From the NCBI GenBank assembly GCA_000004985.1, contig GG738896.1: 64,000 nt of DNA; one strand, written 5' to 3'. Of this stretch, positions 1 to 64,000 are shown in pieces. The stretch comes from Naegleria gruberi (lineage: Eukaryota). Positions within the stretch are counted from its first letter, which is position 1. The number at the start of each line of letters is the position of its first letter. A model generated the notes under the pieces. It was not told the origin of the DNA, did not search any database, and worked only from the letters and a program-made list of their open reading frames with translations. A program made the position numbers and the translations under genes.

Positions 1-669
1 AAATGCTCGAACAAGATATGGTAAAGATGGTTCTCTCTGTAATGCAACCAAAGGAAGCTGCTGAGGAAGAATGGAATCAAAGATTGAATGAGGATAAATC
101 AACGCAATGGACAGCTTTATTAGATACCTATCCAAAGTAAGTATTGGAATATCTCTCTCTATTAATTAACACGAATCAGATTGAAAGAATACAGCATGTT
201 CAATTTAAAGTATGTTCATGTGAAGGAATGCCTTGAGAACGATTTTGAATTAAGGAACAAATTTGGATATGTATACACTATTGAAGATGAAGATGACAAT
301 ATTATTTTGTGGATTGAATGTGAAAATGGAGACAAGTATGTGGATAAAGTCAGTCTTAGATCACATTTAAAGAAAAAGCGTTTGAGATCTGACAAACCAC
401 ATTACAAAACAAACTGTTCTACATTTACCCAGCTACTTCTTAAGAGTTTACCATATCAAGCTGAAAAGATAATAGCAAATGGTTACAATGAGGTGGCATT
501 CATAAATGTTGAGGAGGCCACTAAAAGATATGGTGCATTCATTCTTCAAGACAAATACAAGTTGGATTTCAGTAAATTGGGATTAAAGGAATACCAGGTA
601 AAAAAGAATAGAAGTAAGAAAGCAAGTAAGGAAAAGGAAGAAAAGAAATCAGTTAGCAAAAAACCATAA
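1..669 (+). CDS. Hypothetical protein, 5'-partial at the window edge, with a Lys/Glu-rich C-terminal tail. Proposed 43-nt intron at 137..179.
   Basis: The reading frame opens at the window start and runs to 136. A GTAAGT donor sits at 137-142 and a CAG acceptor at 177-179. The splice joins in frame (phase 2) to the track ORF 181..669 (...LDTYPK|K|LKEYSMFNLKYV...), stop TAA at 667-669. No recognised domain. The C-terminus is KKNRSKKASKEKEEKK. Confidence 0.35.
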
Positions 670-1777
670 TTTCCATTGAATCGCCATCACTTGTTGTAAC
701 ATAGCAAAACCCTGTATAATTATCAATGAAAATATTTTGAATATTTGTAAATGAATCAATTTCAAATAGTTTTTTTCCTTGATCAGAAAAAACGTGCATT
801 ACATTAGTTGTACACAAATAAATGCTCTGAGAAATACAATCATAATCCATACAGAGTCCCTCATATTCATATGAAAATGTTTTTGGTTGTTTCCATTCTT
901 GTCTAGAATCAAAAGTGTGAAATCCAATTTCATTATTGTGGTTACCAAGCTCTGTGCAAACTAGACTAAGAGTGTAGGGATTGTATGAAATTCCAAAAAG
1001 AAAAAGGAATGTTCCAAATTTTGGAACACCATGATAAATTTCGTATAATAATTCACCATTAAGAGAATTTAGAAATTTGAAACCCTCCCTTGATCCAACT
1101 ATAATTGCACTCGATCCATTCAATGAATTCATTTCCTTAATTTTCCCCAACATGGGATGTCCTCTCTCCATCAAACTCAATGAAAAACCCTTTCCTATCT
1201 CAGAAATCCACACACATTCCTCAAGTCGAAGTGTAGTTTCCTTTCCAGAATAATCTCCAATAAATCGAGTTAAATCAAACAAAGCAACTCCCTTATTAGT
1301 TGATAATATTGCAACCAATGAATCATTTCTCTCCTCCAAAATTAAAGTAAATGCAAAACTATCAAACCGCACTGTATTCATCACTTTCAATTCCTCTCTC
1401 CTATATTCTCCCTTATTTTCCGTATTCAAATTATTATTATTATGTTCAATACTATTATTAATCATTGATGAAGATGAACAGAATGTAACTCGATTTCCAC
1501 ATTCAATAAAACAAATCACTTGTTCCTCCTTATACATTTTACCATGCAACACATGTAACGTAAAATCTTCCATGGTTTGTTGATTGCATACTATCGTCTT
1601 TACATGCTTAAATTGATTAGAGAAGGCTTTCCGAATAGGTGAAGGCTTTCGGAATTGTTGGATAAGTCTCGGACAAGGCTGAAAATTAAAATCTACTAAT
1701 TGTATAGTACATAATGATGTCGAAGAGGTTTCTTCATGTTTAAAATTGTTGAATTTTCTCTTCTTTGCTTGTTGCAT
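653..1777 (-). CDS. Hypothetical protein, 374 aa, possibly a beta-propeller-like fold.
   Basis: Uninterrupted ORF with ATG at 1777..1775. Globular composition with repeated hydrophobic and Gly/Asp turn patterns, and no low-complexity region. No family recognised. Its 3' end overlaps the convergent upstream gene by 17 nt. Confidence 0.4.
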   Translation of the reverse strand: MQQAKKRKFNNFKHEETSSTSLCTIQLVDFNFQPCPRLIQQFRKPSPIRKAFSNQFKHVKTIVCNQQTMEDFTLHVLHGKMYKEEQVICFIECGNRVTFCSSSSMINNSIEHNNNNLNTENKGEYRREELKVMNTVRFDSFAFTLILEERNDSLVAILSTNKGVALFDLTRFIGDYSGKETTLRLEECVWISEIGKGFSLSLMERGHPMLGKIKEMNSLNGSSAIIVGSREGFKFLNSLNGELLYEIYHGVPKFGTFLFLFGISYNPYTLSLVCTELGNHNNEIGFHTFDSRQEWKQPKTFSYEYEGLCMDYDCISQSIYLCTTNVMHVFSDQGKKLFEIDSFTNIQNIFIDNYTGFCYVTTSDGDSMEIMVFC

Positions 1778-1841
1778 TTTTTTTAATTATTAAATTAATA
1801 TTAAAATCTTTACAAAATTATTAAATATTATTAAATAGTTT

Positions 1842-3109
1842 TTATAATTGTTCTTCTTGTTGTTTTTGTTCTTCAGTAGTGTATTCATAAACATAATCAG
1901 TAATAATTTCCTTAGCTTCATCAGATAAATATTTAGAAATTGCTTTCTGGTCAACTTTAGCGAGAGAATCCCACTCATTCGAATGTTCCTTCTTGAAATC
2001 TGCCAAAATATCCTGAACAAACAAAGCCAAACACTTATTTCTCAATTTAAATGAAGTGATAATATTACCAATTTTGGAAATGGCAGATTCCAATCGATTA
2101 TCATTCAAATATTGAACTATTAAATCGAATACTGGAGTGGAAACAGATTCATTATCAAAGGTTGGCTTTTTGGTTTTTTTTCTAGGTCTTGGTGGCTTTT
2201 TTGGTTGCACAACTTCCTTAAATGCTTCATTCTTCTTCTTGATAATAAATCGTTCTCCCTTTTCCTTTGTGAACATATCTCTGATTGGCTTAATAACCAC
2301 TCCTTCACAGATATTTGGACATGATTCAACGAGTGGGAGGTTGTAGAATAATTGTGGAATTTTGGTTGGATAATTGCAATCGTATTCTAAACATTCTTCC
2401 AAAGTTCCTCTCATCACTTCTTTGGCATATCGAGAAATTCCACATTCAGTGAGTAATTGAATCATCTTGTCATAGGCCAAATAGAATCCTTCTTCCTTCT
2501 TTGTTTCTACATTTAATCCAAATACATAGACATCGAACATATAGAAATCATAATCAGGAGTATAATACACATGTTTTTGAATTGGATATCTTCCTTTTAC
2601 ATTTTCTATTTGATCATGAGGATATTGACCTCCAAAACTATTTCAAGAATTCCAAAATAAATAAATTTTACACTTAAGGACACTTACATTTCTCCATAGA
2701 AATTAGCTCTTCTCACCTTAAAATTATCATTCGAATAGATATCACAAATACTCTTAAAAACCTTCTTTATCTGTTCCTCATATCTATTCCTCACAATCTC
2801 CACAGCCTCAGGAAAGAAATCGTCATCTTCATGAGGTGATTTTTTCTTCTTTTGTTTTTCCTCTTCATCCAATCCAACATATTGTCTTCGGGATGCAACC
2901 TGGCATTGAATATCTTCCACAAGACACGAATTGGCAGTCTGATAATTATCCCTCCACATTACAAAACTAAAATTACATCCATGAATCTTTTCAGAGACAA
3001 CCCAAGGAATTGATGGATCATAATTCTCATCACGGATTAAATTCTTGGCAAATTCTTGATAGTGATTCTCGATGGAACTGTACGCTTTGAAATGATGTTG
3101 ATTCTTCAT
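1842..3109 (-). CDS. ATP-dependent RNA ligase of the Rnl2 / nucleotidyltransferase superfamily (PF09414-like). Two exons, join(3109..2688, 2637..1842), with a 50-nt intron.
   Basis: Exon 1 is ORF 2684..3109 and contains motif I 'EKIHGCNFSF' (KxHGxN, the lysine adenylylation site typical of T4 Rnl2 and trypanosome REL1). The track stop after 'GEM' is really a donor, AT|GTAAGTG. A TTTCAAG|AATAG-type acceptor at 2639/2638 continues in phase into ORF 1842..2570. Exon 2 carries motif IV 'CEGVVIKP' (EGxxxK) and motif V 'FIIKKKN'. Confidence 0.6.
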
Positions 3110-3291
3110 GAGTTTATTGTTGGATGTTTTTTTCTTGTTGATTTACTTGAATTTTGTTGGCGCCAAATGTTGTGAAGTTCAAAGTGCAAACTCAGATTAG
3201 CACTTGAAGTATCACTTGGGATTTGCATTTAATAACTAAGCTCATTGAAATCTCACAAATTACTCACTTTATTTGAAGTTAATAGGAACAA

Positions 3292-4239
3292 TTAAATGGC
3301 AGTTCCAGTTTCAGTCAATTGACCAAGACATTGTCTAGCTCCAACCTTTGAAATGGTTGGCCAAACTTGATTATCAATCTTATCAATCTTTGTCTTGTTC
3401 AAAACAATGACCTTCATATATTGTAAATAATAGTAAAGTTCCTTATCTGATTTTTCACATTCTCTCAATTTCTTATCCAAATCAGAGATGGAACGACCCA
3501 AACAATTCAACTTGACATTTCCTCCCCAAACATCTTTCAACCATCCACCAAATTTGTTCATGGTAATTCTGTCAGAATAAATTGGGACGAATTGATATTC
3601 GAATTTGGTGAATTCCTTTCTAGCAATAAGTTCTGAAACGAATTTTGCAACATCTTCATAATTGGAAATTTCAAATTCTTCATCACCAGTTCCATAGAAA
3701 TTCAAAGCATGTTTCTTAGTATCGACAATGAAGGAAACTTGGAGCAACTTTTCAATAAAGATACCACACAAGATGGAAATCCATTTCAATTGAGTATTCT
3801 GATTCAAGAGTGCGTGAACCTTCTTTCTTACATCAATTCTAGGCAACATTTCTGTATTATCAAGTTTAGTAAAATCAATACTAAAGTCAGATGGAATGTA
3901 ATACTTGACGTTGGCCTTGATACATGATTCAATGACACGAGTTTCAGCTTTCAATTCTTCTTCATGATCGAAAAAGTTCATACAATTCAACACCAAAGTG
4001 AAATCTTTGAGAATATTAACGAAATCTTCACATGAATCTTTCAAGACATCGAAACAGAAAATCTTTCCATTAAGCTTCTTCTCCCATACGTTCAATTTGT
4101 CACGACTTTCGGATGGAACTAACAAGGAGCATTTAACATCTTTTTGATGATTTTCGCACAAGTTTTTGACTATTTGGCAACCAAGATGACCGGAAGCACC
4201 AAGGATTAGGACATTCAAATCAGAGATTTTAGATTCCAT
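3292..4239 (-). CDS. NmrA-like / isoflavone-reductase-like NAD(P)-binding Rossmann protein, 315 aa.
   Basis: N-terminal 'VLILGASGHLGCQIV' matches the GxxGxxG dinucleotide-binding motif of the NmrA/PCBER family. ATG at 4239..4237. Single exon. Confidence 0.55.
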   Translation of the reverse strand: MESKISDLNVLILGASGHLGCQIVKNLCENHQKDVKCSLLVPSESRDKLNVWEKKLNGKIFCFDVLKDSCEDFVNILKDFTLVLNCMNFFDHEEELKAETRVIESCIKANVKYYIPSDFSIDFTKLDNTEMLPRIDVRKKVHALLNQNTQLKWISILCGIFIEKLLQVSFIVDTKKHALNFYGTGDEEFEISNYEDVAKFVSELIARKEFTKFEYQFVPIYSDRITMNKFGGWLKDVWGGNVKLNCLGRSISDLDKKLRECEKSDKELYYYLQYMKVIVLNKTKIDKIDNQVWPTISKVGARQCLGQLTETGTAI

Positions 4240-4427
4240 TGGAAATGATTATGATGTAATTTTTTCTCAATGCAAATATGAGTTTCTTATATAATTGTTG
4301 TCTTTAAAGGAAATCAACTTTTTCATTTTTGGAAAATTAACAATTTTGGCAAGAGTATTGAATTGATAATTTCCATTTTCTAAATAATTGTTAATTGTTC
4401 CAACCCTTTTTTGAAGAAATTCTGGAT

Positions 4428-5591
4428 TCAACAATTATTCATACGGTAAGCAAATGCATACTGAAGAGGAAATTGTAAATCTTGAATTGAATCTTCCTTT
4501 GAACTAATCTCAAAATAAACTAATTTTGCATTTGAGAATTTCATTGCATCATTATATGTGGGCACAAGTTCAGCAATATATTCAGAAATTACTTGTTGAG
4601 AGACTTGTCTTTTCAAATCCCTCTTCATTCCCAAAATAATAAACAGTATGCTATCTTTTCTGGTATCTTCTTTCATTTCTCTGAAAATGTAAAATTGCTG
4701 GTCCAAATCGACAACTTGTTTTTTCATATCCTCAAATGAGGCGGAATCACTCAAATCAAAGCAGAAGAAAACAACACGGGCTCCTCTATAGTAAGATAAT
4801 GAGTTATGTGAAAATTGTGGATCACCACTTGTGTCCCAAATTAGAAATTTCATCATACATTGACTATCGTTAAAGTATTTCGGATAGAATTCCACGCCAA
4901 TTGTTGGACGATATATACTGCTAAATTCTGATTGGTGTAACCTTTTCAAATATTCACTCTTTCCACATTTCATAGGTCCTAACAATGTCACATTATGGAG
5001 ATAGTCAATTTTCTTCTCTGGACGAGATTGACTCTTTCGAATTTCACTCATAAATCTTTCATACAATAAAACATAATCCCGTGGATGCACCATCTGCATC
5101 TGACTCTTCTCGTATGCAACTGGTTTGAAATGTATCCAAGTTTCATTGGCAAGCTTATTCAATTCTTGTCGCCAAAAAATATCCAATCCCGACCAAACGT
5201 TGAAACTCTTTGAAACTCTTTCCATCATTATAACATCAAAGATTGTAAGATAATCCATAATGTGCATTTTCATCTCATCAGGTAATTTGATAATTAAAAT
5301 TCCTAATTTTGTTGTTATTATTGAATTGTTAGTTTCATCATGTATACTATCAATTTGTTGTTGTTCATTGAAATTTTCATCATGATCACAATTAATTAAT
5401 TGATTATTATTCCGATCATCTTGAGAAATTAAATTATTCTCTTCTTGCTGTTCCGATGTGTTGGGAAGACTTTGAACCAATGCTGAATATCTCGCTGATG
5501 AAACCAATTTCCAATGCGAAAATTGTTGATATCTTGAAAAATCGATTACCTTTCTAGTACTACTTGCTGGCGGCACTTGTTTTTGTCCCAT
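4428..5591 (-). CDS. F-box domain protein with a C-terminal Rab-like small GTPase domain that has degenerate G3/G4 motifs. 387 aa.
   Basis: An F-box-like 'LPDEMKMHIMDYLTIFDVIMMERVSKSFNVW' lies at about aa 100-135. The Ras/Rab fold starts at about aa 210: G1 'GPMKCGKSE', switch-I 'TIGVEF', 'WDTSGDPQF' (DTAGQ degenerated to DTSGD), 'YYRGA', and G4 NKxD replaced by 'GMKRD'. Confidence 0.55.
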   Translation of the reverse strand: MGQKQVPPASSTRKVIDFSRYQQFSHWKLVSSARYSALVQSLPNTSEQQEENNLISQDDRNNNQLINCDHDENFNEQQQIDSIHDETNNSIITTKLGILIIKLPDEMKMHIMDYLTIFDVIMMERVSKSFNVWSGLDIFWRQELNKLANETWIHFKPVAYEKSQMQMVHPRDYVLLYERFMSEIRKSQSRPEKKIDYLHNVTLLGPMKCGKSEYLKRLHQSEFSSIYRPTIGVEFYPKYFNDSQCMMKFLIWDTSGDPQFSHNSLSYYRGARVVFFCFDLSDSASFEDMKKQVVDLDQQFYIFREMKEDTRKDSILFIILGMKRDLKRQVSQQVISEYIAELVPTYNDAMKFSNAKLVYFEISSKEDSIQDLQFPLQYAFAYRMNNC

Positions 5592-5811
5592 TTTTTGTAA
5601 TGCTTTCCTTTACTAGCATCACACATGGTAGAACAAACAAACTCGGCTTGTTACCTGCCTGGATGATCCTTCCACCCGTTAGTTACCTTAATATTTTTCA
5701 AATTGTCTTCTTGCAAGGCTTGTAAATTTTTTTGGCGAACAAGACTCTGCGGTAATTAAGCTTGAACTATTAAATGATTGGAAAGATATAAAAAATAATA
5801 AAACAATCATC

Positions 5812-6606
5812 ATGATGATGAAGATGGAATGTCCACTCATGTTTCTTCAAGAGGAGGTGGGAGAATTCAGTACCACTGTATATTTCAGAGTAGCAGCATC
5901 TCAATCCGAACACCAACTCCCAACTAACTATTTTGAACCTATAAGGAGTGAGGTAATTATTGATAGTTACTTTGAAATTCCACCCTTTTGCTTACTAGAG
6001 GTGGATGGTGATTGGCCAATGGCAAGACTAATCTTTTCAGATTTGAATACATGTAAAGAGGACTTTATTTTGAAGAGTAAGAAACGAGAAGGCAACCAAA
6101 TCACTGACGATTCACTAGTTCACTTTAATGTTAAACATTATGGCAGTAGCACAGATCTTGTGAATGCAATTTTGGAGAATAAGAAAGATAAGTTAGCATT
6201 TGTGAAATCTAGTGTTTGCCAACGATTCATTGCCACCACTCACATTCTGAGATATGTACTGCAACACAAAACAGACCCACAAGTTGAATTGCAACTGTGC
6301 AGTCTAAAGATTGGACTCGAGTATTATAATTTCGGTAAGATTAAGGTGGGAAGAAAGTGTGATGCAAATGAAATGGAAACCTTTTTCAGTCAATTGAATC
6401 CAATGGAATTGCAATACATTATTCCAGCAAATAGTCCTGTTATTAGAAAAATGCAAAGTGAAAAATCCCTCCTTCTCCAGACCATACCATCCTCTCAAAT
6501 CTACCACTTTATAGACACATCATTATCTGAAAGTCCTCTTCACTTTAAACATGAAAAATTTAATGACATTCTATTAGAAACTCTAGAAGAAGTTTCTGAA
6601 TACTGA
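5812..6606 (+). CDS. Hypothetical protein, 264 aa.
   Basis: Clean single ORF from ATG 5812, no low-complexity region. No family recognised. Confidence 0.35.
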   Translation: MMMKMECPLMFLQEEVGEFSTTVYFRVAASQSEHQLPTNYFEPIRSEVIIDSYFEIPPFCLLEVDGDWPMARLIFSDLNTCKEDFILKSKKREGNQITDDSLVHFNVKHYGSSTDLVNAILENKKDKLAFVKSSVCQRFIATTHILRYVLQHKTDPQVELQLCSLKIGLEYYNFGKIKVGRKCDANEMETFFSQLNPMELQYIIPANSPVIRKMQSEKSLLLQTIPSSQIYHFIDTSLSESPLHFKHEKFNDILLETLEEVSEY

Positions 6607-6687
6607 GAATAAAGTAATACAACATGTGAAAGTAATATATTTAAAGTTTATATTCACTTCAAATATAGTATTATTTCCATAAAAAAT

Positions 6688-7593
6688 TTAAGCATTGAAA
6701 CCAGCAGCTCTAACAACTTGTGCAGAGGTGTATGATGAAACACTGAATCCAGAATCATTAACTTCGAAAACACCATTAGAGTAACTCTTAGCCAAAACCC
6801 AATGTCCACCATTTCTGACGTTCAAAATGACAACCTTTCCTTGACAGACCCAATTGATAATAGCTTGCTTATCAGTAGTTTGTCCAAGATAATTGAATCC
6901 AAGTCTAGAAACAGCTCCCCAAACAAACAAATTTCCATAATAACCTCCATTCTTCAACAAGTATTGGTTCAATTGACCTGGGTTCATTGAACTCTTTCCT
7001 CTACCATTCAAAGCAGAACAAACTGAATTCATCAAACAACCAACTTGACAAATAGTGGAAGAACTTCCAAGTCTATCACCACCCCATCTAGAATCACATT
7101 GTTTAAAGAGTGGATAATTGTAATTTTGTCTACAACCAGATGTAGAACCACCACCACCACCTCCATTTTGAACAACAGTTAAGAAATTAGAGGCAGCATA
7201 ACCAGTTCCAAAACTACCAGAAACCTTATACCAAGTATAACCACATCCACTTTGGACTTCACCAGTGAATTTGACAACTTGACCATTTCCAAGAGTAGTA
7301 ATAATTGATTTACCAGTGCATGGTCCACTTCTGACATTCAAAGCAGTGGTTGCTTTCAAGGAAGCTCCACTAGCAATTGATGAATCAGATTCGGCATCTG
7401 ACATTTCGAAATCTTCTTCAGATTCGGATTGAACACTTTGAATGGCATTAATTGGAAGATCAATAGCGAAATTGGTGGCCAATGAAGGTTCTCCAACCAA
7501 TTTGACACTTCTATTGTTTGGATAAGCACGTTGACAAGAGACAACGACAGCAAATGTCAAGAGCAATAAAATTCCCACGAAGATTTTGTTCAT
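6688..7593 (-). CDS. Secreted protein: signal peptide, then a bacterial-type SH3 (SH3b) domain, a Gly-rich linker, and a papain-like cysteine peptidase of the C39-like family (Peptidase_C39_2/CHAP-like).
   Basis: The likely true start is ATG 7593..7591 ('MNKIFVGILLLLTFAVVVSCQ', a signal peptide). The track ORF begins 22 codons earlier at a non-ATG. SH3b-like region: 'ALNVRSGPCTGKSIITTLGNGQVVKFTGEVQSGCGYTWYKV'. Linker: 'GGGGGGSTSG'. Peptidase region: 'DSRWGGDRLGSSSTICQVGCLMNSVCSALNG' (catalytic Cys in a Q..CG.. context) and later 'NGGHWVLAKSY' (catalytic His). Confidence 0.5.
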   Translation of the reverse strand: MNKIFVGILLLLTFAVVVSCQRAYPNNRSVKLVGEPSLATNFAIDLPINAIQSVQSESEEDFEMSDAESDSSIASGASLKATTALNVRSGPCTGKSIITTLGNGQVVKFTGEVQSGCGYTWYKVSGSFGTGYAASNFLTVVQNGGGGGGSTSGCRQNYNYPLFKQCDSRWGGDRLGSSSTICQVGCLMNSVCSALNGRGKSSMNPGQLNQYLLKNGGYYGNLFVWGAVSRLGFNYLGQTTDKQAIINWVCQGKVVILNVRNGGHWVLAKSYSNGVFEVNDSGFSVSSYTSAQVVRAAGFNA

Positions 7594-8008
7594 TTTTTTT
7601 GTGATGATTTTTTGGCAGTTGAAAGGTTGAATATTAAAATCAAATTGCTGCTCAGCCAATACGGATAATAAACATGAACGAGATGGTAATGAAAGAATAA
7701 AAATAGAATGTTAAATAATTGGGGCATTATGATATTGAGGGGGCATTGAAACGAATCGAATAGAAAATGTGCATTTATTCCAAACAAAATACTAAGTGAT
7801 GCTTGAAAGGTAATCTTGCGCTGGAGTAACCGACAACATGATCTTGAAATGCATGCTTGTTGTTTGAAGAAGGTGGTTATTGTAATAGTTTGTGATTGTT
7901 CAAATGGATGTTAGATAGAGAAATTTCAATCTTTTTGCATCTACAGTTCTATCAAATAACTTCTTTCCAATATTCGAATAAGATTTTTACAAAATATACA
8001 ATAGGATT

Positions 8009-9085
8009 TTATGCCTCCTTGTTTGGAATTGGAGATTCAGATGGATATGTTATCTGTTCGTTTGGAGCCTCAATTGAAAACATATCTTTACCATTATAAA
8101 TAAATTTCTTACTCTTGTACATGTATTCATATTCATTCCTAAATGAATCTGCAATCTGACACCACAATGAGGCATTTTCCTCAATATCAAGTTCAGTTTT
8201 TCCATCCAACCATATCAGTGCAATTCGAATCTTGTCTCTTAATGATTCCATTGTGGCAATCTCTGAAAAGATAAACGTCCTGTTTGTAACTGTATCCTTC
8301 TGGCAATGTTCCTTTTCAAACTCTTGTTGATAAATCTTGGGTATCGACATTTTAGCCCACAAATGATACAGGTAATTCCTAGCTGATTTGTAATCATTCA
8401 ATTCTCCATATTCATCTGTGAGTGAATCAATATCAAAAGAAAACCAATCGATTGGCATTTCTACTTGTTGTCTACTTCTCATTGAAGAAGACAATGGTTT
8501 GAAATTAAAAACTGGAAAATCTCCCAAATCCAATTCATCTAACATGTCTGCACTTTTCCAATACTCTTCTTCCTTTTCAAAGAAATTAGATGAAAATCCT
8601 AGAGGGCTCTTCTTATCATTACAAGGTGATCGAACATATTCATTTGGATTACTAAATGGAAATCTATTATCCCATTCCTTCTTTACAGATCTGACACTAT
8701 TCGATCTCTCAATAGGTTCACAAGCCCACCTCGAAAGTAACGACGAATTCATCGTCATTGTTGATGAAGAAGGTACTGAAGATTTAGATCTTTGAGAGGA
8801 GTAGGATCTCGTCGATGGAGAGGTAGAATACATAGTCCTAGTGGTACTTGGGTTGGATCGGGATTGAGTCTTATTCATACTATTAGATTCATACCCGATG
8901 GGATTATCAAATTTACTCCTAAATTTAGCTAGTTTTAGTCTCTTCTTTTGTTGGTAGGTGAGTTGTTGTTGTTGTGCTTGTTGTTTATCCATGCTGTTCA
9001 TTCCCTTAAAGGTTTGTAGGGGTGGCGGTTGTAAATGTACAAGATGTTGATGATCCGACCTCTTTGATGACATTGTAGTGGTCAT
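8009..9085 (-). CDS. Hypothetical Ser/Gln-rich protein, 358 aa.
   Basis: ORF with ATG 9085..9083. The N-terminal half is low complexity (poly-Q, S/T-rich); the C-terminal half is globular. No family recognised. Confidence 0.3.
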   Translation of the reverse strand: MTTTMSSKRSDHQHLVHLQPPPLQTFKGMNSMDKQQAQQQQLTYQQKKRLKLAKFRSKFDNPIGYESNSMNKTQSRSNPSTTRTMYSTSPSTRSYSSQRSKSSVPSSSTMTMNSSLLSRWACEPIERSNSVRSVKKEWDNRFPFSNPNEYVRSPCNDKKSPLGFSSNFFEKEEEYWKSADMLDELDLGDFPVFNFKPLSSSMRSRQQVEMPIDWFSFDIDSLTDEYGELNDYKSARNYLYHLWAKMSIPKIYQQEFEKEHCQKDTVTNRTFIFSEIATMESLRDKIRIALIWLDGKTELDIEENASLWCQIADSFRNEYEYMYKSKKFIYNGKDMFSIEAPNEQITYPSESPIPNKEA

Positions 9086-9316
9086 GCTGATTCGTTATAT
9101 TATTATTATATGATAGTGGGTGTAACGGTCGTTTTAAAAATGATGATTGAGGGTGAGAGGTAAGGTGGTGTCCTTTTTTTTTCGTTGAAAAAATCGTTAC
9201 ACGATGTTGCTGTAGTTCAAGCATGAACTATGTGACATTACCGTAACGAATGGTTGCAAATCAAGAATGGTTTGAATTCGCGAATAAGAGTAAAAAGGAA
9301 TAATGGTAAGGAAAAT

Positions 9317-12300
9317 TTATTCAACCTTAGATGATTGCTCTGATTGTTCTAGAGAGAGGGATCTGAAAATAGGGAAGAAGGAAGTAACATCATCATTGTC
9401 TTCACATCGATCGTAAATGTATTGTTCTGTACCTGTGAATTCAGTCACTGATTTTTGGTAGAGGTAAATTAAAAAGTAGACATAATTCCACAAGTAGTGT
9501 TCCTCCTTGACATGCTTTTCAAAGGTGATACCTTCATTGGCTCTTGTATCGAATTTAGTTCGTTCCAATCCACAAATAAAACACTTATCTCGAATGTCCT
9601 TCTTTCTGTCTTCTCTTTCATTTCTCAGTACTTCAAACGAATCGAGAATGACACCAAACACAACGTTAACAAGTAACACAATAACTATCACTAAAAAGGA
9701 AAGGTCAAGTATGGCTCTCTGAACTGAAACATTTGGATCATAAATATCCTCCCAAAAAGATTCTCCTCTAAAGCCATAATCCAACATGGTCACATAGCAA
9801 GCTAACATATCTTCACATGTCTTGTCGCCTGTCTTGGAGATTTTAAAATCTGAAGAAAAGAAGGTAAAATAGAGTGTACCAAAGAAGAATAAGGCAATAC
9901 ACAACAACATTCCTGTAAAGAACAAACGTTTCACATTCGAAGTAACTGATTTCAACACATCGGTCAATGACTTGAAGATGTAAACCATTTCAAAAAGCTG
10001 TATCGAGTAAATAATTGGAGTTATCAACAATCCAATCACAGAGACTACAATGTAAATAATAAAATACCAAATTTGAGAATCTTGTATGGTATATAAAAAG
10101 CATTTGGTCATAAAATCAAAATCTCTTGGAATTGAGTCCCACGTTTCGTTTTTCTTTAGCTTGAATCGTTTCTTCACTTCCAACGTCAAGAAGAGTGATA
10201 CATAAATGACAAATAGAATTACCAGGAAAATCAATTGTGTCACACCAACAATAATAAGAATTATATCACTTGCAAGATTTCTAGGTGCTGTAGTTTTGGT
10301 GAGAGCATATACATCAAAGTCACTGCCAGGTAAAGGTATTTGAGAATACTCTGTTGTTGCATAAATTCTCTTAAATGTTCCCAAAACAATAATATTAATA
10401 ATAACAGAGAGGAAGAATGAAGACAATCTCAAGTAATCCCACCAATTGGCAATATATTCCCATGATGCTGTTTTAACCTCTTGTTTCTTCTTTTTCTTTC
10501 GTTTTGCTAGCAAATTGCTGGTTGTGGCAACGAGAGACATTGAAGGCAAAAGATTTTCCATTTCCTCCTCTGGTTCCTCTTCTTCTTTCTTGTTGAGATT
10601 CGGAATAGTAAAAGTCTTTTTCATATTTTCATAGTGACACATTTCCACATAGAATGTACTGAATGTGTCATTGTACAATTTCCTAACTTTTTCTTGTGGA
10701 GTCATTACGTGCAACGAATTGGCATAGTTGCTTCTTGCCTTATCGATAATATTGTTACATATTGTTGGTTTGGGAAAGTAGATCTTTTCAAGTACGTTAT
10801 TTCTCAATACTTCAATGCTACCAGTTCTTTGTTTGAAATAAGAGAGCTCCTTTGAATTGGTTTGGAAAAAGTTGGCTACTCTTGATTCCTCTTCCAAAGC
10901 TTGAGTACCCTTTCTGAATTCAGTCTCACTGTCCCTGATCATGGAGAGAAGGAAAAAGATGTGAGTTCCCAAGTCATCGTATTGCAATCTAATCTTCTCG
11001 AGATTGTCCTCCATATAGTCGTCGACACGGATTGGCTTCTTTGAACTCTTCTCAGATTGATACAAAACATGGAATCCAAAGTCTTTACGCATTCTCTTTT
11101 TGAGTCTTTCAAGATCATCACAATCATCATGGTTATTACCCGATAGAGTTTCGAACAATCTCAAAATGTACAATAATTTTTGTTCAAAATCATCCAAATT
11201 CAAAGAATTTTTCATGAATTCTAATGTGACTGTGTTTCTTCCTTCCAATAGAGATATTAAGAAGAGTGTAATTTCCTTCTTGAGGTCAAGCTCTTGTTCC
11301 TTCAACAACTTGCTGTCATCGTAGGTCTTACTCATGATTTCATTGATAAGTCTTGGATAAATCTTATTGGATGTACCAATTAAATTTTGGTTAAAGACAG
11401 CAGGTCCTTGGACAAATTCGGTCAGGGTCTTAAAACCTTGGATGGCTACTTGAACATTGTCTGCATCCAATTTCTTTTCCAAAGCAATCAAATATTCAAT
11501 AATTTCCGTAATTAAATCAAAGCTGAAAATATTTCTTGGTTGATGTTTCAATAGGGCTTGATTTTTGGTATTATGGCCTTCACACAATAATCTCAAAAAT
11601 TCCATAGTGTTAAAAATGAATCCCTTTTCTACAAATTCCACACCAACTTCATCTTCTTCGTTATCATGGTCAGCATTGAGGTTAGTTGTAGACTTTTTCT
11701 GGTTAGCTAGTGCCAACTCCTTGTCTCTCTTTTTCTTCAAGTGATTCTTCATTTGTTTGATTTCAATCTTTGAGAGACGGATTCTGTCTCTAAGAGACAT
11801 GAAAAATTCGGTAGAGTCTTGATCTGTAAGAAGCGAATAAATATGATTCTGAACGTCAAGATCTCCGTCATTCAATATTAAAATACCAAGCTCCAAAGCT
11901 GATTTTGCAATTTGATGGTGGTTAGAGTTGAGGAATTCAATAACTACCTCAGGAATTTTCTTTTCCACCAAATCTAATTTAAGAGTTGATTCTTCGGTTT
12001 GTTGGTTTTGCCTTTCAACAATACTCTTCAAAATATCCATACCAAAGAGTCCTACCTTCATGTTCTGAAGAAGTAAACCAGAACTATTCAAGTCACGTAA
12101 TACATTGACGAGTGTTTTGATAAATCCATCATATTTGATAAATATGGCAGCAAGCTCTGAAAAGTTGGAAAAGTTTCTATTAATCTTGGAAATTATTCTG
12201 TCTTTCAAGTACTTTTTGTATGTGTTGTGGATAAGTTCGTCCTTCTCGGTACTGGTTGATGTTTGTATTCTTGATCTATGTACCTTGGCTTTAGTGGCCT

Positions 12301-15300
12301 TATTTGAAATGAAATTAGAAATTGCTTTCTGACTAGTTGAAGACATACTTCTCTTCAACATGGCCTGAATACATTTGAGAACTTTATCCCTATTCTCTGG
12401 ATTTGGTGTATGTTTGTGAAGTTCTATGAGTTTTATCAACAAATCTTCTGCAATATCCAACTGTTCTTTTGTCAGATTTGGAGGTGGGAAGTGGAGATGG
12501 AAATAATCTCTCACACAAGGAATCATAATATCAAACAAATAGGTATTATCAACTTGATAGGTTTCTTGATCTTCCTCACTAGGTCCAACGACTTTTGGAA
12601 GTGCTACAGAGTATGTTTTCGAAGATCGTTTGGAAGCAGTTGTTGACAATCCACGGTTTTTGGTTGGAGTAGCAAACAGTGAAGTGTTTGAGAGGGTTTT
12701 GCTTGGTGTTGTTGGGGTTCGAGTATGGGCATGCATAATACTTTGTCTTTCACCTTTTTGTGTGGATAAAATCAAGTCGTTACCATCTGATTCATTTGAA
12801 TAGGTCATTTCTAACACTTCCAATTCAGTAACCATTTTAGAGAATAACTTGAAAAGCATTGGATGATGAACATTTACCATCTTGCTCTCAGATTCTGTAG
12901 AGTCATCTGATGCCTTTTCAACATTCAAGTAAATTTCATCAATAACTTTAACCAATGGATTTCTCAATACAGGTAGAGTACAACAAATAACTTGTTCTAA
13001 AAGTTCTTCATAGCTGTAGAGGGTTTGTAATTTAAGCTCACTCTCTCTGTTTTTACCATCAGCAAGAGAGGCCAACAAGTATAAAAGGGCAATGTGATAA
13101 TTTAAAATACCATCTGGTTCAGTTTTGTGTTCACCTTTGATAATTCTTTGATTACGTTCTCTGAGACCTTCTTCGTCTTTGAAAAGAATCATAATGTCCT
13201 TCTTTCTTTCGAGCAGATATTTGGTAATGAGTGATTGGTTTCGTTTGATTGGATTGCCATTATTTGTTCCCAGAATGACATGCAAGAACAACAACATGAA
13301 AGAGCAAGGTTGCTCAGCAATTTGGTCAATGTAGTGTTCGATTAATTTTTCTTCAATAGTACTGCACAGACCTCTATTGTCTCTTACCATTTCACAAAGG
13401 AGAATGACAATCTTCTTATCTAGACTTCTATTCTCACCAATAGTGTGAATAAAGAATTCCAATTGTTTGAACATAATCTTTTGATTGTCTTGATTTCCTC
13501 TAACAAAAGCAATTAAAATATCAATACCAATCTCTTCAATTTCCTTGCTCACAATATAATCCTTCTTGAGGAATGTGAGAATAATATCATAAATGAAGAG
13601 ATTTCTCACTATTCTTTGTGATCTTTGACCATTCTTCTTGATATCTGATAGGATTTCATTGAGAGCTTTTAGGACTTTTTTCTCTTCCTGTTCTGTGAGT
13701 CTTCTAGTACCAAAATAATTGCTTTGACCATAACCAAAAACAGATCGCAACTCAACTACCTGTGAAAGTAGCAAATCGTAGGATTTAGCCATTTCTCTCG
13801 AAACGATAAGTTCAATCTTTGGAAGAACTTCACATAATTCTTGAGCAGATCTGTACTTTCTAATTAGTAAATCAAGGCAGGTTGTAGCGAGTTCCTTATT
13901 TTCATATTTGGTCAGCGAAAGAATTTTAACATCGAATCGATCCATCTTGTTGAAAATAACATCCTTTTCGAGAATATCTTTGATTACAGCATATTCATTA
14001 GAGTCAATTTCGGCAAGTCTTTTCTGTTGTAAAGCTCTATTGTCCATTGGTATCACCTCTTGTTCTCTAAGTACAGTCTCAATCTCTTCCTCTCTGTATT
14101 TCTTCCAAAAGAATTGCAAGAATTTTGTCACTCTCTTGTCTAAAATAATGTCTAGAATCATGTGGAAGATGGAAGCAATTTCAATTTTGATCTTCATGAG
14201 GGTTAAATTTTCTTCTACGTTTTTGTGTCTTTCTTCCTCACTAAGAATTCTACCATCCTTCTTGTCATTATCTCCTCTGAGCATATCAAAGAGAGAATTC
14301 AACAAATCACCCTCCTCAAAGTCTATCAATGTAAGAACTCCAAATTCCAACATTCTCTTACACATAATTACAACGTATAATGTAAAGTTGTTGTGATCCT
14401 TCTTTTCTAAAGACACATCCAAGCTAACATTCTCTCTAAGGAATTTCCCTAAAAAATCTTTGATTTCTGCCAAATCCTTTGAGTTGCCGTCTTCTTTTGA
14501 TCTTTGATTGAGAGTACTGGTTTTTCTGGTGTAGTCAATCAGTGGTTTCTTTTCTCTCTTCTCCGTATCAATGAAAGTTTGGATCAAAAGCTTTACAAAT
14601 GATGTTCTGACGGCTGGTGTTAAATTCTTATCAGAGACACATTTGTGGACAACTTCGTAGGTGAACAGAGAAACAACAGATCTTCTCGCATCCTCAATTT
14701 CTTCATTTCTTCCTGTACAGAGGGCAGCAAAAAGACGAATTTCCTCTTGGAAGAAGATGAGTTGTTCATAATTTGGTCTTGTGTATCCATTGTATGTATC
14801 ATCTGTTGCAGACTGAGAGAAACTAATCAAGTCTATTTCATCATGATTGACTTCTACCACAACCTTGTCTTCATTGTTAAGCTTTGGAATGATAAAAACT
14901 CTTCTCAATTGGTCCTTATATTTTGAAAAAAGCAAATTACCAATATATACCTGATTTTTCACCACAGTTTTACCTTCACAAATGATCAAGCTAGTCAAAA
15001 AGGATAAATAGACAGCCTTCTTCAAGCTCTTGGAACTTTGTCGCATACCAATCTTTGATGTGTTTTCAAAGAGAAGCTTGACGAAAAAGTCAATTTGTGA
15101 CTCGGTAATCTTGTTCAAAAGTGGATAATTGTTGGATAAGATTTCCAACAGAGCTTCACTTGCAGCAATGCTATGTTCAATCAGAGTTTGGATAAAGTTG
15201 ATATATTGTGCCATGTAGAGACCGTTAGATTCGTTTGAAAGGACAAACTGTCTAATGAGTCTGAAGGAGTACTGAACCACATCAAAATAAAGTGCCTTCT

Positions 15301-17664
15301 CTGGCTTTTCATAAATTAAAGATAAATCCTCAATTGATAAATATTTCTTCAATAATAGAGTGATATTTTCCATTACAAGACCAATGACTCCCATATCTCT
15401 GATGATATTTTGTCTAAGTTTAACAGGAATACCACCTCTTGTTAGAGGGTCTGTCTCTTCACTAATAGTACAAAATCTAATGCAATTTGCCAATGCACCA
15501 ATGTAGAGTTTGATATCTGACTTGTCAATGAGCGAGTCGTCCAACTTGGATTTGAAATACCTAATAATTGGCATGTAACCAGCTACGGTGAGTGCATCAT
15601 TCAAATCCTCATGTGAAACAGCTGAAAAATTGAAAACATCCTGTTCAAACATTTTCAAAGATGAAGTTACTCTCTGATAGGTTGAGTCAGCAAGTGGTCT
15701 AGATATGTGTACCCAAGAATTAGTGGCTTCATGCCTCAATCTAAAGTAATCGGTGGTTTGAACTTTCTCACCCTTCTTTTGTCCTCCAGTCGAGTCGGTG
15801 AAATGGAAGACACTGGTTGGTATTGGTTGTGTAATCAAGTCATCAAAGTTTTCAACATGAAGAGTCCACAATGAATCATTTTGTGTTACGCTGCCTGATC
15901 TATTTCCTCGTGGAGTGGCTACAATTGAACTTTTTCTAGGTGCATTAACTCCAAGTTGGCTCAAGTTATCACCAGATGTTGGTGTGTTTTCTCGTTCATA
16001 TCTTTCTTCAATGGCATCATCCGCTTCAATGGTTATTCCTTTAATAGGACGAATCACCATGTATTTTCCACTTGCCAAGTGTCTTAGACGGAATTTCGAA
16101 GTCCACTTTACAGTACCAGAACAGCTAGAGTCTAAAAATTCCAATTGCCACAAAGTTTGAGGACTCACATAGTCAGAAGATTTAGATTCCATACCAGCCA
16201 AGCTTGTATCCTCAGAGTCGTTGATTTGTAGATTGCTTGATTTCTTGAAAAATTTAATTCTATCCGTTTTTTCATTCACTCCAATATATCCTTCCAATTC
16301 CTTGTGGTATATTCTCATAATGGTGGATCCTGCTTTGAGTTTTCTATTTGTTTCATCATTTTGTGGTGTGTATTTTTGGTAGAGTTTCATTCTCCACCTA
16401 GTGAATGCAGTACTATTCGCCATGTTAACTTCTCTTCTACTATCGTAGGAATATTTTCCTCTATTTCGTGATAATTTTACAGCTTGTTGAGCTAATTCTG
16501 TGTATGAAGAATTTTCATTCACTCTTTGATAGGTACCATCATTGTCTTCTCCAGTTGTGTATCTATAATAGGATAAGTGAATAAATTGGTTGGACTTTTT
16601 GTTGTAAAGTCTAATTTGATCAGTGAGTTTAACTTGATCTCCATCCTTTTGAAAACTGGAATATGGCATTATTTGAAAGTATGAATAGGTAGATCCTTCT
16701 TTATCGAGGGCCAATCTCATACAATCCTTTTGCATTTCTGCAGATTCTCTTGCTACTGTCAGATAGCACTGTGTTTGTACATGATACAATTGTACTGTTT
16801 GTCCATAGACAACTGGTTTTGAAAGGTTTCTTTGTGATTCCATCCTATTTTGTTCAAGTTCTCTTTCAGCTCGTTGTTCCAATTGTTGATATTCTGTTGA
16901 GAAGGAGGCTGTCGAAGGCATTACATTATTCTTGTTATCCTTTGTTTTTTTGTTGGCCTCTTTCAACTCTTGTTCTTCTTTGAAGGTTTTGAACTTTTTC
17001 AGTGCTGAATAACTCTTTGGATGACAAATCTTGAAAACACAATTAGAAAAGTTTGGTGTAAAGAAGGAAGAATCCTTTTCTGAAATGACAGATTCCACCA
17101 GACCACATCTAGCTTGTGGTTTGTTTCTAAAATATTGATGAAATAATAAAAGTAGTATTTAACAGAGAATAAAGAAGGTGAATAATTAGTTGAATATTTA
17201 AACAATATTTACCCTTTAACATTCTCGGAACAAGTCAAATTAATACCATCCACACTCAAGAACCCAATCATTGAATTACCAGTACTTTTTGATGACAAAT
17301 CCGTATAGAAGGAAATTTCCTCTCCAATTCTCAAATAATCTCCCTTCTTTTTCATCATCATATTATTCATCCACAATTGTTGCTCATCCTCCTTCACATC
17401 ACTCATCACATCTTCATCCTCATCATACAAATGATGATCAAAGCCTTGTTGTTGCTGTGCAGAAGAGGATGATGATGACGAATATTCGGAATGTTGTTCA
17501 TGATGATGATTTGATGTGGCGCCATTATTTTTAACGGCAGAAGTGGCGCTTACCGATACGATGAGTTGTTCTTGTTGTTGATGAAATAAGAGTGCATAGT
17601 CAAAGAGGTGTTGTGATGATGGTTCGGAAGAGTTGCTATTGTTATGATTATTGGATAGTGTCAT
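9317..17664 (-). CDS. Inositol-1,4,5-trisphosphate-receptor-like intracellular Ca2+ release channel (IP3R/RyR superfamily), about 2750 aa. Two exons, join(17664..17213, 17126..9317), with an 86-nt intron.
   Basis: Exon 1 is track ORF 17209..17664, starting at ATG 17664. It has an Asn/Ser/Gln/His-rich leader, then the start of the suppressor/beta-trefoil domain 'LRIGEEISFYTD...GFLSVDG' (compare IP3R1 'LHIGDIVSLYAEGS..GFIST'). A GG|GTAAAT donor at 17212 and a TTTTAG acceptor at 17127 join in phase 2 to the 2593-aa ORF ('...ARCGLVESV...CVFKICHPKSYSALKKF', compare 'DRCVV...CLFKLCPMNRYSAQKQF'). The C-terminus has six-TM channel helices, a pore region, and the diagnostic '[44 protein letters not shown]' (IP3R '[36 protein letters not shown]'). 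Confidence 0.8.
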
Positions 17665-18022
17665 GTTGTGAAAAGTCTTCCAAAACTATTTCACTTATTT
17701 TTTTTTGTTAAATGTTGACAGATGAAGGATTGTCAGCTTATCAATATTTCAAGACGTGTGTTATACAATTTAATTGATAAATATTTCCTCAATCAATACA
17801 ACTATTAGCCATTGTTAATCCTAATGTTGTATTATCTGAATTATTTAAATTTTGGCGCCAACTAGTTGAAAAAAAAGAACAAACATCTCATCAAGGTTTT
17901 GCTTTTGATTTACAGTTTTTTTGTATTCCTTCCGATCACTGACTCACCCTGGCTACAACTTCTGTAATATTGTTATTCTTGCTACAGTAATACTCCTCCT
18001 TTTTGTAAATATATTAAAAAGA

Positions 18023-18895
18023 ATGAAATTAACAATTCGATCCGATAAACCAATTGTAAATTTGTATAATAATTTCCCAAAAGATTTAAGGGAACATTTG
18101 GAAAAGTGGGATTTAGGTACTGAGAGTACTTTCTATGAATCGTTCTATGTGGATTTGGATATGAATCAACATGATGAAGCATTAGTAAATACCGAATCTA
18201 AGGAACTGCTCCTCAAAAGGGCCCTTGCAAATTCTGATCAAATCAAGGAACTGGCTAATGAGTACTTGAATAGATTGAAAGAGAGATTTATTTGCTGTGG
18301 AGCTCTGCATCAATTAGATACTGTTCAAGATGTGTCACCTATGAACATCAAGTTGGCAGACATGACGTTAATTCAGAGAGAATTTCTAACCAATGAGTCG
18401 TTGTTATACTTGAAATCTCTCAACACCAGAAAATGCTTAGACGAACAAATTGACTCTGAAATGTATGTCTCTGATGAGTACAGAAAGGCTATGGCATACA
18501 TGTTGTGGGCTGAAGGATGTACCTATTACAATGAAGATACTTTCATTGAGAATTGTAACTTCCAACAGTACGGACTAGTGGAGGACTCTTGGACTAATAT
18601 TTGTGCTCGAGAGCTACTGTTGCATATACATGCAAGATTGGTTATAGGAGGAAAATTTGGCCAGTATGAAGATAATTTGATGCCATATTTTAATAATACC
18701 AAGTTACTATATAAGAACATTGTCTCCGTGCAGAAAGTGAGCAGTGTTGATTCAAATCAAAGTAGTCAAGGTTTTTCCATTGCATCCAAAGCGTACAAAT
18801 GCCCAGTCACCAACGATCTGGTGGATAAGAGTTACTTCCTCCTAATTGTTCATCCAATAGATAAGAAGGTTACAATCATGTTGCATGCAGAGTGA
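18023..18895 (+). CDS. Hypothetical protein, about 290 aa.
   Basis: The track ORF is 17921..18895 and its first ATG is at 18023 ('MKLTIRSDKP'). Globular, no family recognised. Divergently oriented from the IP3R-like gene. Confidence 0.35.
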   Translation: MKLTIRSDKPIVNLYNNFPKDLREHLEKWDLGTESTFYESFYVDLDMNQHDEALVNTESKELLLKRALANSDQIKELANEYLNRLKERFICCGALHQLDTVQDVSPMNIKLADMTLIQREFLTNESLLYLKSLNTRKCLDEQIDSEMYVSDEYRKAMAYMLWAEGCTYYNEDTFIENCNFQQYGLVEDSWTNICARELLLHIHARLVIGGKFGQYEDNLMPYFNNTKLLYKNIVSVQKVSSVDSNQSSQGFSIASKAYKCPVTNDLVDKSYFLLIVHPIDKKVTIMLHAE

Positions 18896-19189
18896 ACACA
18901 ACATAAATTCTTTTGATTTTCCAACATGACATTTTTGCTAAAATATTGCCTTGCCTCTTTTGTAAGAAATCCAAGAATGGCACTATCGAAGGATTTTGCT
19001 GACATGAAGAAGGTCGAATAAAGATGCAGCTTGCCACACCAACAACGCGGCATTCACTGACACCAAAGTGATTAATCAATCGAATAATTCAATTGTCAAA
19101 CTGGCACAATTAAAACAAATACCAAAACACTGCTGACTCTCCTTTTTCACAACAAGAAGAGATAACGTATTGGCCTCTCGATTATTATA

Positions 19190-20143
19190 ATGAATGAAAC
19201 TAGACATGTATCTTCCTCCACACCAAGAAAATTAAATACCTACTCCTCTTCTTCTTCAACAAGTCCTTCACAGCAACAACAATCAGAATGTTCAACATCA
19301 TCCTCTACATCGGTTGAAGGAACAACCATACCAGCTGCCACATCAAACTTTGGAAGCACGAGAATAACAATTGTAAGTGACAATATTTGGTTCACACATG
19401 TGATAAAAATCCTGGTTCCTCACTATTTAATCATCTACATGTTACATTTCAATATTTCGTAATTATCGATAGACTAAAGAGGATATGGTAAGTAATTGTT
19501 TTATTGAATGATCTCATGAATTTTATGATGATGCATTTCAGAGTCGTTACTTTAATGCACCACAAGTCATGGCTGCTCGATTATTGAATGTCAGTGTGTC
19601 AACTCTCAAGAGAAGATTTTATGAAATGTATGAAGGGAGGTGGCCCTATCAAAAAGTAAGTTTTTCTGAATGCATGCATTTGCAACTTCAATACATCATT
19701 ACATCTACAATACATGTCAAAATGTCATCATCTGTCTTGACATTTTGAAATACATAACATTCGTGGATCTACATCATCTTTGTTCCATCTCTTTCTAGAT
19801 GCCAACACAAGAAAGAAAGAAAACCATCTGGTATTACATTAACGAGGAAGATGAACCTGAAAAGAACATTTCAGATCATAGTTTAAGAGTGTTAAATTTA
19901 GCATTTACAGACCCAACTCAGCCCAAAGTCATTTTCTTTCCTGAGGAAGCTAAAGTGGATAAACCTCGTAAAAAGGATATCACATTCCTGAGCTATGTTC
20001 CACAAAGTGGATCAGGTGAAGGAAATTTGGAAAATGTAACCAAAGACTTGGGTAAATTAAAAGGAGGTTCTCGTCAAAAGTACTCTCTTGTTGGTGTTAC
20101 TGGTGTTAAAAAAACTAGAAAGATGACTTCTAAAAAAAAGTGA
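19190..20143 (+). CDS. RWP-RK domain protein, a putative transcription factor. Three or four exons: join(19190..19372, [19473..19487], 19542..19655, 19799..20143).
   Basis: Exon 1 is ORF 19190..19462 up to the GTAAGT at 19373. Exon 3 encodes 'SRYFNAPQVMAARLLNVSVSTLKRRFYEMYEGRWPYQK' (RWP-RK consensus ...AA..L.vs.T.LKr..R..G..RWP.RK) and ends at the GTAAGT at 19656. The last exon is ORF 19799..20143. An optional 15-nt micro-exon (ACTAAAGAGGATATG, 'TKEDM') lies between a CGATAG acceptor and the GTAAGT at 19488. Both splice variants keep the frame. Confidence 0.55.
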
Positions 20144-20145
20144 AT

Positions 20146-22103
20146 TTACTGTTGACATGCTCTCCAGAAAAATAGGGCAGAAAATACCAAAAGATATAGG
20201 ATGCAAAAAGCTATCAGACTGTACTTTTTTGGAGATTTCATTCCTGTTATCATAAGTGTTATCAATTAATTGGAAAAGAAGAACTGAACTTACCTGCAAC
20301 TGTGAAAAGTATGGCAGTAAGGAATGCATACAAATAGTCATACCATTCTGGGGGAAGTAATGGTGCTTTGACAGTAGTAATTCCATCAAGTGATAATCTT
20401 GGACAAATGAAACAATACTGGAAAGTTAAACAAGGTGCAATCAAACTATTAAATGATTTCTCAATATTAAATTTTAAATATTGAATACATACCTGAAAAC
20501 ATGGTGGAATTTCGTATAAAATTGAACAGGTTTGATTACAAATAGAATTCCCAAAATTAATGATCCAACACTCAATACTACAAACAAATACCAATTGATA
20601 TTTTCCATATTTTGTCCACCCATAGTAATTAATGAAACACTCCTCTCTGTTGGAGCATAACAAGGCATTAAACTGTACAATAGGGAAGATCCACCTCCAT
20701 TACAAGGTGGACACAATAATCCCAAATGAATAATATAAATCAATGATCCAATCATGATGGCACTCATTCCTTGCAAGACTCCAAACAAGCAATCACTTGG
20801 ATAATGCACACCTAGGTAAATTCTGGCACAACTCGAAGCTAAGGCACTCAACATGCAACATGGTAGACACCAACTCCAAAATGCAACATCAGACATTGAT
20901 TCTCCATTTATAATACATCTCACAAAGTAACAAACCAAAAACGAATATACCACAGAGCAACTAGATTGAGTTATCTTCCACAATTCGGTTCATTTAATAC
21001 TTACGTAACTGCTCGACTTGGAAATGAACTTGTTTTGTCTTTGGCTATTTTCAATGCTCTTCCAGCAAGGTATGGTCTTTTTCTGAAAAGAAATCTCTTT
21101 GGTAATTGACTTAACATAGCGAGTGTGAATATTACCCACATGACATAGCATGCAAATTGATCAATTCCCAATAAATAGAGAATGAACGGAGCAAGGATAC
21201 CAATCTCAATTGTGGTAAAGGCAGTAACAATCAAACTCATTAGGAAGAAAACCTTATTAGGTTTCATTTGGATTATAGAAATAATCTTATCATCAAATGT
21301 TTCCCAATACTTTTCAAATTTCGGATTAATTTTGTAAACAACTAAAAAGAAATCATGTGAAAACATCAAAATATCAAAAACAATTAATCTTGAATAATGC
21401 TCAAATCCTTACATTTCTCGTAATCTCCCAATTTTTCATGAGCAATGGGTGATTGAACTTCGTTTGGAATATTTTCAACAGTGACTAACCTAGAATTTTC
21501 TGTATGTATCGAATGATCAGATTCATCCTCTGGTGTTTTTACATGTTGTTGATGATGCTGATGCTGATTATTGTGTTCCGATGATGATTCATCATTTGAT
21601 GAAGAATTTTCAACAATATTTTCCTCATCCACAACAAGCCTTGATGTTGTTCCTTCTTCTGCTGATGATAATGTGTTGTTATTATTATTCGAATAGGAGC
21701 TTACTTCCTTTGAGTAGAAATCAGTAATTACATTAAAAACACCATCCAATGATGACGAACTTCTATGATGTGATAAATCACCACTCGAACTATGACTCAA
21801 CATGATATCCCTACTATTTGCAAAATTATTATTAATATTACTACTACTATTATAATTATTATTATTAATTATTAAATTATTATCCAAGGTTAATCCCCTC
21901 GTAATTGTTTTTCTCTTCTTTTGAGGAGATTTATGATGATTAATATTTTCTTCTTGATGATGAATAAATAATTTTTCGCTTGCTTCTTCCTGTTGCTCAC
22001 GATGAATCGTTGGAGTATTGTTGCTATTAATGATACTGCTATTATTATTATTAGTTGCTACTTGTTTTTGAATATTCGTGGTTACACTTCTCCTCGTAGA
22101 CAT
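20146..22103 (-). CDS. PAP2 superfamily lipid phosphate phosphatase-like membrane protein with an Asn/Ser-rich N-terminal extension. Five exons: join(22103..21413, 21341..21005, 20960..20493, 20445..20294, 20243..20146).
   Basis: The track splits it into ORFs 21384..22103, 21001..21369, 20474..20983 and 20262..20663. Only 17 nt separate the stop of the first ORF from the ATG of the second, so they cannot be independent genes. A GTAAGG donor at 21412 and a TTTTTAG acceptor at 21342 join them in phase. PAP2 motif 1 is 'KRFLFRKRPYL' (KxxxxxxRP). Motif 2 is divergent: 'SFPSRAVT' in place of SFPSGH. Motif 3 is 'ARIYLGVHYPSDCLFG' (SRxxxxxHxxxD). Further GTAAGT and GTATGT donors lie at 21004, 20492 and 20293. 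The last exon encodes a hydrophobic helix 'IAFCILYLLVFSALFFW'. The 3' exon choice is uncertain. Confidence 0.45.
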
Positions 22104-22815
22104 GTTCCGAATATATGCTCAACTCCTTACAAACTCCTTCGTATAAATTTACAGCTTGTTGTTGAATCTAATCACTCTATTACTACTAACTCAATAGATG
22201 TCCAATAGAGAACAGCAGTTAAAAAGAAAAATCTTTTTGAAATTTGTAACGGTTATTGCAAAGCGCGCTTTTTTTTAATGTGGATGTCAAAACTATGGAT
22301 GATTGGTTCAAAACAAATCCAAAACCTTTCAATCCAAATTCATTTCACTGATTCTCTCATCTCACCAACAATCTTTTCAATTCCTTATTCCTTAATCAAA
22401 AACAAAGAACATGGAAATTACTGCCAAGGAACTTCTCGCAAAAATGCGAGTGAACATTTAACTCGTCTTTTTGGCTTTGGTAATCAGATTGTCATGTTGT
22501 TCGTCATCCTTTCATCACTTAAGAAAAAGAACAAGAAATAAGATATGGGCAATAAATCATCGTCATCAACTCAACCACAGCAACAAGCACCTTCGGGATC
22601 AGGAGGAAATGGCTCAACACCACCGCCACAACAACAATCCTCTCGACCACCTGCTAAGAAGTAACAAAAGTATTACAATGAAAAATTGATAGATATTAAT
22701 AATCAATTCTAGAGATGAATTCAATTTCATCATCTTGCTAATAATAAATTCAAGTTCAATCACAACATTATCTTCTCACGTTTTGAATCATCATCACTAA
22801 TTAATTATTAAAAAA

Positions 22816-24360
22816 ATGATCAATTCGGAACAGACAATGATTGATGATAATAATTTACTATCAACCACTCCACAATTTAAAATTATTTGGTTGGATGAGA
22901 ATTTCATGCACTTGCAAAGTTCCATTCACAAAATTAAATGTGTTCTTTTCAATGCCAGTGTTGACCAAAGAGATTTTAATGAATCTTTCGATCTAATTGA
23001 GTTGGAGAAACATGTTAGAAATTTAATATCGAATAATAATCATGTGATGGTAATTACGAGTTATAGTAAAGGAAAGGGATGCCAGGTTTTGGAATTGTTG
23101 CAAAGATTGAAGAGAAGTAATGAGGAGCAAGTAATTTATTCATGTGTCTATAGTGGAAGTGCTTTACGAAATGTAATGCTTCAGAATTTGTGCATTTTGC
23201 AATATGGAGCTGATTTTGTTTCGTCTTTGAATAATGCGAATGCCTTGTTGGAATTGGAAAGTTTCATTGCTCAAATCTATCAGAAATCATACTATCCAAA
23301 ATTAATGAAATATCTGAGCAGATTGGTATTCCAGAAAGATAATATGGAACATTTAATTTCGCCTACTAGCACTCTGGTACGATCTCACATGGTTCTTGAG
23401 GAAGAAATTGAAAGAGAAACACTCAGAGAACAAGGAAAGGAATATGATTGTAAATGGGAACACGTCCCTCTCAGAAAGATAGCTCACAATTTGCATTTGC
23501 AACAATCGGCCTGTCTTTCTCTCACTCACCGACCACTCGTTCAACAACCTCAATTCCTGGTCATGATTCAAACAGGAGCCATTAATCCACCTCACAAAAT
23601 GCATCAACAGGGATTTGAAGTTGCTAAGGAATTTGTGGAAAATTATCAAACTCTAATGAAGGCAGTGGAGAGTAAACCAAAGCTGAATAGAGAACTCTTG
23701 CAAAAGATTCTGAGACCTATCAAGGTGGTTGGATGCTACATGTCGCCAAGTCATGATGGATATATCAAGAGTAAGGCCTCCAAATACAAGTATTCCAGTA
23801 CTGTTCGATTGTATACTGCAACAGAGAGATTGACAATGTGTGCGTTACAAACACAAGATGATCCATTCACATGTGAATATCCTTGGGAGTCTTGCCAACC
23901 TAAATTTATATCCTTCTCTCAAGTGGGAAATACCTGTTCCACAATACTGAGAAGTGCCGAATGTCCAATTTCAATGCTCATGCCTAAAAATCCAAATACC
24001 AATCAATATCAAGATTCCTGCTCTTATTTGAGAGTTTGTTATACATGTGGAGCTGATTTGATTTTGAGAGCTGGCCTTAGAAGATTCGATTACTTTGAAG
24101 ATATGTTATCACTTGTGGTTGGAAGACATGGAGTTAATGTTGAGGAGGTTATGAAGTCAATTAATGAAGCTCATAACAACATGCCAGTTTTCTATGTAGA
24201 GATAGAGAATATGCAGGAAAATGCATTAAGCTCAACTGAAGTTAGAACTTGTTTGGAGAATATTGCCAAGAATGAAGATGTTAAAAATTCTAGAATGAGA
24301 TTGGAAAAAGTATTGGACCTTAGAGTTTTGGAATATATTATTAATGATTGCAAACTGTAA
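22816..24360 (+). CDS. NMNAT-family (nicotinamide/nicotinate mononucleotide adenylyltransferase-like) nucleotidyltransferase with a roughly 250-aa N-terminal extension of unknown function. 514 aa.
   Basis: 'FLVMIQTGAINPPHKMHQQGF' is the (H/T)xxH nucleotidyltransferase motif (GSFNPxTxxH). 'VGCYMSPSHDGYIKSK' matches the ISPVxDxYxKK motif. The C-terminal 'LSSTEVRTCLEN' matches ISSTxxR. Confidence 0.55.
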   Translation: MINSEQTMIDDNNLLSTTPQFKIIWLDENFMHLQSSIHKIKCVLFNASVDQRDFNESFDLIELEKHVRNLISNNNHVMVITSYSKGKGCQVLELLQRLKRSNEEQVIYSCVYSGSALRNVMLQNLCILQYGADFVSSLNNANALLELESFIAQIYQKSYYPKLMKYLSRLVFQKDNMEHLISPTSTLVRSHMVLEEEIERETLREQGKEYDCKWEHVPLRKIAHNLHLQQSACLSLTHRPLVQQPQFLVMIQTGAINPPHKMHQQGFEVAKEFVENYQTLMKAVESKPKLNRELLQKILRPIKVVGCYMSPSHDGYIKSKASKYKYSSTVRLYTATERLTMCALQTQDDPFTCEYPWESCQPKFISFSQVGNTCSTILRSAECPISMLMPKNPNTNQYQDSCSYLRVCYTCGADLILRAGLRRFDYFEDMLSLVVGRHGVNVEEVMKSINEAHNNMPVFYVEIENMQENALSSTEVRTCLENIAKNEDVKNSRMRLEKVLDLRVLEYIINDCKL

Positions 24361-24452
24361 TAATTTATGACTCAATAAAAAAACTGATTGATATTGAATT
24401 TCTCTCTGAGTTTTTGATAAATAATGAAAAATTAATTAAATATTGATAAAAA

Positions 24453-26174
24453 ATGCAGAAATTCAAAAGCAGCTGCCTATTCACAGCCAATCCATTTAAT
24501 AAATATTCCTCATCATTGGGAGGCTTATTTTTACAGCAGCATCATCATCAAAAGAATATCTTCCGAATCACCTCCTCTAACAATTTAAATAAGAATTATA
24601 GTCAGAATTTTAATCGGTTTGTTGGAGAGAACAAGCCTTTGGAAAAATCTCATCATGATGGTGCAGGAAAAGAATCATCAAATTTGGAGAAGAAATTAAA
24701 TAATGGAAAGAATGTGCATATGAGAAGGGAAAATCATGCAATGTTTATGGAAAGGACAAGAGAATTGAATGAGAGGAGGGATGAAATTATACCACTGCTG
24801 GCAAGTCCATTGAAAACTGAGGAGACCATTGAGAGATTTATGAGTAATTCAAAGAGGAATTTTACATTTGTCAATGATCAGGCCAAGGTGAATGTGTTAA
24901 AGGCCAAACTCTTGGAAAAGAAGGATGAATTGATTGTTTTTGAGGGAACGTATCATAACATGTTGGAATTATATAATGGATTGAAGAGGAAAATTTCAGA
25001 ATACTTGAATGAGAGAATTTCCAATGATTCGAGGCCTAAATCATTGAAGGAAAAGTATTTGGAGAATCACATTTCTAAACTCGAATTTACTGAAATAATG
25101 TCTAGATTTGGAGTATTGGGAAGAATGGTGAATGGCTCTTTGCAAGTTAATGTGAAGAAATTGCCAACTTTGGATTTGTTGGATAGACTTGGAAATTTCA
25201 CAATAGAACAATCTAGGAAAATGAAACCAGAAGTGGTGAGGAGCGAAATATTCATACCAATTCATACATTGATATCTTCAATCAAGTCGATGGATCAATG
25301 GGAAAAGAAGGGAATTGAATTGGAAACTGTTGAAGATGAGAAAGTTACAATTTATCCACATTTTGGAGTTTACATGCCAACAAGGAAGGAATTATTCACA
25401 TCATTAATCAAACAATCAGTCAATGAGCTTATTAATTCTAAATTGACAAATAGTAAGAAACCTAAATTGGAAATTTTGGATTTGGGCGCTGGATCTGGAG
25501 TGTTTTCAATCTATGTTTCCAAATTAATTTCAGAAAATGTTTCAGATTTGGAAATTAAATTTGTAGATATCAATCCATGGGCGTTGGAATGTTCAAAATT
25601 TAATTTTGAAAATAATTTTAAATCTTGCAATAACATTAGTGGAAAATATGTTCAAGTTGATTTGACAAGTGACAATAATCTGAATGAATCGAAAGATAGT
25701 AATTCTATTAATTTAATATTGTGCAATCCACCTTGGATATCCATAGAGAAGAAAGATTATGAACACATTCAGAATGAAAGGATGAAATTCGGTTCATTTA
25801 AAAATACAATTGATTTATCAATATTTGACACGGATTATGAATTTCTGGACCAATTTTTACATCTCCTCCAGAAATCACAAAACAAACAAACATTTGGAAT
25901 GCTGTTAGTGAGTAATGTTGGACATTTGGTAGGAGTGGAACAAATTTCAATATTGCAAGCTTTGGAAAAAAAGATAATAGGAACAAACATCAAGATTGAG
26001 AAGGTGGTTACTTTGAGGAGAGAACAGGGGTTGAATCAAGAATTGTCAGTGAAAAAGTATTTGGTCAATAATCCACTTTCCTCCAAGAGGAAGAAATCTC
26101 CTCATCAAAATTTAATTCAAGATACAAAGGCCAGTGAAGAAGTTTATTGTGTAAATCTCAGGAGAATTGATTAA
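24453..26174 (+). CDS. SAM-dependent methyltransferase with an NPPW motif (HemK/N6AMT/PrmC-like class I MTase). 573 aa.
   Basis: Motif I is 'ILDLGAGSGVFSIYV'. Motif IV is 'LILCNPPWIS' ((D/N)PP(Y/W), typical of amino-group, N6-adenine or glutamine MTases). Long N-terminal region of unknown function. Confidence 0.55.
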   Translation: MQKFKSSCLFTANPFNKYSSSLGGLFLQQHHHQKNIFRITSSNNLNKNYSQNFNRFVGENKPLEKSHHDGAGKESSNLEKKLNNGKNVHMRRENHAMFMERTRELNERRDEIIPLLASPLKTEETIERFMSNSKRNFTFVNDQAKVNVLKAKLLEKKDELIVFEGTYHNMLELYNGLKRKISEYLNERISNDSRPKSLKEKYLENHISKLEFTEIMSRFGVLGRMVNGSLQVNVKKLPTLDLLDRLGNFTIEQSRKMKPEVVRSEIFIPIHTLISSIKSMDQWEKKGIELETVEDEKVTIYPHFGVYMPTRKELFTSLIKQSVNELINSKLTNSKKPKLEILDLGAGSGVFSIYVSKLISENVSDLEIKFVDINPWALECSKFNFENNFKSCNNISGKYVQVDLTSDNNLNESKDSNSINLILCNPPWISIEKKDYEHIQNERMKFGSFKNTIDLSIFDTDYEFLDQFLHLLQKSQNKQTFGMLLVSNVGHLVGVEQISILQALEKKIIGTNIKIEKVVTLRREQGLNQELSVKKYLVNNPLSSKRKKSPHQNLIQDTKASEEVYCVNLRRID

Positions 26175-27279
26175 TTTTCAAAATTAATACCTTTTTCAAT
26201 AAATGATTGAACCGAGTCTCAAGTGTGAGGAATTCAATGTAAATACTCTTGTTCATCAAATTATTGCAAATTTTTGAACAAGCCTTTGAAAATCATTCTT
26301 CAATTCAAATTATCACCAAATCAGAAATATTAATTGGTTCTTTCACAAACTCTCCATTTTTGAGTGACTCATATTCATTTGGATAAGGATAGTTGATTTG
26401 TTTACATTTCACACAACAAACCTACTATTTGTGAACAGCATGAACGATTAAAATCGAATAAATAGTGGAAGCCTTCAACAGAGTTTACTCCACCCACATA
26501 CAAAAAAAACAAACAATAACATGATTCACCTAAATGAATCTAACAATCATCAATACATTCATTGTATTGAATTTCATTTGAATGAACTTTTTCAAGGCTT
26601 TGAAATTTTGAAGGCTGGTACGTGGATAACTTCACCACTCTCAACTTGGATTTTTTTGAATATTACAATACCACAAGATCATTGCTTCATCATTTTCACT
26701 CAAGCATTTCATAATAAGGGTCCCTATTTATATACTCTCGAAAGAACAGCTCGAATTTGGATCTTTCCTCCAATTTTAACAGGAATTCAGTGTGAACAGC
26801 ATTATAGATAATAAGCTCTTTTCTTCAGAAACTCTCTCTTCACTCCATTCTCCTTTAATCTTATCTCCCATCTCGTGTTGTGACAAAAGGCGTGTATCTT
26901 TTCAATGTCTAAAAGCTCTTTAGGAACAAGAGCTGCAAATTTTACCAACAGTGCATCCAAGGAAACATAACATCGACACTGATAAAATTTCTCCAATACT
27001 ATAAAATTGTTTTTCTATCTTCTAACATCTTTACTTAAAGCTTTAAATTTCACAGAATGGTAGTGTGTTAGTGTTCAAAATGGATAAAAATTCGATGAAA
27101 TTTTGAAATATTTAGATTTTCCAAATATAAATAAGATATAATTTCTTCCTTTTTTGCACTTCTAATTATTTGGACTTTCCATTTTATTGTTCCTTAATCT
27201 CCAAATAAATGTGTAAGGGTCACATTAAAAACGTGATCAGCATAATTAATAACAAAACATGTAATCAAAATTTTTAAAT

Positions 27280-28250
27280 TTATTTGGAAGAAACAAGATT
27301 ATACGAAATTCTAATAGTTTGACCTTGCTTTTTTGCCTTGCTCATTTGAAAATTTCCAATCTCTGAGAATTGATCTACATGGGTGCCAGAACAAGCACAC
27401 TCCACATTTCCATACTTTACAAAACGAACATCCTGACCTGGTGGTAAATAGGTAGGAATTTCATGTTCAAACTTTTCAGAGAGTTGATTATTTACAATAA
27501 GATTATTCTCCTCTATATTCGAATAGTATGGAATGAATGATTTTACAACTGTTGAATTTTCACTTTCATCTTGCAACAGTTCAGTAATTTTTTGATTGAC
27601 TTGTTCCACAAATTTTGGAATAGATTCAGGAATTTGATTACAATGGAAATATTCACAATATGGAGAATCAACAAAGTGATATCCTCTTCCAGGTTTCTAT
27701 TTTTCTAAATTAGACTAATTTGAAAATCTTTCATACTCACCCATTTATATCCACACATGGCAATAGCCAAATCCAAAACATGTCCAGCACTGTGAATTTT
27801 TGTATAGATATTTCTCTTTTCCATATCAATACGACATTCAACAGATGCATTTCCATCATTCATTTGAATAATTTCACTTTCACTCAATTCAATCCCTTCA
27901 AACCATCCAAAATGATCCACCTGAATCAAATCTCCAGCCAACTTGACAAACTTTACACAAAACTTTACCATTTCTCTTCCACCCAACGAGTTAATCAGTA
28001 AAACTCCTTCATCACTTGGTTGTCCACCTCCCTGCGGATGAAAAATAGTCTTATCCAAATTAATCTTGTAAAAATCAACTCTTTCCGATGCTAAAGATTT
28101 GTTCTGTTGAATAGAAAAATTATTTTGCAAGGATTTGATGATTTTTTCATGATCGGAGTTTTGCTCGGAAGTCAATTTGGTGATGGAAAGTAGGCGAGCA
28201 TTGGAGAGGCATGAAAGTTTGTGGTCTTTGAGGAAGAGCTTGTCACACAT
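27280..28250 (-). CDS. AARSD1/AlaX-like alanyl-tRNA editing protein (tRNA_SAD domain). Two exons, join(28250..27741, 27696..27280), with a 44-nt intron.
   Basis: Exon 1 is ORF 27705..28250 and contains 'FHPQGGGQPSDEG' (Aarsd1 'FYPQGGGQPSDTG') and the HxxxH motif 'HSAGHVLDLAI'. A W|GTGAGT donor at 27740 and an AAAAATAG acceptor at 27697 join in phase 0 to ORF 27280..27609, which carries the CxxxH motif 'CACSGTHV'. Confidence 0.6.
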
Positions 28251-28744
28251 TTTTTTTTTAATTATTTTTATTATTGTGTATATTTAATAATTTTAAATAA
28301 ATTTTGGCGGGAAGTTTACAATGAAAGTTCAATTTGGATAATTATATTAAGGATGAAATAGTTTAAAAAGAAAAACCAAAATATTGAATTGGAAGAATAG
28401 AAAGGAGCAATTGCAGTCGATTGAATGAGATACAACTTTAGCAATCTATTCAGCAAATCACTAATCACTTTATTCTTGAAGAAGGGTGACAGTTGTCAGG
28501 GAGATGGATTGTTGTGGTCAAATCAACCTGAGCCAACTGTCACTTTTTTCTTATTCTTTTGTCCTTTTTAGCTTTAGTCAATACGCCTATCTTAATATTT
28601 CACATAAGATATGTTTATGATATTGTTCATTAAATTCCCGTTGTGTATCATCCACAATGGTCTGCTTTAAGAAAAGTCAATTCAAATGTTGACTGAGAGT
28701 AGAGTAAATATTCGAAATTTGAAACTAAATATTGATATACTAAT

Positions 28745-31700
28745 TTAATATCTAATTTCTATGGTACTCGCATCTGGTATACTTCTCGCTGTTGATTTAG
28801 TTTCTGAAAATCTAGGACTTTGCATGGATGATTTGGTATCTGATCCCTTTGGACTCTGAAGAACCTTCTCAATGTTGGTTTCTGCTGTACTCTCATCAAT
28901 ACTTTCCAATTGCTTTTCTAGCTCAAATTCAAATTTCATCTCACCAACATCCTTAAAGCTTGTTCTTCTCAAGACCATCTTATTTCGAACATTATTCATA
29001 AATTCTTCAATGTTGATGTGTTGCTCAAAGTCGAGCTCCTCATTAGGCTCAGCATGAACTCCAAATCTCAAGAGCTTATCTAGATTGTCCTTACACACTT
29101 GTTTGTACTCGAATATTTCCTTAACTCTTTTCAATGGGAGAGCTCCTTCTCTATCCTCCTTCTCACGAAGCCATTCCTCTACTTCAATATTATATTCCTC
29201 TACTTCCCTGATGAACTGTCTCTTGATAGTAGTGAGGAATCGTCCATCAAATCCTTCATTATCTTGTTGGAACAATCTCTCGTACTTGACCACAGCATCC
29301 CTTTGATCCTTGTGCATGTCAATCTTTATCTTTAAAATATCATCTGGAGCCTTTCCCTCAAAGAAGTATTCTAATTGCTTGTTGGCATTCTTCTTCTGTA
29401 CAGTACCATCAGCAATACCAGACTCTGTTTCATCCAATTTGACAAACATCTTTCTCAATTGTTCAATCATGGAGAACAATTCGAAAAAGACCAACTCGGA
29501 GACATCTCCCTTGATGATCTTTGTGAATAAATAACAGTCTGTGTCCCATGTGAAATGTTCAGCTCCAAAAACAATATTATAAATCAATTCGGCCTTAATG
29601 CTTCCAATGTTACCCACTTTCATTGTTACAAAGCTTTCAAAAAAGTCGGATATAGTGTCCTTATATCTTTCTGGACCTTCTCTTTGTTTCATTCTGGCCT
29701 TCCACATATCATTAACAATACCCATGATATCCTTCTTTTTAAATCTCTTGTTTCTTATTCTTCCTCTGTGTCTTAGGTACTTTGGAACAGAAGGTCCAGT
29801 ACCGAGCCCCATAAAATAATTGTTGTAAACCTTTTCTCGGACAACATCGTCTGATTTGAGGAATTCGAGTGCCTTGGCATTCTCCTGAAGTTCTTTTTGT
29901 TGCTTCTTGACAAGTATTTGTAATTTTGAAACTCTGTTAGCAAGTTGATTTACATTCTCAATGGTGTTAGAATCTAGTGGGAGTGATTCAATCCTCAAAT
30001 CGTCACGGACCAAATCCCATTTTGGTCTAGGGGTTAAACTTCTCGATTGGTCCAGAATTCTCTCCTCCAAAACGGTGATATTCAGTTTGAGCTCGTTGAG
30101 TTTTTCATTCAACAGTTTGCTGATTCTCTGTTCTTGGGTAAGTTTAACTTTCGTATTTTTCAATTCTTCCTCTAGAAGGTCATTCCTCGAGAGGACTTCT
30201 TGATAATCCGCCTTTGGTACCATGTTATTTAACTTGTCCAATTCCTGCAGTGACTCGACATACAATTGCTCAATCTTGTTCTTTTCTTGAGCTACTCCTT
30301 GAAGCCCAGAGAGTTGCCTTTTAATTTCAGTCTCCTTAAGATCTCTGTATTGGATGGCATCGTTCAAAATCATACTTCTCTTAATGTCGTCATTTCTCCT
30401 CTTTTCGTACTTTCTAATGTCAACACCTAGTTTTTCAATGGTCTCCAATAAACCAGCTTCCTTTTCTCGCATTGCTAAAACCTCCTTTTCTAAATTTGAA
30501 TTTTGTTGTTTTACCATTTCAATTTCTTTTGAGGTATCTCTGTAAACTTTGTGCATTTTGAGAGATTCCTCCTCCCTTTTGGTGTGATGTTGATTGAATT
30601 TATCATTTGGCATTGTTAACTTTAGTTTCAACTCTTCCACTGCAGTGGAAAATTCTTCCAAAATATGGGTCAAAATAGGTCCATAAGTTCTCGAATGGTC
30701 AATGAATATTCTAAAGCATTCCTTATAGACATTACTCTTTGCTGCAATATATTCGACCTCATTCATTATCACATTCTCCTTCTTCATTTCTCGGGTGACT
30801 AAATGCAATTCCTTTGCAATAAAATTTTCCATGGCCTCTAACAGAGGTGGTTTGAATTTCTTATTCTCGTAAGAGACCATTGAACCTAGATTGTATTTGA
30901 GACTTTTTAGCCCGTTGTCCTCCTTTGTGGTAGACATGAGCGAATGGACGTACGAGTCCTTTGCTGAAAACCCATTCCATGTCTTGAGCATGGGAGAGAG
31001 TTTTTTAGAGGATGTTCCAAAACTGCTAGCATTCAATTCTTGCCTTTCAATCCCAAATTCTTCAAATTCAGCTTCTGGTATTTCACCAAATAGTATTTTC
31101 GACAATTCCGAATCTTCTTTAACACTTTGATAATTTTCCTTAATAAGCCTCTCCTGGAATGCACTTCTCTGAGTCTTTGTCATGAAATTAGGAGAAGCTC
31201 TCTGAGAATTGTCAGCAGAATTTTGGTGTAGCGATTCATTTGGGCTAGAGCACATTTCCTCTCTTCCATAGATGTCCATTGTTTTAGCTTGGTGAGGAAT
31301 TGAATTAACTCCAGGTTTTGGCAACTTTTCACAAGAGTGCCAACTTGGTTTCATCTTCCCTGAAATCGCTCCTGTTCTTTTTATACCTAGACCTTTCTTA
31401 TTTAGGACTGAGGTAACTGAATTTTCAAGTACCATCTGAGGCGATTTGACTCTTCTCTCATTAACAATCTGTATCGGTTTTGAATTATCAACTTCATGAT
31501 GATCCAACTTGAACCCATTCTTCTTTTTAATGTTAGGTAACTTGGAGGCAGCACCTGTATCGTGATTGAGACTAAAATCGGAATGTGAATGATGCTTACT
31601 ACCCTGATGAGTTGCACTCAGTGTAGTAAGGCCACTAGTAGCGACGGTTTTCTTTTTCATCCCAGTTGGTGTTGAACTTCTTCCTGTTGATGGTTGACTT

Positions 31701-32383
31701 GTATTCTTGGGTGTATTCTGTGTTGATGGTGTTACAGACATCCTATCCATTGAAGCATATGGATTGGGAGGTGCAACAATTGATAGATTGCCTCTCTTTG
31801 GCCCGAGTGAAATGTTCGAGCATGATGAAGTGGGACGAGAACCACTCTCTTCCTCATTGGTATTATTGTTACCCTTATTTGTGCCTTCTTTGGGTGAAGT
31901 CACCATTGTGGAAGAGTTGTTACTGCTGGTGTGGAGGTTGTTCGGTTGTTGTGGGTTGCTTTCTTTTTGTTTGTTGTTATCGTTGTTTTCTTCTGAAGTA
32001 GATGAGATGGTCGAGAGGTTAACTTCCTCAATTGTACTATTCATATCAAAATTGCTCTTGCTATTTCTTGTTGATGAATAATTAGAGTCTTTGATTTCCT
32101 CAATAATTTCCTGAGGTTCTTCTTCAATTTCCTCCTCATCATCGTCATCATAGTCTGCATCATGTTGATCCTCTGATTCTTCGATAGTTTGTTGTAAATG
32201 TTGGTGTTCTAATTCATCCTCAGTATCTATATCCTGTTGAGATGAATATTCATCAATAGACATTGTATGATGATGTTGGTTTGGTTCCTCTCTAATTTCA
32301 TTAAATCGAGGTGTTTCCTCAATCAATAAACTTCCATCCTCCGCATCCTCATCAATACTTCCAAAATCCTCCTTCAACCTCAT
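28745..32383 (-). CDS. Large coiled-coil protein, 1212 aa, with an acidic N-terminus and a Ser/Thr/Asn-rich region. Function unknown.
   Basis: Uninterrupted ORF with ATG 32383..32381. It has a DE-rich N-terminus, a low-complexity middle, about 400 aa of heptad-like coiled coil (LEKEVLAMREKEAGLLETIEKL...), and a globular C-terminal region. Confidence 0.4.
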   Translation of the reverse strand: MRLKEDFGSIDEDAEDGSLLIEETPRFNEIREEPNQHHHTMSIDEYSSQQDIDTEDELEHQHLQQTIEESEDQHDADYDDDDEEEIEEEPQEIIEEIKDSNYSSTRNSKSNFDMNSTIEEVNLSTISSTSEENNDNNKQKESNPQQPNNLHTSSNNSSTMVTSPKEGTNKGNNNTNEEESGSRPTSSCSNISLGPKRGNLSIVAPPNPYASMDRMSVTPSTQNTPKNTSQPSTGRSSTPTGMKKKTVATSGLTTLSATHQGSKHHSHSDFSLNHDTGAASKLPNIKKKNGFKLDHHEVDNSKPIQIVNERRVKSPQMVLENSVTSVLNKKGLGIKRTGAISGKMKPSWHSCEKLPKPGVNSIPHQAKTMDIYGREEMCSSPNESLHQNSADNSQRASPNFMTKTQRSAFQERLIKENYQSVKEDSELSKILFGEIPEAEFEEFGIERQELNASSFGTSSKKLSPMLKTWNGFSAKDSYVHSLMSTTKEDNGLKSLKYNLGSMVSYENKKFKPPLLEAMENFIAKELHLVTREMKKENVIMNEVEYIAAKSNVYKECFRIFIDHSRTYGPILTHILEEFSTAVEELKLKLTMPNDKFNQHHTKREEESLKMHKVYRDTSKEIEMVKQQNSNLEKEVLAMREKEAGLLETIEKLGVDIRKYEKRRNDDIKRSMILNDAIQYRDLKETEIKRQLSGLQGVAQEKNKIEQLYVESLQELDKLNNMVPKADYQEVLSRNDLLEEELKNTKVKLTQEQRISKLLNEKLNELKLNITVLEERILDQSRSLTPRPKWDLVRDDLRIESLPLDSNTIENVNQLANRVSKLQILVKKQQKELQENAKALEFLKSDDVVREKVYNNYFMGLGTGPSVPKYLRHRGRIRNKRFKKKDIMGIVNDMWKARMKQREGPERYKDTISDFFESFVTMKVGNIGSIKAELIYNIVFGAEHFTWDTDCYLFTKIIKGDVSELVFFELFSMIEQLRKMFVKLDETESGIADGTVQKKNANKQLEYFFEGKAPDDILKIKIDMHKDQRDAVVKYERLFQQDNEGFDGRFLTTIKRQFIREVEEYNIEVEEWLREKEDREGALPLKRVKEIFEYKQVCKDNLDKLLRFGVHAEPNEELDFEQHINIEEFMNNVRNKMVLRRTSFKDVGEMKFEFELEKQLESIDESTAETNIEKVLQSPKGSDTKSSMQSPRFSETKSTARSIPDASTIEIRY

Positions 32384-33472
32384 CTTTTGATGTTCTATTG
32401 ATTTCTTAAATATTAATAATGTATACTATGCAATATTGTTTGAAAAAACAGCCCAGTTACTAAGGTATTTTTCTATTTACTCTCGGATTCTTATTGTTGT
32501 GCCCGATTGATCAAAGCTCTTTGAAAGCAACAACAACAATGTGTTTGATCCTCAGCTGTGTTTTTTTTAATGCTTGAAATCGTAAATTATTTCAAACGTA
32601 ACGGTTTTTTGTTTGAGTATTTTTTGAGTAAGGAGGCAAAATGTTGTTCATGTTCGGAGAACAAGTTTCCAAACAAATGGAAGAATTAGTAGAAATAGTT
32701 CTATTGAGATAATTTTCATTGTGTGGTTAATAATTGGTATGCTGTAAACAATTAATTTTGAGGAAGGTGACATTTTTCAATTCGTACCAATCTGAAAAAG
32801 TTCATTTTGTAATTGTTGCTGAAAAGACGTCAATGAATTGCAACAAGAAAATAAATTGTAGGTAATCTATTGGTATTCAATAATTATTGGATAACATTCA
32901 TTATCTAGAGCTGCTTTAGACTTTCGTTGATTATTAACTCAACAAATGGCTTCAACACCAATAAAAATCTTGTAATTGAATCTCATCTATTTTTAGTCAT
33001 GGTTAAAACCTTCCATTGGGAAATATTCTTCAATATTAAATATTAAATCCAATGAATATATTTAATTATCAACAAACGTAAAGTAGGGTACATACCTTCA
33101 ATAGAGATAATATTTCTATTGAGGTGGTGGCTTATTTGGTTAGCAAAAAGGCTTGTTTATTGATGATGGCTTTTCGTTTTCGCGCGTCAAAAAATCCTCG
33201 CTCCCTGTACCTCAAACTTTATTTTGTAACGACTCACAACAATAAGAATCTAAAAAAAATTAGCTAACCGACAAAAAGCGTGACCATTTGATCAACTAGA
33301 TCTATTCTACAAATCCGCAAAGACTTTGTCTCTTCCCCAAAACAAATAACCACATTCTTCCAATCTATTTAATTTAACTACCTATACTTCTAGTATCATT
33401 TGTAATATATTATAATATTCCAATACCTTCCCTAGTTCATTCTACAACAACAAAATCCTAACCGACAACAAA

Positions 33473-34488
33473 ATGAAGTATATCGAATTCCAAGAATTGT
33501 GGCCTTATAACTGTCTTCTTGATGGTTATGATCTCGGCATCACCTATCTCTATGGCAAGATTGAAGTATTTTCTTGTAAGTAATTATTATTCATACAAAA
33601 AGTTTCTAATTATTTTGTGTTTCATAACAATTGTTATTCCAACTGCACACAATCAAATAATAATAACAATACATCTCTCATCACAATACAGGTAAACAAA
33701 CATCTCAAGATAGAAAATTAACAAAGGAAATTGAAAGTAGAAGAAGAACTAGTAGTAATGCTTCCCTGAGTAGTTCCCTTCCAACATCAACGAACGGGAC
33801 GAGATTGTCGACGTTGTCTCAATCCGTTCAAACACAACAAATGCAAATTCCAACCAAAGCCACTACAGTGGCACATCATCAAGTTGATGTTGTTTCTCCT
33901 CCAGCGTTGAGTCCTCCATGCTTTTATGACTTGACTTCACAATTCAATGATGATCCTTTTGGCAATGAAAAGAGACAAACCTACATTGACCTCATCTCTA
34001 CTCTCAACAACTCGTATCCAGACTATGACTTCCGTCACGTAAAGCCTGAATTCTTTACTCAAGTCACCCTCCAAGATTCCATTCAAAATATTAACAATTC
34101 TCTCCATGAAGTATATGAGAATGAACAATTTAGCTCTCTCTGGACAAATGTTAACGAAATTATTGACCTCAACCATTGCGAAGTTTACAGTTACCTTCCT
34201 GACCAAAATTTAGATGATCCAATGGCTGATCCGTTGAGTCTTGGTGGTTCTAAACTTTGGAGTTGGAATTACTTTTTCGTGAATCGTCCATTGAAACGCT
34301 TGGTCTTCTTTACAGCCTATGGTAAGAGTAAAGCCTGTGCTTTAGAAGATGATGAAAGAGAAGGTATGATGGTTGGTGACCAATATGATGATGAAGACTA
34401 TTTCTACTCCAACACTAAGAATGCCAATGTCCACTTTGACTATAACGAAAGTGACAGTGAGATGATGGATGAATTCGATGACTTGTAG
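33473..34488 (+). CDS. MAF1: Maf1, repressor of RNA polymerase III transcription. Two exons: approximately join(33473..33575, 33690..34488).
   Basis: Exon 1 'MKYIEFQELWPYNCLLDGYDLGITYLYGKIEVFS' plus a C contributed by the splice matches the Maf1 N-terminal box (..GRIE.YSCK). A GTAAGT donor at about 33576 and an ATACAG acceptor at about 33689 join to ORF 33805..34488. The C-terminal 'LWSWNYFFVNRPLKRLVFF' is the Maf1 signature (LWSFNYFFYNK.LKRV.FF). Confidence 0.65.
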
Positions 34489-36503
34489 ACCTCTCAAGAC
34501 TCGATATTTCTTGTGTGGCTGTTGGTTCAATTAACAACCTTTGGACTTGCAAGATAATGTGTGCTGTTGGTGGTGTATTTACGTTTTTGCGTGTCAGTGC
34601 TAGCGACAATTAGCATCAAATACGCCCGTTAGACAAAACCTACAAACACAGAGTCTAAAGCCATTGGATTTCCTTGTACCATATCCCCACAATGAACACA
34701 CCAGTTGTACAACAATTTGGAGTGTGATGGATCCTTTTTGCAAGGGTTTTTTGCCACGTACCAAGTCCACTATCATGTAACAACAGTTAGAAGCAAAATC
34801 TCAGAGTTGTGGGTTTCGTTAAAATTGTATGTGCTGTAAGTGGGATAGGTACTATGGGAGTCTCTTGCGTCTGTCAATTATCCTCATTGATACTGGTATA
34901 TATTTTACACAAATCTATTTCTACAACAATACAAATTCTGTTATCTTATATATACTCCTTGCACACTATCTTGTTTTGTTTCTGCTTGTTCTTGTAGGGT
35001 TCAATTAAAATTCTTTCCACAGTTTGCGAAAGCAAGTGGAAAGTTCGGATGTTGTGCCCTTGCAAAAAGTCCTTTTGTGATGCTCCTGTTGTTGATAAGT
35101 CAATAATTATCTTTGATGTTTGTTGTTGATAATTCAATAATTATTAATTCCAAATGATGATGAAGTAAAGTGACATCCCTTCAATAAAAAGATCGACAAA
35201 CAACTGGTTGCCATGCCTCTATTGTCTCTCAGAGAAATCCTTCTCAGGACACCTATCTTTTGGTTTCTTTTCAAGTCTGTAGCTCCCAATCCTTGGGTTT
35301 GCCCTTCCTGAAAAACAATGAGGGACTTAGTTGACTACATCTTAAAAAGAAGGAACATTTGACAGGCAGTCTCCAACTGAAAAGGACGTACACATTGGTC
35401 GATACCGTGTACTCAAAAGAAGCATAGCAATTCATTGTTCAAGGGATGTAAAAAAGCAGTGATGGTGTTTGAAGAGAGTGGAAATTCTCTACAGGTACAC
35501 CCCAACAGCTTAAAAACAGAATCGATGATAAAATCTTACTTGTTGTTGATACTATTATTGATGTTAATTATCAAAGTTATTATTTGAAAGATACTTACTC
35601 TTAAACTTTCTTGTGGTGGGTATTTATTAACTCTCGTACAACCCAGAGTGCTGCTGCTTTCTGATGTGCGCAGTGGTAGTAGTTTCATCTTGCCCCTAAA
35701 CATCAAGATCCAGGTGTGAAACAACCCATCTTGAACAGATGGCAATAACAAGCTAGGCTCTTTAACACACAACCCTAAATATTATACTGGACATCAAGTA
35801 TTCAAGTGGCTAGGAAGAAAGAGTTGCTGCTGTACAAGACCTTCTACTTGTTATTTTAAAGTCATTTCAACACTATGGAAGTGAGTTTATACGGAACAAG
35901 AACAAAACTCTCTCTCTACTATTGATAAGGAACAAAGTACCCATCTTCCTTCAAGGAGACAAAGTAGTACTATTGCTTCTTCATGATGAAAAAACCAAAA
36001 TGTGCGTACATTGTCGGTTGGTTTCTAGCGAGTGCGGAGGTTGCACATTTTTTTTTTGCTTGATGTTTTTCTTCAGCATTGCCGTTGTAATGGTTGCTAA
36101 GAGTTTGTGCTTGCTGGTGCAACTTGGTTTTGGCACTTGGGGAAAAAGCACGTTTGCAATTCGATAGTGCACTTTGTTGAAACCCAATGAAAGAACAATT
36201 GGTACTAATAATAAGATTGGATGTCTGTTGAGAGTGAACTTGGTGTGTCAAACTGCAGTCATTGGTTGGGGAAATATTATTGAGATTCGAGGCAGAATTC
36301 AAAAGTGCTACCAACTACTCTGATTCCAAGCTTGTTGCATTGAACGTCAAAGTGATCGTAGCTGACCTTTGGGAAATACATTTTAGAGATTGAAAGAAAT
36401 TCAATTCCATCCAATTTATCACAATCCAATCTGAATAAATTTCCATATTAAAATCAATTAAATACAAATAAATTCAATTTGAATAATTTCCTAGGAATTA
36501 AAC

Positions 36504-36890
36504 TCACCTAAAAGAATGAGCCTTCTTTTCCTCCTTAATGGTCAAGACCCCTTCCTCCTTCTTTGACTCTAACTTGTAATGACAATATTCCAAATACAAT
36601 TCATCCTTACTCCATTTTATCATTGTAAATATAAAGTAAGAGGTCAATCCAAAGTGTTGAACAGCATTCTCTGTCTCATCACTAGAAGCAGGCGACAAGG
36701 AAGCCCACTTATCTTGATCCATTCTCCTCGGAAAACGATACGTTCCATACTTATTCAACACCAAATGTTTCCTCTCATAGACACAATTCACCACTCCCTG
36801 ATGACTCTCGAACGGAATCACCTCCTTGATGATCAACTTTAGAGGTGGTGATGAATGTCCCGAAACAAGTTGTCTTTGAAAAGTTTCCAT
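36504..36890 (-). CDS. Small hypothetical protein, 128 aa.
   Basis: ORF with ATG 36890..36888. Globular composition. No family recognised. Confidence 0.3.
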   Translation of the reverse strand: METFQRQLVSGHSSPPLKLIIKEVIPFESHQGVVNCVYERKHLVLNKYGTYRFPRRMDQDKWASLSPASSDETENAVQHFGLTSYFIFTMIKWSKDELYLEYCHYKLESKKEEGVLTIKEEKKAHSFR

Positions 36891-37094
36891 TTTTTAATTT
36901 TAATTTTTCAAATTTTTGTAGTTTTTTTTGGCGCCAAAACGATAATCTTAATTGCTTTTATTTTGAGTTTCGAATGAGAAAAGTATCTTCAAATAATTGT
37001 TATCTTTTGACATATATTCCCTTACCGAATGAATTCCTTCCAATTATTAACATTATCAACCAAATCCTGATAACAACTCTTTTACTGACATATT

Positions 37095-37646
37095 TTATTC
37101 CTTATTCGAAAGTACCAGTAGGATCAACACTCCAATTACAATATATTTAACAATTGGATAGTTAGTAATAATAATTGTTGCATATCCTAAATAGGGCAGC
37201 ATAAAGTTAACTCTTCCAATAATATGAGATCGATCTAACCATTGCAAATCAGTACCATATATTCCGTATCGATCATCGAATTGGTTGTGGTCTCCTTTTG
37301 TTAGAATTTTTACATCCTTATCCTGTATTCCACTAAAAAGATTTGTTTGAGCTTTAGTATTGTGAAGTCGAATCACTCTGTGAACGATTGGAATTTCTTT
37401 TGATTCCAATTTATAGACAATGATATCACCAATATGAATAGGTTCCGATGAAAGGGAAAGGAATAGAATATCACCCTTGTAAAATGCTGGTTCCATGCTG
37501 CCAGTCAACACAACAACAATTGGTGATTGACAATTGGAATAGATTGAAACAGATTTCCAAATTATCAAAGCACTGCAAAGAACTCCCAATAGAGAAAAGA
37601 TTTGAGTGATATATTCTCTTGTGTGTTGTGATATTGTTAAGGCCAT
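37095..37646 (-). CDS. SEC11: Signal peptidase complex catalytic subunit SEC11 (signal peptidase I, S26 family).
   Basis: Track ORF 37095..37751. The true ATG is at 37646 ('MALTISQHTREYITQIFSLLGVL...'). Catalytic Ser box 'VVVLTGSMEPAFYKGDILFL', His box 'IVHRVIR', and 'LTKGDHNQFDDRYGIY' are all present. Matches the eukaryotic SEC11/SPC18 architecture. Confidence 0.7.
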   Translation of the reverse strand: MALTISQHTREYITQIFSLLGVLCSALIIWKSVSIYSNCQSPIVVVLTGSMEPAFYKGDILFLSLSSEPIHIGDIIVYKLESKEIPIVHRVIRLHNTKAQTNLFSGIQDKDVKILTKGDHNQFDDRYGIYGTDLQWLDRSHIIGRVNFMLPYLGYATIIITNYPIVKYIVIGVLILLVLSNKE

Positions 37647-37812
37647 TTTTTTCAAATGAAAATCATAAAGTTTCACCACAGCTTCTATTTCTAAAAATGG
37701 AAGACACGTGTTGTCCCAAACTACCACGTCATTAGTAAAAAGGCATTTCAATTTTGAATGTAAGTAAGGTATTCATTGATAACAAGGAAAACATCAACTA
37801 TGATATTGAAAA

Positions 37813-40800
37813 TTATTTACTCTTCTTATTAATTCTTCGAAGGGATTCATCTGAATCAGATGAAGAAGGATAGGTTCTTTTAGTGTTACTTGTTGTACTG
37901 CTGATACTTGAGCTGGAAGAACTGGTAGCCATTGATGGGTTATTCAAATTCATAACAGTTGTGGAGAGTCGAGTCAAGTATTCGAAAGTTTCTTTCAAAG
38001 CTTGCGCCTTCTTCTTTTCTGCATCATTTGGTGTGGAGACCTTCTGAATGACAAGACAATAAGGACTTCTATCCTTGACAGTGTCAAATTTCAAGTATTT
38101 TTCTGCAGCTGCTTTAGCACTTAACATGACGTGATTTCTTTGTGCTTCTGCTTTTCTGTATTCGAATTTTGTTTTTACCTTGTCTCTTAAAAAGAATGCA
38201 AGAGAGTTGCAGACGTCACAATTACAGGCAAGAGATACATTCAGTGACCAATCCTGTTCTGATGATTGAGTATTTCCTATAGACATTCTCAACATGTTAA
38301 TGCAATACTGAAGAATGGAATTGAACCCTGGATTTAAAAAGGCATGCTTGCCAAGCTCCTTATCTGTCCACTTGATGAGAGGAATTAGCAATTCATGAAT
38401 AGAATTTTCAATCATGCCTGATTTGCCAATGATAATTGAAGTAATTGTGGAAATATCATCTTTGAAATTTGCCCTGTATAAAACTCCCAAAACTTTTTGG
38501 CATAAATTGAGAGTAATTTGAGAGATTTGCAAGCAATTAATCACACCCTTTCTGAAATATTTAGAAAGATAGAGTAGCTTGTCATCATTTTTCTGGACAG
38601 ATACTTCTATAATTTGGAGGGCATGCATGATAGTGCTGGTGTTAATCATCTTGTTGCAAAATTCGACAATCTTCGACTTGATATTATCCACTCCGAGTAA
38701 TGAGATGGAGGAAATAACTACAGGCATTATTACAGTAAATATTTGAGGCTGTGCGCGTCTTATTATCAGCTCAAATATTTGGTTACAGAGACCTATTTGA
38801 TTTTGTGAGTGTAGGGCTTGTAAAACCTGGATTATCTGCTCAGTGCATGTTTCGATAGCGTTTGTCTGAATAATTTTCAATGAAATTCGACCAATCACTT
38901 CAGATTCAATTTTCAATTTGCTACAGGTTTCAATGAGGGAAACCAAAAAGTTAATTGACAGAATACCTGTATTAATATTATTGGTGATATTATCCAACTT
39001 TTCCAAAAACCTGCTCATAAAATCCAATGATAGTTGATCATCAGCAAGTCCTATCAAATAATTAAAAGTTTGATTGGCTCTCTTTTCTAAATCTTGCGTC
39101 TTATAGCAAACATACCCAACAAGACCAGACAAGAACTCGGTCTTTAAATTATCCAATCCAAAGTGATTGAGAATGGTATTCCATGTTGGTAAATCAAGAA
39201 TTGGGATTGGAATGAGGAATTTTTTGAAAAGGTCAATATCACTCAAATTAAGAAGTATTGGAATCAATTCCAAAAGTTTTCCTTTGAAAAATTGAGATTG
39301 TGTTTGTGAAGATGCCAACTCGATACATAAATTTCTTTTTGTTGGATCTATCATGAATTCTTTGTATAGAGTTATAAATCCCTCATAGCACGTCTTGGCA
39401 TCCATGTATTTGAGACTAAGGTAGTGATATTTCTTTGGAATAACAACCAGGCAATTTCTATTGGAGGAGATACTGGCAATATCGTATGGAATTGTATCAG
39501 ATAATTCAATTTTGAACATTTGTGAAACTACCACACCAGTTTTAGGATTAGTCAATCTCTTCACCAGGTAGCTACTTTCATCATCGCTGTCATAAATTTC
39601 GTCATCATTTACTACCTTTCTAGTGGAGGAGGTTTTTGTTGTTCTCAATGTTGTTCTTTCAAACACTCCCAAATAAATATCAAAGAGAGAATACTGATCA
39701 TTGAAAAGAGTGAAAAAATTATATAATACAAGGTCTTGTCCTTTCAATAAATCAACTCTGCAGTCTGCCTCCTTGACTGAATCAAGCAAATAGACTGCAA
39801 ATGGAGACTCTTGTGGAGACCACAGAGCTTCAATCTTTTTCAAATTATCAGCCACTTTAAAAACTGTTTCCAATGATGGCTTGAATGAAGGCTTTCCATT
39901 GTAAATCAAGTTATAAACAAGGTAGAGTTTGTATCCTTCCTCAATTTTATCCTCATTTACTTGACACTCAGTAAAGTATGTAATATAGGATGGAAGATAA
40001 AATGATTGTTCCACTAAATCGTACTCTAATTGTTCATCTCTGTGAGAGAATTTGACTTTTCCTCCTGCGTAGCTGCAAGGTAATTGAACAATGAATTGAG
40101 CAAAAACATTGGAAGGAAGCTTGTTTTTCTTTGGTATATTTTCCCCTTCTTTGAAAAGTACTAGCTGATGGAGTTGGAATGAAACCTCCTTTTCAGGGCT
40201 GACTCCCAAATTACCTCTAGTGCAACTATTAACTAGTTCAGATACCATTTCATTCCATTTTGGATTGGTAATGACAAATTGATCAGCATTCAAATAATAT
40301 TCATTAGAATGTTTGGCAGCTCTTTTGGCAAGTTTGATAATTTCTCTAGCCTGTTCTGGATTAGCGAGAGGGAATGTCACATGTTTTAGTGTTGGTTCCT
40401 GCTCGGGATCTTGATTAGGAATAATTAATTTGAGACCAGGCAGACCTGCTCTGGTAAGCAGTGGTCCTCCACAACAAAATGATCCAGTACAAATATCCTT
40501 TGTTATCATTCTGAATGCTGTTGCAATTCTCTTGACACTAAGGGAGGGTTTAAAGCGACCAGATGATGTGGAAACAGCATCTTGCTCCTCTAGTTCTTCA
40601 TCATTTTCCTCTTCCGAAGATGTGGAAGAGTATTCGTCTTCCTCTTCGTCGTCATCTTCATCCTCATCATCTAGTTGTTCATCGTCATCTTCTGGAATTT
40701 CCTCCTCGTTTTCACTCTCCTCAATTACTAATTGTGATGGTAAAGATGAAGGTACAACCCTCACCTTTTCAACCATAACTTCATCTTCCGAATCCGAATC

Positions 40801-42315
40801 TATAGTGATTGCTTCTTCTAAGGTATTTGATAATCCTCGTTCCTGTTTGACCTTATATTGTGAGAGAGCAGAATCACCCAAAGTATTATTAATTTCCTGA
40901 GTGATGATACTCGCATTCTTACTTGTGACACTACTGCTGACACTGCTCGTAGGAATAGTCGATGATGGTTGTTCAAGTGTTGCTGGAATCGATCTTTCCT
41001 CTTCGGAAGTGAGGAGCACCTTCTCAGGAGAAGATTGTGTTGGTGAAGGTGGCAATGTCAATGATGGATCAATTGTAAGAGATGGTTGAAGTGACTCCAT
41101 GGTTGGTTGAGTTACAAGTGATACTGGTTGAATTGACTCTATACTGTTGTGACTACCCGCTAACTTAATATTGGATAGATTTGAAGATGATAATTCACTT
41201 GTTCCCATAGAAAAGTCAAAATCTTCCATATTTAAATCATCACTTTCCTCCTGAATAATGTCTTTAGCTTGTGTTGTTGATTCAGTACTTGCTATTACTT
41301 GTGGTTGTTGAAGGAGAGTATTGTTATTACTACTTGTATTTACATTGGTCGTCTCGTTAATAACTTCCTGTTGTTGTTCGTCCAAATCAATATCTTCATC
41401 ATCGTCTTGCATCTTATTGTCCATCTCGTCCATATTTACACTAATACTACTATTGTTACTTGTTAATCCTGGTTCAACTTTCACTCGTATCAGGGATGCA
41501 TGTTGTGGTGCTTCTAAATCATCATCGAAACAAACACTTTCATCATCTGAATTAACAACAATTGCTTCGTCAAAGTTAACTTCTTCTTCTTCATCAGATG
41601 TTATTGCTGGTATTGTTGGTGGTGCTTGTTGATTATTGAATGGTTGTTGTACTTCCTGGACTTCATCAAAATTGATTTCTTCATCCGAAGCCTCTTCATC
41701 AAGCACTTGTGATGCTTCATAGTAATTTTCCTCCTTCTTTACTCGAATTATTTGTTGTTGTTGAACATTATTATTAGTATTGCTGCTAGTATTATTAAAG
41801 TCTATTTCCTCATCAAAGGTTTGACTATTTCCTCCCAAATCAGCGTCATCATCTAGGTTCATATCATCCGAAATTTCCTCCTCTTCATGATGAAGACTTG
41901 CTGAGGAAGAGTGAAGAGTAACGTTGCTATTCATGATGGAAGAACCGATTGTGAAAGGCTGTGGTCGAATGTAAGATGTTGATGATGAAGATGAAGAGGA
42001 CGGATTATTGTTATTATTATTGATAGTATTATTAGTATTGAAGGGTTTTATTGTGTTATTATTGTTGTTGTTGTTGGAGTGTTGCTGTTGGTGAGTATTG
42101 TTGGAGTTGTTGGGCAACATTTTTTTTCTTAGTTTTTCAATCTTGGTCACGAAATTGTAAATTGAACTATTTAGTCTTGTTACAAAAATATTGAAATATT
42201 TTGTTGTCATAAAAATATCAAAATATGTGAATGATTTCAATTCATAAGAATTCACAGTAGGAAAATTTGAAATGAAAGAAAGATTACAACAATAGTTTCC
42301 AACCAATCGGAACAT
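37813..42315 (-). CDS. Very large hypothetical protein, 1500 aa. It has a roughly 800-aa poly-Asn/acidic/Ser-rich disordered N-terminus and a roughly 700-aa globular alpha-rich C-terminal region.
   Basis: Single uninterrupted ORF. The N-terminus has poly-N and poly-D/E blocks. The C-terminal half is helical with regularly spaced hydrophobic repeats that look like ARM/HEAT repeats. No family recognised. Confidence 0.4.
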   Translation of the reverse strand: MFRLVGNYCCNLSFISNFPTVNSYELKSFTYFDIFMTTKYFNIFVTRLNSSIYNFVTKIEKLRKKMLPNNSNNTHQQQHSNNNNNNNTIKPFNTNNTINNNNNNPSSSSSSSTSYIRPQPFTIGSSIMNSNVTLHSSSASLHHEEEEISDDMNLDDDADLGGNSQTFDEEIDFNNTSSNTNNNVQQQQIIRVKKEENYYEASQVLDEEASDEEINFDEVQEVQQPFNNQQAPPTIPAITSDEEEEVNFDEAIVVNSDDESVCFDDDLEAPQHASLIRVKVEPGLTSNNSSISVNMDEMDNKMQDDDEDIDLDEQQQEVINETTNVNTSSNNNTLLQQPQVIASTESTTQAKDIIQEESDDLNMEDFDFSMGTSELSSSNLSNIKLAGSHNSIESIQPVSLVTQPTMESLQPSLTIDPSLTLPPSPTQSSPEKVLLTSEEERSIPATLEQPSSTIPTSSVSSSVTSKNASIITQEINNTLGDSALSQYKVKQERGLSNTLEEAITIDSDSEDEVMVEKVRVVPSSLPSQLVIEESENEEEIPEDDDEQLDDEDEDDDEEEDEYSSTSSEEENDEELEEQDAVSTSSGRFKPSLSVKRIATAFRMITKDICTGSFCCGGPLLTRAGLPGLKLIIPNQDPEQEPTLKHVTFPLANPEQAREIIKLAKRAAKHSNEYYLNADQFVITNPKWNEMVSELVNSCTRGNLGVSPEKEVSFQLHQLVLFKEGENIPKKNKLPSNVFAQFIVQLPCSYAGGKVKFSHRDEQLEYDLVEQSFYLPSYITYFTECQVNEDKIEEGYKLYLVYNLIYNGKPSFKPSLETVFKVADNLKKIEALWSPQESPFAVYLLDSVKEADCRVDLLKGQDLVLYNFFTLFNDQYSLFDIYLGVFERTTLRTTKTSSTRKVVNDDEIYDSDDESSYLVKRLTNPKTGVVVSQMFKIELSDTIPYDIASISSNRNCLVVIPKKYHYLSLKYMDAKTCYEGFITLYKEFMIDPTKRNLCIELASSQTQSQFFKGKLLELIPILLNLSDIDLFKKFLIPIPILDLPTWNTILNHFGLDNLKTEFLSGLVGYVCYKTQDLEKRANQTFNYLIGLADDQLSLDFMSRFLEKLDNITNNINTGILSINFLVSLIETCSKLKIESEVIGRISLKIIQTNAIETCTEQIIQVLQALHSQNQIGLCNQIFELIIRRAQPQIFTVIMPVVISSISLLGVDNIKSKIVEFCNKMINTSTIMHALQIIEVSVQKNDDKLLYLSKYFRKGVINCLQISQITLNLCQKVLGVLYRANFKDDISTITSIIIGKSGMIENSIHELLIPLIKWTDKELGKHAFLNPGFNSILQYCINMLRMSIGNTQSSEQDWSLNVSLACNCDVCNSLAFFLRDKVKTKFEYRKAEAQRNHVMLSAKAAAEKYLKFDTVKDRSPYCLVIQKVSTPNDAEKKKAQALKETFEYLTRLSTTVMNLNNPSMATSSSSSSISSTTSNTKRTYPSSSDSDESLRRINKKSK

Positions 42316-42531
42316 AAAATTAAAGATGATATTTATTTGATATTTTTCATCATCTAAAGATCATCTTCACATTATAACCCAATGACAGTAATGAAAGATA
42401 AAATATCCTACCACCAATGATTTTTTGAACCATCATCAACAACAAGACCTAAACGTTAGCGACTCCTCAGTGTCAGGTTTCAAAAAAGTACTCACCCAAC
42501 AATACTGGCTTACTCCATCTTTAAAAAAATC

Positions 42532-44956
42532 ATGTCAATTCAAATATCAAGAGTCGGTTTGATGAACTCACTCTTGTTGATTTGTATTCTTCTTGCAACA
42601 TTGATGGTGAGTGGTATTGATACTACTGCTGCTGTTACTACTAGAACCAAATCAGCAGTGCCAACAATTCCCGCCAAATACTTTAAAAAATTACAAGGAC
42701 CACCATCAGAGTTTTCTCTTCACGCTTATCCAAAGCCTTCCGAAGGAGCTATTCAATCAGACTTTTATTTATATGTAGAGAAGTTTAAAAAGAGTGAGAG
42801 CTTGAAGGCCTCGACAACACATCAATATGAATGGAGTGCTCGTGTTGCTGTTGATAGTTCTGAACAAGTGGATTTATCCTTACTCTCACAATATGTCAAG
42901 AGTATGCGTGTTCAAGTTTTGGATCAACATGGTACTGACATTACTTCAATGGCTAGTTTTGTTGTTGATGAGGAAAGTTTTGGAGCCTTCTCAGATGGTG
43001 AAAATAACTTGTTACCTTCAAAAACTTTGAGATTTGATGCCAACTCAATTCGTCGTTTGAAAATCAATCAAAAGAGCAAGCAAACTAGTATTGGAAGTAA
43101 TTATATTGATGAATGGATTGTAAATGTTTTTGTTGATGCACCTGCTTCAGCTCCAACCTATTATGACGATGAAGCATTGCACTTGTTGGTCTATAATCAA
43201 TCTCCACTTCGTGCCTATACTCAATTACAATCATATGACAATCAATTGGTTGGTGAAAATGTCATTATTGAAACTTTCATGTATGATGAAGATGTAACTC
43301 CAGTTAAGGCAATCAATGATATTCCAAGACCAATTCGTGTCTTTGCCACTGCCACTGATGAAACAATTTTGAGTGCTCAAATGGAAATCTTGTCACCAAG
43401 TGGTCAAGAAACCTCTATCAACATGCTTGATAATGGTCTTTTGGGTGATCGTATGGAAAATGATGGAATTTACTCTGCTGCTCTCAATGCTCAAGAAGCT
43501 GGTGACTATGTTATCACTGTCTCAGTCAAGGGTGTTATCAAGGGTAATGCCGTAAAGAATATCTCACGTCTCATTAATCAAGATCTCGTTGAATTTGAAA
43601 GAAGTACACACCATGTTGTTTCAATTGTTAAAAAGTCACTCGAGTTGACTCAAAATGCTGTTTTCTCATTCAATGCTCCTTCTGTTAAAACTGCTCAAAT
43701 TGCTGATGTCACCTCACAAATGGTCGACGTCAAGTTGGTTGCCAAGCCATTAGATGCTGACGCTTTAGGTAAAAAGTTCAAGGCCTATGCTGAAGTTTAC
43801 TCTGCCGGTGATGCTAAATCAAGTGTTCCAATTGCTTTTGTTTCAGGTATGGCCATTGCTGAAAAGTGTGACGGTACTGAATGCCCAGAAGGACTTATCT
43901 ACTTGCCACTCCAAATGAGTTTGGCTTGGGTTGCTTTGGCTAGACAACAATCTAATGGAGTTATTTCTGCTCCATTCATTTTGAAGAATGTCAATATTCA
44001 AGATGTTGCCACCTCTAATATTATTACCAAAGCTGATCAAACTCTTCCTGAATTGACTAGTTGTCATATCAAGTTACCAGAACATACCTTGTACAATGCT
44101 AGACCAGTTGATATTAACTACTTTTTAAACACTCATGAAGGTATGGAAAAGTTTGATGGTGTCATTACTGAATCAATGTTGTTTGGTCCAAGACCAACTG
44201 AAATTGCCACTAAGAGCCTTACCTCTTCAACACAACACAAGGTCTTGCTTATCCATGGTTATTGTTCTGGTTATGCTCCATTCCCAAGCTCTGATTTCAC
44301 CAATGCTGTCTATTTCAGTGATCATAATGCCAACAGAAACAATGATGAATTTGCCAGTATGATTTTCGAACTTGGTCAAACCTTTGATTCATTCTCAATG
44401 GTTGGTCACTCACAAGGTGGTCTTGCTTCATTGCACTTATTTGCTTATTATTGGACTCATGCTGACGTTGCTGCTGCCTCAAAGAAGACTTTGGCTGGTG
44501 AAACTAGAAGAATTATCCAATCTGTTGGTTCTCCATACAGAGGATCTGGTTTGGCTGGTGTTTTGGCTAGTATTGGTAAAGTTGTTGGAATTGGATGTGG
44601 TAAACAAACTGATTTGACCTATGATGGCGCCAGTAAGTGGCTCAGTTCTATTCCAGTTGCTGCTCGTCAAGCTCTCTATTACTCTTACACTCAATATAAG
44701 GATTGGTCTTGGTGTTCATTGCCAGCTAATGTAAGTATTTTATTTTTTAAAACTCAATTTACCAACTATGTCAATTCTAAAGGCTGTTTTGAAATTACCA
44801 AACGATGGAACCTGTGAAAAGAGTAGAGCTTCTGTTGATGGTGCAAATCACTATGACAGCAAGAAGGGATGGTGTCACACCAACAAGATGAAATACAAAG
44901 GTCAATGTGAAGACTCTGAAAGAAATGCCGTTCTTAACAAGTATGCCCAGTTGTAA
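42532..44956 (+). CDS. Secreted alpha/beta-hydrolase (lipase/esterase-like, GHSQGG nucleophile elbow). Two exons, join(42532..44730, 44783..44956), with a 52-nt intron.
   Basis: Signal peptide 'MSIQISRVGLMNSLLLICILLATLMVSG'. The C-terminal domain has 'KVLLIHGYCSGYAPF' and 'FSMVGHSQGGLASL' (the GxSxG lipase motif). The track ORF 42532..44817 ends in intron read-through. A GTAAGT donor at 44731 and a TCTAAAG acceptor at 44782 join in phase 0 to ORF 44768..44956. That exon encodes a Cys-containing tail 'AVLKLPNDGTCEKSRASVDGANHYDSKKGWCHTNKMKYKGQCEDSERN...'. Confidence 0.55.
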
Positions 44957-45149
44957 ATAAACAACCCATACAGATTTCTCTCCCATGACCAAATATTATC
45001 TCTTGGATTACGACTGCCATAAATAACAATATGAAATAAGGAATATAATCTTATCAAATTTGTGGAAAAGATCACTTCTCAGCCAAGTTCAAATATGGCA
45101 TATGACAAATCTCTCAAGATGCACACTAACCTAGGGATTGTTTTCAAGA

Positions 45150-45660
45150 CCTGACTCGAGTTTGAATTATTTCGCTTAATGTACCGAACTCGCAAGATCA
45201 CCTCCAAAATGGTGTGTGAAAAGGTCTTTAGTGCAAATAGAAACCAAACTGGACCATTGCCCAAGGTGAATGTCGTTAATGTTACATTGGCTTGCATGTG
45301 TTTCGGTGAAGGTGAATTCAATCAATTTCCATACTATATAGTATTACACTATAACCATTGAAGAATCCAAGAATTTGATGGTTTGGGCTCTGAAGAATTC
45401 CGGCCAAAACTTTACAACCAAAGTACTTGATGCACCTTATATTTTGGTTTCTGAACATTTTCAAACAGAGCTGTTATAAAGAATCTATGGAACTCTTCAA
45501 GACTTATCCAGATGGGGCCTTTGGTATCCGGTTCTTGGTAGTTTTATTCAAACTTTCTACTCCGTTCCACTTTGGTCTTTCAAAAGTCAATATTTCACTC
45601 AAACAAATTGCCAGCTTCTTGTCAGGTGTGAGTTACACGAGTGTTAATTAAGGTTATTAG
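45150..45660 (+). pseudogene. Decayed partial duplicate (pseudogene) of the N-terminal sensor region of the downstream cyclase-like receptor gene.
   Basis: ORF fragments 45179..45361 ('VNVVNVTLACMCFGEGEFN') and 45427..45651 ('ESMELFKTYPDGAFGIRF...FGLSKVNISLKQIASFLSGV') are in different frames. They align with 'MRVYNITLANLCYGEGGLN' and 'ESLSLFQNYPQGAFGNVY...LGISKVNISLTLIGKFLASV' of the 803-aa protein. A segment of about 60 aa between them is deleted and there are stops, so the copy is non-functional. Confidence 0.45.
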
Positions 45661-46185
45661 AAGTTTCTTGGATACCGAAAATGAAACACCACTTCACATT
45701 GAATAAAAATTCAATTCAAGTTACTCCATTGGTTTTATATTGTGAATGTTGATGTTGTGAATTAATTGTTGAAGGGAGTCTCTAGACCAGTAAAAGCACG
45801 AAATCGTAAAGTTTGACATTTGGCTTCTTTGGCTTCTAATAATTATACAGGGTCGGCCAACAACAAGCAAGAATAGTTAAGGTAATGTCCTTAATTGCTC
45901 ACTTCCTTAATAGTATAAACACGCACCCTATGACCATTTCCAAGTTTTGATCTCTGCTTGTTAAATACCTCTCTGGATTGAGCGAAGAGTACCATTTTTC
46001 AATCTTTACCAAACTCTACAATCCATCTCTCTGTCAACTACCATCACCTCAAAAATAAAACAATGATCCACAACAAGTAATTTCTTTTATCCTGATGCCA
46101 AATGATGTTTGTAATGGTAATAGTAGAGAGCATCTATCAAAATGACCTCTTTCCATTGTTTGATGCCTCAATTCTTTAAAACAAA

Positions 46186-48597
46186 ATGACTAGACGAATC
46201 GTTCCAGAAAATGCAGAATCCAGTTGGAAAGCAAGTCAAAAAGAAGAAGTTGAAGAGGAGGAACAATTGTTGGTCGCTGAGAAGAAGGAAAAGAGGCCTC
46301 TGATTCTTGGGATTTTACTTTCGGTTAGATTATTCTTGATTATTGTCATTATGAGTGTTGTATTATTGACGGCCTTGTCAATTTGGATAACTTCATACAA
46401 AGTCAATCAGGATCAAGCAATGGAAGCAGTTAATGTATTGATTTCGAATATTAGAGAAAAGGTTTCGAATTTCTTGAATAGTCAATTGGTACCTGCCAAG
46501 CAAGTAGCTCAGCAAATGGCCTATGATTACCATAATAAGTATGTCAAAATAGATGACAGTGCCTTGCCATATGTCTTTTCAAAAATGAGAGTTTATAACA
46601 TTACACTTGCTAACTTATGTTATGGTGAAGGTGGTTTAAATGCAATGCAAGCAGTTACAGTGGACGAAACTAAGGGATCTTTCGTTTGGGCAAAGAAGAA
46701 TCCTGGAGAAAATTTCCTTACATGGATTTTAGATTCAGATACTGGAGCAGTTGTAAAATCGTATGGATTGATTCTTCCTGCCTATCCAGTTGGTAAAATG
46801 GACTATTATGTTGAATCGTTGAGTTTATTCCAAAATTATCCTCAAGGTGCTTTTGGAAATGTCTATCAAGTGATTAACAGTTCAATGCAGACATTCTTCT
46901 CTGTTCCAATTTATAACACAACGAATACTACATCAAAGCAAAGACTTGGTATTTCAAAAGTCAACATTTCACTAACCTTAATAGGAAAATTCCTGGCAAG
47001 TGTTGAAGTTTTGACACGTGGGTTTGTCATTGTTTCAGAATTCAACACAGATTATGTAATTGGTTCCTCCCTTGACATTCCAGAACTTTTACTCCAAAGA
47101 ATTCACTCGGTCAACATTTCCCAGCACAATGCAGGAGAAATTATGAGAAAGTTTCATGAACTTTCGGGTAAAGTTGAAACCTTCCAAACTACTCTAACCA
47201 TTGGACAAACCACTTATCTTATCAGTTCTAGTGCGTATGTGTTTGAGAATATTAAATGGAGAATGACACTTGTCTTTGAGGAGAGTGAAATTATGGAAGG
47301 TATCATTGTAAGCAGTTACATCATTTTGGGAGTTACAGTTGGTGTTTGTTTATTAGGTATTTTGATAAGTGTTTTGATTGGAAATGTGGTGACGAATCCT
47401 TTCGTCCAACTCGAAAAGGATTTTAAAAAGATTGAAATGCTTGATTTGGCAAATATTAAGCCAAGATCGTCACTCTTCTCAGAAGCTGCAAATATTTATG
47501 CATGTTTAACTGCAACTGTTCAGTGGTTGAAAGATTTTAAATCTTTTCTTCCTGATTCAGTTTTGAATCAATTATCAGATTCGAATAATGATACTTGTGA
47601 TAAGGATAAGGATCCTCCTGGTGATTCATCATTAAGAGAAAGTGCAAGTGCCATTAATTTATCCAATCGCAAATCTGAAACTCAATCAAGAATCAGTTCC
47701 CATCATGACAAGAAGAGAGACATGTTTAAATTGGGATTATCAGTCAAGGAATGTTGTGTTGTTAATGTCAGAATTAATAACATGAATGAGAAATATTTCT
47801 CAGATCCTGATGTACTTTCACAAACAATTTCTAAGGTTTTAACTGGAATTTCAACAATTTGTAAAACAGTTCGAGCTGATTTACAAATTAAGAGTTATGA
47901 TGAATTTTTGGTGATTTTTGCTGATCGACCACAAGTTTCAAATATTGGATTGGAAACTGCATTGAAGATTGTTGCTGGAATTGGTCATTTGAATGATAAT
48001 TTGACAAGAAATGGTCATGGAAAGTTGATCAATTCCATTGGCATTGCCTCTGGAAATTCACTGCAAGGAAATGTTGGAAACAAACAAACAAGATACTTTG
48101 CTCTTGTTGGCACAGTGATTGAAAGGGCAAAAGATTTGTGTTTCATGAGCTCACAATTCGAAACTCCAGTCTTGACTGATCAAATCACTTTCAAACATGG
48201 TAAACAATTTGTTTTCAGACCAGTGGATAGAGTTAAAGATAAGGATGGAAATCTCTTCACTGTTCATGAATTGGTAAAGAAGAATTTGGTTGAGAATGAT
48301 GAGTGGCTCTACGAATTGGAACAAAAGAGGCAAAACTCCAAGCACAACGATTATACTCTAAGTGTGGAGAAGCTCTTTCAAGCAAGAGAGAATGATTCAA
48401 TTATTCCTACAGAAGAACTCAATTCAATTCGTGAATGTTTACTCTCCTATCAAGATGAATGTCCTACTGATAAGGTGGTAAAGAGAATGGCCAACCTCTC
48501 CACCCAAACAAATGATTTCTCCAATTATCATTCAAATGTTGCAAAGATTATAAGAAGCTATTTAAATGTTGATAGACCTGTACATATTAATGAATAA
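46186..48597 (+). CDS. Receptor-like membrane protein: TM helix, about 300 aa of extracellular sensor domain, a second TM helix, then a cytoplasmic class-III nucleotidyl cyclase homology domain with divergent catalytic residues. 803 aa.
   Basis: TM1 is 'LILGILLSVRLFLIIVIMSVVLLTALSIWI' (aa about 38-68). TM2 is 'IIVSSYIILGVTVGVCLLGILISVLIGNVV' (aa about 375-405). Cyclase-like region: 'YDEFLVIFADRPQ', then 'NSIGIASGNSLQGNVGNKQTRYFALVGTVIERAKDL' (compare cyclase 'hiGihtGpvvaGvvG...rYdvwGdtVNlAsRmEs'). The first metal-binding Asp and the transition-state Asn/Arg are substituted. Confidence 0.5.
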   Translation: MTRRIVPENAESSWKASQKEEVEEEEQLLVAEKKEKRPLILGILLSVRLFLIIVIMSVVLLTALSIWITSYKVNQDQAMEAVNVLISNIREKVSNFLNSQLVPAKQVAQQMAYDYHNKYVKIDDSALPYVFSKMRVYNITLANLCYGEGGLNAMQAVTVDETKGSFVWAKKNPGENFLTWILDSDTGAVVKSYGLILPAYPVGKMDYYVESLSLFQNYPQGAFGNVYQVINSSMQTFFSVPIYNTTNTTSKQRLGISKVNISLTLIGKFLASVEVLTRGFVIVSEFNTDYVIGSSLDIPELLLQRIHSVNISQHNAGEIMRKFHELSGKVETFQTTLTIGQTTYLISSSAYVFENIKWRMTLVFEESEIMEGIIVSSYIILGVTVGVCLLGILISVLIGNVVTNPFVQLEKDFKKIEMLDLANIKPRSSLFSEAANIYACLTATVQWLKDFKSFLPDSVLNQLSDSNNDTCDKDKDPPGDSSLRESASAINLSNRKSETQSRISSHHDKKRDMFKLGLSVKECCVVNVRINNMNEKYFSDPDVLSQTISKVLTGISTICKTVRADLQIKSYDEFLVIFADRPQVSNIGLETALKIVAGIGHLNDNLTRNGHGKLINSIGIASGNSLQGNVGNKQTRYFALVGTVIERAKDLCFMSSQFETPVLTDQITFKHGKQFVFRPVDRVKDKDGNLFTVHELVKKNLVENDEWLYELEQKRQNSKHNDYTLSVEKLFQARENDSIIPTEELNSIRECLLSYQDECPTDKVVKRMANLSTQTNDFSNYHSNVAKIIRSYLNVDRPVHINE

Positions 48598-48613
48598 AAA
48601 ATTTTACTTCTCC

Positions 48614-50812
48614 CTAAATTGTAAAGAAGAATCGCCTACACATTATATTAAATTCTTCTCCCCACTCATTATGATCATATAAATCCAATTCTATATTGAT
48701 TTCTCTCGAAATTAACAAATCGTTCATTCCACTAAATATTAATCCAATTTCACTCTTACATCTGGCCATATAAAAGAATGAGCTTGCGAGTTGTTCTTTA
48801 ATGTTTTCTCCCATATCATCCGAGTCGTATCTTGTATAGATAAAATCAATATAATACTTGAAATCCAAAATGGCAAGCTCATATTTTTTCAAGTCCAGTA
48901 AAGACATGGCTCTATTTCTATACGTGTCACTGATGTCATCAGAAAATTGAATATTATTACCAAAACGATCTATACAATTAGTATACCATAGTACAGCATT
49001 TAGATGATCCTCAGCAGCAGAGTAGGCAAATCCGAGATTGTGTGAATAGTTTTGCTGAGTTTCATCCAACAAGTCTGCATTGTAAAAATCATTAATGGCC
49101 TCTTGATACTTTTCCAGAGAAATAAATGTAAATCCTCTATTATTGATAATAAAGGCATGTTGTTGTTTGAGCACCTTATAGTCACGTATTCTTGCTAGCT
49201 CTTCTGTATTTTTAGCTCTTCGAGTTAGCTTCTTCAAGTCCTCAAATTTCTTGTATTCAGGAAGAATGTACTTGTCCAGTAATTTCTGATAGGTTTCTGC
49301 CGAATCGTTCAACCTTCCCATTAGCTTTAACTGTAGAGCCTTATTGTTGTAAAGAGTAATCAAGCTACCATCCTCGTGGCAGTCATTGTTACAAATACTG
49401 GAAAATCTATTGTAAAGGCATTCTCTGTAAAATCTCTCTGACAACCACTCAGGACCTTCAAACTCTGGTTTTGTAATTCTTTCGTGAAATTCTATTGCGT
49501 AATCAATCAGTTTTACTCTGGCACTATACTTTAACTGATCACGTAGGTAAATGGAGTATAAAATTGAATTCTTATAATTTGGAAAGATCTTGACACTAAT
49601 TTTGAGGCAAGTCTTTGCTAATTTGAAATAATAGGCCCGCTCAGATTCCATCATAGCAAAGCATCCATACGACCAAAATATACTCCCACTCAAAGACAGC
49701 ATTGTCTCAATCAACATGTGAGATGGAAGCATTAAATAATCCACACAATTACAATCCGTCTGTTTTACCTTTTCGAATCCTTTCGTAACAATACTGTAAT
49801 TTTCCTCTCCTCCAAACCTGAGTAGATGTGACTTGTACAAGTTAAAGCACTCCTTGATATCTTTACGAGCCAATTCATAAATTAATTTCCCGGAAATTCT
49901 AGCACTAATACTCTTTGTATTGTCCAATTCATCATCATCACCAAATACCAGACTCTCAAACCTCTGAACAGAGTAGGTAGTCGAGTTGTTACCAAGAGTA
50001 AAGACCAAATCGCACAAGTATAAAGCTCTCTTTTCCAAGGCCTGTATCTTTTTCACTGCCACAAAAGTCTTGTCCTCGTATTGCTCATCTAAATGTTGAA
50101 GCACGTAGGTAATGTCGCTCACTGCCGATAGACACAACCTCATGTCAGAATTCATAGTATCTTTACAGGCTGTCTTGTAGAAGGCATTTGCTCTATTCCA
50201 ATAACACATGACATCTCCACAACAACATTTATGAACATCAAAATCCTCTTCGTTAAATGAAATTCCAAATCTTTGATCCAAATAATCAATATATCTCATC
50301 ATTTCCACACAATCACATTCCTTTGTATCGTCTGCCACATTCTCATATCCATACAATTCATCTTTCAAATAATTGTACTCCTTTTCCAAATCCACAAATT
50401 GTTGCAAAAATCTCTCCTTCACTCTATCGCACACTTCAATAAATGCTTGTTCGAATTTTCTCTTGGTATTCTCCGAAGAGACAGGAAGTTTCTCCTTTGA
50501 ATTTATCAACTTTTCAATCTTACTCAAGTAGGCAGAAGGTTCATAGCTAGTTTCTTGTTGATCATTCTTCTCTTCACCACCAAAAACATCAAAATCATCT
50601 TCCGACTCCTTTACAAGTTGAGTGAGAAGAGTTGGATTCCATGGAGGAAAAGTCTCCTTCTTCTTTTTCAAGGCATTATAATCTTCTGTTGTTATTGTTG
50701 TCGTGGTAGTTGAAGAAACTGTTGTTTCAGCTGTTGTACTATTAAAATCCTCTTCATTAGAATTGATACTAGTTGCCGATAAATCTTCTTCACTATTATT
50801 ATTATTAATCAT
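48614..50812 (-). CDS. TPR-repeat-containing protein, 732 aa.
   Basis: Single ORF from ATG 50812. Acidic Asn-rich N-terminus, then multiple 34-residue helical repeats with a TPR-like W/L-G-Y-A-F-P pattern (for example 'AYYFKLAKTCLKISVKIFPNYKNSILY', 'YRNRAMSLLDLKKYELAILDFKYYIDF'). Confidence 0.4.
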   Translation of the reverse strand: MINNNNSEEDLSATSINSNEEDFNSTTAETTVSSTTTTTITTEDYNALKKKKETFPPWNPTLLTQLVKESEDDFDVFGGEEKNDQQETSYEPSAYLSKIEKLINSKEKLPVSSENTKRKFEQAFIEVCDRVKERFLQQFVDLEKEYNYLKDELYGYENVADDTKECDCVEMMRYIDYLDQRFGISFNEEDFDVHKCCCGDVMCYWNRANAFYKTACKDTMNSDMRLCLSAVSDITYVLQHLDEQYEDKTFVAVKKIQALEKRALYLCDLVFTLGNNSTTYSVQRFESLVFGDDDELDNTKSISARISGKLIYELARKDIKECFNLYKSHLLRFGGEENYSIVTKGFEKVKQTDCNCVDYLMLPSHMLIETMLSLSGSIFWSYGCFAMMESERAYYFKLAKTCLKISVKIFPNYKNSILYSIYLRDQLKYSARVKLIDYAIEFHERITKPEFEGPEWLSERFYRECLYNRFSSICNNDCHEDGSLITLYNNKALQLKLMGRLNDSAETYQKLLDKYILPEYKKFEDLKKLTRRAKNTEELARIRDYKVLKQQHAFIINNRGFTFISLEKYQEAINDFYNADLLDETQQNYSHNLGFAYSAAEDHLNAVLWYTNCIDRFGNNIQFSDDISDTYRNRAMSLLDLKKYELAILDFKYYIDFIYTRYDSDDMGENIKEQLASSFFYMARCKSEIGLIFSGMNDLLISREINIELDLYDHNEWGEEFNIMCRRFFFTI

Positions 50813-51703
50813 GATGATGCTATTTTTTTGCTATTCTCACGGAATGAACAAAATGATGATGAAAAATTATTATTAGGTGTGATGATGAACCTATTATTCT
50901 ATTATTTTGTGAGGATGTATTATTTACAAACTAATGGAATAAATATTAATGAAGAAGATATGAGGAGGTTCTTTTTTTAAAAATTAAAACAATGAAATAA
51001 ATCGTGCGCACTCATCACATAATTTTTTTGAATTTAAATTTTAAAATTGAATTATAAAACCGAATATTCCTATTAATCTTTCTCCTTTTCCACTGCCAGT
51101 TGATGAGATTGATGTTGAACATTCTGTTGTGGCTATTATGATTGCTTCAATAAATGACATTCTTGGTTCATCAAAAGGAAACCAAAAAGGTCCAACACGG
51201 CCATCCTTAAATAAGTGTTTAAATGGAGCATCTCACCTAAAGAGTCAAGGCCAATTGTGTGTTTATTGCCTTAACATGAGTTTGAAATTGCCAAAGACAG
51301 AATTCAAAACAACGGATTTCATTTTTCCCGCCAACATGGAACTCTTATTAAGGAACCATAGCTATTGCCATCGGTACCAAATCGGACAAGATCCCTCCTT
51401 AATATTTTAATGTTGTCTGACTGAAAGGAAGCATAGGATGATGATCTCTGTGGCAAGCCACTAACCTCAATCAATCAAATTCCTCAGTCCTCACAATGAG
51501 GTGAGGAGGAGTATCGACTGGTTAGTGTTCTTCCTTGCTTGTTAACAAAGAGTGCGGAAAGGATAAATTAAAGGAAATTAGCTTCTTGTTTGGAATGAGG
51601 CAAATGTCCTTCTTGATGCTCTTTGCGTTTCTTGTTTGGAATTTTTACACTCACTAACCATTTTATTAAAAAAACAAACAAGATCTGCTGCAGTGGAATT
51701 TAT

Positions 51704-52411
51704 ATGACTCAAAGTAGTGCAATACAGCAACAAGAAGTGGTGGCTAAAAGGCAAACAACAACATCATCATCTCTGAACTCCAACAACATGACTGTTGGAT
51801 CCATTGAAAGTGTCAACCTTAAGCTTGACATGGACATTTCGCCAAAGAAGGTTGTAAATAGAAAAAAGTCTCCAACTAATAAGACACATGTATCATCTTC
51901 ATCAATAACCATGTGGCCACATGAATCAAACTCTGTATTATCCTCTTCTGATATTTGTTCATCGAGTTCATCTCCCAGTAATACAACAACATCTAACAAC
52001 AACATGGATCATCACAAGATTAAAAAGTCTCGGAAAACCATCAAGTACGAAACACATGTTTTTACATGCAATGACGAACCACTAGTAGCATCAAAAAGAA
52101 AACTTATTGCCAAGTATGATTTGTTACGAGTGCTGCATTTACCTCAAACTTTGGCAAGTCAGGTACTGGGGTGTAGTTTCTCAACATTGAAGAGAAGATT
52201 CTACGAATCGAAAGAGGACTTGGGAATTGAGAAATGGCCTCAGTTTTATCAGGAAGTGAGGCATTTACCAATATTCGAGTACATTTATCCAATGTCTCTA
52301 ACATTTATTTTGAATCCTGTAAATAGACACAAAAAAACATCTTATTCAGACTTGACACCTCCGTACATTTCTGACTCTGAGGTGAGGAATCATATGGAAT
52401 ATCCAAACTAG
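51704..52411 (+). CDS. Divergent RWP-RK-like domain protein, a paralogue of the 19190 gene, with a Ser/Asn-rich N-terminus.
   Basis: Track ORF 51623..52411, first ATG at 51704. 'KYDLLRVLHLPQTLASQVLGCSFSTLKRRFYESKEDLGIEKWPQ' parallels '...YFNAPQVMAARLLNVSVSTLKRRFYEMYEGRWPYQK' of the 19190 gene. RWP is replaced by KWP. Confidence 0.4.
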   Translation: MTQSSAIQQQEVVAKRQTTTSSSLNSNNMTVGSIESVNLKLDMDISPKKVVNRKKSPTNKTHVSSSSITMWPHESNSVLSSSDICSSSSSPSNTTTSNNNMDHHKIKKSRKTIKYETHVFTCNDEPLVASKRKLIAKYDLLRVLHLPQTLASQVLGCSFSTLKRRFYESKEDLGIEKWPQFYQEVRHLPIFEYIYPMSLTFILNPVNRHKKTSYSDLTPPYISDSEVRNHMEYPN

Positions 52412-52687
52412 CAAAGTCATGCAGATATGTGGAGAGAACAATTTTGATCTGGAGCTAAATTATTAACGTCGCTTATATCGAAAAGACCTGAGAGACGAGG
52501 TCTACAACCACTAAGTGGTAGCCTGCCTGTGGTAGGCAGAGAGGTATTAACCCAGATAATGAACCTGGATGTGACAACAGGTCCAAAACCTTTTCTTAAT
52601 AATTCCAATTTTTCCAATAGTGAAAGTGGAATAGTATCTACTGTTGAGAGGTATCTAGGTACAGAAAGATCTGGAGCTAAATATCAT

Positions 52688-54777
52688 TTATTCAACAAAA
52701 TCTTTCAAACACTTGATGTTATCAGCAATAACATTTACATTTGTATCAGATTTAGGATAAAAACAGAAGAAACGAGTAGTAATATGTTCTGCTTGTGGAA
52801 CGACATAGTAAGGAGAAGCAGTAGTTGGAACACCAGGTGCCTTGTTAACTTCACAAATCATAACACAACGCAAATTACTGACATTACCAAATTGAGATTT
52901 GGCCCAAGAAGTACCCATTCTTGAATAACCAAAGCTAGTAGCTGATTCTCTGGCCATGTATACCCCAGGCCCGTATGCTGCGCCAGTGGTCATGAGCTTG
53001 GTATTGGAAGCATTGACCAAACCATTTCTAAGAATGGAGTGGAAGTTTTCGATGGCTGAACCATGGAATGCCCAGTCTATAATTTTTTTAAAAATTAATT
53101 GCATAATAATACTTACAAGAACCATACTTCTTTCTGTTTTGAGAGAAGGTGGCAGCCTTTTCTGGGTTATCCATCATCATTATGTATTGATATTGAGTTT
53201 GCATTTCTTGAATTCTCTTCTTTTCGGGCATTTTTACAATAGCACTGTTCAATAGTTTTAAATATAAAAATAAACATTCCAACTTACCATCTCTTACAAC
53301 TCAATAGCCATCTCAAAATTTCATAAGCCTCAGGATGTAAAAACTTTCTGAGTTCAGATTCATTTTCACAGTGATTTTTCATTTCAGCAATAGAAGGAAG
53401 TCTGTCGAGAGCTTGTACAACTGAATTAAAGTTCTTTGTGGATCCCTTTATCAAATATTCTGGGAATGGATCGAAAATGAGTTCCTTTCTACCACTGGTA
53501 GCTGCTGAATAGGCCATACTCACCATGATATCGACGACGTCTCCATTTTCTAAAATATCAGTGTGAATAGATGAGGGACAAATGACAATTGGAATGGAAT
53601 TGCATACACCAAGTTCGATATACTCAAATTGGCATTTGAATTTTGTACAAATAACAGGTCTATTTTCTTGTGAAACAGGGAGCAAATCGTGGCACTCAAT
53701 AGAATCATCACAACCACAACAAAAGTGATTACATGATTGTACTCTGAGTACAAGATAGGTCAACATTTCCAATATAAAGTTTGTCTTTGGTTCATGTCCT
53801 GAAACGAGAGCCTTATCGTAAGTGTACAAATTTTGTTGAATATATCCACATTCTCTCAACAATTCTTCGGCAGCCTCTGGAATAACATTGGTATAATACA
53901 AAGCAAGAGCTTTAGCTGTATGAATCTTCTTTTCCTTGAGGAATTTGCTAATAATTTCCTTTTTTTCCTTTTGAGTAGTCTTTGAACTCCATTGAGCTAA
54001 TTTCAAATCTGCAGCACCAAATCTAGTTGTCTTGTCAAACTTTAATTGCTCCCATCTAAAATCAATATATTTAGTGAGAACGTGTTCCATTTGTTCAGCA
54101 AAACCACTTCTCAAGTGAGCCAACTCTGGTTTGTATTGAACTCTTGGTGATGTGTCGTGAGTTAAATAATCTGGAGCAAAGTTAATTGACATGGTAAACC
54201 AATTGTTTTGAGAATTTATACCATACTCCTTTTTCATTTCAGTAGTCATGTCATCAACAATAACATTGAGTCTGACATTGTAAATTTGACTGATAAGAGA
54301 AACAAATTTGGTATCAAAATAAGTTTTTGCATCATTAACATGGCAAGTGAGTTGATCTTGCATTTCTCCATCTTCTTCAAAATCATCAACCATGTCATCA
54401 TCATCAAGGTCGAAAATCTTTTGACTATTTCCCTTTCCAGTACCAGGTGTTGGTGTTCCGACTTCATTCATCAAGTAGTCATCTCTCTTCTGGACGAGAC
54501 TATCCATGAAGGTTTTGATTGTATTTTCCAAACCATTTTGTATTTCAATATATTCCTCATTTCCATCATATGTTGCACAGATCAAATCTTCGGAAACTTT
54601 AACAATATGACAAAGAAACTCTTTCAACCCGAAAAAATCAACATTAATGTCCAACTCTAACTCTCCAGGACCAAAATTGACAATACGAAACGTTCTAACA
54701 ACAGGATCTTCACCCTTCTTGAACTCTCCAAGTAATTCAGAGAGACGTTCCTTTGTCAATACACTACTACTGGACAT
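52688..54777 (-). CDS. PARP6/PARP8-like mono-ADP-ribosyltransferase. Three exons: join(54777..53288, 53244..53117, 53076..52688).
   Basis: Track ORF 53284..54957 has its real ATG at 54777 ('MSSSSVLTKE...'). It encodes a Cys-rich central region 'CNHFCCGCDDSIECHDLLPVSQENRPVICTKFKCQFEY'. Its apparent stop is a donor, TG|GTAAGT at 53287. A 43-nt intron ends at the GAACAG acceptor at 53245. The next exon (within ORF 53088..53282) ends at T|GTAAGT at 53116. A 40-nt intron then leads into ORF 52688..53125. That ORF encodes the PARP catalytic signature 'WAFHGSAIENFHSILRNGL...TTGAAYGPGVYMARES...PYYVV' (the H-G-S ... Y ... Y/E ART triad region). All junctions are in phase. Confidence 0.5.
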
Positions 54778-55357
54778 TTTTATATGTAACAAAATATAAT
54801 ATACTAATTTGATGATGAAGATGTTGATAATCAAGTTGTTTTGTTGTTGATCGATGACAAAACGGAAAACACCAAGAACAAGATGAGAATTTTTTTTCTT
54901 GTTGAATTTGAAGCTATTTTTATGGTGATCATTACAAGATTGAACTTGTTCCAACACGCAGAGATGTTAAATAATTTCATGATTTTGTGCTTTGTTTGAA
55001 AATATTGTGTAGCTATTAAGTGGAAGGTAAAACAAAATTCTTCTTCATAATATTTATGTCTTGTTACAGGAACATGTTGTTAAAGAGAGATCCAAAGTAG
55101 TTCCAAGCAGGACTTGTTTTTACCACTTGTTCATTTTGGATCCTCCTCAAATCGTGTTGTAAAATCAAAAAAATTACCATCACATGACGAAAAACCATAA
55201 AAGACGTGATGCCAGATAAACTATTCTACTCCCATTGGTAGATCGTTGAAATCATCATCTCCTACAACCTATTTTAAAAGTAATATTACTCATCATCATT
55301 ATGATAATAATTTAAAAAACATATCACACAGTTTATTATTATTACAATTATAATAAT

Positions 55358-55657
55358 ATGAAGAGAGGCAATCACTTGTTATTCCTAGTAGCATCAATAG
55401 TAGTAGTACTTGTTCTATTATTTTGCTCATCATCCGTAGAGTCACTGAATATCGGCAGCAAGTGCAACAAGCATCACAACAACAAACATTGCAGTAAAAA
55501 GCCGTGCAACATTAAATGTTCTACCAATTTGATGAGTAAGAACGGATGCCAACTATGTAAATGTTGTCCACCCTATCTTCACACTTGTAAATTGTACTGT
55601 AAGAAGGGTTATCAAACCAACAAGTATGGTTGTCAAATCTGCCAATGCATTCCATAG
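55358..55657 (+). CDS. Small secreted cysteine-rich peptide, 99 aa, with 16 Cys in the mature region.
   Basis: Signal peptide 'MKRGNHLLFLVASIVVVLVLLFCSSSVES'. The mature part is 'KCNKHHNNKHCSKKPCNIKCSTNLMSKNGCQLCKCCPPYLHTCKLYCKKGYQTNKYGCQICQCIP'. The motif (N/Y)GCQ(L/I)C(K/Q)C appears twice. Confidence 0.45.
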   Translation: MKRGNHLLFLVASIVVVLVLLFCSSSVESLNIGSKCNKHHNNKHCSKKPCNIKCSTNLMSKNGCQLCKCCPPYLHTCKLYCKKGYQTNKYGCQICQCIP

Positions 55658-55915
55658 GAGAATTAACACAATTTTCTATTAAGTATCCGCGCTGATTCTC
55701 AAGAAATAATTCCATAGCTTGGGAACTAACTATTACAATAAACATGCACCAATTTTGTAACAAGAGATGTCGCTACTATTCTCTGTGCTGGTAGTAACTA
55801 TGTAATTTATTTATTATTAGAAGGAGAATAGGATAGAAAATAATTTGAAAAAAACAACATCAACACCTTATTACATTTTCTTCAAACTCTTTTATACAAC
55901 TGCTTCTTCTTCATC

Positions 55916-58142
55916 ATGTCCAACCCATCAATTGGCAGCAATCACACTGCCCAGAGACGTTTACTTGTACATTTAAATCATTTACTCCCTTCAAGTCAAT
56001 CAGCCGATCTGATTGAATCTAACGTTGTAAGAGGATTGACATCATACAATGATGAAGGTGATCGTTACAGTAGTATTTCCTATAATTATAAACATACGTT
56101 TGATGTTAGGAAAATGACTTCATTCCTCAGTCCTAGCTTTGATAAAAAGGAAATGTATAAATTCCTTGATACACCACTCATGCTTCATAAGAGTATCAAC
56201 ATTACTAAGGAAGAGGCAAGAGAAGTTGCCTTGAAACAAGTTATATTCCTATGTCAATCTGGATATTTCAATGTAACAGATATGAAAAAGAATCCTGAAC
56301 TGTTTCTTCAAAGAATGGAAGCTGGAATTATTGATGCCTCAATGAATGTCAAGTTGGGTGTTCAATTACTTCTCTTTGCTGGTAGTATTATGAACTTGGG
56401 TACCAAGAAACATCATGATTTATACTTGAAAAGAGCAGAAAGATGTGAATTACCTGGTGCATTTGCAATGACAGAAATTGAACATGGAAGTGAGTATTTA
56501 AATTGATATTATTTTGAATATTCTAATGTATTCTAAAGGCAATGTTAGAGAATTGAAAACCACTGCCATATTTGATGAACAAACAAATGAATTCGTCCTC
56601 AATACACCAAACAAGGGAGCTATTAAATGGTGGCTCGGAAATGCTGCTTGTCATGCTACAATGGCAACTGTTTTTGCTCGACTCATTTTGAAAGGAAAGG
56701 ATTATGGTGTTCATGCTTTTCTTTGTCCAATTAGAGATCCAAAAAGTATGGAATTATTGCCAGGTGTCATTGCAGGAGATTGTGGTGATAAGATTGGATT
56801 GCATGGAGTTGATAATGGATTCCTAGAGTTTGAAAATGTCAGAATTCCATACGATAATTTATTGGATAGATTTGGTGGAATTGATTTAGAAAGCAAGTCA
56901 TACAAATCTGAATTTGATAGTGCAGGAAGAAGATTTGCAGCAGTTCTTGGAGAATTAATTACTGGAAGAGTTACCATTGTAAGTGGATCATTGAATTGCA
57001 GAAGAGTTGGATGCATGATTGCCACACGTTATGCAAGTCAGAGAACTCAATTTTCTGCAGGTAAAGAATTCCCAGAACAACCAATTCTCGATTACAAATC
57101 TCACAAAACAAGATTAATGCCAATAATTGCCTCTTCTTACGTTTTTGAGTTTATTAAGAGAAATGTTGTGAAAAAGTATTGTAGATTACATTTGGAAAAG
57201 GTTTCAGATGATGAATTGCAAGAAATTCATGCCCTTTCTGCTGGTGTAAAAGCTGCAATGTCTTGGGATACTCAAACTCATTTGCAAACATTGAGAGAAA
57301 TGTGTGGTGGACATGGTTATTCTGCATATAATCGTTTGGGAACTCTTCGTAATGATCACGATGTTTTGAAAACATTTGAGGGTGACAATACTGTATTAAT
57401 TCAACAATTAGGTGGATATTTATTGAAAGAATTCAGCAAGCAGTTTAGTGGTGAGCTGATATCAGATTCAGTTCAGTATATTAGAAAGCAAGTTGGTGGT
57501 ATGGCTCAAAGAAATCCACTCATTACCAGATTGTCAAGTAAGAAACATTTGAGAAACTCTGATTATCATTTGCAAGCTTTCGAGTATAGAACTGCAAAAT
57601 TATTACAAGAGTGTGCATTGGAAATTAATGTAAACAAGAAGAAACAAGGTATTTTCCGTGCATTCGGTGAATCTCTCCCTAAATTAATTAGATTAGGTAG
57701 AGCCTATGTTGAGCAAGTTGCCTTACACGATTATTTACATGGCATTGAACAAGTTCAAGATCCAGAACTTAAACCTATTTTGAAAATGATGGGAGACTTG
57801 TATGCTTTGGATATTATTTCTAAGAATGTTGGAGACTTTATTGACCTCATCAAGAAGAACAAACTCTCAGCCATTCACGATATGGTTGAATGGTTGTGTG
57901 AAGAATTGAGAGTTCATGCTGTTTCTCTTGTTGACTCATTTGGATTTCCTGATTTTCTATTGGATGCACCAATTGCTAAGAGAGATCATGGTAATTATGT
58001 CCATCACATTCTCAATTATTCTCTTACAAGAAATAAGGGTAATTCAGATTTGATTGGTAAAATGCAAACTGATGTAGTTATGAAGAGAAAGAACGTTGCA
58101 TCTGATGAAGATGTTAATCAAGTGATGGAAATAAATTTGTAA
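55916..58142 (+). CDS. ACOX: Acyl-CoA oxidase (peroxisomal ACOX family). Two exons, join(55916..56489, 56539..58142), with a 49-nt intron.
   Basis: Exon 1 is ORF 55916..56506 and ends '...PGAFAMTEIEHG' at the donor A|GTGAGT at 56490. The TTCTAAAG acceptor at 56538 joins in phase 1 to ORF 56514..58142, giving '[37 protein letters not shown]' (ACOX '[29 protein letters not shown]...IKWW'). The downstream FAD/acyl-CoA dehydrogenase signature is 'GGHGYSAYNRLGTLRNDHDVLKTFEGDNTVLIQQ'. Confidence 0.75.
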
Positions 58143-58233
58143 ATCTTGGCACTGTATTTAAATGGGAGTTTCAAACTTTCGAATGTTTTGTAAAACTCCC
58201 TGATTCTTCTGAACTCTGACAACCTTCAGATCC

Positions 58234-58400
58234 AGTGTGGGCCAACCAACTCTAAAAAATATGATAAAATACAGACCAACAGTATTATTCAATGTCTGTA
58301 TACCTTCAAAACATTAATATACTACCATCGTTTTTTCAATGTCCAAAATAAACTCGTTTTTTTAATGTTTACAAACTTTAGCATTGGTTGGCCCACAGTA
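58234..58400. repeat. About 16-bp GC-rich inverted repeat pair (CAGTGTGGGCCAACCAA ... TTGGTTGGCCCACAGTA) flanking about 135 bp. A MITE-like element or hairpin in the 3' flank of the acyl-CoA oxidase gene.
   Basis: The arms at about 58234-58251 and 58384-58400 are perfect reverse complements over 'TGTGGGCCAACCAA'. The interior is AT-rich and non-coding. Confidence 0.25.
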
Positions 58401-59362
58401 TCTAGAGCACATGTCGCTTCATCTAATAGCAAAATCTTTGTGTTGTGAAACAAACTTTTTTTACTTTTATCTGGTCAACTGCAATTTGCTTTCCTCGCTG
58501 ATAGGAGTTTCACTAACGAATGAAATAAATTAAACACAAAATCAAAATCATAAGAACAAATAGAAATAAGAATAAATTTGAGTAGGGCGAAGGTAGTTTT
58601 GATCTACCGCCTCAAGGCAATGGTCAAGTGTAAATGCATGACAACCTTGCGTTTCTCCCGATTGAAACTATTCACCCTAATATATTAGAGGGAAAATTAA
58701 ACGAACACTGTCAAGAAAAAATAACCACTATTTTTTATTTTGGTTCAACAATAAATATTTCAAATATATTTCTCCAAAAGACAATCGTTGATAAACCAAT
58801 GGATATTACTCTGCGCTCTAAAAAATACGCAACCATTTGGCAAACGGTGAAAAATCGCATAGGTTCAACTTAATTCTCTACAAAATGACGTTGTAATATT
58901 TGCATTTAATTCAGTAATTGTAAAGTATATCGTATTTGAATTGGTGTTAAACTTGTTAATTTTCTATTGCTTAATAGTAGTGAGTTGAATAGTTGTGAAA
59001 CTACCTTTAATTGCGGTGCGCACTTATTCCGACATCATTAAGAGCATTAAGGAATAAGTAAATGGTATTTATTAAAAGGTGGCCGTGCCAATACTCACTC
59101 TTTGTTAGAGGTTGTTAGATTTCAACCATTCAATGGTGTTTTCATCTTCAAGATCAATGTCTTCTTTTTCAAATTCAATAACAACAATATTTTCAAATAG
59201 TTCGGGATGATTTTTAACTTGTTCTCTTGTTGGAGTGTTGATGAACAATGCATCAAACAATTTATGATATGAACACATAATATGATCCAATGAATAAATT
59301 GTTAAATTATTACTCTTCTTTGATATTTGTAACTTTTCTTTGAGTGTGTGGGTTTGGTTCTA

Positions 59363-60981
59363 CTTGGGTTTGGGTTGGTGGGGTTTGGGTGAGTTTTATA
59401 CACTTTCATACAATAGAGTGATATTGAAATGTACCCTTTGATATTTCTGGATGGGTAGCATGATTTAGTGATGATTCCGACAATAAAAATCATATATTGT
59501 TCATATAATTATCAAGATATTGTATAATTTATTAAATATAAAGTGGGTAATATTGAATATTCTTTGTAGGAGCGGAAGCACTTATTCTTGTCAGTTGGAG
59601 TCAGTATTGTATTAAGGTTCATTTTAGGAATCTTAAAAAAATACAATAACAACTCACCTGCATCAACATCATCAAGTATATCATCTATATTGAATATAAA
59701 GCAACAGCAAGAATGTATGGAGTTGATTCAACATGATTATTGGATTGGAGAGATGGCAAAAATATTACTATTATTGTATTTGTCAAGTTGGAAGTACCCT
59801 CAGGATCATCAGCGAGGTTTCCTCTTCATCTCTTCTTGTTAGAGAGGTTTTTCATCCACAAGATGGTCATCTTCTTCATTGAAGAGGTTGCTTTATTATT
59901 AAGCACTGAGAGAAGCGTTTTTAAATTTTATTTTGATGAAATAAATCAAAATTTATTACGCACAACACATCAAGAACAACAACAGCAACATGCTGATACA
60001 CCATCATCATCACTGGGTGAATTGGCCATCATTGTTGTATAATTTCTTGGAATTTATTGGATTAACAGTAAATTTTGGAATTACTCTCCTATTGAAGATG
60101 GAACATCAGCAACATCACCAAGATGATCTTCAATTGGATAGTATTGTTTTCAGAAGTGGTTTCACGCTTTTTGTGGGCTCTTTCAACATACCATCATCAG
60201 AATGGTCATCATCTTGTTGAGGGAAGATGTTCAACCTTGTTTTGGAAAGTAGAATATCTTACCACCACTCTATTCTCCTATTTTGATTGGATTGGTGGAG
60301 GTGCCACCACCTCTTCATACATTGGGTTTGGGTTGGTGGGGTTTGGGTGAGTTTTATACACTTTCATACAATAGAGTGATATTGAAATGTACCCTTTGAT
60401 ATTTCTGGATGGGTAGCATGATTTAGTGATGATTCCGACAATAAAAATCATATATTGTTCATATAATTATCAAGATATTGTATAATTTATTAAATATAAA
60501 GTGGGTAATATTGAATATTCTTTGTAGGAGCGGAAGCACTTATTCTTGTCAGTTGGAGTCAGTATTGTATTAAGGTTCATTTAAGGAATCTTAAAAAAAT
60601 ACAATAACAACTCACCTGCATCAACATCATCAAGTATATCATCTATATTGAATATAAAGCAACAGCAAGAATGTATGGAGTTGATTCAACATGATTATTG
60701 GATTGGAGAGATGGCAAAAATATTACTATTATTGTATTTGTCAAGTTGGAAGTACCCTCAGGATCATCAGCGAGGTTTCCTCTTCATCTCTTCTTGTTAG
60801 AGAGGTTTTTCATCCACAAGATGGTCATCTTCTTCAATTGAAGAGGTTGCTTTATTATTAAGCACTGAGAGAAGCGTTTTTAAATTTTATTTTGATGAAA
60901 TAAATCAAAATTTATTACGCACAACACATCAAGAACAACAACAGCAACATGCTGATACACCATCATCATCACTGGGTGAAT
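59363..60981. repeat. Subtelomeric direct tandem repeat with a 959-bp unit. There are at least 1.7 copies, the second cut off by the assembly gap. Each unit begins with a degenerate telomere-like tract (GGGTTTGGGTTGGTGGGGTTTGGGTGAG).
   Basis: 59365-60323 and 60324-60981 are near-identical, offset exactly 959 bp. An example is '...gagttttatacactttcatacaatagagtgatattgaaatgtaccctttgatatttctggatgggtagcatgatttagtgatgattccgac...' in both copies. Only single-base differences were seen, for example tttaggaatc versus ttaaggaatc. Confidence 0.7.
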
Positions 60982-62796
60982 NNNNNNNNNNNNNNNNNNN
61001 NNNNNNNNNNNNNNNNNNNNNNNNNNNNNNNNNNNNNNNNNNNNNNNNNNNNNNNNNNNNNNNNNNNNNNNNNNNNNNNNNNNNNNNNNNNNNNNNNNNN
61101 NNNNNNNNNNNNNNNNNNNNNNNNNNNNNNNNNNNNNNNNNNNNNNNNNNNNNNNNNNNNNNNNNNNNNNNNNNNNNNNNNNNNNNNNNNNNNNNNNNNN
61201 NNNNNNNNNNNNNNNNNNNNNNNNNNNNNNNNNNNNNNNNNNNNNNNNNNNNNNNNNNNNNNNNNNNNNNNNNNNNNNNNNNNNNNNNNNNNNNNNNNNN
61301 NNNNNNNNNNNNNNNNNNNNNNNNNNNNNNNNNNNNNNNNNNNNNNNNNNNNNNNNNNNNNNNNNNNNNNNNNNNNNNNNNNNNNNNNNNNNNNNNNNNN
61401 NNNNNNNNNNNNNNNNNNNNNNNNNNNNNNNNNNNNNNNNNNNNNNNNNNNNNNNNNNNNNNNNNNNNNNNNNNNNNNNNNNNNNNNNNNNNNNNNNNNN
61501 NNNNNNNNNNNNNNNNNNNNNNNNNNNNNNNNNNNNNNNNNNNNNNNNNNNNNNNNNNNNNNNNNNNNNNNNNNNNNNNNNNNNNNNNNNNNNNNNNNNN
61601 NNNNNNNNNNNNNNNNNNNNNNNNNNNNNNNNNNNNNNNNNNNNNNNNNNNNNNNNNNNNNNNNNNNNNNNNNNNNNNNNNNNNNNNNNNNNNNNNNNNN
61701 NNNNNNNNNNNNNNNNNNNNNNNNNNNNNNNNNNNNNNNNNNNNNNNNNNNNNNNNNNNNNNNNNNNNNNNNNNNNNNNNNNNNNNNNNNNNNNNNNNNN
61801 NNNNNNNNNNNNNNNNNNNNNNNNNNNNNNNNNNNNNNNNNNNNNNNNNNNNNNNNNNNNNNNNNNNNNNNNNNNNNNNNNNNNNNNNNNNNNNNNNNNN
61901 NNNNNNNNNNNNNNNNNNNNNNNNNNNNNNNNNNNNNNNNNNNNNNNNNNNNNNNNNNNNNNNNNNNNNNNNNNNNNNNNNNNNNNNNNNNNNNNNNNNN
62001 NNNNNNNNNNNNNNNNNNNNNNNNNNNNNNNNNNNNNNNNNNNNNNNNNNNNNNNNNNNNNNNNNNNNNNNNNNNNNNNNNNNNNNNNNNNNNNNNNNNN
62101 NNNNNNNNNNNNNNNNNNNNNNNNNNNNNNNNNNNNNNNNNNNNNNNNNNNNNNNNNNNNNNNNNNNNNNNNNNNNNNNNNNNNNNNNNNNNNNNNNNNN
62201 NNNNNNNNNNNNNNNNNNNNNNNNNNNNNNNNNNNNNNNNNNNNNNNNNNNNNNNNNNNNNNNNNNNNNNNNNNNNNNNNNNNNNNNNNNNNNNNNNNNN
62301 NNNNNNNNNNNNNNNNNNNNNNNNNNNNNNNNNNNNNNNNNNNNNNNNNNNNNNNNNNNNNNNNNNNNNNNNNNNNNNNNNNNNNNNNNNNNNNNNNNNN
62401 NNNNNNNNNNNNNNNNNNNNNNNNNNNNNNNNNNNNNNNNNNNNNNNNNNNNNNNNNNNNNNNNNNNNNNNNNNNNNNNNNNNNNNNNNNNNNNNNNNNN
62501 NNNNNNNNNNNNNNNNNNNNNNNNNNNNNNNNNNNNNNNNNNNNNNNNNNNNNNNNNNNNNNNNNNNNNNNNNNNNNNNNNNNNNNNNNNNNNNNNNNNN
62601 NNNNNNNNNNNNNNNNNNNNNNNNNNNNNNNNNNNNNNNNNNNNNNNNNNNNNNNNNNNNNNNNNNNNNNNNNNNNNNNNNNNNNNNNNNNNNNNNNNNN
62701 NNNNNNNNNNNNNNNNNNNNNNNNNNNNNNNNNNNNNNNNNNNNNNNNNNNNNNNNNNNNNNNNNNNNNNNNNNNNNNNNNNNNNNNNNNNNNNNN
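60982..62796. other. Assembly gap of 1815 N.
   Basis: Run of n characters. The flanks suggest it hides further copies of the 959-bp subtelomeric repeat. Confidence 0.95.
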
Positions 62797-63024
62797 TAAA
62801 AGAGGTCAAGGAGAGATTTCAAAACATAAAATAAATTATATTTTCGAGATGTACTATTGATTTCCAATCGATTGATATGTATTTTGTAGATTGAGGATGT
62901 GGTTCTTTATTTGAAGAGTTCCTCCTTAACTTACCAAGTAAACCCTGATATTTCACCCTTTACCTTACTGAATGATGGAATATTCACCAAAATATCTGTA
63001 AACTGAACCATATATATTATTAGA

Positions 63025-63500
63025 GATGTAGAACATGATGGTGATGTTTCATTGAGTGGTCATTTTCCAGAAATTCATCCATGTCCATAGTTGACTAGAT
63101 GGTATGAAAGGGATGAAATCATGAATATGTATGTTAAAATAAACTTTATATTCTATCTCTACTCATCAAATGGAGCATTTTCATGTATATATTGTTGATT
63201 GAAGTGATGTATTTGATAGACTTGATCTGACCTGTCAATCCTTAAAGTCAACCTTATAAAGTCAACCATTATCTTCCTATAGTTCCATTTCTTGTTCTTA
63301 TGATATGAAATTGAATTCTACATCATTATAGATCATGTACATCATGTTGGTAAAGTTTCAATAGTGGTCCTTTTTCAAGATTTCATCCTTTTCATCATAG
63401 TTGACCATATGATGGTTGAGGGAAGAAATCTTTAAATATGAAAGTGAAAATAAATTTGATATTCGATGTTTACTAATCAAATGGAACATTTTCATATCAG
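63025..63500. repeat. Telomere-associated degenerate tandem repeat, about 310-bp period, 2 copies, immediately proximal to the telomere.
   Basis: 63025-63200 and 63335-63500 align with about 70% identity. An example is 'tcattttccagaaattcatccatgtccatagttgactagatggtatgaaagggatgaaatcatgaatatgtatgttaaaataaactttatattctatctctactcatcaaatggagcattttcatg' versus 'tcctttttcaagatttcatccttttcatcatagttgaccatatgatggttgagggaagaaatctttaaatatgaaagtgaaaataaatttgatattcgatgtttactaatcaaatggaacattttcat'. Confidence 0.4.
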
Positions 63501-63548
63501 GATTTAATATGTTTTGATGAGAAACTCAAAAGTTATAGTTGACCTATT

Positions 63549-64000
63549 GGGTTTGGGTTGGGTTTGGGTTTGGGTTGGGTTTGGGTTTGGGTTTGGGTTT
63601 GGGTTTGGGTTTGGGTTTGGGTTTGGGTTTGGGTTTGGGTTTGGGTTTGGGTTTGGGTTTGGGTTTGGGTTTGGGTTTGGGTTTGGGTTTGGGTTTGGGT
63701 TTGGGTTTGGGTTTGGGTTTGGGTTTGGGTTTGGGTTTGGGTTTGGGTTTGGGTTTGGGTTTGGGTTTGGGTTTGGGTTTGGGTTTGGGTTTGGGTTTGG
63801 GTTTGGGTTTGGGTTTGGGTTTGGGTTTGGGTTTGGGTTTGGGTTTGGGTTTGGGTTTGGGTTTGGGTTTGGGTTTGGGTTTGGGTTTGGGTTTGGGTTT
63901 GGGTTTGGGTTTGGGTTTGGGTTTGGGTTTGGGTTTGGGTTTGGGTTTGGGTTTGGGTTTGGGTTTGGGTTTGGGTTTGGGTTTGGGTTTGGGTTTGGGT
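63549..64000 (+). repeat. Telomere: about 75 tandem GGGTTT (TTTGGG) hexamers with occasional GGGTT variants. The G-rich strand is oriented toward the window end.
   Basis: Perfect hexamer periodicity to the last base of the window. The TG-rich strand runs 5'->3' toward the terminus, as expected for a right chromosome end. Confidence 0.85.

Follow-up and report, generated by a model that had tools for sequence, protein, structure and literature searches.

The minus strand of the window, the 64,000-nt stretch of Naegleria gruberi DNA (GCA_000004985.1 GG738896.1) analysed here, carries between positions 1842 and 3109 two ORFs in different frames of the ORF listing, and the gene to which both belong, NAEGRDRAFT_52138 (XP_002672691.1), very probably encodes a full-length, ATP-dependent RNA ligase of the T4 Rnl2 type (Table 1). 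The first-pass annotation had ascribed the split of the ORF track to an intron whose GTAAGT overlaps the apparent stop, and this is what we find. The TAA that seems to close the first ORF (2686-2684), which ends in GGA GAA ATG TAA GT, lies inside the GTAAGT donor (2687-2682), the acceptor, ...AAATAG, ends at 2638, and removal of the 50 nt restores the frame. Joining 2688 to 2637 gives 422 + 796 = 1218 nt, in frame, corresponding to 405 codons and a stop, with GGAGAAAT directly followed by TTTTGGAGG across the spliced junction. Motif III, YGEIFGG, contains the codon that arises from the splice, I141 (AT + T). The exons have a GC content of 32-35%, compared with 24% in the intron, and between the ATG at 3109 and an in-frame stop 12 codons upstream there is no earlier ATG in this frame. 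Neither ORF on its own contains a complete nucleotidyltransferase (NTase) domain: exon 1 holds motif I, exon 2 holds motifs IIIa to V, and motif III, which spans the exon junction, is present only in the spliced product.

Table 1. Coordinates of the gene, its ORFs and the features of the encoded protein (positions in the window; T4, equivalent residue of T4 Rnl2)
Feature	Position	Strand	Residues or length	Description
ORF with motif I	2684..3109	-	141 aa	holds EKIHGCNF
ORF with motifs IV and V	1842..2570	-	242 aa	holds EGVVIKP and FIIKKKN
Exon 1	2688..3109	-	codons 1-140 and 2 nt of codon 141	motifs I and Ia; N-terminus as in XP_002672691.1
Intron	2638..2687	-	50 nt	phase 2, spliceosomal, GTAAGT...ATAG, 24% GC
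Exon 2	1842..2637	-	last nt of codon 141 to codon 405, and TAA (1844-1842)	motifs III (part), IIIa, IV and V, linker, C-domain
Motif I	2969..2992	-	aa 40-47	EKIHGCNF
Surface insertions	2819..2941	-		lineage-specific, between motif I and the FFPEAV helix
Motif Ia	2882..2896	-	aa 72-76	ASRRQ; R74 = T4 R55
Motif III	2628..2701	-	aa 137-144	FYGEIFGG, split by the intron; E140 = T4 E99
Motif IIIa	2523..2543	-	aa 173-179	YMFDVYV; F175, D176 = T4 F119, D120
Motif IV	2286..2306	-	aa 252-258	EGVVIKP; E252 = T4 E204, K257 = T4 K209
Motif V	2229..2249	-	aa 271-277	FIIKKKN; K274, K276 = T4 K225, K227
Linker	2163..2204	-	aa 286-299	PKKPPRPRKKTKKP; basic, Pro/Lys/Arg-rich; block-mean pLDDT 60-72
C-terminal domain	1911..2150	-	aa 304-383	T4 Rnl2-type, all-helical; R322, D350 = T4 R266, D292

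The window is nuclear chromosomal DNA of N. gruberi, and the gene lies ~61 kb from the chromosome end. The window is AT-rich (~33% GC), which the GC content of the CDS matches, the neighbouring genes, for an NmrA-like protein and an F-box/Ras-family GTPase, are eukaryotic, and the sequence ends in 76 copies of TTTGGG, the reported candidate telomere repeat of N. gruberi (PMC3622300). Using tblastn, we found no further ligase copies within the window besides NAEGRDRAFT_52138.

A database entry of 405 aa, “predicted protein [Naegleria gruberi]” (EFC39947.1, XP_002672691.1, NAEGRDRAFT_52138, UniProt D2VTK7), matches the spliced product end to end at 100% identity, so that the two exons described here are those of the deposited gene model. 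An exact-sequence look-up with the 405-aa product, aimed at N. gruberi transcripts, returned no contig on record. By accession, XP_002672691.1 is also included among the five Rnl2-family members of N. gruberi (Unciuleac & Shuman 2015, PMC4408790), an organism that, with 13 classic ATP-dependent RNA ligases and two RtcB enzymes, has the largest known eukaryotic repertoire of RNA ligases (PMC4408790). Moreira et al. took another N. gruberi protein, XP_002674912.1, as the Naegleria “RNA ligase 2” (PMC4599027). Both the gene model and the Rnl2-family assignment are already public, and the finding is correct but not new; the description of this branch as usually unannotated does not apply here, given that the protein is annotated under its accession and named as a member of the Rnl2 family (PMC4408790). 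A literature search found no biochemical characterisation of XP_002672691.1, and among the N. gruberi RNA ligases only the Rnl5 member has been studied (PMC4408790).

Conservation of the intron and selection

Orthologs with 56-61% identity to the N. gruberi protein are encoded on three contigs of other samples, L001 and L002 (Logan) and L003 (ENA). Prokaryote-style gene calling on these contigs called exon 2 alone, and the N-terminal part was located by tblastn upstream, in another frame. Each contig has a GTAAGT...AG intron at the same codon and in the same phase as in N. gruberi, between GE[I/L/M] and FGG, and only after splicing does each yield an unbroken ORF, of 378-424 aa. The introns differ in length (115 nt in L001, 67 nt in L002 and 38 nt in L003), and their sequences are unrelated and not alignable. 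A Percolomonas cosmopolitus transcript (MMETSP0758, P0074) and a Willaertia magna protein (P0060) are contiguous across the splice site, and a homolog with 43% identity (P0061) is encoded by an intronless ORF. A second phase-2 intron, directly after HGCN[F/L] of motif I, was observed in L001 and L002 and is absent from N. gruberi and L003.

The two-exon nuclear gene with a 2688/2637 splice that had been proposed in the first-pass annotation thus recurs, at the same codon and in the same phase, in three orthologous contigs, and its product is the one deposited. The splice is thus well supported by the orthologue comparison and by the deposited gene model. Among the four orthologous CDS, pairwise dN/dS ranges from 0.05 to 0.21, with dS saturated, and the gene appears to be under purifying selection.

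Domain composition, active site and predicted fold

Pfam recognises two domains in the protein, both well above their gathering scores. The search with PF09414 (RNA_ligase), suggested in the first-pass annotation, gave a match at aa 35-275 (5.9e-21, 75.8 bits vs gathering score 27), and the Rnl2-specific PF18043 (T4_Rnl2_C) matched aa 304-383 (3.9e-25, 88.4 bits vs gathering score 27), which together confirm membership in the Rnl2 family. The NCBIfam model TIGR02307 (RNA_lig_RNL2) aligned over its positions 1-318 of 326 (2.1e-45, 155.7 bits), but the curated equivalog cutoff of 197.15 bits was not reached, probably because of lineage-specific insertions. The missed cutoff lowers the case for an equivalog by NCBI rules and leaves membership in the Rnl2 family standing. 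One insertion, at aa 57-66 (QTANSCLVED), is found in the alignment in N. gruberi only, and another, at aa 79-97, is charged, of low complexity and of different length among the orthologs, with a block-mean pLDDT of 62-65 for aa 81-100.

A phmmer search of the PDB matched the protein to TbREL1 (8.4e-13, NTase part) and to T4 Rnl2 (3.9e-12, both domains), and to no other PDB sequence, NgrRnl included, at E ≤ 1. A tblastn search of phages matched 956 records; among the matches listed, the annotations are RNA ligase or RNA ligase 2 (RnlB), with 27-30% identity and 94-96% of the query covered.

To map the active site, we aligned 14 sequences with MAFFT, namely the N. gruberi protein, T4 Rnl2, those of phage MX01 and Vibrio phage D69, seven bacterial sequences and the three Naegleria-like orthologs. 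The T4 Rnl2 sequence used for numbering (334 aa) agrees with the segments in the PDB phmmer alignment; the T4 residues chosen for the column mapping are those that we take to be essential from mutational studies of the Shuman laboratory. The hallmark motifs I, IV and V named in the first-pass annotation (EKIHGCNF, EGVVIKP and IIKKKN) are all present within the coordinates that it gave, and the lysine of KIHG indeed occupies the motif I position: K41 (codon 2989-2987) falls in the column of T4 Rnl2 K35 in both the phmmer and the MAFFT alignment, and is predicted to be the adenylylated residue. In addition to the pairs given in Table 1, E40, K41, H43, N46, F98, F99 and Q161 share columns with T4 E34, K35, H37, N40, F65, F66 and Q106, respectively, bringing the T4-matched positions to 17. 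Across 52 homologs, K41, H43, G44, R74, F98, G139, E140, G143, E252, G253, K274, K276, R322 and D350 are invariant, and E40, N46 and G144 are kept in at least 90%. In the Naegleria clade, T4 K54 and R33, both of which presumably contribute to the activity of T4 Rnl2, are replaced in the alignment by serine (S73 and S39, respectively).

The AlphaFold2 model, built on a 52-sequence alignment, has a mean pLDDT of 86.8, and its C-terminal domain is helical over aa 304-404, with pLDDT of ~90 or more. The best match of the model in the PDB, identified with Foldseek, is full-length T4 Rnl2 with a nicked duplex (2hvr; 7e-18, 402 alignment columns). The top matches, 2hvr, 1xdn, 2hvq and 1s68, range from 7e-18 to 2.5e-13, and those to other ligase families are at 2e-6 or worse. 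The NTase domain of TbREL1 superposes on the model with a target-normalised TM-score of 0.75.

Comparison with characterised and bacterial ligases

Like T4 Rnl2 (gp24.1/RnlB; 1S68, 2HVQ, 2HVR), the N. gruberi protein consists of an NTase domain, a basic linker and a helical C-domain, with the same motif set, a lysine at the K35 position and all 17 mapped catalytic and C-domain residues kept, at ~23-27% identity (21-25% by Foldseek; 27% by tblastn to the T4 relative phage MX01). Its greater length (405 aa, compared with 334 aa in T4 Rnl2) is due to an acidic tail, to a longer segment between motifs III and IIIa, and to loops specific to the eukaryotic protein at aa 57-66 and aa 79-97. The longer III-IIIa segment is shared with the bacterial forms, in contrast to T4 Rnl2, and a T4-specific insertion before motif IV is absent from the N. 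gruberi protein. Furthermore, unlike T4 Rnl2, the N. gruberi ligase belongs to an amoeboflagellate, whose nuclear gene for it contains an intron.

The closest non-eukaryotic relatives are the Rnl2 proteins of Bacteroidota (TIGR02307), with 30-35% identity over ~94% of the length. Domain order, the RGT.EECL segment and the motif III region (GELFGG.YPH) are common to both, but the bacterial proteins, of ~340-345 aa, have neither the FFPEAV helix extension nor the heterolobosean insertions.

NgrRnl (Rnl5, XP_002669268.1, 6VT3) comes from the same organism and belongs to the same superfamily of covalent nucleotidyltransferases, and it seals nicks with a 3'-OH RNA strand in vitro (PMC4408790). However, Rnl5 has an N-terminal domain and no C-domain, whereas the present protein has a C-domain and no N-terminal domain, and the NgrRnl structures match the present model over the NTase core only (Foldseek 2e-6, 14% identity). 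The different accession, the lack of a sequence match and the weak fold match rule out that the two are the same protein.

Distribution and phylogeny

We searched 1.84 billion cluster representatives exhaustively with HMMER and identified 2386 relatives (E ≤ 1e-3), of which the closest with a name come from heteroloboseans, namely Willaertia magna (48% identity), Acrasis kona (two proteins) and Percolomonas cosmopolitus. Homologs in Willaertia, Acrasis and Percolomonas show that the gene is widespread in Heterolobosea and old within this group. Besides unnamed environmental sequences, the next relatives are bacterial Rnl2 proteins of ~340-345 aa, with ~28-35% identity, of which the named ones are from Bacteroidota (Prevotella, Muribaculaceae, Chryseobacterium, Kordia and Sphingobacterium), and the RnlB proteins of T4-like phages are about as distant as the bacterial Rnl2.

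In a bootstrapped neighbor-joining (NJ) tree, Naegleria and Willaertia group together with 99% support, and every deeper node has 35% or less; Acrasis and Percolomonas are placed nearby among bacterial sequences, likewise with support ≤ 35%. We also placed TbREL1 in an NJ tree with 100 replicates, using the motif III-V region and the 171-aa TbREL1 fragment taken from the PDB alignment. This 171-aa fragment was sister to the heteroloboseans in 1 of 100 replicates and grouped with an environmental protein, P0066, in 52 of 100. The contig that encodes P0066 contains ORFans only.

Discussion

The first-pass annotation assigned the protein to a combined branch of T4 Rnl2 and kinetoplastid editing ligases and considered a role in either RNA repair or RNA editing. 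The T4 half of this assignment stands, given the PF18043 domain, and the editing-ligase half does not. It is very unlikely that the protein is a mitochondrial editing ligase of the kinetoplastid (REL1/REL2-like) type, or directly related to such a ligase by vertical descent, with a function in a pathway akin to U-insertion/deletion. Trypanosoma brucei REL1 (KREL1, 1XDN) shares the NTase fold and motifs with the N. gruberi protein and is its best PDB sequence match, by a small margin and over motifs III-V, but this match, like the superposition of the models, concerns the NTase part, and the present protein has the T4 Rnl2 C-domain in place of a REL1-type C-terminal region. REL1 carries a mitochondrial presequence and a different C-terminal region, which works with editosome partners. 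No such presequence is present in the N. gruberi protein: by inspection of the alignment, the conserved core FK.YSSIENHY starts at residue 7 (residue 2 in T4 Rnl2), and the six residues that precede it therefore leave no room for a mitochondrial presequence or other N-terminal import extension. Heterolobosea and Euglenozoa both belong to Discoba, yet the TbREL1 fragment, 171 aa in length, hardly ever joined the heteroloboseans in the NJ replicates, and the database name of an Acrasis homolog, “RNA-editing ligase 1, mitochondrial”, most likely results from automatic name transfer. Finally, the known mitochondrial RNA editing of Naegleria is C-to-U deamination, which is ligase-independent. A role in editing thus finds no support in a protein with a T4-type C-domain and without a mitochondrial presequence.

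It is also very unlikely that the gene represents bacterial or phage DNA, present either through assembly contamination or through a very recent transfer that has not yet become a functional host gene. Such a source would be in line with the relatives nearest to the protein outside Heterolobosea and the unnamed environmental sequences, which are Rnl2 proteins of ~340 aa (28-35% identity), the named ones from Bacteroidota. However, the gene contains a spliceosomal intron, has the GC content of the host DNA and lies among eukaryotic neighbours on a scaffold with the TTTGGG telomere repeat at its end; it has homologs in the Naegleria-like contigs, Willaertia, Acrasis and Percolomonas; and the Naegleria-Willaertia clade is recovered with 99% bootstrap support, with dN/dS of 0.05-0.21 among the orthologous CDS. 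With an intron, orthologs and synteny with eukaryotic genes, both contamination and recent transfer are refuted. An early heterolobosean may nevertheless have acquired the gene by ancient transfer: the NJ tree nests the group among bacteria, with support ≤ 35%. Among other protists, anaerobic ciliates are reported to have acquired Rnl2 laterally (PMC13198582).

It is likewise very unlikely that the two ORFs remain unjoined and represent a decayed pseudogene or give truncated products only. The NTase domain is incomplete in either ORF taken singly, with motif III straddling the junction; three other species (56-61% identity) show the split at this codon too, with intact frames and canonical GT..AG borders; and the catalytic residues are invariant, with dN/dS well below 1.

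As a full-length Rnl2 of the T4 type, the N. gruberi enzyme would presumably employ the same three-step nick-sealing chemistry as T4 Rnl2, on duplexes with a 3'-OH RNA strand. By analogy with the phage enzyme, K41 would attack ATP at its alpha-phosphate, which yields ligase-(lysyl-N)-AMP. The AMP would then be transferred, with the aid of the C-domain, to the 5'-phosphate of the nick in a duplex with an RNA 3'-OH strand, a C-domain-dependent step for which we take the T4 equivalents of R322 and D350 to be required. Attack of the 3'-OH on the adenylylated end would seal the nick and release AMP.

Judging from its domain composition and its short N-terminus, the most likely site of action of the enzyme is the cytosol or nucleus, where it would seal nicks in RNA repair or at RNA-DNA junctions rather than take part in RNA editing. 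An RNA-repair-type role has been proposed for Rnl2 and Rnl5 enzymes by Shuman's laboratory (PMC4408790). The interdomain linker may be a nuclear localization signal (NLS), or merely the basic linker common to Rnl2 proteins. In the alignment, it is basic in the Naegleria-like orthologs and also in bacterial and T4 Rnl2, and its occurrence in bacterial and phage proteins makes the NLS-like reading weak.

A more far-reaching scenario would unite the heterolobosean full-length Rnl2 proteins (from Naegleria, Willaertia, Acrasis, with two, and Percolomonas) in one old eukaryotic lineage, derived either from a Discoba-wide ancestor shared with the kinetoplastid editing ligases, with a later swap of the C-domain, or from a single ancient bacterial or phage capture followed by intron gain; in both versions, the linker would serve as an NLS and the substrates would be RNA-terminated nicks in nuclear nucleic acids. 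Taken as a whole, we consider this scenario speculative and rather unlikely. The NJ trees, in which the deep nodes have support of 35% or less, favour neither shared Discoba ancestry nor ancient bacterial or phage capture.

To conclude, the reading of XP_002672691.1 as a T4-type Rnl2 encoded by a spliced nuclear gene leaves existing knowledge unchanged and adds to the record that the splice is confirmed by comparison, how the gene is distributed in Heterolobosea, and that the protein is of the T4 type rather than of the editing-ligase type. Being full-length and of the T4 type, with no mapped catalytic residue missing, the protein is therefore a reasonable candidate for eukaryotic nick-sealing RNA-repair biochemistry.

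Intron variation and relationships of the Rnl2-type ligase

Among the four orthologs compared, namely the N. gruberi gene and its Naegleria-like counterparts on contigs L001, L002 and L003, two of the three Naegleria-like sequences (L001 and L002) carry an additional phase-2 intron directly after the HGCN[F/L] of motif I, and this intron is absent from the N. gruberi gene and from L003. The motif I-adjacent intron has been gained or lost inside this genus-level clade. The 43% identical homolog P0061, encoded on a contig that shares its ENA sample with L003 and clustering with Willaertia magna in the neighbor-joining (NJ) tree (87%), is an intronless ORF, and therefore the motif III intron is not common to all vahlkampfiid-like relatives.

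For the heterolobosean homolog P0065 from Acrasis kona (KAL0491996.1), both NCBI and UniRef give the name "RNA-editing ligase 1, mitochondrial". The name most likely reflects automatic annotation transfer from kinetoplastid REL1, and it does not count as evidence for an editing function. The 171-aa fragment of Trypanosoma brucei RNA editing ligase 1 (TbREL1) was sister to the full-length Rnl2 protein P0066 in 52 of 100 NJ bootstraps. P0066 could offer a clue to how the editing ligases arose, or the pairing could be an artefact caused by the short alignment. None of the remaining ORFs on the contig encoding P0066 had Pfam matches.

Features located in the window and on homolog-bearing contigs
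Feature	Sequence	Position	Details
F-box and Ras-family small GTPase ORF	window	4428-5591 (-)	387 aa; F-box, aa 101-141; GTPase domain, aa 201-367
GC-skew excursion	window	24001-26000	+0.25
GC-skew excursion	window	56001-58000	+0.19
Degenerate telomere-like short patch	window	~60321-60350	GGGTTTGGGTTGGTGGGGTTTGGGTG
Assembly gap	window	60982-62796	1815 N; just internal to telomere array
TTTGGG tandem array	window	63547-64000	76 copies; G-rich strand 5'->3' towards window end
Extra phase-2 intron	L001	367-467	101 nt
Extra phase-2 intron	L002	1703-1782	80 nt
P0061	L006	1027-2130	
P0066	L007 (Logan SRR20718583)	5001-6155	384 aa; PF09414 + PF18043

Other features of the window and the chromosome end

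The F-box and the Ras-family small GTPase domain in one ORF are an unusual domain combination. The GC-skew background of the window is near zero or negative, and the two excursions are both local and positive. The very low apparent GC content of the final composition bins is due to the assembly gap. The degenerate telomere-like patch is located ~3.2 kb internal to the terminal TTTGGG array, which reaches the last base of the window and represents the telomere array of a chromosome end; its repeat unit is the same as that of the candidate N. gruberi telomere repeat in Fulneckova et al. 2013 (PMC3622300).

Follow-up and report, generated by a model that had tools for sequence, protein, structure and literature searches.

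We analyzed a 64,000-nucleotide stretch of Naegleria gruberi DNA (assembly GCA_000004985.1, contig GG738896.1), hereafter called the window. The locus described here is a complete open reading frame near one end of the window (Table 1). Its product is identical (100% over 387 aa) to N. gruberi XP_002672693.1 / EFC39949.1, which is named "rab family GTPase [Naegleria gruberi]" in the database. The open stretch (4431-5609, minus strand) begins just 6 codons before the ATG, so that the N-terminus of the protein is unambiguous, and the start codon is secure because relatives share the same MGQKQ... N-terminus. Because the window is low in GC and its open reading frames are densely packed, an origin from a giant virus or a prokaryote was considered; it was rejected in view of the 100% match to N. 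gruberi and of the eukaryotic neighbors, the IP3R/RyR-like channel in particular. The neighboring genes are eukaryotic and unrelated: an intron-split T4-Rnl2-like RNA ligase, an NmrA-like protein, a secreted SH3_3-domain protein and an IP3R/RyR-type channel. Such a neighborhood is uninformative on function in a genome of this kind. When all six frames of the window were scanned with HMMs of the clade to which the protein belongs (see below), no paralogue was found elsewhere in it.

Table 1. Features of the XP_002672693.1 gene, with positions in the window.
Feature	Position	Strand	Basis or remark
Complete single-exon ORF	4428..5591	minus	387 aa + stop codon at 4428-4430, ATG start
N-terminal Met-Gly-Gln	5583..5591	minus	Candidate N-myristoylation site at Gly2
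Residues 1-94, Q/S/N-rich, poorly conserved, predicted disordered	5310..5591	minus	AF2 pLDDT <50, composition, poor alignment
F-box, residues 101-141 (LPDEMKMHIMDYL...VSKSF..W)	5169..5291	minus	Pfam, family Pfam matches, profile vs PDB, AF2 helices
Clade-specific linker, residues 142-196	5004..5168	minus	Family alignment, AF2
Rab-like G domain, residues 197-387	4431..5003	minus	Pfam Ras, PDB sequence matches, Foldseek
G1 P-loop GPMKCGKS, residues 205-212	4956..4979	minus	Intact GxxxxGKS
Switch I / RabF1 YRPTIGVEF, residues 227-235	4887..4913	minus	Mg-binding Thr230
G3 WDTSGD, residues 252-257	4821..4838	minus	DxxG kept; Asp257 replaces catalytic Gln
G4 LGMKRDL, residues 320-326	4614..4634	minus	Met322 replaces Asn; Lys323, Asp325 kept
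G5 EISSK, residues 361-365	4497..4511	minus	SxK kept
C-terminus YRMNNC	4431..4448	minus	Single terminal Cys; no CC/CXC/CaaX motif

From its N- to its C-terminus, the protein consists of a predicted disordered region, an F-box, a helical linker that is conserved, and a G domain of the Rab type. A first-pass annotation of the locus had already read it as an N-terminal F-box fused to a Rab-like G domain in one polypeptide and had advised a domain search, a structure prediction of the G fold and a search for the same fusion in related genomes. The domain search upheld the fusion, detecting Ras clearly (8.6e-23, residues 201-367) and the F-box narrowly: PF00646 (F-box) scored 21.0 bits at residues 101-141 versus a gathering score of 20.5. 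A second model, PF12937 (F-box-like), stayed below its cut-off, with 19.9 bits versus a threshold of 24.3. The F-box motif itself, LPDEM...VSKSF..W...FW, lies at residues 103-140.

The marginal score of the single sequence is backed by family-level matches, both in Pfam and in a profile search of the PDB. XP_002672693.1 and five corrected models from Table S8 of Herman et al. 2021 (BMC Biol 19:142, PMC8296547) all matched Pfam F-box and F-box-like models (6/6, best 2.2e-7). We also built a family N-terminal profile from 16 clade members, reaching from the F-box up to the G domain, and compared it with all PDB sequences. F-box proteins accounted for 31 of the 33 matches at E<=1, with KDM2A/B (3e-4) and Cdc4 (1e-3) joined by FBXW8, FBXW7, FBXL5, Legionella AnkB, FBXO4, Skp2 and beta-TrCP. 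AF2 predicted helices with confidence over residues 95-150, with a pLDDT of ~76-82 in the full-length model and of 83-90 in a model of residues 95-196. When the latter model was compared with the PDB by Foldseek, 10/10 matches were F-boxes in Skp1 complexes, including Fbw7 (2.3 A over 46 columns), all with weak E-values (2.8-9). The predicted fold is thus consistent with an F-box and is not independent proof of one. On these comparisons, the evidence for an F-box is marginal for XP_002672693.1 alone and solid at the family level.

The linker that follows the F-box contains a conserved W..(L)W, an F-K-P element and, in the AF2 model, a long helix (170-189) that runs into the G domain. W140, P157 and S187 are conserved in the family alignment.

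The G domain has the Ras-superfamily fold according to both Pfam and Foldseek. Overlapping Roc (2.1e-15) and Arf (2.3e-8) matches accompanied the Ras match in Pfam, and all Pfam matches of the protein were to F-box and GTPase families. The best 60 of 654 PDB sequence matches were all Rab/Ypt/Sec4 proteins, with Rab32/38, Rab1, Rab11 and Rab8 at about 1e-14. Structure prediction agreed: the AF2 G domain aligned with Rab8a-GppNHp, Rab10, Rab9 and others at a target-normalised TM of ~0.8 and E ~1e-10 (Foldseek). The best PDB matches were spread over Rab32/38/1/11/8 at similar scores, and the domain could not be assigned as an orthologue to a conserved eukaryotic Rab subfamily. The motifs RabF1-F5 reportedly serve, after Pereira-Leal and Seabra, as a criterion for the Rab family. 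RabF1 (IGVEF), RabF2 (KFLIW) and RabF4 (YYRGA, residues 267-271) are present, and RabF3 (QFSHNS) and RabF5 (FFCFDLS) have diverged. The hydrophobic triad through which Rabs bind effectors is retained (Phe235, Trp252, Tyr267/268).

The motifs quoted in the first-pass annotation (TIGVEF, WDTSGD, YYRGA and GMKRD) are all found at the implied places, and the catalytic Gln and the NKxD box are altered as it had said. G3 reads DTSGD rather than DTAGQ, with Asp257 in place of the Gln, and G4 reads MKRD rather than NKxD, with Met322 in place of the Asn; G1, G2 and G5 are intact. Changes to the nucleotide pocket are limited to these two substitutions. The remaining determinants are kept: GxxxxGKS, the Mg-binding Ser212 and Thr230, Asp253/Gly256, Lys323, the guanine-specificity Asp325, and Ser363/Lys365. 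A Met at the position of the G4 Asn appears to be tolerated in working Rabs, because an oomycete Rab domain (P0011) that is otherwise canonical carries GMKCD. Judged from these residues, the pocket looks able to bind guanine nucleotide.

The first-pass annotation had also considered the domain likely to be non-hydrolysing. The G3 Gln is indeed missing, and a reduced or slow intrinsic hydrolysis is plausible from the sequence. RabGAPs of the TBC type, however, bring in a Gln finger in trans, and hydrolysis stimulated by a GAP could thus still take place.

Neither XP_002672693.1 nor any of its aligned relatives has a C-terminal CC, CXC or CaaX prenylation motif. The terminal Cys of XP_002672693.1 was considered as a family prenylation site and rejected, since no relative has one; this Cys is probably incidental. 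At the other end of the protein, 15 of 17 clade members begin with Met-Gly-(Gln/Asn), and 8/17 N-termini fit the PROSITE N-myristoylation pattern PS00008. The conserved Met-Gly suggests N-myristoylation in the clade. The N-terminus of XP_002672693.1 (GQKQVP) does not fit the strict pattern, as Val stands at +5 and Pro at +6, and myristoylation of this particular protein is no more than a possibility.

An exhaustive phmmer search against 1.84 billion representatives returned 15,876 matches at E<=1e-3, and almost every one was an ordinary Rab. Among the best matches, about 14 aligned from the F-box through the G domain. In all, about 15 relatives share the fusion in the same collinear order; they come from N. 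gruberi, N. lovaniensis and ENA/JGI environmental contigs, and two of the N. lovaniensis proteins are named "F-box domain-containing protein". Because of this recurrence, the fusion is not an artefact of the gene model. The relatives are only 21-38% identical to XP_002672693.1, and none above 38% was found.

An alignment of 16 sequences, XP_002672693.1 with 15 relatives, showed that the G3 and G4 substitutions are shared. The residue after DxxG is never Gln in the alignment (D, H, S, E, N, G or K); a Gln is present at this place in XP_002669601*, a Table S8 model outside the alignment. In the same 16 sequences, G4 begins with L, M or T throughout and never with Asn, giving a clade pattern of [LMT]K[RSKM][DE]. 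Since the same positions are altered across the aligned relatives, the loss of the G3 Gln and of the G4 Asn reads as a conserved signature of the clade and not as private decay of XP_002672693.1. The Cys that precedes the GK of the P-loop is also conserved in the clade.

The family is on record. Herman et al. re-annotated the N. gruberi Ras superfamily in 2021, and in their Table S8 the accession XP_002672693.1 is entered as "Rab", has "F-box" as an additional domain, is neither flagged as a pseudogene nor corrected, and has an empty "orthologs outside Heterolobosea" column (PMC8296547). The accession occurs once in the Table S8 file and is absent from the sheet of one-to-one N. gruberi/N. fowleri orthologues (PMC8296547). 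Supplementary Material 4 of the same work describes three divergent Naegleria-specific Rab-like clades, in each of which an N-terminal extension is conserved and recognizable as an F-box, and proposes "GTPase-dependent ubiquitination" (PMC8296547). XP_002672693.1 is a member of these clades: its accession is listed and it is collinear with them in its N-terminal extension, F-box, linker and divergent Rab-like domain, with no difference in kind. It scored 77 bits (N-terminal part) and 232 bits (G domain) with clade HMMs in which it was itself included. The protein is thus a divergent, lineage-specific paralogue of the Naegleria F-box-Rab-like family. The G3/G4 substitutions are not discussed in Herman et al. 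2021; the word "myristoyl" does not occur in their supplements, and the N-terminal Gly is not discussed there (PMC8296547).

The first-pass annotation had called the architecture unusual. This is true across eukaryotes, yet the architecture is not new: it is in Table S8 (PMC8296547), and Euglenozoa likewise have a fusion of an F-box with a GTPase, TbFRP (PMC3593210). Both the fusion and the family were already catalogued in 2021, and XP_002672693.1 is a known but uncharacterized oddity rather than a discovery. The additions made here are incremental: the clade-wide G3/G4 signature, the lack of a prenylation motif in a clade whose N-terminal Gly is conserved, and the resemblances to FRP proteins.

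The best working analogy for XP_002672693.1 is Rab40, where a Rab-type G domain is likewise fused to an adaptor box for a cullin-RING ligase. In Rab40, the G motifs are canonical and the C-terminus is prenylated. The Rab40 box is a C-terminal SOCS box that works through Elongin BC and Cul5, whereas the box of XP_002672693.1 is an N-terminal F-box of the Skp1-Cul1 type. As fusions, the two are not homologous. No SOCS box was matched in XP_002672693.1 by Pfam at E<=1, and its G domain reaches the C-terminus. The Rab40 proteins (Rab plus C-terminal SOCS box) are CRL5 substrate receptors in which the choice of targets presumably lies with the Rab domain (PMC8129794, PMC10509765), and Rab40b-Cullin5 targets EPLIN (PMC8129794). 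A further precedent, RhoBTB1-Cul3 (PMC13437954), also joins an atypical small-GTPase domain to a cullin adaptor module, but the GTPase is of the Rho family and N-terminal and the adaptor is BTB-Cul3. RhoBTB is also present in Naegleria (PMC8296547). XP_002672693.1 belongs to neither the Rab40 nor the RhoBTB family.

A parallel in domain order is found in Euglenozoa. FRP proteins such as TbFRP combine FYVE, F-box and a Rab18-like GTPase without a prenylation motif, and the authors of the FRP study found no N. gruberi orthologue (PMC3593210). Like XP_002672693.1, they place the F-box before a Rab-like GTPase, lack a prenylation motif at the C-terminus and have their membrane targeting assigned to the N-terminus (in XP_002672693.1 a candidate feature), and both lineages belong to Discoba. 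In contrast to FRP, XP_002672693.1 has no Pfam FYVE match, and its residues 1-94 are predicted disordered. The eight longest multidomain proteins among the top 150 phmmer matches had no FYVE match either. These long matches were considered as FRP-like proteins and rejected; they are multi-Rab tandems, Rab-kinase fusions or Rab-TerD fusions.

Comparable fusions, one of them only a possible case, occur elsewhere. In Luapelamoeba hula (Amoebozoa; P0243), an F-box-like match (3.8e-7) lies upstream of a Ras-family domain (8.1e-50), and a Mortierella alpina protein (P0108) is a possible F-box-Rab fusion with an F-box match below threshold. Their G domains are close to canonical, unlike those of the Naegleria clades: Mortierella has DAAGQ and GNKSD, and Luapelamoeba has WDTAGPE, with Pro for Gln (for G4, the Mortierella motif alone was read). 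The Naegleria N-terminal HMM matched neither protein, so these fusions are probably independent. F-box-Rab fusions thus seem to have arisen more than once.

The recruitment of substrates to an SCF complex is the most reasonable reading of XP_002672693.1, as the first-pass annotation had proposed. In its specific form, our explanation is that the protein serves an SCF complex as a substrate receptor and that its Rab-like domain picks up targets depending on the state of its nucleotide, and we give this proposal about an even chance of being right. The F-box would dock on Skp1 and hence on Cul1-Rbx1. The G domain would bind GTP and hydrolyse it slowly by itself, and its switch/interswitch surface (the retained aromatic triad) would bind effector-like proteins, which the SCF complex would then ubiquitinate. 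The choice of substrate would be set by the nucleotide state and possibly also by membrane location. Any attachment to membranes would be through the N-terminus, possibly by myristoylation, and not through a C-terminal prenyl group. The logic would be that of Rab40-SOCS-Cullin5 and RhoBTB-Cullin3, applied here with a third type of cullin adaptor. Several observations count against the SCF reading: the marginal F-box score, the PF12937 score below threshold, Foldseek E-values above 1, the mismatch to PS00008 and signs that the gene may be weakly constrained (see below).

The F-box might instead make the GTPase itself the target of the SCF complex, in which case the protein would be a short-lived switch that is rapidly turned over rather than a substrate receptor. 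Autoubiquitination is common among F-box proteins. Self-turnover has also been suggested by the authors who studied the trypanosome TbFRP, a protein that is rapidly proteolysed and density-regulated (PMC3593210). However, an F-box is defined as the element with which receptors dock on Skp1 and not as a degron, and the preserved effector-binding triad implies that the domain binds partners. We consider self-turnover unlikely, though worth keeping in mind; it and a substrate-receptor role are not mutually exclusive.

The Skp1-F-box pair could also work without a cullin. Yeast Rcy1-Skp1 acts in endosome-Golgi recycling as a non-SCF complex, and a similar complex acting directly in membrane traffic, with no ubiquitination of substrates, would suit a G domain of the Rab type and a possible N-terminal membrane anchor. 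Nothing in the sequence tells such a role from an SCF role, however, and beyond the F-box there is no similarity to Rcy1, the Pfam matches being confined to the two families named above. We think that a traffic role of this kind is quite improbable.

The gene may be under weak constraint: it belongs to a family with recent birth-and-death evolution, in which disrupted copies and pseudogenes occur, it has no listed one-to-one N. fowleri orthologue (PMC8296547), and its nearest relative is 38% identical. The same points would suit a decaying or redundant copy, an open frame that little constrains, in a family of fast turnover. Against this, the 387-codon frame is intact, its start matches the MGQ N-terminus of the family, the Table S8 pseudogene column is empty for this accession (PMC8296547), and all family-invariant residues are present (W133, G205, G210, K211, G256, D279, S285, G321, K323, Y359, F360, E361 and P375). 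We give little credence to a decaying copy.

The first-pass annotation had offered a nucleotide-free pseudo-GTPase as a likely outcome, which would make the G domain a purely static binding scaffold. XP_002672693.1 and its aligned relatives do lack the G4 Asn and the G3 Gln, and substitutions of N116 in Ras lower nucleotide affinity. The idea found no support, however, in the pocket described above, and GMKCD also stands in the otherwise canonical P0011 domain. Moreover, GK[ST], the switch-I Thr, DxxG, the G4 Lys/Asp and the G5 SxK are conserved across the clade despite an identity of 21-38%, which would be hard to explain without a bound nucleotide. On sequence grounds, it is against this static scaffold that, among the four alternatives, the conserved nucleotide-binding residues count most strongly, and we rate its chances as slim; the pseudo-GTPase claim is an overstatement in an otherwise largely reasonable reading.

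Our preferred explanation, the nucleotide-dependent SCF receptor, can be extended to a bolder proposal. The Naegleria F-box-Rab-like proteins and the euglenozoan FRP may derive from one ancestral discoban arrangement of N-terminal membrane anchor, F-box and unprenylated Rab, with the FYVE domain giving way in Naegleria to an N-myristoyl anchor. On this view, the proteins would act as SCF receptors tethered to membranes, and their ubiquitination of Rab effectors would depend on GTP. We regard this common origin as speculative and rather unlikely. If it were true, GTPase-gated ubiquitination would be old and lineage-wide, and not a recent curiosity of Naegleria.

The value of the single gene is modest; the clade-wide loss of the G3 and G4 residues and the swap of prenylation for an N-terminal Gly are small additions that can guide experiments. 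If the family does consist of SCF receptors with a Rab-like switch, Naegleria would hold three types of fusion between a cullin adaptor and a GTPase (F-box, BTB and, by analogy to animals, SOCS), one of which would have expanded to dozens of copies. GTPase-dependent ubiquitination would then be a major regulatory layer in this amoeboflagellate, possibly at the interface between the cell and its environment.

The closest paralogue of the query (the F-box and Rab-like protein XP_002672693.1) is XP_002670446.1 (P0002), which is located outside the window. Its public model of 321 aa is mis-spliced: compared with the corrected 373-aa model (Herman et al. 2021, Table S8, PMC8296547), it omits some of the C-terminal F-box sequence as well as the linker. 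As a result, the alignment of XP_002670446.1 covered no more than 49% of the query.

We also inspected the window around the query gene. Joining the two adjoining RNA ligase ORFs yields a T4 Rnl2-like RNA ligase with the N- and C-terminal parts of RNA_ligase and T4_Rnl2_C. This spread of the domains over two ORFs implies that a putative intron of roughly 110 bp separates the two reading frames. The SH3_3 protein has a hydrophobic signal-like N-terminal segment, an SH3_3 domain of bacterial type and a Cys-rich C-terminal half, and may be a candidate protein of bacterial ancestry. The channel of 2593 aa is encoded by a single uninterrupted ORF. The assembly gap accounts for the apparent GC of 0.17–0.22, and the ORFs of about 620 aa listed on both strands at 60929–62867 are spurious for the same reason. 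About 76 near-perfect copies of TTGGGT (the same as a TTTGGG unit) form the terminal array, which looks like a telomere at the scaffold end. A low-GC stretch lies directly inside this array.

Features of the window other than the query gene
Feature	Position	Strand	Remarks
RNA ligase ORF pair	1842-2570 and 2684-3109	-	adjoining ORFs
SH3_3-domain protein gene	6688-7659	-	SH3_3 domain, 1.3e-10
IP3-receptor/ryanodine-receptor-type channel gene	9317-17098	-	Ins145_P3_rec, MIR, RIH, RIH_assoc, Ion_trans
Assembly gap	60982-62796		1815 N in a row
TTGGGT repeat array	63547-64000		G-rich strand 5'->3' towards window end

Many of the non-family proteins with the best phmmer scores contain two to four tandem Rab domains or a Rab joined to a kinase or TerD domain. 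These proteins, of protist or metagenome origin, include P0092, P0093, P0096, P0097, and P0103.

F-box(-like) segments also occur upstream of near-canonical Rab domains in P0243/P0151 (transcriptome of the amoebozoan Luapelamoeba hula) and, more weakly, in P0108 of the fungus Mortierella alpina, where the whole unit is repeated in tandem. An HMM of the N-terminal F-box region of the Naegleria clade matched none of these proteins. Thus, the Luapelamoeba and Mortierella proteins are probably fusions that arose independently of the Naegleria family.

Follow-up and report, generated by a model that had tools for sequence, protein, structure and literature searches.

We show by comparative analysis that the Naegleria gruberi gene NAEGRDRAFT_52142 encodes a predicted full-length protein of the IP3R/RyR superfamily that is maintained by selection and has the architecture of an IP3R. 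The motif GGGxGD is the accepted hallmark of IP3R and RyR pores, and its mutants serve as 'pore-dead' controls; in the aligned place this protein has ESFWED. The comparisons also show that this type of filter is conserved across its clade and is under purifying selection, that the putative Ca2+ sensor, zinc finger and gate are retained, and that the predicted IP3-pocket residues are lost. We favour, at a probability of about 60%, the reading that the product is a functional, probably Ca2+-gated cation channel of endomembranes with an acidic Glu/Asp filter, for which canonical gating by IP3 is improbable.

Gene structure and family membership

The window, the whole 64,000-nt stretch of DNA analysed, comes from N. 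gruberi NEG-M. The gene spans two open reading frames on the minus strand, 9317..17098 (2593 aa) and 17209..17664 (151 aa). The first-pass annotation had placed a low-complexity leader in a separate 5′ exon joined to the main frame through an 86-nt intron, and both proposals are borne out. Exon 1 (17213..17664, minus strand) begins with the ATG at 17664, encodes a His/Ser/Gln/Asn-rich leader followed by the first strands of the N-terminal β-trefoil (LRIGEEISFYTD...GFLSVDGINLTCSENVKG), and ends in phase 2 after GG. The intron (17127..17212, minus strand; GTAAAT...TTTTAG) has its donor, GG/GTAAAT, at 17213/17212 and its acceptor, TTTTAG/A, at 17127/17126, and exon 2 (9317..17126, minus strand) supplies part of residue 151, the remainder to residue 2753 and a TAA stop. 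The joined coding sequence of 8262 nt is in frame, has a single terminal stop and yields a protein of 2753 aa that matches GenBank EFC39952.1/XP_002672696.1 residue for residue from end to end, an entry whose public annotation is 'predicted protein'. In an N. fowleri-type ortholog (contig L002) the coding sequence is interrupted at this codon too, and in the same phase (GG/GTAAGT...ATAG/A), by an intron 280 nt long that is unrelated in sequence to the 86-nt intron of N. gruberi. The leader motif LFDYALLFH and the start of the trefoil are kept in N. fowleri (P0153) and Willaertia magna (P0004). Splicing extends the Pfam match to Ins145_P3_rec across the junction, from profile positions 43–202 to 6–202, with positions 6–42 coming from exon 1.

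The view that the gene is IP3R/RyR-like was likewise confirmed, by Pfam, by sequence search of the PDB and by an AlphaFold model. Five Pfam domains score above their gathering cut-offs: Ins145_P3_rec and, in exon 2 on the minus strand, MIR (15704–16165), RIH (14924–15493), RIH_assoc (11366–11626) and Ion_trans (9614–10255). The protein has the trefoils/MIR, RIH and RIH_assoc domains and six-transmembrane Ion_trans domain of the superfamily, the trefoil being complete once spliced, and both of the tail motifs named in the first-pass annotation are present. With phmmer, the C-terminal region matches IP3R1 (E = 7.6e-44) and RyR2 (2.9e-38) in the PDB. An AlphaFold2 model of the 395-aa C-terminal part, built as a monomer (pLDDT 85.5), has its best Foldseek matches in the transmembrane domains of IP3R3, RyR1 and RyR2 (E = 7e-16 to 1e-14), with TM-scores of 0.66–0.69 to those of the RyRs. 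The pore-domain fold of the superfamily, comprising a pore helix, an extended S6 and a zinc-finger linker of C2H2 type, is supported by the model, its Foldseek matches and the alignment. Ryanodine receptors contain SPRY domains, RyR repeats and an EF-hand pair, are about 5000 aa long and have the filter GGGIGDE; the N. gruberi protein departs from them in domains, size and filter, and gave no Pfam match to SPRY, RyR repeat or EF-hand at E ≤ 0.01 over its 2753 aa.

The gene is real, already annotated and unstudied, and its product is by sequence a giant channel of IP3R/RyR type. Literature searches on its accession numbers found no paper, and those on Naegleria with IP3R, RyR or selectivity filter found no relevant one. 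For the neighbouring reading frame at 8009–9085 an exact database look-up gave no match. A dictyostelid origin, first suggested by the GC content, was set aside, the database matches being to Naegleria. The low GC content at 60–64 kb was considered as a biological signal and rejected as an artefact of a run of N; in other parts of the window the assembly is interrupted by a gap and contains repeats.

The selectivity filter

In the phmmer search of the PDB the IP3R1 filter stretch falls gaplessly opposite YGFRGESFWEDI, between the conserved pore helix and S6, and MAFFT, run on the protein together with 15 full-length homologues, places it identically. The residues E2606 S2607 F2608 W2609 E2610 D2611 (codons at 9746..9763, minus strand, checked by translation; the interval 9746..9781 translates to DYGFRGESFWED) align without a gap to GGGVGD of IP3R1 and correspond to G4894–D4899 of RyR1, which puts E2610 at the position of RyR1 G4898. 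The preceding helix, M2591–R2604 (MLACYVTMLDYGFR; 9767..9808, minus strand; helix 233–246 of the AlphaFold2 model, pLDDT about 90), aligns with the IP3R1 pore helix by both methods. Where ITPR proteins have GGGVGD (GGGXGD), none of the three glycines nor the Val/Ile is left, and large aromatics now occupy two of these positions. The 2753-aa protein contains neither GGG nor G[VIL]G[DE], and the earlier suggestion of a non-canonical filter holds, with no canonical G(V/I)GD in the P-loop or elsewhere.

That the substitution stems from misalignment, from an error of sequencing or assembly, or from a wrong gene model has a negligible probability, and we found no evidence for it. The two alignment methods agree on a gapless register, Foldseek aligns the model to IP3R/RyR transmembrane domains, the protein is free of the canonical motif throughout, and the gene model is the public one. 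ESFWED furthermore recurs in P0153 (from GenBank) and P0003 (from a Logan SRA assembly), two independently assembled N. fowleri-type sequences, where the underlying DNA differs synonymously. On alignment and codon comparison we rejected a pseudogene, together with misalignment, a canonical motif elsewhere and sequencing error.

The N. fowleri-type ortholog shares 65% identity with the N. gruberi protein over 2693 aa, and a database ortholog entry stands at 78% identity. Compared with their counterparts in the N. fowleri-type ortholog, the N. gruberi codons of ESFWED show four synonymous and no non-synonymous changes, and those of the longer stretch G2602–Y2613 six and none. The change of filter is, on the sequences compared, not peculiar to NAEGRDRAFT_52142 but a signature of a heterolobosean/jakobid clade whose genomes each hold several paralogs. 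About 20 cluster representatives contain R-x-x-[GSA]-[FYW]-[WFL]-E-[DN], with carriers in Naegleria, Willaertia, Heterolobosea sp. BB2 and the jakobid Stygiella. In a neighbour-joining tree without support values, the FWED-type sequences group together as one clade. At least four N. fowleri paralogs have such a filter (001802, ESFWED; 007007, AASWEN; 011878, EAFLEN; 005992, GGFWED); Willaertia has DSAFEN, DGFFED, EGFLED and GGFWED, BB2 has GGWWED and Stygiella GGFWED. The Glu equivalent to E2610 is kept in about 19 of the 20 members, and at the final position Asn replaces Asp in several paralogs. Within the zinc-finger region the heterolobosean members have in common a DxxANEG insertion that Stygiella lacks. 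In the present, unpublished analysis we define an 'FWED-filter' subfamily by the filter R-x-x-[GSA]-[FYWAS]-[WFL]-E-[DN], a short loop between filter and S6, and a position in the cluster of Naegleria, Willaertia, BB2 and Stygiella sequences; the N. gruberi protein has all of these features. A second class, G-x-P-x-W-[DNET], found in Ancoracysta, Platysulcus and others, clusters separately, which hints that Trp-containing filters may be multiple in origin or old.

Ca2+ sensor, gate and zinc finger

Two putative Ca2+-sensor glutamates, E2025 (in DLITEIIEYL) and E2112 (in LISLLEGR; both within 11237..11518, minus strand), align by MAFFT with the glutamates of 'VCETLQFL' and 'LLAIMES' in IP3R1, which belong to the activating Ca2+ site of IP3Rs and RyRs, and the cytosolic Glu pair of the superfamily is thus present. 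The second is kept in 15 of 16 aligned sequences and the first in most, with D, H or Q in three. The pore-lining S6 helix and its cytosolic extension (residues 2619–2664; 9587..9724, minus strand; helix 261–306 of the model, supported by alignment) contain the gate residue F2641 in NVVFGVIL, opposite NLIFGVII of IP3R1; where S6 ends on the cytosolic side, its acidic residue is likewise conserved in the MAFFT alignment. The C2H2 zinc finger of the linker domain aligns at C2666 C2669 H2689 H2694 (9497..9583, minus strand), and the corresponding columns (C308 C311 H331 H336) are invariant in a 45-sequence alignment (A1).

These features bear on whether the pore conducts at all. The filter Asp is essential in IP3R1, and several FWED-type paralogs have Asn there. 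This exchange, and the loss of every filter glycine and the Val/Ile with two large aromatics among the replacements, would suit a non-conducting protein acting as scaffold or sensor, or a pore switched to a quite different permeant species, as would the abolition of Ca2+ current by the G4898R mutation of RyR1 (PMC2668181). We regard this reading as distinctly improbable. Its difficulty lies in the purifying selection on G2602–Y2613, in the near-invariance of the filter Glu across the clade and in the conserved pore helix, S6, gate Phe and acidic S6 terminus, which it would hardly explain. The four N. fowleri paralogs identified are, moreover, all of FWED type, so that if the genome holds no canonical paralog it would be left with no conducting channel of this family.

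The IP3-binding pocket

The IP3-contact residues established by structural work, R265 T266 T267 G268 R269 R504 K508 R511 Y567 R568 K569 in rat IP3R1 numbering, have their equivalents within 15221..16252 (minus strand), as placed by phmmer against mouse IP3R1 (5xa0) and by MAFFT; the register of the RTTGR loop is that of phmmer, the MAFFT placement there being unreliable. K446 S447 S448 N449 stand opposite R265 T266 T267 G268, and R269 is replaced by Met after a 13-aa insertion in the loop. K720 N724 R727 lie opposite R504 K508 R511, and N782 E783 S784 opposite Y567 R568 K569, with a reversal of charge at R568. Only R511 is identical and 10 of the 11 residues differ, so the 'IP3-receptor' label would be valid for architecture only. 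In place of the basic pocket of ITPR proteins, sequence comparison leaves K446, K720 and R727 as basic residues, which may bind inositol phosphates weakly or in a non-canonical manner.

It is nonetheless conceivable, though unlikely, that the protein is a true IP3-gated Ca2+-release channel with a lineage-specific filter and a remodelled yet working pocket. The IP3R-type domain order, the best sequence and fold matches to IP3Rs, the retained R511, the Lys at R265 and R504 and Ser at T266 and T267 in N. gruberi, and an acidic E-D pair compatible with cation permeation all speak for it. Against these stand the changes K508→N, R568→E, K569→S, Y567→N, R269→M and G268→N and the 13-residue insertion in the RTTGR loop. 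The K-S-S of the pocket loop becomes KKPV in the N. fowleri and KKKV in the Willaertia orthologs, and because these orthologs differ there, the conservative-looking residues of N. gruberi do not appear to be under pocket-type constraint.

Proposed mechanism and significance

On the favoured reading of a Ca2+-gated channel, the protein would form a tetrameric cation-release channel of endomembranes, in which cytosolic Ca2+ acting on E2025 and E2112 would drive opening and the signal would be relayed through the zinc-finger linker to the S6 gate at F2641. The binding site of the filter would be a ring of the clade-conserved E2610 with D2611 (Asp/Asn), which presumably coordinate the ions, whilst the Phe and Trp side chains would presumably pack behind the filter and not line it. 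IP3 is probably not the ligand, or is bound differently. Ion selectivity and cellular location are likewise inferred as parts of this reading. In RyR1, acidic residues beside the filter control conductance and Ca2+ selectivity, and D4899Q drops PCa/PK from 7 to 1 (PMC2668181). A filter Glu with Phe and Trp just before it could mean that Ca2+ permeation is changed or abolished.

A more tentative proposal, which we hold to be possible, is that these channels constitute an undescribed, ancient, IP3-independent heterolobosean/jakobid subfamily, built around a four-fold Glu ring with an aromatic cuff and not around glycine carbonyls. If the Glu-ring reading is true, GGGxGD would not be obligatory for the IP3R/RyR superfamily, and permeation should be clearly unlike that of canonical members, for example with much higher Ca2+ affinity or selectivity or another preferred cation.

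A natural and apparently selectively maintained alternative (aromatic-aromatic-Glu-Asp/Asn), present in several paralogs and genera including the pathogen N. fowleri, offers a natural experiment on how wide, weakly selective pores choose Ca2+. To our knowledge, Ca2+ signalling in Naegleria is essentially unstudied at the level of channels, and NAEGRDRAFT_52142 provides a testable way into it. The N. fowleri paralogs could in principle be selectively targetable, because their pore and ligand pocket differ from those of the human proteins.

Comparison with known systems

The best matches in sequence and structure are ITPR1–3, with which the protein shares its domain order (two β-trefoils/MIR, two RIH domains, RIH_assoc, six-transmembrane Ion_trans, C2H2 linker and C-terminal tail), its size (2753 aa against about 2700–2750 aa), the pore helix, S6 with its gate Phe and the Ca2+-sensor Glu pair. 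It differs from them in the filter (ESFWED against GGGVGD), in the IP3-contact residues, in a much shorter luminal S5–pore loop (about 10 residues) and a filter–S6 loop five residues shorter, and in three residues inserted in the zinc-finger region and the additional low-complexity leader. With RyR1–3 it has in common the superfamily core, sensor glutamates, zinc finger and pore fold, and the absence of a requirement for an IP3 pocket, but it is about half their size and lacks SPRY, RyR-repeat and EF-hand domains. As in RyR1 (D4899-E4900), the luminal end of the filter carries two acidic residues side by side (E-D); the Naegleria pair lies one position nearer the pore helix, and other residues stand in place of the GGGIG backbone.

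Variant filters have been known in protist homologues since 2011, and ESFWED of Naegleria is a further variant. In CRC-I to CRC-VI of Paramecium (Ladenburger and Plattner, 2011; PMC3213138) and in oomycete ITPR homologues (PMC7399828) the GGG[VI]GD motif is partly kept or variant, and in CRC-VI it is unrecognisable (PMC3213138); some of these homologues also have no recognisable IP3-binding domain (PMC3213138, PMC7399828). As protist superfamily members without a canonical filter they provide a precedent that this filter is not universal. They mostly retain a glycine core (GGV/IG, GGGLG[G/S]), however, whereas the Naegleria clade has its own aromatic-aromatic-Glu-Asp/Asn motif and is separate from filters of the G-G-[IL]-G-[GS] type in the neighbour-joining tree, which carries no support values. 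The kinetoplastid homologues of Trypanosoma and Leishmania belong to the same supergroup, Discoba, and share the overall IP3R-like architecture, yet are reported to keep GGGXGD (Prole and Taylor, 2011; PMC3194816). It follows that a filter of FWED type is not general in Discoba but specific to the heterolobosean and jakobid channels.

Results

Gene structure

The ORF listing places two ORFs on the minus strand, a main one of 2593 codons (9317..17098) and an upstream one of 151 codons (17209..17664). The 3′ end of the upstream ORF reads GTT AAA GG/GTAAAT on that strand (slashes mark exon boundaries), and 86 nt on from this donor lies the acceptor side, TTTTAG/A AAC AAA CCA. With 17213 joined to 17126, the CDS measures 8262 nt, stays in one frame up to a single terminal stop and encodes 2753 aa; the coordinates, intron ends and 86-nt intron length put forward in the first-pass annotation match this reading of the minus strand exactly. 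By exact-sequence look-up the spliced product is identical to EFC39952.1 / XP_002672696.1 / UniProt D2VTL3, the public record for which is the ‘predicted protein’ NAEGRDRAFT_52142 of Naegleria gruberi NEG-M, and five of the other window ORFs are exact N. gruberi proteins from the same 331,721-bp scaffold. The channel gene is already annotated publicly, as an uncharacterised predicted protein.

Three independent lines, namely domain continuity, the position and phase of an ortholog's intron, and the junction peptide, argue that exon 1 is spliced to the main ORF, as had been proposed. The Pfam match to Ins145_P3_rec covers profile positions 43–202 without exon 1 and 6–202 with it, spanning the junction. 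The ortholog (P0003, on the N. fowleri-type contig L002 of a Logan SRA assembly) shares 65% identity with the window protein across 2693 aa and falls in one 90% cluster with N. fowleri FDP41_001802. Its intron (AAG GG/GTAAGT ... ATAG/A AAT AAG) has the same codon and phase as in N. gruberi; it is 280 nt long and unrelated in sequence to the shorter N. gruberi intron, whilst the coding sequence on either side is conserved. The junction peptide, too, is conserved between N. gruberi (INLTCSENVKG/NKPQARCGL), N. fowleri (INLTCSESIKGNKQYVRCGL) and Willaertia magna (VNLHCHHIKGNKKYIRCGL), as is a short motif in the leader (LFDYALLFH / FIDYASLFH).

The two Naegleria species share local synteny, albeit with an inversion, as both a CFAP300 homologue and an NMNAT gene (22816-24360) are neighbours common to the window and L002, which further supports the orthology. 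The CFAP300 homologue, a cilia/flagella protein, lies directly upstream of the channel gene in divergent orientation (17921-18895, plus strand) and shows 43% identity to the gene annotated by Pfam as CFAP300 that adjoins the L002 ortholog.

At its end the window carries 76 perfect copies of the 6-nt unit TTTGGG (63547-64000; TRF unit TTGGGT). This looks like a chromosome-end telomere array, which would place the channel gene about 46 kb from the end of a scaffold or chromosome. Internally, at about 60325-60350, there is a degenerate copy of the unit, gggtttgggttggtggggtttgggtg. A subtelomeric direct repeat (59364-60022 / 60322-60981; spacing 958-959 bp), with 100% identical blocks of 300 and 145 nt, abuts a 1815-nt assembly gap (N run, 60983-62797). 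The N run and the telomere repeat account for the artefactual low GC and extreme GC skew of the 60–64 kb bins, and three ORFs longer than 600 aa at 60929-62867 are spurious products of the N run.

Family membership and ligand pocket

Pfam domains, sequence matches and predicted fold agree in placing the window protein in the IP3R/RyR superfamily, with an architecture of the IP3R type. Ins145_P3_rec, MIR, RIH, RIH_assoc and Ion_trans all exceed their gathering scores, and no SPRY, RyR-repeat or EF-hand domain was found in the protein by Pfam. In phmmer searches the C-terminal 381 aa match IP3R1 and IP3R2 at E 7.6e-44 and RyR2 at E 2.9e-38, and the N-terminal 734 aa match IP3R1 at 1.4e-34. The last 395 residues were modelled with AlphaFold2 from a 45-sequence alignment (mean pLDDT 85.5), and in Foldseek the model best matches human IP3R3, RyR1 and RyR2 transmembrane domains (E about 1e-15, TM-scores 0.6-0.69).

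The IP3 pocket itself is not kept. The eleven residues that contact IP3 in IP3R1 according to established structural work were placed by phmmer alignment to the mouse protein, with which MAFFT agrees for the last six (R504 to K569). R265, T266, T267 and G268 correspond to K446, S447, S448 and N449, and R269 to a methionine past a 13-residue insertion; R504, K508 and R511 correspond to K720, N724 and R727, and Y567, R568 and K569 to N782, E783 and S784. Four of the seven basic residues are lost, one through charge reversal. The conservative-looking K-S-S is not constrained, since in the MAFFT alignment N. fowleri has KKPV there and Willaertia has KKKV. The identification as IP3R/RyR-like thus holds for architecture, but the ligand is probably not IP3.

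Other functional sites are retained. Both glutamates of the cytosolic Ca2+-activation site are present (E2025 and E2112), the C2H2 zinc finger (C2666, C2669, H2689, H2694) falls in invariant alignment columns, the S6 gate phenylalanine is kept (F2641 in NVVFGVIL, compared with NLIFGVII in IP3R1), and so is the acidic residue where S6 ends on the cytosolic side.

The selectivity filter

The first-pass annotation had noted that the canonical pore signature is substituted, and the alignments bear this out. A 26-residue pore stretch of IP3R1 aligns without a gap to TCEDMLACYVTMLDYGFRGESFWEDI in phmmer, and a MAFFT alignment that includes 15 full-length homologues agrees on this register, which the conserved pore helix and S6 delimit. 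In place of G-G-G-V-G-D the protein has E2606-S-F-W-E-D2611 (9763..9746, checked by translation), so that RyR1 G4894-G-G-I-G-D-E4900 is equivalent to E-S-F-W-E-D-I. The terminal Asp is retained and the last Gly is Glu, which shifts the acidic pair (D4899-E4900 in RyR1) by one position. A canonical G(V/I)GD elsewhere would have told against substitution, but neither GGG nor G[VIL]G[DE] occurs anywhere in the window protein. In the model, the filter lies between the pore helix (2591-2604) and S6 (2619-2664) and is predicted with confidence (pLDDT 86-89) as a loop that makes a short turn at W2609-D2611.

The substitution is not peculiar to this gene. Exhaustive HMMER searching with the C-terminal domain among 1.84 billion cluster representatives returned 4501 relatives, and filters were extracted from the best 150. 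GGG[IVLM]G[DE]-type filters account for about two thirds of the aligned sequences (108 of 156), and the closest relatives among those 150, roughly 20 in number, all carry R-x-x-[GSA]-[FYWAS]-[WFL]-E-[DN]. These include N. fowleri FDP41_001802 (ESFWED), FDP41_007007 (AASWEN, read from the paralog locus L001, VFQX01000056.1), in which even the Asp is replaced, and FDP41_011878 (EAFLEN); N. fowleri FDP41_005992 and N. lovaniensis C9374_011527 (both GGFWED); five Willaertia magna proteins (DSAFEN, DGFFED, GGGW-D, GGFWED, EGFLED); Heterolobosea sp. BB2 (GGWWED); and the jakobid Stygiella incarcerata (GGFWED). The Glu is present in about 19 of 20 clade members and is followed by Asp or Asn. A neighbour-joining tree built on the pore-to-tail region, drawn without support values, groups these FWED-type sequences in one clade separate from all canonical ones. 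The FWED-type filter is a signature of a heterolobosean/jakobid clade.

The C-terminal channel region of FDP41_007007 occurs twice in tandem on L001 (17711-19180 and 19849-21436), as amino-acid-identical copies about 2.1 kb apart, at a locus publicly annotated as three genes (1767, 233 and 1517 aa); the two copies reflect either recent tandem duplication or an error of assembly. IP3R/RyR-like channels of unrelated protists (P0089, P0097, P0102, P0106, P0114, P0115, P0120 and P0141, from Ancoracysta twista, Platysulcus tardus and metagenomic sequences) have a second class of non-canonical filter, G-[FLIMW]-R-[GD]-[AP]-P-x-W-[DNTI]-[DEQ]. Its Trp aligns with the Naegleria Trp position, and the class forms a separate cluster in the tree.

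Over the codons for G2602-Y2613, N. gruberi differs from the N. fowleri-type ortholog by six synonymous changes, one of them a TCT/AGT serine switch, and by no non-synonymous change. The loop directly after the filter varies freely between the same two proteins. The variant filter is under purifying selection rather than decaying.

Discussion

The most economical reading is that the window protein would be a functional tetrameric endomembrane cation channel, although what we say of its conduction, gating ligand and location we infer. As in Ca2+-induced release, the conserved Ca2+ sensor, zinc finger and S6 would mediate gating, with canonical IP3 control lost or replaced. The invariant Glu and the Asp/Asn after it would form the cation site of the filter, with the aromatic residues packed behind it. 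Mutagenesis of RyR1 supports the importance of acidic filter residues: in D4899Q the K+ conductance is 164 pS, down from 801 pS, and PCa/PK falls from 7 to 1 (PMC2668181). The main caution comes from RyR1 G4898R, which conducts K+ but not Ca2+ (PMC2668181); the equivalent position is Glu in the window protein, and selectivity may therefore differ substantially.

In the literature outside subscription journals we found no report of an aromatic-aromatic-Glu-Asp/Asn motif or of its conservation in the heterolobosean/jakobid clade, and no paper on Naegleria IP3R-like channels or accession XP_002672696.1; given that coverage, the absence is weak evidence. Non-canonical filters in protist homologues do have precedent. 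Most Paramecium CRCs have a GGV/IG core or variants thereof, CRC-VI is practically without similarity there, and given this divergence the authors called the permeation properties an open question (PMC3213138). Oomycete ITPRs carry GGGIGD or GGGLG(G/S) (PMC7399828). Kinetoplastid homologues, in contrast to the window protein with its ESFWED, keep GGGXGD (PMC3194816).

What the first reader, a model, noticed from the sequence alone, without database searches (positions are those of the whole stretch)
45150..48597. Receptor-type pseudo-cyclase gene preceded by a decayed tandem partial copy of its own 5' region
The 803-aa protein has a TM / extracellular sensor / TM / cytoplasmic class-III cyclase-fold topology, but key catalytic positions are replaced (VNLASRME to VIERAKDL, and DIVGFT to ADRPQV). 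This suggests a non-catalytic signalling or dimerisation module, or a divergent active site. About 0.6 kb upstream, on the same strand, is a frameshifted and internally deleted copy of the sensor-domain N-terminus. The copy shares GEGxxN, YPxGAFG and G(L/I)SKVNISL blocks with the gene. This records a local tandem duplication followed by degeneration.
Basis: seen in the sequence. Interest (0 to 1): 0.55.

Follow-up and report, generated by a model that had tools for sequence, protein, structure and literature searches.

The report
Naegleria pseudo-cyclase receptor plus decayed fragment
A subtelomeric Naegleria gruberi gene encodes a membrane receptor whose cyclase-like output domain has lost most of the residues needed to make cAMP or cGMP, and a broken, non-coding relic of part of its sensor domain lies just upstream; both are real, but this is a modest curiosity, not a surprise.

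Summary
Both parts of the observation hold. The window is Naegleria gruberi DNA and ends in the (TTTGGG)n telomere-like repeat, so the locus lies about 15 kb from a chromosome end.

**The gene.** ORF 46186-48597 (803 aa) has this layout: TM1, a double-Cache ectodomain, TM2, a HAMP-like helix pair with an FLPxxVLxQL element, a poorly conserved Ser-rich linker, a class III cyclase-homology domain (CHD), and a conserved C-terminal extension (DEWLYELE).
- An active relative with the same sensor (P0070) was aligned to the family CHD (hhalign 96.8%).
- That alignment puts R529 at the first metal-binding Asp, E646 at the Asn, D650 at the Arg and A639 at the substrate-specifying residue.
- D572 sits at the second metal-binding Asp, but the closest homologues have N or C there.
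- Only 2 of 136 relatives keep all four key residues.
- The degenerate CHD is nevertheless conserved (about 50% identity across Naegleria paralogues and orthologues).

**The fragment.** Bases 45263-45633 are collinear with codons 133-273, the membrane-distal Cache module.
- Nucleotide identity is 67% with 13 indels; there are at least four frame changes plus stop codons.
- The reconstructed peptide is closest to the adjacent gene (46% identity; at most 40% to others).

ADRPQV is not the beta1 DIVGFT motif, which corresponds to VRINNM. The fragment is an isolated internal piece, so a simple tandem-unit duplication is not demonstrated.

The parts
46186..48597 (+). Gene: uninterrupted 803-aa ORF plus stop codon, encoding a receptor-type cyclase-homology protein of Naegleria gruberi
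   Evidence: ORF. It is 100% identical to the NCBI N. gruberi 'predicted protein' P0001 over 84% of its length. Homologues in N. lovaniensis and N. fowleri are 42-52% identical over the full length.
46297..46398 (+). TM1 (about aa 38-71)
   Evidence: Kyte-Doolittle peak at aa 36-71. It forms part of the long AF2 helix 39-116. About 68% identity to family members.
46399..47289 (+). Extracellular double-Cache (dCache_1-like) sensor domain, aa 72-368: stalk helix, membrane-distal module (about aa 126-275) and membrane-proximal module (about aa 276-368)
   Evidence: AF2 pLDDT is 60-86 here. Foldseek matches bacterial dCache ligand-binding domains (Mlp24, PctA, TlpC, TlpA) with TM-score 0.6-0.7 on the target and E 5e-9 to 1e-6. 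Relatives P0070 and P0075, which share this sensor, hit Pfam dCache_1 at E 6e-7 and 3e-8, below the gathering score. The window protein gives no Pfam hit.
46582..47004 (+). Segment of the gene (codons 133-273, membrane-distal Cache module) that is collinear with the upstream fragment
47290..47391 (+). TM2 (about aa 369-402)
   Evidence: Hydropathy peak at aa 369-407. AF2 helix 366-415. About 62% identity to family members.
47392..47580 (+). HAMP-like helix-loop-helix (TNPFVQLEKDFKKIEMLDL...) followed by the invariant FLPDSVLNQL element. This is the best-conserved soluble segment
   Evidence: About 67.5% identity to family members, with many invariant columns. AF2 helices 366-415 and 434-452, at low pLDDT. 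Pfam HAMP was not detected. The HAMP and transducer-element assignment is an inference from the sequence pattern.
47581..47715 (+). Variable Ser/Asn/Lys-rich linker (aa 466-510), inserted between the FLPxxV element and the cyclase-homology domain
   Evidence: 13% identity to family members. pLDDT below 50. Absent from the active relatives P0070 and P0075, where the corresponding YVP element is about 25 aa from beta1.
47716..48285 (+). Degenerate class III cyclase-homology domain (aa 511-700). Positions: R529 for metal-binding Asp 1; D572 for metal-binding Asp 2 (with E573 invariant beside it); I568/K569 at the substrate Lys; A639 at the substrate Asp/Thr; E646 for Asn; D650 for Arg
   Evidence: Family profile against PDB class III cyclases, E 9e-7 to 4e-5. 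hhalign to the P0070 cyclase domain: 96.8%, E 2.8e-10, 165 columns. AF2 gives the order beta-alpha-beta-beta-alpha-beta-alpha. Foldseek matches Cya2 (2w01), sGC and OaPAC. Residue table.
48286..48594 (+). Conserved C-terminal helical extension, starting with NDEWLYELE (aa 704-712)
   Evidence: The DEW[LMF]YE[LM][EQD] motif is shared by most of the 150 best relatives. AF2 helices 706-794, at low confidence. The NCBI model P0001 replaces it through a predicted intron at 48199-48326.
45263..45633 (+). Pseudogene fragment: a disabled relic of codons 133-273 of a copy of the family, closest to the adjacent gene
   Evidence: tblastn gives three frames. Frameshift-aware score 136 against 33.5 +/- 4.4 for shuffles, with four frame changes and stop codons on the aligned path. 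67.1% nucleotide identity with 13 indels. Reconstructed peptide is 46% identical to the gene, 40% to P0002, 39% to P0003 and at most 37% to the others.
45179..45262 (+). Possible weak 5' extension of the fragment (RKITSKM...GPLP against KQVAQQM...SALP). Not statistically supported
   Evidence: Seen by eye in the MAFFT alignment. The frameshift-aware search of 44818-45262 scored no better than shuffles: 29 against 29 +/- 4.

Best explanation
**The gene.** It encodes a type of protist surface receptor built like a bacterial Cache-HAMP-cyclase. A dimeric double-Cache ectodomain would bind a small extracellular ligand. The signal would pass through TM2 and a HAMP-like, coiled-coil transducer segment to a cytoplasmic cyclase-homology domain.

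**The cyclase-homology domain.** In this clade the domain has lost the first metal-binding Asp and the transition-state Asn and Arg, and it has no conserved second Asp. It therefore cannot carry out the canonical two-metal cyclisation of ATP or GTP. It also cannot supply either half of a heterodimeric active site. The domain, and a clade-specific C-terminal DEWLYELE helical extension, are nevertheless conserved.

**Proposed output (inferred).** The output is most likely a ligand-dependent change of conformation or dimer geometry that is read by a partner protein. An alternative is sequestration of active cyclase monomers. Either way the output is not cNMP synthesis.

**The fragment.** The 371-bp stretch lies 552 bp upstream of the start codon on the same strand. 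It is a dead relic of the membrane-distal Cache module of a local duplicate of this gene. It arose in a subtelomeric region and has since decayed neutrally. It has no start codon, at least four frameshifts, stop codons, and deletions of 18 and 35 bp. Both its flanks have been lost or were never copied.

**Shown versus inferred.**
- Shown: homology, topology, the residue replacements, conservation of the domain, and the disablements of the fragment.
- Inferred: the lack of catalysis, the mode of output, and the duplication mechanism.
For: **Organism and location.**
- 100% match to an N. gruberi protein.
- The window ends in 76 copies of TTGGGT, i.e. (TTTGGG)n.
- TTTGGG is the candidate N. gruberi telomere repeat (PMC3622300).

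**Architecture.**
- Hydropathy.
- AF2 model.
- Foldseek: dCache ligand-binding domains and class III cyclases.
- Family profile against PDB cyclases.
- 10 of 12 family members hit PF00211 at E <= 0.1.

**Catalytic residues.**
- hhalign to P0070, an active-type relative with FTDIVQFT, YIGDALM and VNASSRIE: R529 for D, D572 for D, A639 for T, E646 for N, D650 for R.
- P0070 hits PF00211 at 1e-24.
- The same registers for Asn and Arg come from the HMMER alignment to OaPAC.
- Among 136 relatives: Asp1 present in 4, Asn in 17, Arg in 7.
- All four residues are present only in P0070 and P0075, whose similarity to the family lies mainly in the sensor half.

**Selection.**
- CHD identity about 50% and HAMP-like segment 67%, against 13% for the linker.

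**Fragment.**
-.
- No closer protein exists in the 5.8-billion-sequence collection.
- No family fragment lies next to the N. lovaniensis homologues.
Against: - No biochemical data exist. Some class III cyclases with non-canonical residues retain activity (own knowledge of mycobacterial examples, not verified here), and D572 and E573 could still bind a metal.
- The AF2 model has only moderate confidence (mean pLDDT 58.5). It could not be superposed residue by residue on a solved cyclase with these tools.
- The register around beta2-beta3 differs by one residue between HMMER (E573 at Asp 2) and hhalign (D572).
- The HAMP assignment is not supported by Pfam.
- For the fragment, quartet site counts favour gene plus fragment only against P0002 and P0003 (5:1:0). 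They are unresolved with more distant outgroups. A descent from an older, now-lost paralogue cannot be excluded.
- The complete N. gruberi genome could not be searched.
Confidence: 0.8

Rival explanations
1. The fragment is not a copy of the adjacent gene. It is the last remnant of a separate, older paralogue that once sat in tandem with it (for example the N. gruberi counterpart of the P0003/P0004 lineage), duplicated before the Naegleria species diverged and then mostly deleted.
For: - The third block of the fragment is as similar to P0003 and P0010 as to the gene.
- Quartet counts with outgroups P0005 or P0007 are unresolved: 2:3:2 and 0:3:2.
- The gene is much closer to its N. lovaniensis homologue (66% over these columns) than to the fragment (46%).
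- N. lovaniensis has more close family members (P0002, P0004, P0005, P0007, P0013, P0016) than the two found for N. gruberi.
Against: - Overall the fragment is closest to the adjacent gene at both protein level (46% against at most 40%) and nucleotide level (bit scores 45+40+33 against 38+27+27 for P0004 DNA and 28 for P0002 DNA).
- It shares GEG and the N of KNxG with the gene.
- The long branch is expected from neutral decay.
- P0002 and P0004 are not in tandem in N. lovaniensis.
Confidence: 0.2
2. The cyclase-homology domain is still an enzyme. It would use migrated or non-canonical residues (D572/E573, K569, R647/K649), make an unusual product, or act only as a heterodimer with another Naegleria cyclase.
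For: - D572 is at the second metal position in this protein, and E573 is nearly invariant beside it.
- K569 lies one residue from the substrate Lys position.
- Basic residues flank the lost Arg (RAKD).
- The domain is conserved.
- Naegleria encodes many cyclases that could act as partners (PMC9928731).
Against: - The first metal-binding Asp is R529 here, and R, T, H or S in the closest relatives. It is Asp in only 4 of 136 relatives.
- D572 is N or C in the closest homologues.
- The Asn position is not conserved at all: E, N, K, A, Y or Q.
- The domain lacks residues from both halves of the active site, so it cannot complete a site even in a heterodimer. This follows from the established class III mechanism.
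Confidence: 0.12
3. The fragment is functional: an alternative 5' exon, a small independent ORF, or a regulatory RNA or promoter element of the downstream gene that is kept by selection.
For: - It lies on the same strand in the 1.37-kb spacer just upstream of the gene.
- Short ORFs of 60 and 74 codons overlap it.
Against: - The similarity runs through three reading frames, with frame changes within about 25 bases of each other. That is too close for introns.
- There are stop codons and non-triplet indels on the aligned path.
- It matches no Rfam family.
- No protein in the large collection resembles its translation.
Confidence: 0.03

Closest known systems
Protist Cache1-HAMP-TM nucleotidyl cyclase III receptors (the 'pan-eukaryotic subfamily' described in the Euglena gracilis genome paper as closely related to N. 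gruberi genes; PMC6366073)
   Same: Two TM segments around a Cache-type ectodomain, a HAMP-like linker and a single cytoplasmic class III cyclase-homology domain, in a heterolobosean lineage. Relatives P0070 and P0075 have exactly this layout with an intact catalytic domain.
   Different: In this clade the catalytic residues are replaced. A variable 45-90-aa linker is inserted before the CHD. A DEWLYELE-type C-terminal extension is added. The paper does not mention degenerate members.
Bacterial dCache_1 sensors of chemoreceptors and kinases (Mlp24, PctA/B/C, TlpC, vpHK1S-Z8)
   Same: The ectodomain fold: a long stalk helix plus membrane-distal and membrane-proximal PAS-like modules between two TM helices. 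It has a DYYxES...PxGAFG...Y.V motif region resembling the distal-module pocket strands (the pocket role is inferred).
   Different: Sequence identity is only 9-16%. The Pfam dCache_1 model does not detect the window protein. The ligand is unknown. It occurs in a eukaryote with N-glycosylation sequons.
Pseudo-symmetric, non-catalytic halves of class III cyclase heterodimers (mammalian AC C1/C2, soluble guanylate cyclase alpha/beta)
   Same: A cyclase-fold domain that lacks part of the catalytic set but is kept for dimerisation and regulation. Foldseek hits to sGC chains.
   Different: In those heterodimers each partner keeps one complementary half of the residues. Here residues of both halves are missing, so no complete site can be formed with any partner. 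The statement about the heterodimers rests on established knowledge and was not tested here.
Unprocessed (duplicative) pseudogene fragments in subtelomeric regions
   Same: Same-strand local copy, about 15 kb from the telomere repeat, with multiple frameshifts, stops and deletions and no start codon.
   Different: Only an internal 371-bp piece survives, and both flanks are unrelated to the parent. The usual signatures of the duplication event are therefore gone.

Membership tests
Class III nucleotidyl cyclase (Pfam PF00211 Guanylate_cyc) | Sequence and fold homology of the catalytic domain (beta-alpha-alpha-beta-beta-alpha-beta core) | tested here: met
   - Family profile against PDB cyclases: E 9e-7 to 4e-5.
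- hhalign to an active relative: 96.8%.
- AF2 secondary-structure order.
- Foldseek matches Cya2, sGC and PAC.
- 10 of 12 family members hit PF00211 at E <= 0.1.
Class III nucleotidyl cyclase (Pfam PF00211 Guanylate_cyc) | The protein itself reaches the Pfam gathering score | tested here: not met
   No Pfam hit for the 803-aa protein or for its C-terminal 303 aa, even at E <= 10.
Class III nucleotidyl cyclase (Pfam PF00211 Guanylate_cyc) | Two metal-binding aspartates (beta1 and the beta2-beta3 turn) | tested here: not met
   - The first Asp is R529, and R, T, H or S in the closest relatives.
- The second is D572 here but N or C in the closest homologues.
- Asp 1 is present in 4 of 136 relatives.
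Class III nucleotidyl cyclase (Pfam PF00211 Guanylate_cyc) | Transition-state-stabilising Asn and Arg on helix alpha4 (N-x-x-x-R) | tested here: not met
   E646 and D650 by two independent alignments. In the close family the Arg position is D or N in every full-length member, and the Asn position is unconserved.
Class III nucleotidyl cyclase (Pfam PF00211 Guanylate_cyc) | Substrate-specifying pair (Lys and Asp/Thr for ATP, Glu and Cys for GTP) | tested here: not met
   I568 at the Lys column, with K569 one residue off. A639 at the Asp/Thr column. The register is uncertain by one residue.
Class III nucleotidyl cyclase (Pfam PF00211 Guanylate_cyc) | Cyclase activity | not testable with these tools
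   Needs an enzyme assay.
dCache_1 extracellular sensor (PF02743) | Double PAS-like fold with a long N-terminal stalk helix between two TM helices | tested here: met
   AF2 pLDDT 60-86 in aa 72-368. Foldseek to many solved dCache domains, TM-score 0.6-0.7 and probability 1.0.
dCache_1 extracellular sensor (PF02743) | Match to the Pfam model | tested here: not met
   No hit for the ectodomain at E <= 10. Relatives P0070 and P0075 with the homologous sensor match at E 6e-7 and 3e-8, below the gathering score of 45 bits.
HAMP domain (PF00672) | About 50-aa helix-connector-helix directly after TM2, with Pro near the start and a Gly/Asp-Leu connector; match to the model | tested here: inconclusive
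   The position and the two helices fit (AF2 366-415 and 434-452, low pLDDT). The pattern is TNPF...KKIEMLDL. Pfam gives no HAMP hit for three family members or for P0070 and P0075.
Duplicative (unprocessed) pseudogene fragment | Significant collinear similarity to a parent gene, plus disabling lesions and no intact ORF | tested here: met
   z about 23 at protein-DNA level and z about 12 at nucleotide level. Four frame changes, stop codons, 13 indels and no start codon.
Duplicative (unprocessed) pseudogene fragment | The parent is the adjacent gene (a tandem origin) | tested here: inconclusive
   Best identity is to the adjacent gene, and no closer protein exists in the database. However, phylogenetic site counts are weak, the flanks are unrelated, and the whole N. 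gruberi genome could not be searched.

The most novel reading that the evidence does not exclude
The gene belongs to a large, so far undescribed clade of protist receptor pseudo-cyclases.
- It occurs in Naegleria, Willaertia and Percolomonas, with more distant members in the cercozoan Papus and in many uncultured eukaryotes.
- There are 745 cluster representatives at E <= 1e-10. Of the best 150, only two, both sensor-only matches, keep the catalytic set.
- In this clade the class III cyclase fold, together with a signature DEWMYELE plus helical C-terminal module, would have been repurposed as a non-enzymatic output or adaptor domain.
- It is driven by varied N-terminal modules: dCache, other ectodomains and ankyrin repeats.
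- This would be a cyclase-family counterpart of pseudokinase receptors.
Probability: 0.45. Interest if true: 0.55.

Novelty: new variant of a known kind. Interest (0 to 1): 0.33.

Why it matters
- Naegleria genomes are reported to hold roughly 80 cyclases (PMC9928731), and these counts are used to argue for rich cAMP/cGMP signalling.
- If a sizeable, conserved clade of them cannot make cyclic nucleotides, those counts overstate enzymatic capacity. They would also hide a distinct class of receptors with an unknown output.
- The family offers a natural comparison for asking what a cyclase fold does when it no longer catalyses. Active (P0070-like) and degenerate versions share the same dCache sensor.
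- The upstream fragment matters only as a small record of subtelomeric gene turnover, and as a warning for gene predictors.
- The NCBI model of this gene also appears mis-spliced at its 3' end.

Tried and rejected
- **Pfam on the window protein.** Pfam on the whole protein and on each half returned nothing useful. Homology had to be shown through the family profile, an active relative and the predicted fold.
- **N. gruberi contig look-ups.** The look-up of encoding contigs for the N. gruberi proteins P0001 and P0006 returned 'not on record'. I could therefore not see the public gene models around the fragment or the context of the paralogue.
- **Synteny.** The N. lovaniensis and N. fowleri homologues (L001-L003) have unrelated neighbours and no upstream fragment. 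Synteny cannot date the duplication.
- **Search with the reconstructed peptide.** Searching the 5.8-billion-protein collection with it gave no scored hit. This argues against a closer living paralogue, but the word index limits sensitivity.
- **Extending the fragment.** Extension into 44818-45262 and 45634-46185 scored the same as shuffles.
- **Repeats in the spacer.** A self-comparison of the spacer against the whole window found no other repeat.
- **Non-coding RNA.** Rfam found nothing in the window.
- **Low-GC region.** The apparent 'GC 0.17-0.22, strong skew' region at 60-63 kb is an assembly gap of N, not biology.
- **Simple tandem duplication, rejected.** The DNA between the two homologous blocks (45634-46581) is not homologous to the DNA after the second block.
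- **Literature.** Searches for pseudo-cyclases gave nothing specific.

Full report
**Origin of the window**

- The 803-aa ORF at 46186-48597 is 100% identical, over 84% of its length, to an NCBI 'predicted protein' of Naegleria gruberi (P0001).
- Neighbouring ORFs carry eukaryotic domains: acyl-CoA oxidase, ARTD15_N, TSNAXIP1_N and TPR.
- The window ends in 76 copies of TTGGGT, that is (TTTGGG)n, with the G-rich strand running to the end.
- TTTGGG is the candidate telomere repeat reported for N. gruberi (PMC3622300).
- The locus is therefore subtelomeric, about 15 kb from a chromosome end.

**Check of the observation: the gene**

- Hydropathy gives two membrane segments, aa 36-71 and 369-407, with six N-x-S/T sequons between them.
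- The protein has no Pfam hit of its own.
- It belongs to a well-conserved family with twelve cluster representatives at 90% identity, from N. gruberi, N. lovaniensis, N. fowleri and environmental assemblies. These are 42-52% identical over the full length.
- Ten of the twelve match PF00211 at E <= 0.1, the best at 6.6e-8.
- The family profile finds solved class III cyclases (Cya2, OaPAC, bPAC, CyaB, sAC, sGC) with E from 9e-7 upward.

**Check of the observation: the fragment**

- tblastn of the protein against the 1368-nt spacer gives three collinear matches in three different frames, covering aa 133-273.
- A frameshift-aware alignment written for the purpose scores 136, against 33.5 +/- 4.4 for shuffled DNA. 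It needs four frame changes and passes stop codons.
- At nucleotide level, 45263-45633 aligns with 46582-47004 at 67.1% identity with 13 indels. In the fragment the gaps are 1, 3, 18, 7, 2, 7 and 35 nt. In the gene they are 2, 5, 2, 8, 1 and 3 nt. The score is 40.5, against -43 +/- 7 for shuffles.
- A family HMM run over all six frames of the window finds no other piece.
- The DNA on either side of the fragment is not detectably related to the rest of the gene or to anything else in the window.

**Anatomy of the protein**

An AlphaFold2 model built on the twelve-sequence alignment has moderate confidence overall (mean pLDDT 58.5). It is usable in the ectodomain (pLDDT 60-86) and in the core of the cyclase-like domain (pLDDT 68-82).

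- *Ectodomain.*
  - The model shows a long stalk helix (aa 39-116) and two alpha/beta modules (aa 126-365).
  - Foldseek against the PDB puts aa 72-368 with bacterial double-Cache ligand-binding domains: Mlp24, PctA/B/C, TlpA/C, McpH and vpHK1S-Z8. TM-scores on the target are 0.6-0.7.
- *Membrane and linker.*
  - TM2 continues as a helix to aa 415, followed by a second helix (aa 434-452).
  - After TM2 the sequence TNPFVQLEKDFKKIEMLDL...FSEAANIY...WLKDFKSFLPDSVLNQL has the layout of a HAMP domain followed by a cyclase-type transducer element. It is the most conserved soluble part (67% identity).
  - Pfam does not detect HAMP there, so I call it HAMP-like.
- *Cytoplasmic domain.*
  - The model shows a beta-alpha-beta-beta-alpha-beta-alpha unit (aa 519-658).
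  - Foldseek puts this domain with Cya2, soluble guanylate cyclase and photoactivated adenylate cyclases.

**Relatives beyond Naegleria, and an active comparator**

- An exhaustive profile search of 1.84 billion cluster representatives gave 745 proteins at E <= 1e-10.
  - About 70 share the whole architecture.
  - Many more share only TM2 to the C-terminus behind other N-terminal modules, including ankyrin repeats.
- Named members come from Naegleria, Willaertia magna, Percolomonas cosmopolitus and the cercozoan Papus ankaliazontas. The rest are from metagenomes.
- Two relatives, P0070 and P0075, match the family mainly through the sensor half.
  - They carry a canonical catalytic domain with FTDIVQFT, YIGDALM and VNASSRIE.
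  - They hit PF00211 at 1e-24 and 4e-27.
  - They also hit Pfam dCache_1 at 6e-7 and 3e-8, below the gathering score.
  - This gives sequence-level support for the Cache assignment and an ideal comparator for the catalytic residues.

**Catalytic residues**

hhalign of the family CHD against P0070 gave probability 96.8%, E 2.8e-10, over 165 columns.

| Canonical position | Window residue | Notes |
|---|---|---|
| First metal-binding Asp | R529 | R, T, H or S in the closest relatives; Asp in 4 of 136 relatives |
| Second metal-binding Asp | D572 | N in the closest N. lovaniensis homologue; C in the P0003/P0004 pair |
| Substrate Lys | I568 | K569 is one residue off |
| Substrate Thr/Asp | A639 | |
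| Transition-state Asn | E646 | Unconserved in the close family: E, N, K, A, Y or Q |
| Transition-state Arg | D650 | D or N in every full-length close family member |

- The HMMER alignment to OaPAC gives the same Asn and Arg registers. Near beta3 it is shifted by one residue, which would put the nearly invariant E573 at the second Asp. That ambiguity stays open.
- Across 136 relatives with this region aligned, Asn is present in 17 and Arg in 7. All four key residues occur only in P0070 and P0075.
- Residues from both halves of the dimeric active site are missing. By the established class III mechanism, the domain should therefore complete a site neither as a homodimer nor with a competent partner.
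- The domain is nevertheless conserved (about 50% identity) while the adjacent linker is not (13%).
- It is followed by a clade signature, DEW[LM]YE[LM][EQ], present in most of the 150 best relatives.
- This is the pattern of a pseudo-enzyme kept for a non-catalytic role.

- 'VNLASRME to VIERAKDL' points to the right helix but is one residue out of register.
- 'DIVGFT to ADRPQV' is wrong. ADRPQV (aa 579-584) lies after beta3 and aligns with OaPAC YFDGDCAD. The beta1 motif is VRINNM (aa 528-533).

**What the fragment is**

- It corresponds to the membrane-distal Cache module only (aa 133-273).
- The reconstructed peptide is 46% identical to the adjacent gene, 40% to P0002, 39% to P0003, 36.5% to P0004 and at most 37% to the other full-length members.
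- Nucleotide matches are also strongest to the adjacent gene.
- Site-pattern counts group the fragment with the gene against P0002 and P0003 (5:1:0). They are uninformative with more distant outgroups.
- No protein in the 5.8-billion collection resembles the peptide more closely.
- The homologues in N. lovaniensis and N. fowleri have different neighbours and no such fragment.
- The simplest reading is a local, same-strand duplication in the N. gruberi lineage followed by neutral decay and deletion.
- A simple head-to-tail duplication of one unit is excluded as the present structure. The DNA between the two copies includes the gene's own start and promoter region, and it is unrelated to what follows the second copy.
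- Whether a full copy was made and then eroded, or only a patch was inserted (for instance during break repair in this subtelomeric region), cannot be told.
- An exon role is very unlikely. The frame changes lie within about 25 bases of each other, and most indels are not multiples of three.

**Comparison with what is known**

- Cache1-HAMP-TM class III cyclase receptors in protists, related to N. gruberi genes, are described in the Euglena gracilis genome paper (PMC6366073).
- Naegleria genome papers count 81 or more cyclases (PMC9928731).
- I found no description of a catalytically degenerate clade or of the DEWMYELE extension. The library searched is incomplete.
- I therefore rate the gene as a new variant of a known kind, and the fragment as an ordinary pseudogene relic.

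**Verdict**

- Interest is modest (0.33).
- The part worth following up is not the fragment. It is the breadth and conservation of the degenerate-cyclase receptor clade.

Noticed in passing
window 63547-64000: 76 tandem copies of TTGGGT, i.e. (TTTGGG)n, run to the end of the window with the G-rich strand 5'->3' outward. TTTGGG is the candidate N. gruberi telomere repeat (PMC3622300). The window is therefore a chromosome end and the whole region is subtelomeric.
   Followed up: partly
window 60983-62786: A run of N (assembly gap). It explains the apparent very low GC and strong skew at 60-64 kb, and the giant overlapping 'ORFs' at 60929-62867 on both strands.
   Followed up: yes
window 48199-48326 (and stop codon 48393-48395 in another frame): The NCBI model of this gene (P0001, 693 aa) splices out 128 nt after ...TFKH and ends with EAKLQAQRLYSKCGEALSSKRE in another frame. 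This removes FVFRPVD...DEWLYELE, which every homologue conserves in the uninterrupted 803-aa ORF. The public model is probably mis-spliced.
   Followed up: partly
L001 12184-12219 (N. lovaniensis PYSW02000021.1): The closest N. lovaniensis homologue, P0002, changes frame near aa 700, and its gene span is about 94 nt longer than its CDS. That suggests a real short intron at about the place where the N. gruberi model wrongly predicts one.
   Followed up: no
L001 315-1876 (N. lovaniensis): About 8 kb upstream of P0002 lies a 934-aa gene that weakly matches the TM2-HAMP-CHD and C-terminal parts of the family HMM (iE 3e-8 and 2e-7). This is a second, more distant cyclase-like gene nearby. A piggyBac-type transposase gene (DDE_Tnp_1_7) sits directly upstream of P0002.
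   Followed up: no
L002 17195-21599 and L003 17476-21937: In both N. lovaniensis and N. fowleri, a roughly 1440-aa PF00211 cyclase gene lies about 5 kb downstream of the P0004/P0003 family member, in conserved synteny with BTB, UAA, TM2 and GBP genes.
   Followed up: no
window 42532-44817 (+): The upstream neighbour is a 761-aa ORF with an N-terminal signal-like segment and a GHSQGG motif typical of alpha/beta-hydrolase lipases. It has no Pfam hit at E <= 0.01.
   Followed up: no
relatives P0055, P0088, P0096, P0113, P0121, P0150: More distant members of the degenerate-cyclase clade (1150-1300 aa, from metagenomes) carry an N-terminal cytoplasmic ankyrin-repeat region in front of a different ectodomain, with the same TM2-HAMP-like-CHD-DEWxxE back half.
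   Followed up: no

What the first reader, a model, noticed from the sequence alone, without database searches (positions are those of the whole stretch)
52688..54777. PARP6/8-like ADP-ribosyltransferase assembled from three track ORFs through two 40-43-nt introns
The 557-aa ORF ends ...LLSCKRW*. The TGGTAAGT there is a phase-2 donor, and the downstream 64-aa and 145-aa ORFs continue the frame. Together they yield an H-G-S ... Y ... YY PARP catalytic domain fused to a Cys-rich upstream region (CNHFCCGCDDSIECH...CTKFKCQFEY), typical of the PARP6/8 clade. The third triad position appears to be Y or I rather than E, which predicts mono-ART activity.
Basis: partly seen in the sequence, partly recalled or inferred. 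Interest (0 to 1): 0.5.

Follow-up and report, generated by a model that had tools for sequence, protein, structure and literature searches.

The report
Annotated Naegleria PARP6/8-type ADP-ribosyltransferase gene

Summary
On the minus strand, three exons (54777-53288, 53244-53117, 53076-52688) are joined across a 43-nt and a 40-nt GT..AG intron. They give an in-frame 668-aa protein.

That exact sequence is already in GenBank and UniProt as Naegleria gruberi NAEGRDRAFT_81181 (XP_002672704.1, D2VTM9, "Poly [ADP-ribose] polymerase"). Citarelli et al. 2010 already listed it as a Clade 6 PARP.

Both introns lie at the same codon and phase in the N. fowleri orthologue. A metagenomic relative encodes the same residues without introns.

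Domain order:
- two RWD-like modules separated by an acidic disordered linker
- a degenerate UBA-like three-helix bundle
- the PARP6/8 C4 zinc finger (C353, C356, C377, C382)
- the PARP16-type helical extension
- the ART domain

The triad is H544-Y579-Y629 (H-Y-Y, no Glu). There is no C-terminal membrane anchor. The catalytic region is closer to human PARP6/8 than to PARP16. Mono-ADP-ribosyltransferase activity is inferred, not shown.

The parts
53288..54777 (-). Exon 1 (CDS nt 1-1490, residues 1-496 plus the first two bases of Cys497). The start ATG is at 54777-54775.
   Evidence: The N-terminus aligns with the N. fowleri and Willaertia orthologues from residue 1.
53245..53287 (-). Intron 1: 43 nt, GTAAGT...CAG, phase 2. 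If it were retained, TGG TAA would stop translation straight after exon 1, giving a protein without the ART domain.
   Evidence: Same position and phase in N. fowleri. Absent in the metagenomic relative L001.
53117..53244 (-). Exon 2 (128 nt, residues 497-539 plus the first base of Tyr540). It holds the start of the ART domain.
53077..53116 (-). Intron 2: 40 nt, GTAAGT...TAG, phase 1.
   Evidence: Same position and phase in N. fowleri. Absent in L001.
52688..53076 (-). Exon 3 (residues 540-668 plus the TAA stop at 52690-52688). It holds the ART core, with H544 (53065-53063), Y579 (52960-52958) and Y629 (52810-52808).
54460..54753 (-). Residues 9-106: first alpha/beta module (helix, five strands, long helix), RWD/UBC-like.
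54361..54459 (-). Residues 107-139: acidic, predicted disordered linker (…DLDDDDMVDDFEEDGEMQ…).
   Evidence: pLDDT below 50 in both models. Partly conserved in N. fowleri, so it is coding and not an unrecognised intron.
54037..54354 (-). Residues 142-247: second RWD-like module. It carries the most conserved N-terminal motif, FAPDYLxHDxxPRxQYKPE.
53845..53973 (-). Residues 269-311: three-helix bundle, a degenerate UBA-like domain. The MGF loop is replaced by K-K-I.
   Evidence: It aligns with Pfam-significant UBA domains at the same position in family members P0055 and P0031. hhalign probability 77.7%, E 1.9e-5. No Pfam or PDB sequence hit of its own.
53578..53733 (-). Residues 349-400: Cys-rich region with the C4 zinc finger C353-x2-C356-x20-C377-x4-C382. 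Extra heterolobosean Cys at 349, 354, 392 and 400.
   Evidence: The four Cys are kept in all aligned homologues that cover each position. The motif is described for PARP6/8 homologues in PMC4245714 and as the C4* ZnF in PMC10450202.
53299..53568 (-). Residues 404-493: helical extension (HE, Pfam ARTD15_N) packed against the ART domain.
   Evidence: PF18084 at 37.1 bits, residues 415-492. Aligned with the PARP16 HE in sequence and in structure.

Best explanation
The region is the Naegleria gruberi nuclear gene NAEGRDRAFT_81181. It has three exons and two very short spliceosomal introns, and it encodes a 668-aa cytosolic PARP6/8-type (Clade 6) ADP-ribosyltransferase.

Shown here:
- The exon structure and its conservation in relatives.
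- The domain order: RWD-like, acidic linker, RWD-like, UBA-like helical bundle, C4 zinc finger, helical extension, ART.
- An intact NAD+-binding signature: H544-G545-S546, Y579, Y590.
- Tyr629 in place of the catalytic Glu.
- No membrane anchor.

Inferred from established knowledge of H-Y-(non-Glu) PARPs (human PARP6, PARP8, PARP16, PARP10):
- The enzyme binds NAD+ in the His/Tyr pocket. Lacking the Glu needed for chain elongation, it transfers single ADP-ribose units to itself and to target proteins.
- The N-terminal RWD-like and UBA-like modules and the zinc finger, which are rigidly linked in the model, select partners. These partners are plausibly components of ubiquitin or ubiquitin-like pathways.
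For: - Gene structure.
- Exact identity to XP_002672704.1 / D2VTM9.
- Both introns conserved in position and phase in N. fowleri.
- Intron-less homologue with the same junction residues.
- Pfam PARP and ARTD15_N above their gathering scores.
- PARP16 best in PDB by sequence (E 1.8e-16) and by fold (TMt about 0.75).
- AF2 model with mean pLDDT 85.4.
- H544, G545, S546 and Y579 invariant or nearly so across 35 homologues, and the four zinc-finger Cys kept wherever the region is present.
- Higher similarity to human PARP6/8 than to PARP16.
- Direct BLASTP link to a fish PARP6-like protein over ZnF+HE+ART (E 2e-28).
- 2708 cluster representatives at E<=0.001, most aligning to residues ~330-650.
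- Prior literature placing Naegleria_gruberi_81181 in Clade 6.
- No hydrophobic segment near the C-terminus (best 19-residue Kyte-Doolittle mean is 1.34, at residue 386).
Against: - No transcript data were available, so the junctions rest on comparative evidence and on the deposited model.
- No biochemical data exist for this protein or any protist orthologue. I found no paper naming the locus tag or its accessions.
- UBA-likeness is only moderately supported, and the canonical ubiquitin-binding loop is not conserved.
- The loop at 564-572 is poorly modelled.
Confidence: 0.9

Rival explanations
1. It is a PARP16-type orthologue (an ER stress mono-ART) rather than a PARP6/8-type protein.
For: PARP16 is the only solved relative and the top hit by sequence and by fold. 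The triad is H-Y-Y as in PARP16.
Against: There is no C-terminal transmembrane helix. It has a long N-terminal extension with the PARP6/8 C4 finger and RWD-like modules. It scores roughly twice as high against human PARP6/8 as against PARP16 over the same region. PARP16 leads in the PDB searches, and no PARP6 or PARP8 chain appeared among the matches.
Confidence: 0.04
2. The protein is a catalytically dead scaffold: a pseudo-enzyme that uses the ART fold only for binding.
For: No activity data exist. The loop at 564-572 is poorly modelled. The catalytic Glu is missing.
Against: All NAD+-contacting signature residues (H544, G545, S546, Y579, Y590) are invariant or nearly so across distant homologues. 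This is the pattern of active H-Y-x mono-ARTs. Inactive PARPs such as PARP9 and PARP13 have lost the His (PMC2964712; and my own knowledge).
Confidence: 0.08
3. The main product is a truncated 497-aa protein from an unspliced transcript, with a stop right after exon 1. In that case the downstream ART exons would be little used.
For: The TGG TAA at the donor site would terminate the reading frame if intron 1 is retained. No RNA data were checked.
Against: Exons 2 and 3 are highly conserved at the protein level. Both introns have canonical GTAAGT...AG ends and are conserved in position and phase in N. fowleri. An intron-less relative encodes the full-length protein.
Confidence: 0.03

Closest known systems
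Human PARP6 and PARP8 (ARTD17/ARTD16; Clade 6D)
   Same: Same order of modules: RWD-like N-terminal region with a disordered insertion, C4* zinc finger (CX2C...CX4C), helical extension, and an ART domain that ends ...TRFFxxY. No transmembrane helix. 40-43% identity over the HE/ART core. No catalytic Glu.
   Different: The triad is H-Y-Y rather than H-Y-I. The long Ser/Lys-rich insertion in the ART domain of PARP6/8 is absent. The finger spacing is X20, against the published X9-19. Heterolobosean members carry a UBA-like helical bundle between the second RWD-like module and the finger, and extra conserved Cys residues (C349, C354, C392, C400).
Human PARP16 (ARTD15; PDB 4F0D, 6HXS)
   Same: The HE+ART two-domain catalytic unit, by sequence (E 1.8e-16) and by fold (TMt about 0.75). 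H-Y-Y triad.
   Different: PARP16 has a C-terminal transmembrane anchor and no N-terminal RWD or zinc-finger region. The Naegleria protein is the reverse on both counts. Lower similarity than to PARP6/8.
Protist and fungal PARP6/8 homologues fused to ubiquitin-related domains (UBA in Acanthamoeba and Trichomonas; UBCc in fungi, moss and Chlamydomonas; Perina et al. 2014)
   Same: The same ZnF+HE+ART core. Family members recovered here carry Pfam UBA (P0031, P0055) or UBCc (P0035-37, P0039, P0040) domains. The Naegleria three-helix segment sits where the UBA sits in those proteins.
   Different: The Naegleria segment does not reach any Pfam UBA threshold and lacks the MGF/MGY loop. There is no UBCc domain.
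Naegleria gruberi paralogue 80022 and the orthologues in N. fowleri (FDP41_009185), N. lovaniensis (C9374_014664) and Willaertia magna (ABK040_013355)
   Same: The orthologues are 59-66% identical over the full length and have the same domain order. Two introns are shared with N. fowleri.
   Different: N. fowleri has three additional introns. The paralogue 80022 lies on another scaffold and was not examined beyond the published alignment.

Membership tests
PARP/ARTD (diphtheria-toxin-like ADP-ribosyltransferase) superfamily | PARP catalytic domain profile above the curated threshold | tested here: met
   PF00644 at 48.5 bits against a cut-off of 26.7, residues 513-596.
PARP/ARTD superfamily | ART fold | tested here: met
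   The AF2 model (pLDDT 85.4) superposes on the PARP16 crystal structures, with TM 0.74-0.76 on target length and E about 3e-11. PARP1-4 catalytic domains follow as weaker hits.
PARP/ARTD superfamily | H-Y-[E/other] NAD+-binding triad with the H-G-S motif | tested here: met
   H544-G545-S546 and Y579 are conserved across 35 homologues. The third position is Y629.
PARP/ARTD superfamily | NAD+-dependent ADP-ribosyl transfer activity | not testable with these tools
   Needs recombinant protein and a NAD+ auto-modification assay.
Clade 6 PARPs (PARP6/8/16) | Helical extension (former PfamB_2311, now ARTD15_N PF18084) directly N-terminal to the ART domain | tested here: met
   PF18084 at 37.1 bits against a cut-off of 26.3, residues 415-492. 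Structural match to the PARP16 HE+ART unit.
Clade 6 PARPs (PARP6/8/16) | Catalytic Glu replaced (predicted mono-ART) | tested here: met
   Y629 aligns with the Ile of human PARP6/8 (published alignment) and of fish PARP6-like proteins.
PARP6/8 type | Cys-rich region with a CX2C-X(9-19)-CX4C putative zinc finger (C4*) upstream of the HE | tested here: met
   C353-x2-C356-x20-C377-x4-C382. All four Cys are kept in every homologue that covers each position. The spacing is one residue beyond the published range in N. gruberi and is X19 in N. fowleri. Zinc binding itself was not tested.
PARP6/8 type | RWD (E2-related) domain(s) N-terminal to the finger, interrupted or separated by a disordered insertion | tested here: inconclusive
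PARP6/8 type | Closer in sequence to PARP6/8 than to PARP16 in the HE/ART core | tested here: met
   129 and 121 bits (43% and 40% identity) against 68 bits (30%) over Ng 464-623. This is a pairwise comparison only. No tree was built.
PARP6/8 type | H-Y-I triad as in the human enzymes | tested here: not met
   It is H-Y-Y. This is not a family-wide feature: many PARP6/8-type homologues with the finger also have Tyr at this position.
PARP16 type | C-terminal transmembrane anchor and no N-terminal extension | tested here: not met
   The most hydrophobic 19-residue window averages 1.34 and lies at residue 386, not at the C-terminus. About 400 residues precede the HE.

The most novel reading that the evidence does not exclude
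The heterolobosean PARP6/8-type enzymes keep an ancestral arrangement in which two RWD-like modules and a now degenerate UBA domain are wired to an H-Y-Y mono-ART. That would mean the last eukaryotic common ancestor's PARP6/8 was a reader or modifier of ubiquitin-pathway proteins, and that the H-Y-I triad of vertebrate PARP6/8 is derived. The UBA-like segment and the tandem RWD reading in Naegleria are, as far as I found, not described in the papers I read.
Probability: 0.35. Interest if true: 0.25.

Novelty: already known. Interest (0 to 1): 0.12.

Why it matters
As a gene, it adds nothing new. The model has been public since the 2010 N. gruberi genome release, and Citarelli et al. 2010 analysed it as a Clade 6 PARP.

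Its modest value lies elsewhere. It shows that the first-stage reader can reconstruct short-intron eukaryotic genes accurately from raw sequence. It also gives a compact, well-folding, low-disorder PARP6/8-type protein from a free-living relative of the pathogen N. fowleri. Such a protein could serve as a tractable model for the poorly understood RWD-ZnF-HE-ART architecture.

Tried and rejected
Querying residues 333-668 alone recovered 32 homologues.
2. The afdb50 fold library was unavailable. I therefore made no direct structural comparison with the AlphaFold models of human PARP6/8.
3. Pfam scans of the isolated N-terminal pieces found nothing meaningful.
4. A PDB search with a profile of the UBA-like segment gave no significant hit. 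The best relevant hit was the UBA-like domain 2dal at E 0.89.
5. Foldseek of the N-terminal model against the PDB gave nothing below E 0.01.
6. A literature search for the locus tag and accessions found no paper.
7. I considered and rejected the idea that the disordered stretch at 107-139 is an unrecognised intron. It is in frame and partly conserved in N. fowleri.
8. I considered and rejected the GTGAGT at about 53530 as a splice donor. It lies inside the conserved VDIMVSMAYSAA segment, which aligns with PARP16.
9. The plus-strand ORFs that overlap the gene (for example 52529-52924 and 54208-54660) are antisense to conserved coding sequence. I take them as spurious.

Full report
**Observation.** The minus strand between 54957 and 52688 carries three ORFs in different frames: 557, 64 and 145 aa. 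The first in-frame ATG is at 54777. Joining 54777-53288, 53244-53117 and 53076-52688 removes two introns. One is 43 nt (GTAAGTTGG...GAACAG, phase 2). The other is 40 nt (GTAAGTATT...ATTATAG, phase 1). The result is a 2007-nt CDS with no frame break, encoding 668 aa. All coordinates and quoted peptide strings in the finding are correct.

**Is the splicing real?** Four independent lines say yes.
- The alignment with human PARP16 runs without a break from residue 415 to 623, across both junctions at residues 497 and 540.
- The N. fowleri orthologous locus (L002) has introns at exactly the same codons and phases: "...STNR|W*" and "...KKYGS|CKF". Its introns are longer, and it has three extra introns elsewhere.
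- A metagenomic heterolobosean contig (L001, ENA ERZ27315067) encodes the equivalent of residues 166-668 as one uninterrupted ORF. It has the same junction residues...YKRCALL... and ...KKYGSYWAFHGS....
- The spliced product is letter-for-letter identical to GenBank EFC39960.1 / XP_002672704.1, NAEGRDRAFT_81181, UniProt D2VTM9 "Poly [ADP-ribose] polymerase" of Naegleria gruberi.

The window is therefore N. gruberi genomic DNA. The contig on record is 331,721 bp, and the JGI model is estExt_fgeneshNG_pg.C_520143. I had no transcript data.

**What the protein is.**
- Pfam finds the PARP catalytic domain (48.5 bits, cut-off 26.7) and the ARTD15_N helical domain (37.1 bits, cut-off 26.3).
- PARP16 is the best solved relative by sequence (E 1.8e-16).
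- PARP16 is also the best by fold. The AF2 model has mean pLDDT 85.4, and Foldseek gives TM 0.74-0.76 on target length with E about 3e-11. PARP1-4 catalytic domains follow far behind.
- An exhaustive HMMER search finds 2708 cluster representatives at E<=0.001 and 251 at E<=1e-30. Most align to residues ~330-650, which is the finger+HE+ART module. A few align from residue ~80 onward.
- Named homologues include JGI "poly [ADP-ribose] polymerase 6/8", an Arcella PARP and fish "PARP6-like" proteins. A direct BLASTP against the fish protein gives E 2e-28 from the finger to the C-terminus.

**PARP6/8 type or PARP16 type?**
- Over residues 464-623 the protein is 43% and 40% identical to human PARP6 and PARP8 (129 and 121 bits), and 30% identical to PARP16 (68 bits). 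The human fragments came from the Citarelli supplement and from the PDB alignment.
- It has the CX2C...CX4C finger: C353, C356, C377 and C382 are kept in every homologue that covers each position. Perina et al. 2014 (PMC4245714) describe this motif as the hallmark of PARP6/8 homologues in all supergroups. Suskiewicz et al. 2023 (PMC10450202) call it the C4* ZnF.
- It has no C-terminal hydrophobic helix, whereas PARP16 is tail-anchored.
- A separate AF2 model of residues 1-403 (pLDDT 84.2) shows two alpha/beta modules (9-106 and 142-247) separated by an acidic disordered stretch (107-139).
- That fold support is only moderate. Foldseek found nothing significant and Pfam found nothing.

**Triad.** H544 (FHGS), Y579 (GVYMA) and Y629 (SPYYVV) form the triad. 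Y579 aligns with PARP16 Y182. In the published Clade 6 alignment, Y629 aligns with the Ile of "NIWV" in human PARP6 and "EIWV" in PARP8. In my alignment it aligns with the Ile of fish PARP6-like proteins. The triad is thus H-Y-Y. From general knowledge this is the PARP16 configuration, while human PARP6/8 are H-Y-I. Either way the Glu needed for chain elongation is missing. H544, G545, S546, Y579 and Y590 are invariant or nearly so among 35 homologues, which argues for a functional NAD+ pocket. Mono-ADP-ribosyltransferase activity is an inference from characterised H-Y-x PARPs, not a result.

**An extra detail.** Residues 269-311 form a three-helix bundle and are strongly conserved among heteroloboseans (ALALYYxNxxPExAxELLxECG). 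In multiple alignments this segment lines up with Pfam-significant UBA domains that occupy the same position in other family members: P0055 at 39.6 bits and P0031 at 29.8 bits. A profile-profile comparison gives 77.7% probability and E 1.9e-5 over 40 columns. The segment has no Pfam or PDB sequence hit of its own, and the MGF loop is replaced by K-K-I. I rate it a probable degenerate UBA-like domain. This fits Perina et al.'s observation of UBA, UBCc and RWD fusions in PARP6/8 homologues.

**Prior knowledge.** Citarelli et al. 2010 (PMC2964712) list Naegleria_gruberi_81181 among their PARPs. They align its residues 480-654 with human PARP6, PARP8 and PARP16 in the Clade 6 alignment, and they state that Clade 6 occurs in Heterolobosea. 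A paralogue, 80022, is also listed. No paper in the searchable library mentions the locus tag or its accessions, and no functional work on it was found.

**Verdict.** There are two small corrections: the triad is H-Y-Y, and the triad Tyr is Y579. The gene, its exact model and its clade were already public, so novelty is "already known" and interest is low. The modest additions made here are the intron conservation pattern across Heterolobosea, the moderately supported two-module RWD-like reading of the N-terminus, and the degenerate UBA-like bundle.

Noticed in passing
window 51623-52411 (+): A 262-aa ORF, convergent with the PARP gene and ending 277 nt from its stop. It has a Ser/Asn-rich N-terminal half and an RWP-RK-like DNA-binding motif (Pfam PF02042, E 6e-5, 23.3 bits, below the 29.3 cut-off). 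It is a possible RWP-RK transcription factor. The listed start codon is TTG, so the true start or exon structure is unknown.
   Followed up: partly
window 55358-55657 (+): A 99-aa ORF with a hydrophobic N-terminus and Cys-rich repeats that match the Antistasin family (PF02822, E 3e-11, above cut-off). It is a small, probably secreted, antistasin-type protein encoded just upstream of the PARP gene and divergent from it.
   Followed up: partly
window 55916-56506 (+): An ORF fragment with weak similarity to the acyl-CoA oxidase N-terminal domain (PF14749, E 2.4e-4, below cut-off). It is probably the first exon of an acyl-CoA oxidase gene that continues downstream.
   Followed up: no
L002 6001-8456 (N. 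fowleri VFQX01000068.1) and L001 (ENA ERZ27315067 k141_319347): Intron turnover among orthologues. N. fowleri has five introns, two of them shared with N. gruberi at identical codon and phase. The metagenomic relative lacks both shared introns but has one at the position of N. gruberi residue 165/166, where N. gruberi has none.
   Followed up: partly
window 53845-53973 (-), residues 269-311 of the protein: A conserved three-helix bundle that lines up with true UBA domains of other PARP6/8-type proteins (hhalign probability 77.7%) but has lost the MGF loop. It is probably a degenerate UBA-like domain. I did not see it described for Naegleria in the papers I read.
   Followed up: yes
homologues P0052 (938 aa) and P0035-P0040: The same ZnF+HE+ART core occurs fused to an N-terminal C2 domain (P0052, PF00168 at 77 bits) and to C-terminal UBCc domains (PF00179) in other, unnamed environmental eukaryotes. 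This shows how freely the core is recombined.
   Followed up: no
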